33,840 nt of DNA, from positions 1-33,840 of the forward strand of contig JASJQH010000069.1 in NCBI GenBank assembly GCA_040143965.1. Reading direction: 5' to 3'. A program made the translations under genes and the position numbers. The notes beneath the pieces were generated by a model that was given only the letters and a program-made list of their open reading frames with translations, was not told the DNA's origin and searched no databases. Positions 1 to 33,840 of the stretch are shown here, in pieces. Origin of the DNA: Basidiobolus ranarum. Its lineage: Eukaryota. Every line of letters begins with the position of its first letter. Positions within the stretch are counted from its first letter, which is position 1.

Positions 1-104
1 CACTACAACTCTGTAGTGTCCGGTGCGTATGTGACGGCCCTTGAAAATCCGAGGGAAAGAATCAGTTTCGTGCCTGGTCGTACTCATAACCGCAGCAGGT
101 CTCC
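1..104 (+). rRNA. Fragment of eukaryotic LSU (25S/28S) rRNA, truncated at the window edge and at a junction with RPS1
   Basis: TCCGGTGCG..TGTGACGGCCCTTGAAAATCC..GGTCGTACTCATAACCGCAGCAGGTCTCC matches from memory the conserved LSU segment that normally continues AAGGTGAACAGCC (LR8 primer region). Positions 1-18 form a perfect 7-bp stem CACTACA/TGTAGTG. Confidence 0.9.
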
Positions 105-815
105 GATCACTTCAGGAATGAACTTTTGAACCAAAGACTTCAAGTCACAAGTGCTGGCTTCACGAGTCATAATTTCGAACATCTTCTTGCGGATTTGACG
201 AATTTGAGCGGATTGAGCGTAGGTGGTCTTCTTAAGTTGGTTGGGTCTACGGCGGGTGAAACCAATAGAGAAAAGACGAAGGAGGTAACCGTCGGTGGTC
301 TTGACATCAACATGAGCCTCGATAAGTGATTGCCACTTCTTGACAAGGGATCTCAATTTATCAGAGGTGAAAGTCATGCCGTGGAAGTTGGTAAGGCAGT
401 TCTTGCCTTGGACTTCATCAACTCTGAGACGAATCTTACGGAAAGATTGTTCCTCATCCTTGTTCAAGTCAGCGAGGGAAACCTCGAGAACACGACCCTT
501 CAAGTAGTCGGTGGCGTTCTTCAAACCTTGAGTACGGTTGACAAGAGTCTTACCAACGTTACGTACTTCGAAGAGGGAAGGAGCCTTGATATCGTACCAG
601 TCCTTACGGGTGAAGGGATCAACGCTAATGGTCAAAGTATCGTTTAGGACTGGATGGATGGATGCGAACTGATAATAATATAGATACTTACATCTTCTTC
701 TTCAAACCCTTCTTTCCTTTAGAGAGGCGCCTGTGGAAGGAGATGATTCATTAGTAAGCTGGGTACGTGAATGATGGCTAACGGTAAATACTAACTTGTT
801 CTTTCCAACAGCCAT
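84..815 (-). CDS. RPS1: 40S ribosomal protein eS1 (S3a/S1), 3'-truncated. Exons 815-796, 730-692, 624 to ~103; it then runs into antisense rRNA sequence and stops at 84
   Basis: Spliced product reads [35 protein letters not shown]...KFIPEVIG with GT-AG introns 795-731 and 691-625. About 194 aa are present against ~255 typical; the DLLRL* tail is not homologous. Confidence 0.93.
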
Positions 816-891
816 CTTGAACTAGTCTGCACAGGTCTACGGCAAACGCAAAAGGAGTTGTTATCATCCAAGATGAAACCTATTAAAGGAT

Positions 892-957
892 CCCGAGAAA
901 ATTTTCCCAATAAAATTTTAAGATTCTCGGGTTGATGAAAAAATTGGGAAATTTTTC
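892..957. promoter_or_regulatory. Inverted-repeat / RRPE-like motifs upstream of RPS1
   Basis: CCCGAGAA (892) pairs with TTCTCGGG (924). GAAAATTTTCCCAAT (897) pairs with ATTGGGAAATTTTTC (943) with one mismatch. Both lie 80-140 bp upstream of the ATG. Confidence 0.35.
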
Positions 958-1098
958 AATCACCCTAAAATCGAATCTAGAAATTATGGGGGATCAATTT
1001 GGAATTTATTTCAGTTCTATGTACAAATCCACCATGGTCTGACATTAAAAAGGTGGTAGTTTAAGGAATTCTGGGCAAAGAATGAAATCCATAAAGTG

Positions 1099-2231
1099 CT
1101 ACTCGTATTCAGATACTGTCATGTTAGATTCACTCTCTATTTTAGAGTCAATCGTTTCTAATTCATTGGCACCTTTGGAAATATCTTCTGGAAGAAGGGC
1201 AGATACCACAGGGAATGGACTTTCGATAGTTTCCTTACTCTCCGCCGAGGGTTGATAAACGGTTCCGTTGTATGTACACATCTCGCGCTCATATCGCTGC
1301 TTATCCTGGGCAGAGATGTCGTAGTATTTCTACAAATGTATACAACTTCGTTAGCTACCCGTTCATAGGGATTAACTTTAGTTCTATGTAAAACAAACTT
1401 TTTTCTCTTCCATAGTCATAACCTTCCACCGTTGGCCAAGCATTTTGGTCAGCTCACTAAGCGAGGCATCCTGATGAATTTCTTTGAGTTTTGATCTCTC
1501 TAGTTGACAAAACACAAAGAAAGAATTGGACGGACGTTTTGGTGCATTAGGGTCTTTCTCCGTCTTTTTGGGTGTAGGTCTCTCCACTTGCTCTACTTCC
1601 GACTGGGTAAATGAAAATGCCATATGATTTAGTTAGATCAACATCCACATATAATTATATACGCAACTATCGATATTAAAATAGTCAACCTCACTGTTAG
1701 TTTCGGCCTCGGAGTCGTGTTCGTTTTCTCCTTTGACATTTTCCAATCTATCAAATAGAAAACTAAGCCGATAACAACTTAATTTTAATAACTATTCTAT
1801 GACTCATAACAAATACGTTGTGAACAAGATTACTTTCGCTCTACTTTTGTTCGACGTACATTCTTCTTTACTCTGCTAATTTTTATCACCAATCCTTCGT
1901 TAAACTAAATAGATAGAAGAGCAGGAGTAAATTAAATATTCAAGATAGATTACTTGTTTTGTCACCTTATCAAAATATATCCTCTTTACCTTTTCAATCT
2001 CGTGCACTCTTTTCTTCAGTTCCTGGTATTTCGTTTTATACTTCACTTCTAATAGCAAAGCGGTTTAAGTACCTTTTTACCGTAATATAAAGGATACATA
2101 ACGTTCACATACCATCGGAAGAGTCCCCAGCCTTAGGAGAGTGTGAGTGTTTGGGCTAAGAGTAAAATACAGTGGTTAGATTCATTCATTAGGTAAATGC
2201 AAAGAAAGTAAGCAGATACTTTGGATGTCAT
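1099..2231 (-). CDS. NHP10-like HMG-box protein (INO80 complex associated), about 7 exons
   Basis: Spliced N-terminal coiled coil YKTKYQELKKRVHEIEK..RRTKVER..LFDRL, then an HMG box KDPNAPKRPSNSFFVFC..LGQRWK..EEKK|KYYDISAQDKQRYEREM. All introns are GT-AG; ATG at 2231. Confidence 0.8.
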
Positions 2232-2587
2232 AAGGGAAACACGTTATTGTCAAACAGAAAAGTAGAAGGATATGATTGATTACGCGTACTCTAAAGCTTT
2301 GGCTATATGGATTATGGGACAAAAGAGTGTTGTAATAACTCGCGTCAACGCTTTAACAGTTGATCTAATATTCACCCTCGTTAGTAGCCAAATGTGTATG
2401 GTCCACTTGTTTCCACATGCGCATGGTCATATTGATTACTGTAATCGAATCTAGGATGATTTCCATGGAATCTTAGTAGATTGGCGAGATTTAAAATAGG
2501 GCTGAATGTGAGATGTTTATTGTAATTCAAAGTGGAATATATGGATTACTGGTGATTTGCAAGGGGAAAACAAGGAAATGGCTTTAC

Positions 2588-3688
2588 TTAGGAGTTCTTT
2601 TTATCTCGTTCGGAGGTTACCGTTGCATCTTCTACGATTCTATTGACCATTGCTTCGGAATCTTTCAATAGTTTCTCTAGGTCATATTTCATCAGAGCTT
2701 TATTATAAGCTTCCTTGTATTCGGGATCTTTCTGTATAGCCTCCATAGCGAGTTCTTCATTCTTATAATGCTCGGTGAATATCTTTCTCAAGTTGGAGTC
2801 TCTGAGCACAGCTGTGCGTTGAAGCTTCAAAGCTTGTGTTTGGTTGAACATGGTTTCTTCTCTCTCTAAAATACGTTCAATCAAGATTCTAGGGGTGATG
2901 TCTTCTTTCTGATCAAACATATAAACAACAACCAATAACACACCGAACAATACTCTACGAATGATTTCCATAGTCTCATACAAGTTCTCTATCTTGTAAG
3001 GAATTAGTTCTGCTCTATTATATTTATCGCTCAGGAATATCCCGGACTCAACCACTCCAAGACAAAGTAAAAAGATCGTTCCATAGGTTCTCCAATGCTC
3101 CTTTCGCTTGAAACAAGTCGCCAAACCCAATATAGCCGCTACAAAAGCGTAACTTCCCAATATATCCGGTAAGTCAAAAAGGAAATAATCATAGGTATCC
3201 TGACACCAGGTACAATTCCAAAAAGCAAACTCTCCAAAATCAGTATAGAGTTGACGGTTTTCTTTGGAATATAAAAGTTCTACCAGTCCAGCCATACGAT
3301 TGAAAACATTGGGCTCTTGTAAGAGAGCGAACCGGTCCTTGTAATTTTTCAGCTTGAAACTTGAGTCAATTACAAAAGTGGAATCTTGAGCGGACCTTTC
3401 TATGGCATACTCCCGGAACCGATTACGAAGCTGGTAGTTGGGTACTGAGTTGGAAATGTCAAGGGTTCGAAAAATATTATTACTTGTAGAGTAGAGGTAG
3501 AAACTATAGAATATCTGGTATGCTGCTATGAATAATATGAAATAGTAAACCAACGATTCATATCGCGTTAAGGGGCGTTTGGGTATTGGCGGATCCTCAG
3601 AATTTTGACGCCGGAAAGACAGTATCTTTCCAAGAAACCAGGGAAAGGTTAGAAAGAAAATGAACTGAAGGACAGACCAGCTAAGCAT
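2588..3688 (-). CDS. Uncharacterised multi-pass membrane protein with a degenerate J-domain-like segment, a CxxC motif and a C-terminal coiled coil
   Basis: Intronless 366-aa ORF with ~5 hydrophobic segments, NIFRTLDI..LRNRFR / RQLYTDFGE, CTWC and a charged helical tail. Confidence 0.8.
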   Translation of the reverse strand: MLSWSVLQFIFFLTFPWFLGKILSFRRQNSEDPPIPKRPLTRYESLVYYFILFIAAYQIFYSFYLYSTSNNIFRTLDISNSVPNYQLRNRFREYAIERSAQDSTFVIDSSFKLKNYKDRFALLQEPNVFNRMAGLVELLYSKENRQLYTDFGEFAFWNCTWCQDTYDYFLFDLPDILGSYAFVAAILGLATCFKRKEHWRTYGTIFLLCLGVVESGIFLSDKYNRAELIPYKIENLYETMEIIRRVLFGVLLVVVYMFDQKEDITPRILIERILEREETMFNQTQALKLQRTAVLRDSNLRKIFTEHYKNEELAMEAIQKDPEYKEAYNKALMKYDLEKLLKDSEAMVNRIVEDATVTSERDKKNS

Positions 3689-4041
3689 AATAACTTTGTA
3701 TCTAAATGGTGACAGTTATTTGTTGGCGAAGAGCATAAAGGACCAGCGCTTTAAGTCGTATTTTACGATGTTTACTATTCTAGTACAACCAAGGATCAAT
3801 TCTCCTGAACCATTTTGACCAGTGGTTTCTATCCAGCACTTACTAGCCAATTATGAGGATTGACGATGTTCAAAAGAATTCAACACATTTATCGTACTTG
3901 TCGACAATTATTCGGATTGTATATTAATGAATCAAATTAGAACCCATAAGTGAGTGCCGTGCACAAATCCACATAAATTTCACAGCAAGTGACCCGCATG
4001 GAAACAAATTTCTAAGATTTGTGTTGAAAATATTGAATTAA

Positions 4042-4682
4042 ATGACTACACTGAGTGGGTCAATTCCTGGGGTACCTCGTTTGACCACTATCGGAGAACT
4101 TCGCCCCATGCTCAAAGGATTTGATCTGGAATGTATAGTTCTAGAAGTAGGTAGGTCAATCTCCAGTATGAATCACTAACCATCCAATCTCTTACCATAA
4201 TTACCATTATCATTACCAACGCCCCGTAGCCTCTCAACCACAAGTGACTCGAGATAAGCATGTCATTTACTCTTTCCTCGTTGCCGACCGCACCGGCTGC
4301 ATCGTATTGTCAATATGGGGGGATATGGGTAGAATGATCAAAGGAGGGGACATTTTAAAGTTGCAGGGAGGGTAAGGCGATGTGGTTATAGGTCTCAACA
4401 GTAGAAGTGAAGTTAATTTTGTGTTATAGGGAAGCCAAGGTTTACAAAGGCTCTTTACAACTTGCTCTTACCAAGTTTGGAAAGTTGAAGCGCATTGGAG
4501 AGTAAGTACACGGGCCTTCACATAGCACCATACACACATGTCTAACTCAACTCTTTAGAGATGTAATGTTGTTCTCGGAGCAGCCTAACATGAGTTTATA
4601 CGATTGGGGACTCGAAGCAAATGGCAAACAGGGTCCCCCAATGATGGCCAAGCGAGCACCTGTTAGATATCACGATCAATAA
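4042..4682 (+). CDS. SOSS complex subunit B-like OB-fold ssDNA-binding protein (hSSB1/NABP family), 4 exons
   Basis: Not in the ORF track. Spliced: MTTLSGSIPGVPRLTTIGELRPMLKGFDLECIVLEVASQPQVTRDKHVIYSFLVADRTGCIVLSIWGDMGRMIKGGDILKLQGGEAKVYKGSLQLALTKFGKLKRIGEDVMLFSEQPNMS. The VADxTG..WxD..GDI and KIGE..FSExPN motifs are typical of NABP1/2. Three GT-AG introns. Confidence 0.88.
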
Positions 4683-5023
4683 GCATTCCCATTAATTTAT
4701 CGATAATTTTTTGTTCATTAATGTATATTTCTCTTGATCGTCCGTCCCTGTACACTAGTTTAGATCCCCCTTTTAATACATGTACAAAATCCAGACGAGT
4801 AATTTTTATCAATTAAAACTTACCAAGATTGTATAATTTCGTTATTATCTTAAATATCCTATTCTTCTGACCCAATCAAATGATTCATTGATGATTGTAA
4901 TTGGCTATTCTACATGCCTCAAATTTCGATAGTTTCAACCATAACCACGGCGTGCATAATACTCATAGTTCACCTATTATACTTTCACTTATTTTGACTA
5001 ATACAACTGTAAAGAAATACACG

Positions 5024-5943
5024 ATGACAACTTATCTCGTAAATTCCGAAGTCTACTCGAAAATCATATTTCACGCAGCCAGATACCCCCATCAATTAGT
5101 TAATGGTGTGCTCATTGGCAAGAAATCTGGTTCTGAATATACTCTTATTGACGCGGTACCCTTATTTCACCAATGGACTAATCTCGAACCTATGCTCGAA
5201 GTTGCCTTGAGACAGGTAGTTTTCTTTACTTTACCTTGAATTTTACTCGAAAATATTAGTCTTCATCCCGATGAAAAGTGAATATTAAGTTGAGATTTGT
5301 CATTTCAAAGGTTGAAATCTATTCTGAACAAAGTGAAGCCAAAATACTTGGTTACTACCAAGCTAATCCCGGACAAGATAAGGAAATAGGACCCATTGGA
5401 AACAAAATCGCCAACAAAATCGTGGAGTTTGAGAGAGATGCGGTGATTTTAATGGTAAATACGTGCATATATTAACTTTACAAAATATAGAGATATCGTG
5501 GAAGGATTCTGTTTATATAGAGCGTATTCTCTTTATTTTACACTCTTTCGAATTTGCTCACTTTATATTCGGATTTGCAGGTTGATAACAGCAAGCTTTC
5601 TATCGCTGAGCCTCAGATTGCTCTTTCGGTAAGGAAATTTCATCACTTGCTAAACACATAACACACTCGATATTACCTACTTATCCATGGAAATCTAATC
5701 GAATGACATTTATTCATTTCTCTACAGCCTTATGTCTACCAAGAGAAACAATGGCGCCATGTCAAGTCTGGACTCAATGGTAGTGGAAATTTCAAACTAG
5801 AAGCACCCGAAATTGTACAAAAAACTGGCGAGCTTATTAGTCAAAAGAAACATTTATTGGTGAACGATTTTGATGAACACTTGGAAGACGTTAGTAAAGA
5901 CTGGTTAGGTAATGCCGAAATTAACAACATCATCAAGGCTTAG
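5024..5943 (+). CDS. ER membrane protein complex subunit 8/9 (UPF0172, MPN-like), 4 exons
   Basis: YSKIIFHAARYPHQLVNGVLIG..DAVPLFH..PMLEVAL, GYYQAN, and a final exon LVNDFDEHLEDVSKDWLGN. GT-AG introns. Confidence 0.9.
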
Positions 5944-6306
5944 GTGTCTGGCCAAAATGTAACTAAAGTAAATAAATGTTAGTTAATCTCATAGTTTGTT
6001 AGCTTGACATATATTTGTCTACACACTAACGTTGAAATCCGAAAAATCGATGGTCCGATTTCATGTAGATATGGCTTTTTTTTTTGGTAGTCTTTTTTTA
6101 ATGGAAAAAAAGAATTCAAAGCAAATTCGAATAATTCAATCCAAGATAATATTCATATACAAGTGAAAGAAAAAAGTTACTTATCTTTTTAAACCCACAG
6201 TGATAAATAATTTTAAGCAGGTTGGGTTGTCACCAACTTAAAGTAAAGAACTCTACTCGAAACTTTAGAAATAGTAAATAAAACCAACCTTCTCTTCGGA
6301 AACAAC

Positions 6307-8345
6307 ATGTCGAAGGTAAATTCTCCCCATTCATACTTCTTTTTATCCTTGATGTTTTCTATTTTCCTACAAACATTAACCTCGTCTTTCTCATTTCATT
6401 TTTATCTGCGGGAAATGTAACCTCATATCAAATAGTCTTATAAATCCCGTAAAGTGGGGGAAAATCTTAACTGGAAGATTGGAGTGTTAGAAGCACAAGT
6501 GAGTTTATCCTTATTTCAGAAGCGGAGAGGGAGTGGAATTCTTTCTAGAATGGGATTATTGACCTGTTGAAATCCTCTTAATAGGCTGGATTAGATACTA
6601 GTATCGAAAATGCTAAAGCAGCGGCAAGAAGTAAAGGAGAAATCGATAGAGAGTTGGCAGAAGCAGAAATTAGAAAACTAAAAGCTGAGAAACTTTCACG
6701 GAAAACTGTAAGTATAAAGATTTATATATTTAGCGTTGAGGTAAAGTAGACCTAAGTATTTTATATTTAGTTCCATTTGAAGAAAGAAATCCGAAAGAGT
6801 TTAAAGAAAGCCAAAACATTCGAGACTCAAAAGATAGTGAAACGAATTAAAACTGTAAGAAAAGATTTAGAGTAAGTCAAACTAATTACATCGATTTAAG
6901 TAGCACTTTGCTAAATCCTTCTCGACTGTAGAAAAAAGAGTTCTAAAGAGGAAACAGATAAGCTCAAGACTACAATTGAACGTTTGGAACGTGAACTTGA
7001 AATGATTAAGGCAATATATCGAGATATAATGTTGTTAAATTTATCAATTTTTCTGATTCATTTGTGGTTTACTTTCCTTAAATTAGACTATCCAAACCGA
7101 TCAGTTGTGTGACCTCGCCTTCTATAAAGCTATCAAGAAAGATAACACTTTGCGAAACCACGAAGCATTTTCTTCTTTAGCTGAGCCAAAGGGTACTCAC
7201 GAAGTTAATGAAGATTCTGAGGCAGTCAAATTGAGATCTAATGTAGAATCACGAATCTTTGGCTCTAAACCACTGAAGGATATGCAAGCCGTTTGCATAG
7301 GAGATTTACTGAATATAGTAGCTCCTGAGCTAAATGTCGAACGCGTCGCATCAAAGCCTAAACCTAACCCCAAGGAAAACAAATCTCAACCACCAAAGAA
7401 GAGCGCTCAGCCTGTTGGTGAAACAGAGTCCTTGTCCGAAGAGAAGTCGGATGATTCAGAAGAGTCAGATGACGATGAGAGAGAGTTTGAAGCGGGTGAT
7501 GAAGAGTCAGATGATGATGAGAGAGAAGTAGATGATGGATCAGAAGAATCTGCTGATGAAGCAGAGGAATCAAAGCCCAAGAAACGGAGGGCCTCTGAAA
7601 TCGAATCAGACGATGAAAAGAATGTGTCTCGTCCCAAACAGGAAAAGAAGAAACTCACCAAAGCACAAAAAGAGCGTAAGAAAGCCAAGGCTCAACAGGT
7701 AAGTAGAGTTTAATAGAATCTTGTACTGCTTTTACTTAACCTTTGATCATGTAGAAAAAGCCTGAGTTTGATGCCGACGGAGTCCCCACTACATCCATGT
7801 TTATGGACACCTTGGGTGGCTATAAGAGTAGTGATCCTGAAGACTATGAGGATGAAGCGTTCGATCAAATTTATGGTAAGCCCAAGAAGAACCGTCCCGG
7901 ACAAAGAGCAAGAAAGATGTAAGTTCGCGATTGTTACAGTATATTCTGTGTAATTATATAGCTGACTTCGGGATTTTGCAGGATGTGGGAGAAGTTACAT
8001 GGAAACAATGCTAACCACATTAAAGCTCAAATCGAGGCCGAGAAACAGGCTGCACAGGTGGCCAAGTGGCGTGCTCAACAAACCTTTGGAGACAAACCTA
8101 GACAGAGGGCTACAACTGAGAAGCTTCATCCTTCATGGGAAGCCAAGAAGAAACAAAAGAATGCTGCCGTTGTACCATTCAAGGGTAGCAAAATTACATT
8201 CAAGGACGAGGGTGGTGATAAAAATCATAGTAATATTGACCCTGCGACATTACATCCTTCCTGGGAAGCTAAGCGCCGCCAAAAAGAAGCACAAGCAGCA
8301 CTTGCCAGCGTTAAAAATACCAAGATTGTATTTGACTCTGATTAA
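6307..8345 (+). CDS. BUD22: BUD22/SRFBP1-family ribosome biogenesis protein, multi-exon
   Basis: N-terminal NLNWKIGVLEAQ, KKAKTFETQKIVKRIK, an acidic low-complexity middle, KNRPGQRARR|MWEKLHG and two LHPSWEAK motifs ending KIVFDSD. Start exon is inferred. Confidence 0.85.
7011..7086 (+). other. Probable GC-AG intron in BUD22
   Basis: Joining ATTAAG|GCAATA...AATTAG|ACTATC gives ELEMIK-TIQTDQL in frame. The intron is 76 nt and no good GT donor is nearby. Confidence 0.55.
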
Positions 8346-8411
8346 TATTCCATCAATAAATATATAGAATAATCAACGAAATCAACTTTTATTGCATGAC
8401 CTTTGATGCTT

Positions 8412-9029
8412 TTAAATGAAACCATAATCTACCAGAAATCTAATATTACGCAGTTCAGATGAGATATAGCCAACCCATAACATGAACCAACCTGCTCCAA
8501 GAATAGTACCAACCGATAGCCCAACAATTACTTGCTCCCAGGTATGGTGCTTAAAGTTCACTCTGGACCATAAAATGAGTAATAAAAAGCCATTTGTCAG
8601 CAGTGATATCATAAAGCCACCGATAGTTAGTGTTTGTCTCAGTTGAAAAAGGTTGAAGTAGCAAGTGAAGAAAGCGGTATTCTGTGAATGACTAGAAGGC
8701 ATGCCATAGCCGTGCCTCACTTTTAACGAGCTAGGCCGTGGCTGGCGTATTATGGATTTCAAAGTTTTTGCTATAGGATGTAAGTATTCGGAAAAACACA
8801 ATTATTAATATTATGGCATACCAGTAATTGCACAAAATCCAGCTCCTATTCCAACATATGGTACTTGAATCAATGGAAGGTATAAGAACGAAACAATGGC
8901 GAGAAAAATGGCAATAAATATTGACTATTGAGTTGTTAACCGTTAATATGTGTAGCAAGGGATCAAAACAGTGACCTGTGTTTTTACCTTATCGAGTGTA
9001 GTTCTAGTAAGCTTTTCTATACGATTCAT
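8412..9029 (-). CDS. PAP2-family lipid phosphate phosphatase, dolichyl-pyrophosphate phosphatase-like. Exons 9029-8988, 8924-8822, 8770-8412
   Basis: PAP2 motifs KSIIRQPRP, GMPSSHSQ and SRVNFKHHTWEQV (PSSH/HxxxQ variant as in CWH8/DOLPP1). The N-terminus was rebuilt through two GT-AG introns. Confidence 0.85.
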
Positions 9030-9317
9030 TTCTATATTCCGCTTGAGTAGTATGCACTCAAGCAATCAGCAGTCTTTAAATATAATTTCTAGATGGTAAT
9101 CCGACATGTAACCGCCGCACACTCATCCAGTAATAAGATAAAAACAATGTTACCAAAGTGTCAGACAAAAATTAGATAAAAATGATGTTATGAAGCAAAA
9201 ATCAAGTTTATTCAAGCGTGTATATATTTCAGGATTTTGGGTATAAATCAGTTATGTGATTGTTGTTTAAGTACGTGATGTTGTATTTATCTATAGTCAA
9301 AGTTATCTAAATCGATC

Positions 9318-12300
9318 CTAGATGGAGTTGCGTCTGCCACTTTTTCTCGATAATTGTTCAACATCTGATTTAGGTTTCAACCACTGGTCAAGTAGTCCTT
9401 CTTCTTGCCATTTACGTAAGGTTTCTTTACCGTGTTGATAACCGAGTTGATAGATCTCCTCGAATCGACCAAATTCTAGAACTCCGAATTGTTGAACAGG
9501 AACCTTGGAGTACATGCACCCATCGATGGCTTTGGCTTCTTCGAGTGTACGCACACATGATACGTACGCTAATCTAGATTGAATTTCTGTTAGGGTTGGA
9601 ACGCGCTGTCGACTAAAGGGATTGAGCTGATGTAGAAGGACACGCCATCCAGAGAGTGAGTCTCCATAGGTAGCTGGCGAGTTATCGTCTTCAGCTGCTA
9701 CATCGAATGCAAAAATCTTATCTGCACCCATGGATTTCATGTAACTAACCTAAAGATTATGTTAGCACGCATTAGTTCGTTGAATCTAACCAAGATGTCT
9801 TCTAATGCACTTACTGGCAAGTTGTCCATGTATCCACCGTCGACTAACATGTGGCCATTGTCGCACAAGGGTGGAAGAAACCCTGAAAGTGACATTGATG
9901 CTCGTACATAACGCCAAAGATAACCCATTCTATGAGTTTCCATACGGGAAAGGGTAATGTTAGTGGTCACACAAAAGTATGGTAACCATAGATCCTCAAT
10001 CTGGGTATCAGAGAAGCATTTCCAAATACCACGATTGAACTCGTGACCTACAGAAAACAATGTACTTAGAACGAATGTTGACGAGAGTGAGATAAATAAT
10101 TCTAGGTACCGGTAAACCAAGCTGCCGCTGGATAAGTGAAGTCAAGTGCAAGTCTCCAGTAACTGGCCATGCGACCGGAGAACATCTTGGCACGGCCATA
10201 GATGGAGAGTGTATCGGGGTCACGGGCATAGAGACCACCAATGAATGCACCAATACTCGTACCACCGACCATATCCACAGGTATACCTGCCTCTTCTAAA
10301 GCGCGAATCAGGCCTATATGAGCAATACCTCTAGCACCACCCCCTCCGAGAACTAAACCAACAGATTTGCCACACAAACGACGGGCAAGTCTAAACAAAC
10401 AAACGAATTAGAAAATGGGCAAGATTACATCACAATGTTGTAATTGTTCAGGGTTGGGACTAGGCAAGACTTACCTAGCAAAATCATCACGACTTCCGCC
10501 ATACGAATAGGAAGGTTTGTTGATAATCTTGGAGTAGTATTTTTGGAATTGATCTTGCAACTGATCCTTGAGATCAATCAGTTTGTTCTTACGCTTATCC
10601 TGATTTAATGTTGGGGTCACCCGTAGCTTCATTTGCACATGATGATAGGCGTGAATCCATGCACGTCGCTGGAATAGCAAAGTTAATATGGATGAAGTAG
10701 TTAGCAGAGATAGGATCACCAACCTTTAACCATTGTCTAGTTGATCCTTGAGGACAGTTGTGATCATGGTGGAGAAGGATTAATTCCTTTCTTGCGGTAA
10801 TCTTCATACTTATCAAAAGTCTTTCGAATTCTCCGACAGCAGGGCTGCCATCACCGAGACCAACCAAGAGGATACAATCTGCCTGGCGGATACATCTTTG
10901 TGTCCAAGGTGAATTGACTCCGCTATCAGCTACGTACAGTACTATGCCAACATTTTCCTCTTGGTCAGCCAACCAACTGGCCATCTTCAGTTTTCCCAAC
11001 CGACTAAATGCATACTTGCCAAGAACGGATAGGACATTTGCATGGTTAAGGAGAATGTTACTCACCCCTACATCATTCATCGAATCTCTCAACCGAAGAC
11101 TGAACTCGGTAATTGGTACGTTGTTAGATACAGGTAGCAAGCAAATGGTCTTCAGATTCATATTGTTTTGGCCTAGCTCTACACCCTCTGAACGTCCGGG
11201 ATTATCAGATTTGTACATGGAGGCGGCTTGGGCCTCAAAGGTACGATTAGCGATCATCCTGGATATATGGAAAGTGACCTGCGGATTCGTCATGGCCAGG
11301 GAATGTAGTAATGTTTTTGGAATTCGAGCAAGCTCGGAATCTCGGATGGCGTAGAGCGTTTGTTTACGGGCCAAATCAGTCATGACTTCCAGTTCCCCGA
11401 TCGAGTCGCCTTGACCGTATTCACCAATAATGGTGAAGGTTCTATCCTTGCGCTCACTTATCGAACGTAAGCGACCGTACAATACGATATCCACAAATTC
11501 ACTCGAGTCTCCCTCCTTATAAATCACCTTTCCGGCGCTAGCTTGAATCCACTCGAGAGCGAAATCGATATGTAAAACTAATGATCAAGAAAAATGTTAA
11601 TGCTAAAATCGATTTCAATCTGCTATGCTATATCTTACCCAGCGGTGAGAGATGTGTGATCAGTCTTTTGGCAAGGGTGAGCAATACTGCGGGGTGTCTT
11701 TCAACGATTCGATCCAAAGCATGTTTAGAGAGATAGCCAACTAATGAATCACTACTGGCCTTAATAGTAACCACCGATGGATAGCCGCTCAATCCACTCA
11801 AGTATCCAGCCAAGCCACCAGGCTTGATAAGATACAGGCTTCTCATAGTAGGTCGTGAGTCTGTGCTGGCTGAGGATCTTGCTTTCTTAGATTTGTTGTT
11901 GGCCTTCGAATTAGATTGAGGTTCGCTAATTGGCTTAGACTGGATAGAAACATCCAAAACACCATCGATTACAAAGTAAAGGCCTTCAGTACGCTCTCCT
12001 TCCTTGACTATGAATGAATCTTCCGCGAAGTGTAGGAGTTCCACTTCGTTATCCAATTCGCTTACACATGAATGAATTGACGAATTTGTTGCATTCGTAT
12101 TAACCGAGTCAGTCTCTAGTTCTTCGTTGAGTCCAATGGATTCATTGTCATCGAATGGAGAGTTGGGGGATTCCATTTGATCAGTGTACCGATGTTGAGT
12201 TTTGGCGGTAGGTGTCGATTGGACTAATCCAATACTTTTGGAAATACATTCAAATACTGCGTCTTTTATATTGTTAATATCAACATCTCCATACTCTTGG

Positions 12301-13706
12301 TGAATCGCATCATGACCAAAGTAATCATCTAGATGTATGGGTCGTCTAACAGGAGAAGGAAAGCCAAAATCACTCTTAGTGCTCCATCGTTGAGATTGCT
12401 TTTTAACCGTCTTCACAGATTTGCGTTTCTTGGAAGGTGTTAAAGGAGTTTTGTCTAGTCGAAGAGAGTTTTCTTCAGAAACAAGCTTGGTTCGTAATTT
12501 TTCTAGAGCAGCTGGCTTGCAAAACCCAGGCGGTAATCCGTAGTTCGATAAGTCATTTACTTTCTTTTCAATTTGCAGGATCTCTTTAGTCATCCCTAAA
12601 TATTTTGTTAATGTTAAAAATGTCATTCTCTGAAACCGAGTGAGAATGACCTGAATCATATGAACACCAGCATTAGGAAACTTCTCCATTACTCGATGGA
12701 ATGCTTCAATAGGAATGACAGCAAGCGTTGTATCCACACTGGCCCGTGCAAAAATATTCGAACCAGCACTTAATTGCTCCATTGAATTTTGTCTTTCAAA
12801 CATAGGGGAAGCCATGTAATCCGATTCTGCGAATAATGAAGGGGGATGACTATCCGCTACAGGTGAATTATTTCCACTAAAGCTTCTTGAGAAATCTTCG
12901 CGGAATGAAGTTACGAGTTCGGGACTACGCGCCATGAAAGAGTGAGATTGATCCGTCGTTAATTCATCTGGACGCAAATCAGGGTTAGCTTCGTTTATAG
13001 TATTCAAAACAAAGCTCTTTCGACGGAAATTTCTAGGTTTCTCCTCTTCATGTCTCAATGGAATATCCTCCGATAACATGGCAAGAAGAGTGAATAAACT
13101 CGAAAGAGAACCGCCTTGTTTCACTTCGTGAAGAAGTTCGAATTGTCTCTCACTCCTTCCGGCACCTCGAACAAAAACTTTGGCAGAACCTTCAACGACA
13201 ATAAAGAAAGAGCGTTCTTTCTCAGGACTGAGAGACATTACCTCTCCGGCTAAAAGTTTCCTTGTTTGTAAGTACCTTGCTAATTCATCTAAAACTGGTC
13301 TTTCAAGGTACCCGAAAACTTTGATTGAAGACAAGAACACTTTAAGAAAATCACCGGGAAAAATCTTTAATGCGGGCTCCTCATCGTCAGAGGTAGTATC
13401 TGGATGAAGATCGAAAGAAACCGGATTTCTAACTTCTGGTGGCGGACTCGGGAGTCTAGAGTACTTTGTCAAAAGACGATACCGAACAAAAAGATATGCG
13501 CTCACGACAAGGATACAAAATATAAGCCCCAGTGAATAGAAATCAAGTCTAACAGTCAAGGTATATGAAAGGAGAGTGTACAAAGTGGATGGTAAAGTTA
13601 TGGTGAAAAATGATAAGACATTATAGATTATAGCAGGGATGAAGGGAAAAATAGTATGAGGGTTAGAACTGTCTATCACCACTTCAGCAGTACTGAGGGA
13701 ATCCAT
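9318..13706 (-). CDS. NTE1: Lysophospholipase NTE1 (neuropathy target esterase / PNPLA6-7 homologue)
   Basis: N-terminal TM segments, cNMP-binding domains, and a patatin domain with GGGGARG, GTSIG and DGG. Ends RRNSI. Five GT-AG introns link the ORF pieces. Confidence 0.95.
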
Positions 13707-14190
13707 ATTTAATATGAATAGCCTCTAAAGAATTTTACGATAGGTTATAATATTGTCAGCAACTAACCAAAGCTTGGTTTTAATAGCTTGCCAACAGCAG
13801 CATGAATATTCATTATCACGTGCAATTAATATTTTCGACATGTGGAATGAAATCATGTGAAAATGGAATTTCCAGGACTAAACCAATTCTCACATCCAGT
13901 AATACACTAGTATAATTTTGTCATTCGGGTAGTACCAAGTTTAAGGATAGCAACAAACAAAACCTTATATTTCGTGTAGGCAAGGGTAGAGACATTACTA
14001 TTGTTTAATAGAACTTTTACTGGGGTAAGAATAAGTGAAAACGTAGGTATAACTGGCCAGGGATGGACATGGATAGAGACACATACAATCTTTGAAGCAA
14101 TATAAGGTACAACAGAATGAATATGAAAGAGAAAATGTTCTTGATGGAATTCAAATACAGAAGTGAGATCTAACTAAAACCTTAAGCTAT

Positions 14191-17100
14191 CTAATATACA
14201 GGCAATGGGGCTTTAGAGGCTATATCCTGCCTGTGGCCGGTGAACTGGCGTATTTTGTGCTGTAGCTGTTGACTACGCTGACTTAGGGTATATATCACCG
14301 ACTGTTGAGTTTGATATTGGTAAGCAGGCTTTTTCTTCAACGATACCCACTTCTTATCGTTATCTCCGGTAGTGGGTGCTGCAAGGTCGATTATTTTTGG
14401 AGAGGCACTAATCATCTGTATTTCTTTCAATAACGACTTGGTTTCCAATGCAACAGACTTGAGTCCTTTGTCAGTACGAAGGGTTGACGAGTTGCGATCG
14501 AGTAAAAGGTTCTTATAGTTGTGGCCTAATTGGAAATCATCCAACGCTTTTCGTGCCTTGAGATGTGAGTTCTCTGTGCGTAAGAAACGTAGTGCTGATC
14601 TGAGGGATTCAATTTGAAGCGAGTAGCTTTCAGATACTTCAGTTATATTACTACTGGCAGATTGGTCAGGGCTTGGTTCAGTGTCTAGTTTACCAGCACT
14701 GACACCTTGCTTCATCTTCTCCACAAGCTGGTCATATTTTTTCTCAGCACTTTCCAACTCACCTTCCAAGCTTTCAATCGCCTCTTCGTAATCTTGTTCA
14801 ACTTTCTTAACTTTCACAAGTTCAGTCTCTAACTGATGAATGGTATCAGTGTATTTTCTCACATTTCCCATTCGTTTCTCGAGCAGTTCAATCTTAACTG
14901 ATGCTTCTTGTAGCTCTTGATTTTTCATCTTATTCTCACGTATCAATGACAAAATCTCTTCATTCAATGGTTTAACCTTACGGTCCAGGTCAGAGGCAAG
15001 AATAATTTGCGACTTCAATTCTCGCGCTCTTTCTACCCAAGGGGCTTCCTTGCGCATCATCTGAGTTTGATTACTTGCATCATCAGTCAAATCAATAAGT
15101 TCAGTAAGATTCTGATTGATTTCCTGGCTAGTTGTAAGAGCCTGGTCAAAGGGAGTCTCCTCGGTAGAGAAGATTTTAGCGGCCACACTGGATATAATTT
15201 GTTGAATATCTTGAAATTGAGCTTGTTGTTTGCTTTCTTTCTTTTGAGAAATGTATTCGGATACGAGTCTCCATAGCTCTTCGGTATAATGAGTAAGCTT
15301 GTTACTCTGATCCCAAAATCTTCGATATTCGGAAGCAACTTCAGGTTTCAACATAGCTGATTGCTTTGGAATACTATCTACGGAACGAAGCAATTTCCGC
15401 GTAACGGCCCGACTGGTCTTCATGGTCGACAATAAGGATGTTACGGGGCGGACAAATTCCTTAGTTAAAGTCGCAGGATCGAAGTTAAATCCTTGAAATT
15501 CCTCTTGAAATTCAGTCGAAGTGATGTATTGTTTCATGTAGCCTAACGTCACTAAGTTTTGTTCAGAATTAAAATCATGAGCCCGTCCAAAGGCAGTGAG
15601 GTGTTCTGTACTGTACGTATGTTCGTTAGACAAATGGGTGTCGATTAGGCGTTCAAATTGGGTTATTGATCGCTGCAAGTCCAATAAACAGTCAGATTCA
15701 CGAAGACTTTCGTTACGTAGCATCTCAATAATGCCATTTAATCTTCTCTCCACCCCGATCACCTCATGATAAAGAGGCCCTATCTTAAGGAACTCGGATA
15801 CAGAGCAGAAATTCGCGTAACTAACGAATCTGCAAGCCAGACTGGACAGCCAGTCCAGTTTCTTACGCATTAAACAGGCAGGAATCATCTCATCCGTGAG
15901 GGTAGCGGGAAGATTGTCAGTTAGTCTGTGATTTTGCCCAATGTGATTATTAACTAGATCCGATTTAAAGATAACGCGTTTCAGCAAAAGCAAACAACGT
16001 AGAGATTCATCCTCATCCTTAAAAGAGTCGGGAAGGAATGGTTGAACATATTTCAATTGTTCAGCAGCTTGCTCGGCCTCTAATCTACGCAACTCCAAGT
16101 CAATGGCTTTTCCTTGCGCCTTCATTGCAGTAGACTGTAATTGCATATTTAAGCTGAGCATCGTTTGTGAGTGTGCATCTAAATTGGCGCTTGTTTCGGG
16201 CTGAGATTCCTCTTTTTGCTTCATTTGCTCAAGGCTACCTTGAAGATTCAAGACCAATTGACGAAATTGATGAATTGTATTTTCATAGTCAGCGACTGTT
16301 TCTTCAGTAGCGTTAAGTCGCTGCTCATAGTCGCGTAGTTGAGCATCCTTAATGTCAATTTCGGTTTGAAGTTGCTGCTCTGTTTCGAAATGGGTTTCTT
16401 CAAGTTCATCATTAAGTTCTTTGATTGCTTCCAAATCTTCGATTGCCTGCCTCATTTCCTCGATCTTTTCTCCAAGAGCAAGATTTTTCTCAGATAATTG
16501 CTCGACAAGGTCCTCAGAACCAACGGAGTCATCTAATCGCTGTTTCAGCTCCTCCACTTGACTCTCGGAATGCTCAAGTTGCTCTTTGACCTTTGCGTAC
16601 TGGCTTTCAATATCTAGAACGGAAGAAAGCTCCTTCTCGAGTGATTTGATTTTCCGATTCAGCTCGGTCTCCTGTTCAGAGGTGACATCTCGGATTCGAA
16701 CTAAAGCATCTTTTAATCGATCATTCTGACGCTGCAACTGAATCAGCTCTATGGCGGAATGTTCACTATCATTGGTTTCCATGTATCCTTCTAAAAACGT
16801 TTCAGAGAGATATTAGCAACAGAGACATGAAGAGATTCTTGCAAACATCAAACATTACTTTCTCTCTTAAATACGTCTAAATCAACACTCATCTCCTCGA
16901 TCTTTTCCTTCAATAGCGCAATCTCTTGACTCATATTTTCCGATCTCTCCTCAGCCATTTCTTTATCCAATGTCATCATTTCTAAAGACTCATAGGCGTC
17001 ATTGTATTTGAATTCTAAACTTTCTTTCTCCGCCATGACCTCTTTGAGGGATTTCTTATGCTCTCGAAGCTCTGCTTGTAATTCATTGAACTTCACTATT

Positions 17101-18117
17101 GAATATGAGAAATCAATCAAAATCATGAATTGTGGAGAATTCAATTAAATCTGAGAATTCTTACAAGTGAGTTTTTGCTTAATCGCCAAGAATTGTTCTG
17201 CCTCATTGCGAAGTTTCTCTTGTTCTTTCCAGCGTTCACGTTCTTCAACTCGTTTTTGTTCAAGTATTTCTAGTTTGAATCTTAGTTCGTCGTATGCTTT
17301 GGCTGAAACCATCTGCTAGTGATTTGGAAGAAAGGTCCCTATATCGTTAACTGATTGAAGTTCATAAAGGTGGAGTTGTACAGAAACTTACCTGATCGCT
17401 GCTGCGAGATATTGTCTTGGGTGTAGTCAAGGGTGATTGATTTGGAGGAGTATTGAGGGATTTTACCGGAGAGTTGGGATCTAGTTGAGGAGTAGCAGGG
17501 AAAACAGGTGATCTGTCGGGTCTATTTACACTGGAGCTTGGAGTGTTTACTGTGGAGATTGGCGTCTCAATAGATGAGCTTTTGAATGGATCGGCACTTC
17601 GCCTATTACTAAACCGACTCGTATTGCTTTGATGAACAGTATCGGTTCGCAATACTGAACTAGGACCGGAAGTCCAGGAAGGAGCAGGTAACCGAGTTGG
17701 AGTTGACAAACCAGGAGTGCCTCGTTGACGAATTGGATGTGCATTCGAACTGGGAGTCATATTTTTTCTAGCTTCTGAAAGAGTACCAGATGCATAACGA
17801 CGTAGGTGGTTAGATCCAATAACACTGGGTGTTTCAACTTCTTGTAAAGACTTAAGTTGAGAAGTGCGAACGAACATCCCATGCTGTGGCTCACAAGTAA
17901 AATATGTGATTCCCTCTACGATCCCATCATTTTTTCCAGACGGTTCGTCTAATTCTACTCCAACCCACTTTCCTTTGGCAAAGGATGTGTTACCTATGAA
18001 GCGAACAGTCCCTGATTTATTCTGAACTTGAACCCTGCTACCAATTTGGATTTGCCACGTTGTAGGTGAGGAGGGGACAGAGGAAGTGGTTGGAGTTTGA
18101 AAAGGTGAAGCAGACAT
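14191..18117 (-). CDS. DCTN1: Dynactin subunit 1 (p150Glued/Nip100/NudM)
   Basis: CAP-Gly domain GKWVGVELDEPSGKNDG, an S/P/T-rich linker, coiled coil LEMMTLDKEMAEER and QNDRLKDALVRIRD, and dynactin domain AIDLELRRLEAEQA. Three introns. Confidence 0.95.
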
Positions 18118-18780
18118 TGTGCAGTAAGCCTTAATGAACTATTAGCTTTGAATGAGCAAATACTAAAGCTGTTTTATGTAGTTAGGATACACTTAATATC
18201 TAAAGACTAAATTTAGCGGAATGAGATCAACATTAAACTGAAAAGAAAAAACCCCTGCTAGTATTCCTATACTCAAGAACTAAGAATGGAATAGTTCTTG
18301 TTCACGACTTGCACTTGTTGACTAGTGGTGGGTGGAAAAGGGGAATCACACGTTACGTGCGTTTGTTTAGATTTGAATCGCATTATTTTTAGCCAGCGCT
18401 ACACTGTACCCGGTTATTGTGAAAAAATCGATCTCCTGGATATTTTGGACTGCGATTCCTACGCCAAAATTCATAAATTTAGTCAAGTTATTCATGACAA
18501 CTCTATGTAACCAGGTACCACATGCGCGTCACAAAAGTTTGGTCATACCAGTACATTCGATAACAATCCCCAGCTCCAACTATACAAGTGATTTTTGCAA
18601 TAATAAGCATACAATTACTTGTTCTTCACTCCTGTAAATATTACTATTCTTGGTAAGTAAAAGTCGGGGCTTAAACCGAATTATGAAAAGTACATTTTAT
18701 TTGAGCTGAGATGGTGATAACGTGTATTGATTTCTCTTCAGCAATACATTGATGTTTATATGATTTATGAATTGATCCAA

Positions 18781-18898
18781 GATTTGAATAAAGACGAACA
18801 TATGATTTGAATAAAGACGAACTTATGATTTGAATAAAGACAAACATATAATTTGAATAAAGACGAACATATGATTTGAATAAAGACGAACATATGAT
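18781..18898. repeat. Tandem minisatellite, 23-bp unit GATTTGAATAAAGACGAACATAT x5
   Basis: Five contiguous copies starting 18781, 18804, 18827, 18850 and 18873, each with at most one substitution and no spacers. Confidence 0.95.
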
Positions 18899-19336
18899 GT
18901 TAATCTTGAATTTAATAGCCACAGCCTGTTGGTAAATATACAAGCTATTCTGTTGATTCCAAGTCATTCTCTTTCAACATTCATACTGACACAATAAATT
19001 AGGAATTTATTAAAATTCTATTAAGTATGGCACTAGTGTGACATTAATGTGTATTCATTTGCATGTGTCTAACCAATAATTGAAGTACTCTGCTCTTATA
19101 TCTGATTATCAATCGATGCATTCCCATGAGGATAGCACTGAATCTAACGAGGGAAATCAAACTGAACACACTTAGACAAAATATATTACACGATTAGAAA
19201 GATTAAACGAGATAGCTGAGCCAGATAATGCGAAGGGATTATTGATTCGAAAGAGACCAAAGATAAATTATAATATGTGGATATTGATGGTTCTCTATGA
19301 TGCTTAATAATAGTAACATCCAGACTGGTATATCGT

Positions 19337-20348
19337 TTACGAGGTGTGGTTGTCCTGTCCATCTTCTAGTTCTCTCATGGATGGCACACTAGAGTCTACA
19401 CTATTTCCGTGCTTTCTTTCATATGCTGGGGTGAAGTTGAGTTCCTTAAATCTATTTTTTCTGATAACATAGAGCTCCCAGAACCATCTAAAGGCGTACC
19501 AATTGCCAAAGCAAATGTAAATAGCTAGCAATACGTCTACAGTGTAGTGAGTACGATTAGAGATGATGATTAAACTACCACCAATAACTAGACCGATCAT
19601 CAATAATATTCCGCCTATTCCAATGGTGTTTCTTGGCGCGTAGGTAACCCAGGCCATACAACAGAGCATAAAAATGGATGTATGTCCGGAGAAAATAGCG
19701 TCACCGCAACGGTGAAGGGTAAACGTCCACCAGAAGTTGCTAGTTACATGCTCACAACCAGGGCGAGGATCAACTACCGAAGTAATAGCGACAGTAGTAC
19801 TGTTGGGGGCAGCAAATAAATTTTAGAAAAGAATTAGTTAAAAACGAATCCTTAGCTATACACATACGTTCTCATCATATTATTCATGAAACTGCAAGAC
19901 AAGGCATGCACCGCGATTCTTAACGGAGTTTGGTGTGTCAAAATTAATAGGGCTAGAAAGGCAAAGGTAATTCCATCGAAGGCATCAGTTAACCCGATAT
20001 TGTGCATTTCAGGGATAACCTCAAAACCTATCCACAAGCGAGTCAGAAAACGAAGATAAAACGCTAAATAATATTTGAAGTTGTTACCTGCATCAGGCAT
20101 AATGGGGTTAACTGTGTTGCTAGGACTACGATATGAAGCGTAGTTTGAAAGAACATCCTGTGGAAGAGGAATGAATAAAGAACTTACGAAACATAAATAA
20201 AAGAGTGCTTTACCATTAAATAATAGGAAATGCCCCACGGAATTAAGATACATATAAGTAAAATAACGATTTGTCTGGTGATAACCCACCGGTCAAGTAC
20301 ATATCGCTTAAAGCGCTTCCAGAAAGTATGTAAATCCACTTTTCCCAT
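19337..20348 (-). CDS. Sphingomyelin synthase-like / SMS-family ceramide phosphotransferase, 4 exons
   Basis: Spliced protein MGKVDLHTFWKRFKR..MPDAGFEVIP..ITSVVDPRPGC..HRCGDAIFSGHT..RTHYTVDVLLA carries SMS D1, D3 (CGDxxxSGHT) and D4 (HYTxDVxxA) motifs. Start at 20348 is inferred. Confidence 0.85.
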
Positions 20349-21459
20349 TGTAAACAGAGATAAAAGTCAACAGAGGATTACTTATGGTTCTACCAAATGA
20401 AAAACAACACAGTTGAGATCGACAAACTCAATCCAAAAGAAGTACTAGCAGGGAAACAGGGTTTTGAGGAGGATAAGCCATTGTGAAAAGATATTTAAGT
20501 GTTCGAGAAAATGAAAAATGCTCAAACCAGTCACTAAAGGAGAAACAAACCTGTCCGGCGAATCTCGGTAGTCTAGAGAGCCATTCATGCAATCCAGTTC
20601 TAAGAGATTAATAATTCGAGTAATAGAATACAATATAATAAGAGAACAATATTTTGAAATAGAACATTGTGTGACATGTATATATTTATGTACATATGAG
20701 ATAAACCGCTTATTTGCCAGCCTCTGACAAAGCTAAAATCGAATTAAAATTGATGTACTATTTAGGCAGATAACATGTGGTTATTACCGCACAATGGGCC
20801 ATCATTCCACCAACATTTGTTTCCAATTCATGATACTGTCCGATTCGTTCAGTTTCAACACTGTTGATACTCATTATATAATGGTAGTACTTTTTGGCAT
20901 GCCATAGTAATAAAATAAGCGATGCATAATCGTGCGTTGAATTAAAACAACTCTGATGGAGGAATTGACTTGGTGGTTTTATAAGAGACTGATAGGCGAG
21001 CGGCCCGTTTGTTAGCCTTCGAACCTGATAACTCCGATACAACTCCATTTTTCCGGATTATCAACAAACATCAATTTACCTTTTTGAGGAATTGATGCGA
21101 GTGATGCCTGGTTTAGATCGTTGCTGGTTAACCTTAATGCTTATACTAGGATTAATCATTGATATATTTAAGGAGTGTCAGAGTGTTTATTGGCAACTTC
21201 GCAATCATGTATCGTTTGACGAAGGAATGTGTTTGACAGAAATGGATGCAATTGACTACAATCTTCAAATTGCTTCACTTATAGTGTCTTTTTTACATAG
21301 GGTACAACAGTTGAAATATTCATGCGTTATCTGAAATTTAATGGATTTTTGCCAAAGAGAGGCCAAATATGCTAGTTTTAGTTAATAATATTATCCAATA
21401 CTGAGTTTAAAGAAAAACTCAGTTTTAACAACGGATTTAAAGATGACTGTATACAAGGA

Positions 21460-23104
21460 CTAGTGACGCTGTGGGCTGGGTGTGCGTGGCCCTTTGGGAA
21501 TTTGTGGATGTCGATTTGAGTGGCCACGTTCTCCATTATCTAAATTTTGTGGAGCTCTCGGCCTACGATTTGGTGGGCTGCGAGAACGTCTTCTATCATC
21601 CCTATCAGAAGTCCATTAACGAGGTTGATCAAATGCAACAACATGTATAGCAAAAACTACTTACTTTGGGTGGTCGCGACGTTCCCGACCACGGTCATAG
21701 TCACGCACGCCTTCATAGTGGGTATCACGAAGTTTGGGCGGAGTACGAGGTCTTTGTGCAGGCTGGTAATCTCTATAATATCAAAAATAGGGGGAGGTTG
21801 GTTGACGTTCACGATGATTTCAACAAGTTGGTACGATAACTTGCCTATTAAATTCGGAACGTTGTGAATAATGAGGAGGTGAAAACCGTGACCTAGATGT
21901 AGGCCTTGGTGGCCGGGAGAAGGATCCGTATCGATCGCGTTCACCTAAAATCTGCTCTCTTTCGTATCTTTCTCTAAAATAATTATCATCTCTATCATAA
22001 TATAGATCACGCTCGGATGGAGGATATACTGGACGGTACTCTCGATCGGGATAGCCTCTCTCTGAATCTTGATAATTAGGGCGACTGTATGATCGATGGT
22101 CCTTAGAATAGCTTAAATCTGTAGGCCGCTCATAACGATCTGGATAAGTGTCACGACGTAGGTGATCATGGGCAGGACGGATCTGCGCTTGTGAAGGAAG
22201 ATATCTATCGTATCGACCCGGTGGCCTACTTTCACGTTCTTGTCGACGAGAATCATAATTTCTTTCTCTTGAAGGACTATTGTACCTTCTATGATCCTCG
22301 CCTCGTGACACTGCGCGTGGCTCTCGTGAAATATCACGTTTTGGTCTGGTTTCATCTCGTGTGCCTCGTGGTGCACTAAATAAACAAGGAACAATGTTAC
22401 CAAGATAAAGGAGAGAGATGATGACAATTACCCAACTCAAAACAAAAAGAAGAACAATTTCATGATATCTTGTTTGAATATACTAAACGTAGTGGAATGG
22501 TTTCTCGCGATGATGAATAAAAACATACCTTGGACAATCGCGAACCCAATGGCCAATGCCCCCACAATTGAAGCAAGGATCTTTGTCTTTAGCTGGACGA
22601 ATATGTCTCGATTCATCCCTGTTGTTTACATAATCACGGTTGGAATCCACTCTACTGGTCTGGGGCTCTCGTCGTAGGTTTTCGTTTTGAGAGCCAACCT
22701 CCGTTTGTATTTGATTCGAATTTTTGAATGCATCAGTTTTAACGACATGAGGATCTCTAGAAGTATGGGCAAGTTCTACTCGAAGGGTTGATCCAAGAAA
22801 ATCTTTACCATGCATCTCCCTGAGAGCATCTTGACAGCTAGTTGGGTTGTCGTATTCCTTAGTTTCAGAAACATAGAACGAATTAATCAAGCATTATAAT
22901 AAGGTCTATCAACAACGGTGAGTGAAAATACAGTCCGCTACATCGAGAGAGTTTGTCGAATGAGTGCGAGATGAAACTTACGAGGAAACAATACGTGTTC
23001 TTAAATTCGATATTTGACGTGTGTCCAAAACGGGAGAAGAAGTCCTTTATGTCTTTAGGACCCACAGTACTCGATATGCCGCCAATGTATATTTTGTAAG
23101 ACAT
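21460..23104 (-). CDS. SR-like splicing factor: RRM, CCHC zinc knuckle and R/D/Y/S-rich tail (SRSF7/9G8-like architecture), 5 exons
   Basis: KIYIGGI..KNTYCFL|EYD..GSTLRVELA (RRM), CFNCGGIGHWVRDC (zinc knuckle), and RSRSP/RTPSP in the tail. Stop TAG at 21462-21460. Confidence 0.82.
21773..21844 (-). other. GC-AG intron in the SR-like gene
   Basis: Minus strand AATAG|GCAAGT...ATTATAG|AGATTAC, a strong GC donor context. Splicing gives EFNR-DYQPAQRPRTPP and avoids the in-frame stop at 21820. Confidence 0.75.
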
Positions 23105-23408
23105 GTCAAGTCAACAGGCTAGCAGTGAACTAAAAAATATAGTCAGTAGCTATAGCAGTTCAAAGCTTCACTCAAAGGCTATTCTTACCAACCAAGCGAC
23201 TTGGTCACTTAAGATAAATATTAATTTGATTATTTTGCTTTTGCTTGAGATTTCAAGAGTGATCTGATCTAGTATCGTTGGAATTTTCCATCAAGCAGGA
23301 GATAACAATGGAGTTGTTAATTGGGCATTTGACCTTGAGTTTCATATTTGTATTTATGTTAAAGCAAAATGTTTTTCATGTGGTATCTTCTACCTAGGTG
23401 TGTCCAAG

Positions 23409-24704
23409 ATGCAGTATTCATTTTATAAACGCCCTTTGCCATCCAATCTGATAGCTTTCGCATCTACTGAAGGAAAGGAACTATTCAAAGAAACCTTAAA
23501 TGAAGGAAATCTTGAGTCTTATTTTACACTAATTCAACAATTCGATACTCAGAACGATCCAGCTTTTTGTGCTCTGAGTAGTTTAACTATTGTACTTAAT
23601 ACTTTAGAAGTAGATCCAAAACGCCAATGGAAAGGTGTTTGGCGATGGTATAGTGATGAGATGCTTGATTGCTGTCGATCATTAGAACAGGTTCGAGAAA
23701 CTGGAGTAACACTTCCTGAATTTTCGTGTTTAGCTAAATGCAATGGGCTCGACGAACAGACGAATCGTGCAGACCTAACCACTAAGGATAAATTTTGGGA
23801 TGATTTAATAAAGGTATCACAATCTTCAGATACCCTCATGGTAGTAGCTTATCACCGCAAAACTCTGGGACAAACCGGGAGTGGTCATTATTCCCCTGTT
23901 GCCGGGGTGAACCAAAAGAAAAAAATGGTTTTGATACTCGACGTCGCTAGATTTAAATATCCAGTCTACTGGGTTCCGTTTGAGCTTTTATGGGATTCCT
24001 TAAACCCCATAGATTCAGAGACTGGCAAACCGCGAGGATATATTCTTTTGAAAAAAACCCAACAGTTTACTGAAGGACTAGTTCGTTTAGCCTTGAATAA
24101 AAACTCATGGCTGAAACTTTCCAAGACTTTACGCTTGTTGGATGTAAGTACTTGTCAAACTTCGAAGGATCTGGTCTGCCTGATAGTAAAAGGAATTCCA
24201 ATTGAGTATAGTTCGCTAGTCGAGATGAAAATAACCCCAACCATTATCGAAAACAGTGATAGTGATGAAGAATTTTGCGCAGAAAGTTCAAAGAGGCTAA
24301 ACGAAGAGAATAAGCATCGTCAAATCGAAGAGCTAGTTTCAGCGGTAAAAACCCTTCCTATCTACCAGATTGTTGAATCCGTACTTCCATCCAGCTCGAT
24401 TGATAGTACATGTGAGAAGACCAATTCATTGCATCCTCGTTTGTATGTTCCTCCGAACTCCTGCAGTCAGTATATAGCTTTTCTCTCTCTATTCCTACTG
24501 GCTTGGGTTCAAACGACTCGCAAAACATGCTCTGCCAGTGTACCTTCTATGCCAGAGCACTTGGTTACTGAGCTTGTCGATTCAGTGTCCCAATCCACCT
24601 TAGTGTTACACGAGATTGAGGTCATTTCTAAGCAGATTCAATCTTTGAATTCATGCTGTGATGAAGAAAGAGTTAAACGATGCTGTTGCAAACATTCTTC
24701 ATGA
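23409..24704 (+). CDS. PCS1: Phytochelatin synthase (glutathione gamma-glutamylcysteinyltransferase)
   Basis: SFYKRPLP, TQNDPAFCAL (catalytic Cys), DPKRQWKGVWRWYSDEMLDCC, GHYSP (His), LDVARFKYP (Asp), and a Cys-rich C-terminus. First ATG at 23409; single exon. Confidence 0.95.
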   Translation: MQYSFYKRPLPSNLIAFASTEGKELFKETLNEGNLESYFTLIQQFDTQNDPAFCALSSLTIVLNTLEVDPKRQWKGVWRWYSDEMLDCCRSLEQVRETGVTLPEFSCLAKCNGLDEQTNRADLTTKDKFWDDLIKVSQSSDTLMVVAYHRKTLGQTGSGHYSPVAGVNQKKKMVLILDVARFKYPVYWVPFELLWDSLNPIDSETGKPRGYILLKKTQQFTEGLVRLALNKNSWLKLSKTLRLLDVSTCQTSKDLVCLIVKGIPIEYSSLVEMKITPTIIENSDSDEEFCAESSKRLNEENKHRQIEELVSAVKTLPIYQIVESVLPSSSIDSTCEKTNSLHPRLYVPPNSCSQYIAFLSLFLLAWVQTTRKTCSASVPSMPEHLVTELVDSVSQSTLVLHEIEVISKQIQSLNSCCDEERVKRCCCKHSS

Positions 24705-25076
24705 GAAACTTGTTTATTTTTCGGATTTGGATAAAATTATTGCTGAAACACAGCAATCCGGCTCTCAATTTTTTTTTGAATCTACACATTGTTTTGATAT
24801 AGATTGTGTAAATATTTTTGAATATTTGTCAAATAACGATGCTAAAATTTGTTTACTTTGAAGATTATTGACTATGTATTCCAAAAATCCTTAACAATTT
24901 CAATAAATGTGTAACAATACTGAGGGATTCATCAGTAATCCCTCGAATGGCTTAGATTTTTTCATGATGAAACATAAAAATTGGTGCAATTATTGTTTCA
25001 TCTTTACTTCACTTTTGCTCTCTTAGGCGTAGAATTCTCGAACGTTGTTTGCTCTTTTCTACCACATCCTTTGCTA

Positions 25077-28000
25077 ATGTCAACCCCTAAAGAGCAATTG
25101 TTGGCCGCTCTTACTGAGATAGCTTCGCAGGTTCCTGAAAGACTCAAGCCTGCAGAAGCACAACTAAAACAGTGGGAAACTTCTCCAGATTTCCATGTTA
25201 CTCTACAGGTACTAGTACTTACCAACTTTAGATAGCTACAACTACTTTAATTGCAAAAACCGATGCATTTTCTGAACTTGTTAATTATTTATATATCTTG
25301 TGTCCCCGCAAATAAAACGATAGTAATAACTTTTATATAGGAAATATTTTACGACAAATCTCTCGATTTAAGCATCAGATGGCTAAGCATCATTTACCTT
25401 AAAAATGGAATCGATAGGTATTGGAGGAAAACTGCTAGAAAGTAAGTGCATCTCTTAGCTCAGATAAGATAAAGTTTGTTTTCTGATTCATATTTGACTT
25501 ATAGCGCAATTCTTCCTGAAGAGAAAAGCAAAATTAGAGACCGTATATTACTATCTTTTGACGAACCCCACAAACAGGTGAACATCGTAGCATAAAATAG
25601 TGATAGGACATAGTGATACTCATAGGTTTATCTTGATATTAGCTTGCCATTCAAAGCGCCGTCTTAACTTCGAAAATAGCTAGATTTGACGTACCAGATG
25701 AATGGTAGTTATTTGATATCTCTGATAATTTGATCATTTCAAATTGTTAATGTTGCTTTAGGCCTAATCTTCTTCACACTCTGTTGCGCATTATACAAGA
25801 GTCCACATCCGTTGTTGAGAATCCGTTGAGTAGAGTTGTTCAACAAAATACACTCTACACTTTGCATTTGGTAGTCAAGGCTTTATGTTCTCGAACCCTC
25901 AGTAAAAGTCGCAGAATGCTTGAGAGCGTAAGAATCTCTATTTATCGTCAGTAAGCATCTGTGATGACTTAGCTTACCCATTTTCCTAGGTTTCTCCGGA
26001 ACTTTTCCGCCACATTGCGAATATATATATTCAGCATACCGATACTTTATTTTCACTAGCTGCGTCAAGCACTATTAATCCACAAGATTTAAGTAATGTG
26101 CTTGAGCATTCTCTGGTTTCTCTAAAATGCCTTCGAAGACTTGTGGTACATGGCTTCAAAGATATAAATGCCTCTGAAGAAACCAAGGTTAGTACATAAA
26201 ATTAGCTTTGAAAGAACTACTTAATTAACGTAAGTTCTCGTTTTAGACCTTCTACGTTCTACTTATTAGAAATCTCGCTAAATATCTAGCACTAAGTAAT
26301 ACCATACTCGTATTGCTTATATGTAGATACAATAGAAATGTAACATTCTTTTATATTGTTCTTAGGAAATACTGCCTACATTCACGGAACCGAATCTCAA
26401 GTGTTTACCTTACTCAGTTCACATGTCACCCTAGTTGGTAAAGTGTATCTAGATATTCAAAAGTTCCACCCAGTTCCATTTGTTTTGGCAGACGGATTTG
26501 TCGACGTAATTAAGTATTACTGGGATGTGTTAATATCTGAAGGCGCAAGAGTCAGCAAAATTAATGATGTTTTAGGTGAGAAATCCAATATCTTTACAAC
26601 ATTCATATCGATCTACTAACTTTGGAACTCTGCCAGAATCGTCACAACCGCCACCTTTTGAAAAGTTCTTGATACAAGGTCTTTTACTTATCAAAAATAT
26701 CGTTAAAAACATAGCCTATTCAAGTCATGGAGGTAATGATTTCTCGATTTTATACAACACAATTGTAACTTTTACTGACAATCCTGTTGGTGTAGGCGCC
26801 CAGGATTCAGAAGTTGCCCGTGTTCGTGCTGTTCTTGATGGCAACGTTCTCACACCCTCGTTTGTCACTCAGTTTGCTGAACTATTGATTACCAACTATA
26901 TCTTGCTAAAAAAAGAGGACCTTGAATTGTGGGACTCAGAGCCTGAAGAATGGATTTCAGAGGAAGAAGCAGATCATTGGGAATTCCACCTTCGGGTAAC
27001 AATATAGTTCAACTTTTGGATTGTCACCAAACCAGACTAACCTTTGTTATAGTCCTGCGCAGAGAAGGTCTTTATGGATTTATTTTCGCAATACCGTCAA
27101 ACCCTTACCCCCGTTCTTCTCAACTCCTTGGGGAGTGTATCAGGTATGAATAACGTATATGCTACACCTCTAGAATATGCTAACCAATTCATCAGAGGGA
27201 AATGTGGATGATATGAATAGACTTCTTCTAAAAGATGCAGTTTACTGCTCTATTGGCTTAGCTGCCCATGATCTTTATGATGCCTTAGATTTTGATAGAT
27301 GGCTCGTTGAAAGATTGAATGGCGAAGTAAATAACAAGAGTTCAAAGTATTATCTGGAAGATTTTCTTTAAGCACTATACATGTATTAATTCTCAAATTG
27401 CCGTTTAGCTTTAAAATCATTCGCCGTAGAATCGCTTGGCTCGTTGGAAAATGGATTGGCATTAAAGTATCCAAGGAGTCCCGCACAGAAGTATATAAAT
27501 TGCTTCTTAATTTAATGGTTCCGGAAGAAGATCTCGTTGTTAGAATCACTGCTGTTACCAACCTACGAAGCTATATCCTTTCTATATGTTATTGATCTAT
27601 TCCATAATATGTATCAACCTCTCGCATATCATCCTTAACATTTTACGTATTGATGACTGGGACTTTGAGCCTGAGAAATTTATCCCGTACCTTGAACCCT
27701 CTATTGAATCAATCACAAAGATGTTGGACTCTGTTGAGGAATTCGATAGTAGAATGCGTGTCTTAAATACAATGGCAATGATCGTTGAGCGCATGGAGAA
27801 ACAAGTAAGATTTTTATTTTCCAAGAATCGTCTCTACTTCTGCAATCTTATTCCTACTTTTTTAGATCATTCCCTTTGCTCAAAGAGTTATGGATCTATT
27901 ACCACCTCTCTGGTTTGGATCTCAAGATGAAAATCTGTTCAAATCGTCTATTCTCTTAACGGTCACAAAGCTTGTCGGGGTATGGTTTCCGATATTTGCA

Positions 28001-29464
28001 TACGACCTTTTTTGTATCATGGTATTGATTTATCTTGAATGCTCATTTTAGGCTTTGGGCGAAGCTTCAACTAATATGCATAGTTTTGTCGTCCCTCTTG
28101 TTCAACATAGTACTGATCTCAGCCATGTAGGTTCCTTTAAACATGTGATTTCCTCTTGTTTTACTAATCAGCGTGCTTGCACTTTTATTGGAATTTTCTT
28201 GTGTAGCCTGCACATGTATATTTACTAGACGATGGCTTAGATTTATGGCATATTGCCGTTCAAAACTCGACACAATGCTCACAGGAACTGTACTCTATCT
28301 TCCCCAATGTCATCAATCTATTGGAATATGGGTCCGAAAGCTTGAGGAAAGTCTTGAAGATTGTGGAGAGTTATTTGCTTCTTGCACCCGATATGATTTT
28401 ACAGGTAACATCTCGATTTCGCAAAAACTTTTTATCCGGAGTACTAACCCCCCGTTGAAGAACTTCTCGACCTCATTGATGGACGCTTTCACTAGACTTC
28501 TAGGTGATTTGAAACCTGAAGCCTGTAGAGTTGTTACGCACGTAATCGAAACCATGATTCAGCTAAATCGAATGAGCCTCTGTGGTGATGCGATGATATC
28601 CTCAGGTTTGTTGTGGAAATTGATGACTGCAATTCTCGAGAATAAGGTAATGCAATGATAGGATCCAAACTAGCCACTTGAATCGCTAAAATTTGCACCT
28701 ATTTATTGCTTAGGAATATGCTTATGTCCTTGTGAACTATTTATGTACCTTTGCTCGTGTTGCCTTATTTGATCCGGAACTTTTCGTTAAATTTGTCAAG
28801 ATGGCCGGTGAAAGGTGCAACCCACCTCAACCCGACCTTTTGGGCGTTTTCCTTGACCATTGGATTGACAAGGTAACCACCATCGGCTCATACCCTGTGT
28901 TGGATGATAACTAACTATGCTTTATCTCTAGTTCGACAATATGGGTCATCCAAAGCAACGAAAATTAAATGCATTAGCATTGATAACCCTTGCCGCGTTC
29001 GATATACCGGAGGTTAACCAACGATTCCCTCAATTAGTGGGAATCTGGACCGATGTATTGACAGAAGTCAAAGAAAGCGGGGATGGAGAGTAAGTATATT
29101 CAGGCTTCAATTCAGTTCACGAATCGAGAACGGTTTACTAATTGAATTACGATTAGCTCGTCAATCTATTGGGAAGAAAATACCGAGTATGAAGATGATG
29201 TAGAAGGAAATCCTGAGAGTAATAGACGCCGAGAGGTAAGTAGCATCCAACGATCACTTATCTATAAGATTCTAACCTGTTATTGTTCTGTATGAATAGC
29301 TCTTGCAGCATGACCCTGTTTACTCTACCAATCTAATCCAATACACACAAATGAAGTTGAAAGAGAGTGAAAATGCGCACGGAGGCCCGCAGCTATTTCA
29401 ACAGCAAGTTCTCAGCCATGTGGACCCCTTGTTAGTCGAAGAACTTCAAAGATTACTTTCTTAG
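25077..29464 (+). CDS. IPO11: Importin-11 / Kap120-like karyopherin beta, about 22 exons
   Basis: IBN_N domain AEAQLKQWE..YLKNGIDRYWRK, KIARFDVPDEWP, DLELWDSEPEEW, LLLKDAVY, IIRRRIAWLVGKW, DLVVRIT..IDDWDF, KFDNMGHPKQRKLNALA, and HDPV near the C-terminus. Confidence 0.9.
27573..27646 (+). other. U12-type (minor spliceosome) AT-AC intron in importin-11
   Basis: 5' splice site ATATCCTTT (27573-27581), branch site TCCTTAAC (27632-27639), 3' end TTTAC (AC at 27645-27646). Removal gives an in-frame NLRS-C-IDDWDF. Confidence 0.92.
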
Positions 29465-30389
29465 ACCCTCTGTCTTTAGAGCTCAATAGTCAATATTTTA
29501 AGCGGAAATTGAGCGGAATGTTCGTATATTTACTAGTAGAGAGGTAGCTATCATACCCAAAGCATTCAACGTCGATAATAGTATAGTTTCACACTCGTTG
29601 GACTTGTGTTTTTGGAGGCTTCGTTAGCTTTATCGACATATGTGCAATTCAATAAACATTACGTTTTTATTCGCATGAATGAAACATTTCGAATCCCGAA
29701 TCGAAAATCGAGAAACGATATCGCACTTAGGAAATTTCTAAACATTATTTAATACGTTATTGTAGCTGGCGTTTCTTTACACCACAACAGCACAGATCCA
29801 CTAGAAAGGTTGAATGTTTTCATTTAATACTCCACAGCCTGTTTGGTCAATGGACGTACAATGGTGATACTAAAAAGGATCACTTCTAAGAAAGCAAGCA
29901 GATTTGTGTGATATTTATTAGGTAAATTAGAATAATTAATTACCTAGCAGAGATAATTGGAAATACTACAATAAGACTAACCGAATTTGATTCCTTGATG
30001 AAGGTTTCACATTAGCATTCCATCCATTATCTGTACGCACCAATGCATTACGGATTGCATTAAACACGTATCACGTTTAGTAATTTGGTGGTCCAAATAC
30101 TTCTAGTACTATTTAGAATTTGAAATTGGTTAAATTCATAATCAGCCCTATGTAGAAATCTACAAGCATATAACGTGTAACTTCAGACAGTCGCTTTCTC
30201 TGAGTATTATTGTTAATATTGTCCCCTGTTTGTGTGCTCAAGCCTCACTATTTCTTGTTTCAAGTTACTTTTGAAAATATATCGCATTAACTATTGAAGT
30301 ATTTGAGTACTTACCAAAGCCCTCATAACTCTTTTATCTTGTATCTAAACTCCGAAGAGAAGCCTAACAGAGAGTGAGTTTTTTCTACT

Positions 30390-33196
30390 ATGGCTGCAGA
30401 TTTGGCCATAACCCACCACGAAGGATTAAGAACTTATTTATCTTCGTACTTGCAAAGAGGTGAAGAAATATTATTTTGTTATTTTTCTTTATTTGAAGTA
30501 ATAGCTCAATTCTAGTTGGTTGTTATACATATTTCCTGTCAAAAACTCACACCTTTTACCTCTATAACAGAACAAGCTGGTATAAGTGAGCAAAGAAAAT
30601 CTGCTAGAGAAAAATTAACCAAATTATCACGCCAACAGTTTCAAGAACTTTCTACTGATGTGTACGATGAACTTACCCGTCGCATGCTGAACTCTAGTCA
30701 GGGTAAAGTTCACTTGTCTTTTTCTTAGGTAAATATAGTAGATTGATGGCTTTATGTTACAGCTCCCTTTCTTCCCGTGAGTGATGATTTCCACCCCAAA
30801 CGTAACCAAGCGCGTCAGAAATTAGCCACACTCTCCAAAACTAGGTTTAAAGATCTTGCCAGTGACGTATTTTGTGAGTTAGAAAGAAGATATCCAGAAC
30901 TTAAAGAGCAGAGAATTAAAGAAAACATGGTAGAAAAGGTAGAAAGTTATCTGGTTTCTGTTTAATGTTTATTACACTCGCTCATTATCTTTTTAATAAT
31001 ATAACAGCCACGCTCCCTCAACTCGCAGCCTACTTCTAGTATCCCACCATATGCAAATGATTCTATTTACTCGTCAAAGTCGGATGGTGATATACGCGAT
31101 ACAGCGCGTAATAAAGACGCGATGCCCACAGATGTATCTAAATCGGTGATTTTAAAATCTTCCTCAAAAGGTGAAGATAATCTACCCAACTACGATTTGT
31201 TGGTAAACTTTGACTCTTTGGATAACTTGATGGCCGACTTGGGACATATGATAGGCGAAAATAAAGAGGCCCGCGATCCCCCCAAGCCTAAGATAAATTC
31301 ACCAAACTCAACCAAAAAGCTTCCTTCTAAAGAGGAGCATCCTATCCAGGTTCCTATTAAATATTATGTTGTAGACGTCTTTACTTGTAACATAACAAAT
31401 TTTCGCTACAGAATGGCGCCTTGAAACACTCCAATTCCGGGTCGGAGGAAGAAACTGAGGCTTTACGTAAAGACAGTGCTGAATTGAGCCATGTGTCATC
31501 GGTTAGTATCTGGTTACCAGTCTCTAAAAGTAGATTCAGTGATATTGAAATCATTTTATTACAGCAGCCAAATGCTTCAGCGGCTGAATCAATCATAGTA
31601 AAGCAATTGCAAGACGAGTTGGAAAAACAGAAATCTGTACGTTACAAACCATTTTCTAGACGTGTCGACATTATTTAACGCTTTATATTACTCTTCAGTT
31701 AAATCAACAACAGGACCTTATTTTAACTAAACTTCAAAGAGATCATGAGCATTTGCTCAAAGATTACAAGAGTCAACTAGAGGTGAAAGGAGACTTCTCG
31801 TTCATAACGCATGACGCATATCAAAGATCTCTAACAATACATCACAATAGGTTAGCAACAGTATCAAATCGGAAATGTCAACTTTGCTGTCGGAGATAGA
31901 AAGTGTATCGAAAAAAAACGAGGAACTGATATTACGACACGAGCAGACTCAAGCAAAACTGAAACATACCACAGACGAAGTAAACTAATAACTCAATCAC
32001 TTTTCTCGTAAGTCGTTTACTCATATTTTGATGTTTCATTAGAGAACAAAAATTCAGCAAAAACTTGATGAGACCAAGTCAGAGTTGCGTCGCTTGAAAG
32101 GTACCATCCAGATAAAGTCATACGTTTGCTTAATTTCTATGATACTTACATTTCTTTTGCAAAGCTACCTCGGCTTACATTCGAACCGCACCCAAAACTC
32201 ACATCAATGATAATAGTTTAATGAAGCCTCACTCGCATGGTGTCATTGAGGTGGAGAAAGTCACTTCTTACCAAGTGGCTGTAGATGATTTACTATGTGC
32301 TGCCAGGTATGTTTGTAAAGTATTCGAGACAATAGTAAATTACTGGACGTGAACATTTCTCTACTAGATCTGATACTCCTACTGGGGTTCTTATGGCGAT
32401 GAAATCCATAGTCATTACATGCAAGGCACTTACTGAAAGTGTTGAAAAGCACGAGCAAAGAATTGAAGTGGCTGAAGGTGATAATCGGAGAGAAAACATC
32501 AACACCCTTATGTCTAGGATTTCTACCAACCTCTCCAACTTAATGGCTGCTGCAAAAAACCACGCCACTGGATTTGGCGTTTCTCCGGTTTCCCTTCTGG
32601 ATGCAGCGGCCAACAATCTTACAGTAGTTATTGTGGATCTAGTCAGACAGCTCAAGATTAAAAAAAGTCGTACAGAGAGGCCCTCAAATCCCGATGAATC
32701 CGGACATTCTGACGATGATGTTACACTGTCGACTGTGTTGAGCAATTTAAGCACTCGAGATACTAGCCCTAGTTCCGGCAAGCAGTCTATCTTAGAGGTT
32801 AATGAGCTCAAACAATATTTGGAACGCCAAACCGATTCCATTGTGCAAGCTATTCAAGCACTCCTTCAAATAATCAGAAGCTCTCAATTTGGACAAGAGC
32901 TTACCGCTACTATCGAAAATATTAATACCATTGTACAGGATCTAGTAAATATTTCGCGCCACAGCTTTACCAATAGCACTTCTGGAATGCCATATCGGCA
33001 TCGGGCAGAGGCCATACTTTCAGATCTAGAGTCAAGTAATAGCAAAATGTTTAAACTTCAAAGCGATCTAACAAAAGGTACTGACGATGCTCAAGCGTCC
33101 TCGAGCCCTAACCATAAGATTCTTAAGCAGAAGTTGGCTAGTGCCTCCTTTGAAATTGCCAAATATACTAAAGAGCTTGTTGGACTGATAGAATAA
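30390..33196 (+). CDS. SPA2: Spa2/GIT-like cell polarity scaffold (two Spa2-homology repeats, coiled coil, GIT1 C-terminal-like domain), about 11 exons
   Basis: SAREKLTKLSRQQFQELSTDVYDELTRR, DFHPKRNQARQKLATLSKTRFKDLASDVFCELERRYP, VSPVSLLDAAA and KQKLASASFEIAKYTKELV. Confidence 0.9.
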
Positions 33197-33840
33197 TGAA
33201 TTAACCTGCCAAGTGTTGTTCTGTTTAGTCAGAGTTCCAAAATAAACTTAGTGCTCTCGTATCCTGTTTGGGCAACAGGTTTCTAACACGATGGGAATAC
33301 CTAACCTTATAGATTACTTCGTATATGTCTATTGCTCTTACTTGAGCATTATCTTTAGCAGCTTAAATCGCAATAATAAAGTAGATCTTTGACAATATCT
33401 TGCGTTACATGTTTATTAAATAAAACCATATTGTGCAAGGTTTATATAGTACAGTATCAATATACCGCATCGAATGAGCGGTCTACGTGACACTTTGCAA
33501 TCATATATTTATATATATATTATTACTTTTCTTGCTGCCTTCAAAATTCGTAATTTCGCGATATTTCCACTTGACGGATACGTGACATCTCCTTGCCAAT
33601 CATATTGTCTATGATAAGGTTGATCAGAAACAACATTATGCAGAATATTCGCTAAGAACAACAGTTACACGTATTTCGATCTAGTGATGACCTCTGCGGA
33701 GTGACGATTGATCTAGTTCTGATAGGTTGTTCCTTGACGACAAGAGAAACAATGACGACAATGACAATGATGATATTCCGGCTGCTCCAGTTACTTACTA
33801 CCAACATCTCCAAGTGATTTGGCCAAGTAACCTCATTGCC

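What the first reader, a model, noticed from the sequence alone, without database searches (positions are those of the whole stretch)
27573..27646. Textbook U12-type AT-AC intron: this fungus appears to keep a functional minor spliceosome
Seen: a 74-nt intron with ATATCCTTT donor, TCCTTAAC branch site ending 7 nt before the intron end, an AC acceptor, no polypyrimidine tract, and in-frame restoration of LRSCIDDWDF. The other importin-11 introns I read are GT-AG. Known: Dikarya lost the minor spliceosome, while some early-diverging fungi retain it. Standard gene finders miss AT-AC introns, so this gene is probably mis-annotated. Inference: U11/U12/U4atac/U6atac are encoded elsewhere in the genome, and this intron could rate-limit importin-11 expression.
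Basis: partly seen in the sequence, partly recalled or inferred. Interest (0 to 1): 0.8.

Follow-up and report, generated by a model that had tools for sequence, protein, structure and literature searches.

The report
Real U12-type intron in importin-11
The 74-base AT-AC intron in the importin-11 gene of the fungus Basidiobolus ranarum is a genuine minor-spliceosome-type intron, but the genus is already published as the fungal group richest in such introns, so it is a correct and fairly ordinary finding.

Summary
Window 27573-27646 (+) is a 74-nt intron with ATATCCTTT at its 5' end, TCCTTAAC at 27632-27639 (7 nt before the end) and a terminal AC. It is intron 13 of 21 in a 22-exon importin-11 gene; the other 20 introns are GT-AG.

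Removing it joins T|GT into a Cys codon and gives LRSCIDDWDF. That stretch is collinear with 35 of 44 aligned homologues. No GT/GC-AG alternative keeps this block.

The window is a Basidiobolus ranarum contig. A Glomeromycotina-like metagenome contig (L006) carries an orthologous 77-nt AT-AC intron at the same codon and phase.

Splicing was not seen directly. No genome or RNA reads were available, so the minor snRNAs and proteins of this genome could not be tested.

Two published surveys already report B. meristosporus as the fungus with the highest minor-intron density, and one of them reports U11, U12 and U6atac genes there.

It is right for the orthologues in B. meristosporus and four Glomeromycota species. 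Rate-limiting of importin-11 expression is untested.

The parts
25077..29464 (+). Importin-11 coding region: 22 exons, 21 introns, 994 codons plus stop
   Evidence: Exact mapping of the deposited protein P0001 onto the window. Pfam TPR_IPO11 E=7e-111 and IBN_N E=2.7e-20.
27409..27572 (+). Exon 13, ending ...AAC CTA CGA AGC T (the first base of the split Cys codon)
27573..27646 (+). Intron 13: 74 nt, AT-AC, phase 1, U12-type by sequence
   Evidence: Orthologous intron in L006.
27573..27581 (+). 5' splice-site motif ATATCCTTT
   Evidence: The exon's last T plus ATATCCTT are identical in L006.
27632..27639 (+). Branch-site motif TCCTTAAC. The candidate branch adenosines 27637/27638 lie 9 and 8 nt before the last intron base.
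   Evidence: L006 has TTCTTAAC at the aligned place.
27645..27646 (+). 3' terminal AC
27596..27598 (+). In-frame TGA met if the intron is retained (reads ...LRSYILSICY*)
27647..27804 (+). Exon 14, starting GT ATT GAT GAC TGG GAC TTT ((C)IDDWDF...)

Best explanation
Window 27573-27646 is a U12-type (minor-spliceosome) intron of the AT-AC subtype. It is intron 13 of the importin-11 gene of Basidiobolus ranarum.

Shown here:
- It must be removed exactly at AT...AC to give the conserved protein.
- It carries the U12-type 5' splice-site and branch-site motifs.
- It is positionally conserved as an AT-AC intron in a Glomeromycotina-like relative.

Inferred from the established mechanism (review PMC3584512, passages read):
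- The U11/U12 di-snRNP recognises ATATCCTTT (U11) and TCCTTAAC (U12) together.
- One of the two adenosines of TCCTTAAC bulges out as the branch point.

If the intron is not removed, translation stops 8 codons into it.

The intron is an old one, present at least in the common ancestor of Basidiobolus and Glomeromycotina. It appears to have been lost in Mortierella-like and Mucor-like lineages.
For: 1. Motifs and coordinates are as stated.
2. Of the 21 introns of the gene, this is the only non-GT-AG one. Exactly one junction reproduces the deposited protein.
3. The spliced product is collinear with 35 of 44 aligned homologues over residues 558-574. Cys is the commonest residue at the split codon (14 of 44).
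4. There is no AG from 27571 to 27667. Of 52 in-frame GT/GC-AG alternatives, the least destructive deletes 14 residues, including CIDDWDF.
5. L006 is 79-82% identical to the Funneliformis proteins. It has a 77-nt intron ATATCCTTG...TTCTTAAC...AC at the same codon, with the same phase and the same T|GT Cys. When GT-AG, GC-AG and AT-AC pairs were all allowed and P0001 was the guide, this junction scored best.
6. All 7 introns in the covered part of L006 fall at the positions of window introns 13-19.
7. In the alignment of the two introns, the conserved runs are the splice signals.
8. Gene models of B. meristosporus and of 4 of 4 Glomeromycota species break at exactly this junction. One of them reads YIL, the translation of the donor motif.
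9. Literature, passages read. B. meristosporus has 249 (0.554%) or 237 minor introns. One of the two papers (PMC11347168) reports U11, U12 and U6atac genes, with U4atac found only at a lowered threshold.
10. Phase 1 fits the reported bias of minor introns away from phase 0.
Against: - No transcript evidence was obtainable, so excision is inferred, not seen.
- No minor snRNA or minor-specific protein of this genome could be examined. No genome is held and Rfam gives 0 hits in the window.
- The branch site lies closer to the 3' end than the 11-13 nt optimum quoted in the review. The adenosines are 8-9 nt from the last intron base, and the L006 copy is 4 nt longer at this point.
- The motif triple alone appears in 9.3% of random windows.
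- A search for database proteins of 58-188 aa spanning the junction, which could have come from spliced RNA assemblies, found no Basidiobolus entry. It returned 2 hits at 44-46% identity from other fungi.
Confidence: 0.92

Rival explanations
1. An AT-AC intron removed by the major (U2-dependent) spliceosome, like the rare divergent AT-AC subclass that needs the major snRNAs.
For: Such a subclass exists: Wu and Krainer 1997, seen only as a reference-list title. TTAAC also fits the loose U2-type pattern yUnAy (pattern named in a reference title; the fit is my reading of the sequence).
Against: - Both ATATCCTTT at the donor and TCCTTAAC near the 3' end match the U12-type consensus, in full or nearly so.
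- The same two motifs are what is conserved in L006.
- That the U2-type AT-AC subclass has a U1-like donor instead is recalled, not taken from a call.
- The 20 neighbouring U2-type introns have GTAAGT-like donors, and 11 of the 20 have a CTRAY match.
Confidence: 0.03
2. Not a spliced intron: a chance motif constellation inside an insertion, an assembly error, or a decaying gene copy.
For: The motif triple arises by chance in about 9% of random windows. No RNA evidence was available.
Against: - All 22 exons are open and give a full-length importin-11 with strong Pfam matches.
- The 74 nt contain an in-frame stop, so the gene needs them removed.
- An orthologous AT-AC intron sits at the same codon in L006.
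- The deposited annotation uses this junction.
Confidence: 0.02
3. A genuine U12-type intron that additionally acts as a regulatory brake: slow or conditional excision, with retained transcripts degraded, limits importin-11 output.
For: - Slow removal of U12-type introns, and the rate-limiting model of Patel et al., are described in the review (passages).
- Retention here gives a premature stop after 8 codons.
- The sub-optimal branch-site-to-3' distance (8-9 nt against an 11-13 nt optimum) could lower efficiency.
Against: - There are no expression data for this gene.
- In Rhizophagus, the only fungus analysed, minor-intron retention was slightly higher in proliferating cells. The authors argue for largely neutral persistence of minor introns (passages).
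- The intron was lost without visible consequence in a Mortierella-like contig (L002) and in Mucor-like ORFs.
Confidence: 0.1

Closest known systems
U12-type (minor-spliceosome) introns, AT-AC subtype, as defined in animals and plants (review PMC3584512)
   Same: The ATATCCTT donor, the TCCTTAAC branch site close to the 3' end, the terminal AC, the absence of a distinct polypyrimidine tract, a non-zero phase, and a position inside an old, conserved, intron-rich gene.
   Different: The intron is very short (74 nt). The branch adenosines are 8-9 nt from the 3' end, against the quoted optimum of 11-13 nt. The host is a fungus.
Published minor-intron complement of Basidiobolus meristosporus (Larue and Roy 2023, PMC10639083; Olthof et al. 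2024, PMC11347168)
   Same: Same genus. The two papers report 249 and 237 minor introns, the highest density known in fungi, and PMC11347168 reports U11/U12/U6atac genes. This intron is one more of that kind.
   Different: The species here is B. ranarum. I saw only B. meristosporus named in the main texts, and supplements were closed. The B. meristosporus importin-11 model skips this junction, so this particular intron may be missing from annotation-based catalogues. That is an inference.
Minor introns of Rhizophagus irregularis and other Glomeromycota (PMC10639083)
   Same: The Glomeromycotina-like contig L006 has the orthologous AT-AC intron at the same codon and phase.
   Different: The L006 copy is 77 nt with TTCTTAAC ending 11 nt before the intron end. 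The interiors of the two introns are largely unalike.

Membership tests
U12-type intron (AT-AC subtype) | 5' splice site matching /RTATCCTT | tested here: met
   ATATCCTTT at 27573-27581.
U12-type intron (AT-AC subtype) | Branch-site motif TCCTTRAY | tested here: met
   TCCTTAAC at 27632-27639.
U12-type intron (AT-AC subtype) | Short branch-site-to-3' splice-site distance (optimum 11-13 nt per PMC3584512) | tested here: inconclusive
   The branch adenosines 27637/27638 are 9 and 8 nt from the last intron base: short, as required, but below the quoted optimum. The L006 copy has 12-13 nt.
U12-type intron (AT-AC subtype) | Matched terminal dinucleotides AT...AC | tested here: met
U12-type intron (AT-AC subtype) | No distinct polypyrimidine tract | tested here: met
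   No long tract is present. The feature does not separate this intron from the 20 GT-AG introns of the gene (70% pyrimidine against a mean of 64%).
U12-type intron (AT-AC subtype) | Exact removal restores the reading frame and the conserved protein | tested here: met
U12-type intron (AT-AC subtype) | U12-type intron at the same position in an orthologue | tested here: met
   L006 intron 123-199 has the same codon and phase. It is absent in L002, which is continuous across the site.
U12-type intron (AT-AC subtype) | Excision seen in RNA and dependent on U11/U12/U4atac/U6atac | not testable with these tools
No experiment was possible.
U12-type intron (AT-AC subtype) | Minor snRNAs and minor-specific proteins encoded in the same genome | not testable with these tools
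   No genome is held. Rfam gives 0 hits in the 33.8-kb window. For the congener B. meristosporus this is taken from the literature only.
U2-type AT-AC intron (major spliceosome) | AT-AC ends with a U1-like donor and no U12-type branch motif (definition recalled) | tested here: not met
   The donor is ATATCCTTT, and TCCTTAAC is present.
Importin-11 (host gene) | Importin-beta N-terminal domain plus the importin-11 TPR region | tested here: met
   PF03810 E=2.7e-20 and PF25758 E=7e-111 on P0001. Homologues are named Importin-11 in Podila and Mortierella.

The most novel reading that the evidence does not exclude
The importin-11 AT-AC intron is an ancient minor intron. It predates the split of Basidiobolus and Glomeromycotina, and may be orthologous to a minor intron in animal or plant IPO11. 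Gene finders break on it systematically, so published annotation-based counts of minor introns in early-diverging fungi are underestimates. Its unusually tight branch-site-to-3' spacing may make it a slow step that tunes nuclear-import capacity.
Probability: 0.15. Interest if true: 0.4.

Novelty: new member of a known kind. Interest (0 to 1): 0.2.

Why it matters
It adds one well-supported example to a known picture: Basidiobolus and Glomeromycota keep many minor-spliceosome introns although Dikarya lost them.

The practical point is annotation. The same intron breaks the importin-11 models of B. meristosporus and of the four Glomeromycota species examined. Catalogues of minor introns built from annotations probably miss introns like this one.

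The shared position, phase and split Cys codon in Basidiobolus and a Glomeromycotina-like contig, together with its absence in a Mortierella-like contig and in Mucor-like ORFs, make a small usable marker of minor-intron retention and loss among early-diverging fungi.

Tried and rejected
- Whole genome. I asked for it in order to search for U11/U12/U4atac/U6atac and the minor-specific proteins. None is held.
- RNA-seq runs.
- Rfam on the window. 0 matches at gathering score.
- Supplementary tables of PMC10639083, for per-intron lists and animal/plant conservation. Closed. They may bear on whether this intron or B. ranarum is already catalogued.
- Text searches for IPO11 as a minor-intron gene. 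'IPO11' plus 'minor intron' gave 1 unrelated paper. 'U12-type, importin, AT-AC, conserved' gave 7 papers, none about importin-11 by title or abstract. PMC6865273 has 0 mentions of importin, IPO or karyopherin. I therefore cannot say whether animal or plant IPO11 has a minor intron here.
- Second U12-type intron in the window. Five other RTATCCTT sites exist.
  - None has a branch-like motif and a terminal AC or AG in range, except 7283(-), which would be AT-AG and lies antisense to a BUD22-like ORF.
  - 28596(+) starts inside exon 18.
  - GTATCCTT at 2097-2090(-) lies inside the GT-AG intron 2112-2049 of the HMG-box gene. Using it would read through a TGA (my reading of the sequence).
  - All are rejected as chance.
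- The RRM + CCHC zinc-knuckle gene at about 21820-23110(-), considered as a possible U11/U12-31K (ZCRB1). A PDB sequence search gave only zinc-knuckle hits and weak SR-protein RRM hits (SRSF7 and SRSF3, E about 0.2-0.4) and no ZCRB1 entry. Rejected as evidence for the minor spliceosome.
- Database proteins of 58-188 aa spanning the junction, as indirect evidence of spliced RNA. No Basidiobolus entry was found.
- One search used the mis-annotated Funneliformis protein as guide. It pulled the first two L006 junctions towards that model's errors (125-207 and 334-426). I rely (guide P0001) for those two introns and for the other five.
- L001, L003, L004 and L005 are uninterrupted full-length ORFs, so they say nothing about introns. 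L007 ends just short of the site.
- Earlier notes of this scan. None exist on this genome or on look-alike DNA. Two notes on human U12 introns were unrelated.

Full report
**What is there**

The sequence is ...CTA CGA AGC T / ATATCCTTTC ... CATCCTTAACATTTTAC / GT ATT GAT GAC TGG GAC TTT.
- The intron is 27573-27646, 74 nt, 28% G+C.
- TCCTTAAC occupies 27632-27639, and seven bases follow it.
- The terminal dinucleotides are AT and AC.
- Joining 27572 to 27647 makes a TGT Cys codon (phase 1). The product reads FKIIRRRIAWLVGKW...VTNLRSCIDDWDFEPEKF... without a stop.
- If the intron stays in, the frame reads SYILSICY and then hits TGA at 27596-27598.

**Which gene and which organism**

The upstream exon retrieved a 994-aa protein, P0001. 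It is 100% identical, comes from a single contig of 33840 bases (the size of this window), and is named hypothetical protein K7432_002546 of Basidiobolus ranarum. P0001 matches Pfam TPR_IPO11 (E=7e-111) and IBN_N (E=2.7e-20), and homologues in Podila and Mortierella are named Importin-11.

Mapping P0001 back onto the window gives 22 exons between 25077 and 29461 and 21 introns.
- Twenty introns are GT-AG, 52-132 nt (median 62.5).
- Intron 13 is the AT-AC one, and only one junction pair reproduces the protein there.
- The deposited protein already contains LRSCIDDWDF. In this record the gene is therefore not mis-annotated.

**Is it more than chance?**

The motifs alone are not overwhelming.
- RTATCCTT occurs 6 times in the window against 3.0 expected.
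- TCCTTRAY occurs 9 times against 6.4 expected.
- A donor, a branch motif 20-480 nt later and a terminal AC or AG 5-15 nt after it occurred at least once in 9.3% of 2000 Markov-1 random windows.

The context is what decides.
- The arrangement is the only one in the window, and it sits exactly where homology demands an intron.
- In a MAFFT alignment of 44 homologues, 35 are gap-free across P0001 residues 558-574. The alignment took the 41 proteins of at least 800 aa among the 157 held at that point, plus three shorter ones that I chose (P0005, P0007, P0008).
- Cys is the commonest residue at the split codon, in 14 of the 44.
- No AG exists between 27571 and 27667.
- There are 52 in-frame GT/GC-AG pairs that would bypass the stop. 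The mildest (27554-27669) deletes 14 residues, including CIDDWDF. D57, D60 and F61 of that block are invariant in the ten-sequence alignment A1.

**Related DNA**

One metagenome scan with A1 returned 7 loci.
- L001, L003, L004 and L005 carry uninterrupted full-length ORFs and say nothing about introns.
- L007 is genomic but ends just short of the site.
- L002 is genomic, with several introns, and 69% identical to Podila importin-11. It is continuous across the site (NLRACIDDWDFEP), so it has no intron there.
- L006 is 79-82% identical to the two Funneliformis proteins and 68% to Entrophospora. It has AGG CAT T / ATATCCTTGATAATC ... TTCTTAAC TTCCAACGCAC / GT GTG GAC GAA TGG GAT TTT. This is a 77-nt AT-AC intron (123-199) in phase 1 that splits a T|GT Cys codon, as in the window.

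With GT-AG, GC-AG and AT-AC pairs all allowed and P0001 as guide, that junction scored best in L006. The seven introns in the part of the gene that L006 covers fall after P0001 residues 564/565, 617, 655, 680, 746, 808 and 861. These are the positions of window introns 13-19. The alignment of the two introns keeps T/ATATCCTT, T(C/T)CTTAAC and AC/GT, with scattered identities elsewhere.

Two short database ORFs of Mucor-like sequence (P0185, P0186) run through the exon 13/14 boundary without interruption and have non-coding-looking ends. This suggests no intron there either (inference).

**Annotation artefacts in orthologues**

Every one of these models is broken at this junction.
- B. meristosporus (P0002) jumps from EEDLV to SITKML, losing 34 residues.
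- Entrophospora (P0003) reads LKEYILTF and then skips an exon. YIL is what T|ATATCCTT gives when read through.
- Funneliformis mosseae and F. geosporum (P0005, P0006) lack three residues (NLRN-EWDF).
- Ambispora (P0022) skips from RRRIGWLI to DEWDFD.
- Syncephalis (P0085) lacks ten residues at the same place. This may be the same problem or a real deletion.

**How it most likely works**

By the established model (review PMC3584512, passages), the U11/U12 di-snRNP binds the donor and branch motifs. One of the two adenosines is the branch point, and the 3' site is picked by its short distance, without a polypyrimidine tract.

Here the adenosines are 8-9 nt from the last intron base, below the quoted 11-13 nt optimum. 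The L006 copy is 4 nt longer at that spot. This spacing is the one feature that is slightly off.

The absence of a polypyrimidine tract does not discriminate in this gene. [quoted passage not shown]

**What is known**

[quoted passage not shown] They report 205 in Rhizophagus and none convincing in Ascomycota or Basidiomycota.
- In Rhizophagus, four minor-specific protein orthologues, all four minor snRNAs and the 1>2>0 phase bias were found.
- Minor-intron retention was not lower in proliferating Rhizophagus cells.
- Olthof et al. 2024 (PMC11347168, passages) report 237 minor introns in B. meristosporus. U11, U12 and U6atac were found in several zoopagomycote and mucoromycote fungi, and U4atac only at a lowered threshold.
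- The search 'Basidiobolus' plus 'minor spliceosome' found 4 papers, these two and their preprints. In the two published papers that I read, every occurrence of the genus name concerns B. meristosporus.
- I saw no text on B. ranarum or on importin-11 as a minor-intron gene.

**Verdict**

It is wrong on mis-annotation of this record, and untested on regulation.

This is a new member of a known kind in a genus already known for it. The modest added value is the orthologous AT-AC intron in a Glomeromycotina-like contig, the loss pattern, and the systematic model errors in orthologues.

Noticed in passing
L006:123-199 (metagenome contig, Glomeromycotina-like): Orthologous 77-nt AT-AC intron in importin-11 with the same codon, the same phase and the same split Cys. 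All 7 introns in the covered region share positions with window introns 13-19.
   Followed up: yes
Proteins P0002, P0003, P0005, P0006, P0022 (and perhaps P0085): The deposited importin-11 models of B. meristosporus, Entrophospora, two Funneliformis species and Ambispora are all broken exactly at this junction. The Entrophospora model reads the donor motif through as YIL. The Syncephalis model lacks 10 residues there.
   Followed up: partly
L002:3001-3297 and proteins P0185, P0186: A Mortierella-like genomic contig and two Mucor-like ORFs are continuous across the site. The intron appears to have been lost in those lineages.
   Followed up: partly
window 2049-2112 (-): A GTATCCTT at 2097-2090 lies inside an ordinary GT-AG intron (donor GTATGT) of an HMG-box 'non-histone protein' gene (P0176). 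It is a chance donor look-alike, not a second minor intron.
   Followed up: yes
window 21820-23110 (-): A gene with an RRM, a CCHC zinc knuckle and a long Arg/Asp/Ser/Tyr-rich tail. It resembles SR splicing factors weakly (SRSF7 and SRSF3 RRMs, E about 0.2-0.4) and gave no match to the minor-spliceosome 31K protein.
   Followed up: partly
window 23268-24704 (+): A single 478-codon open frame with a full phytochelatin synthase domain (Pfam E=6e-84) lies directly upstream of importin-11.
   Followed up: no
window 84-20292: Other genes seen by Pfam on long ORFs: ribosomal protein S3Ae, UPF0172, BUD22-like, PAP2 phosphatases, a neuropathy-target-esterase-like patatin gene with cNMP-binding domains, and dynactin p150 with CAP-Gly. 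A GIT1-like gene lies at 32339-33196.
   Followed up: no
protein P0178 (another B. ranarum contig): A second HMG-box 'variant 2' protein, 88% identical over the query exon, sits on a different B. ranarum contig. This hints at duplicated genes in this genome.
   Followed up: no
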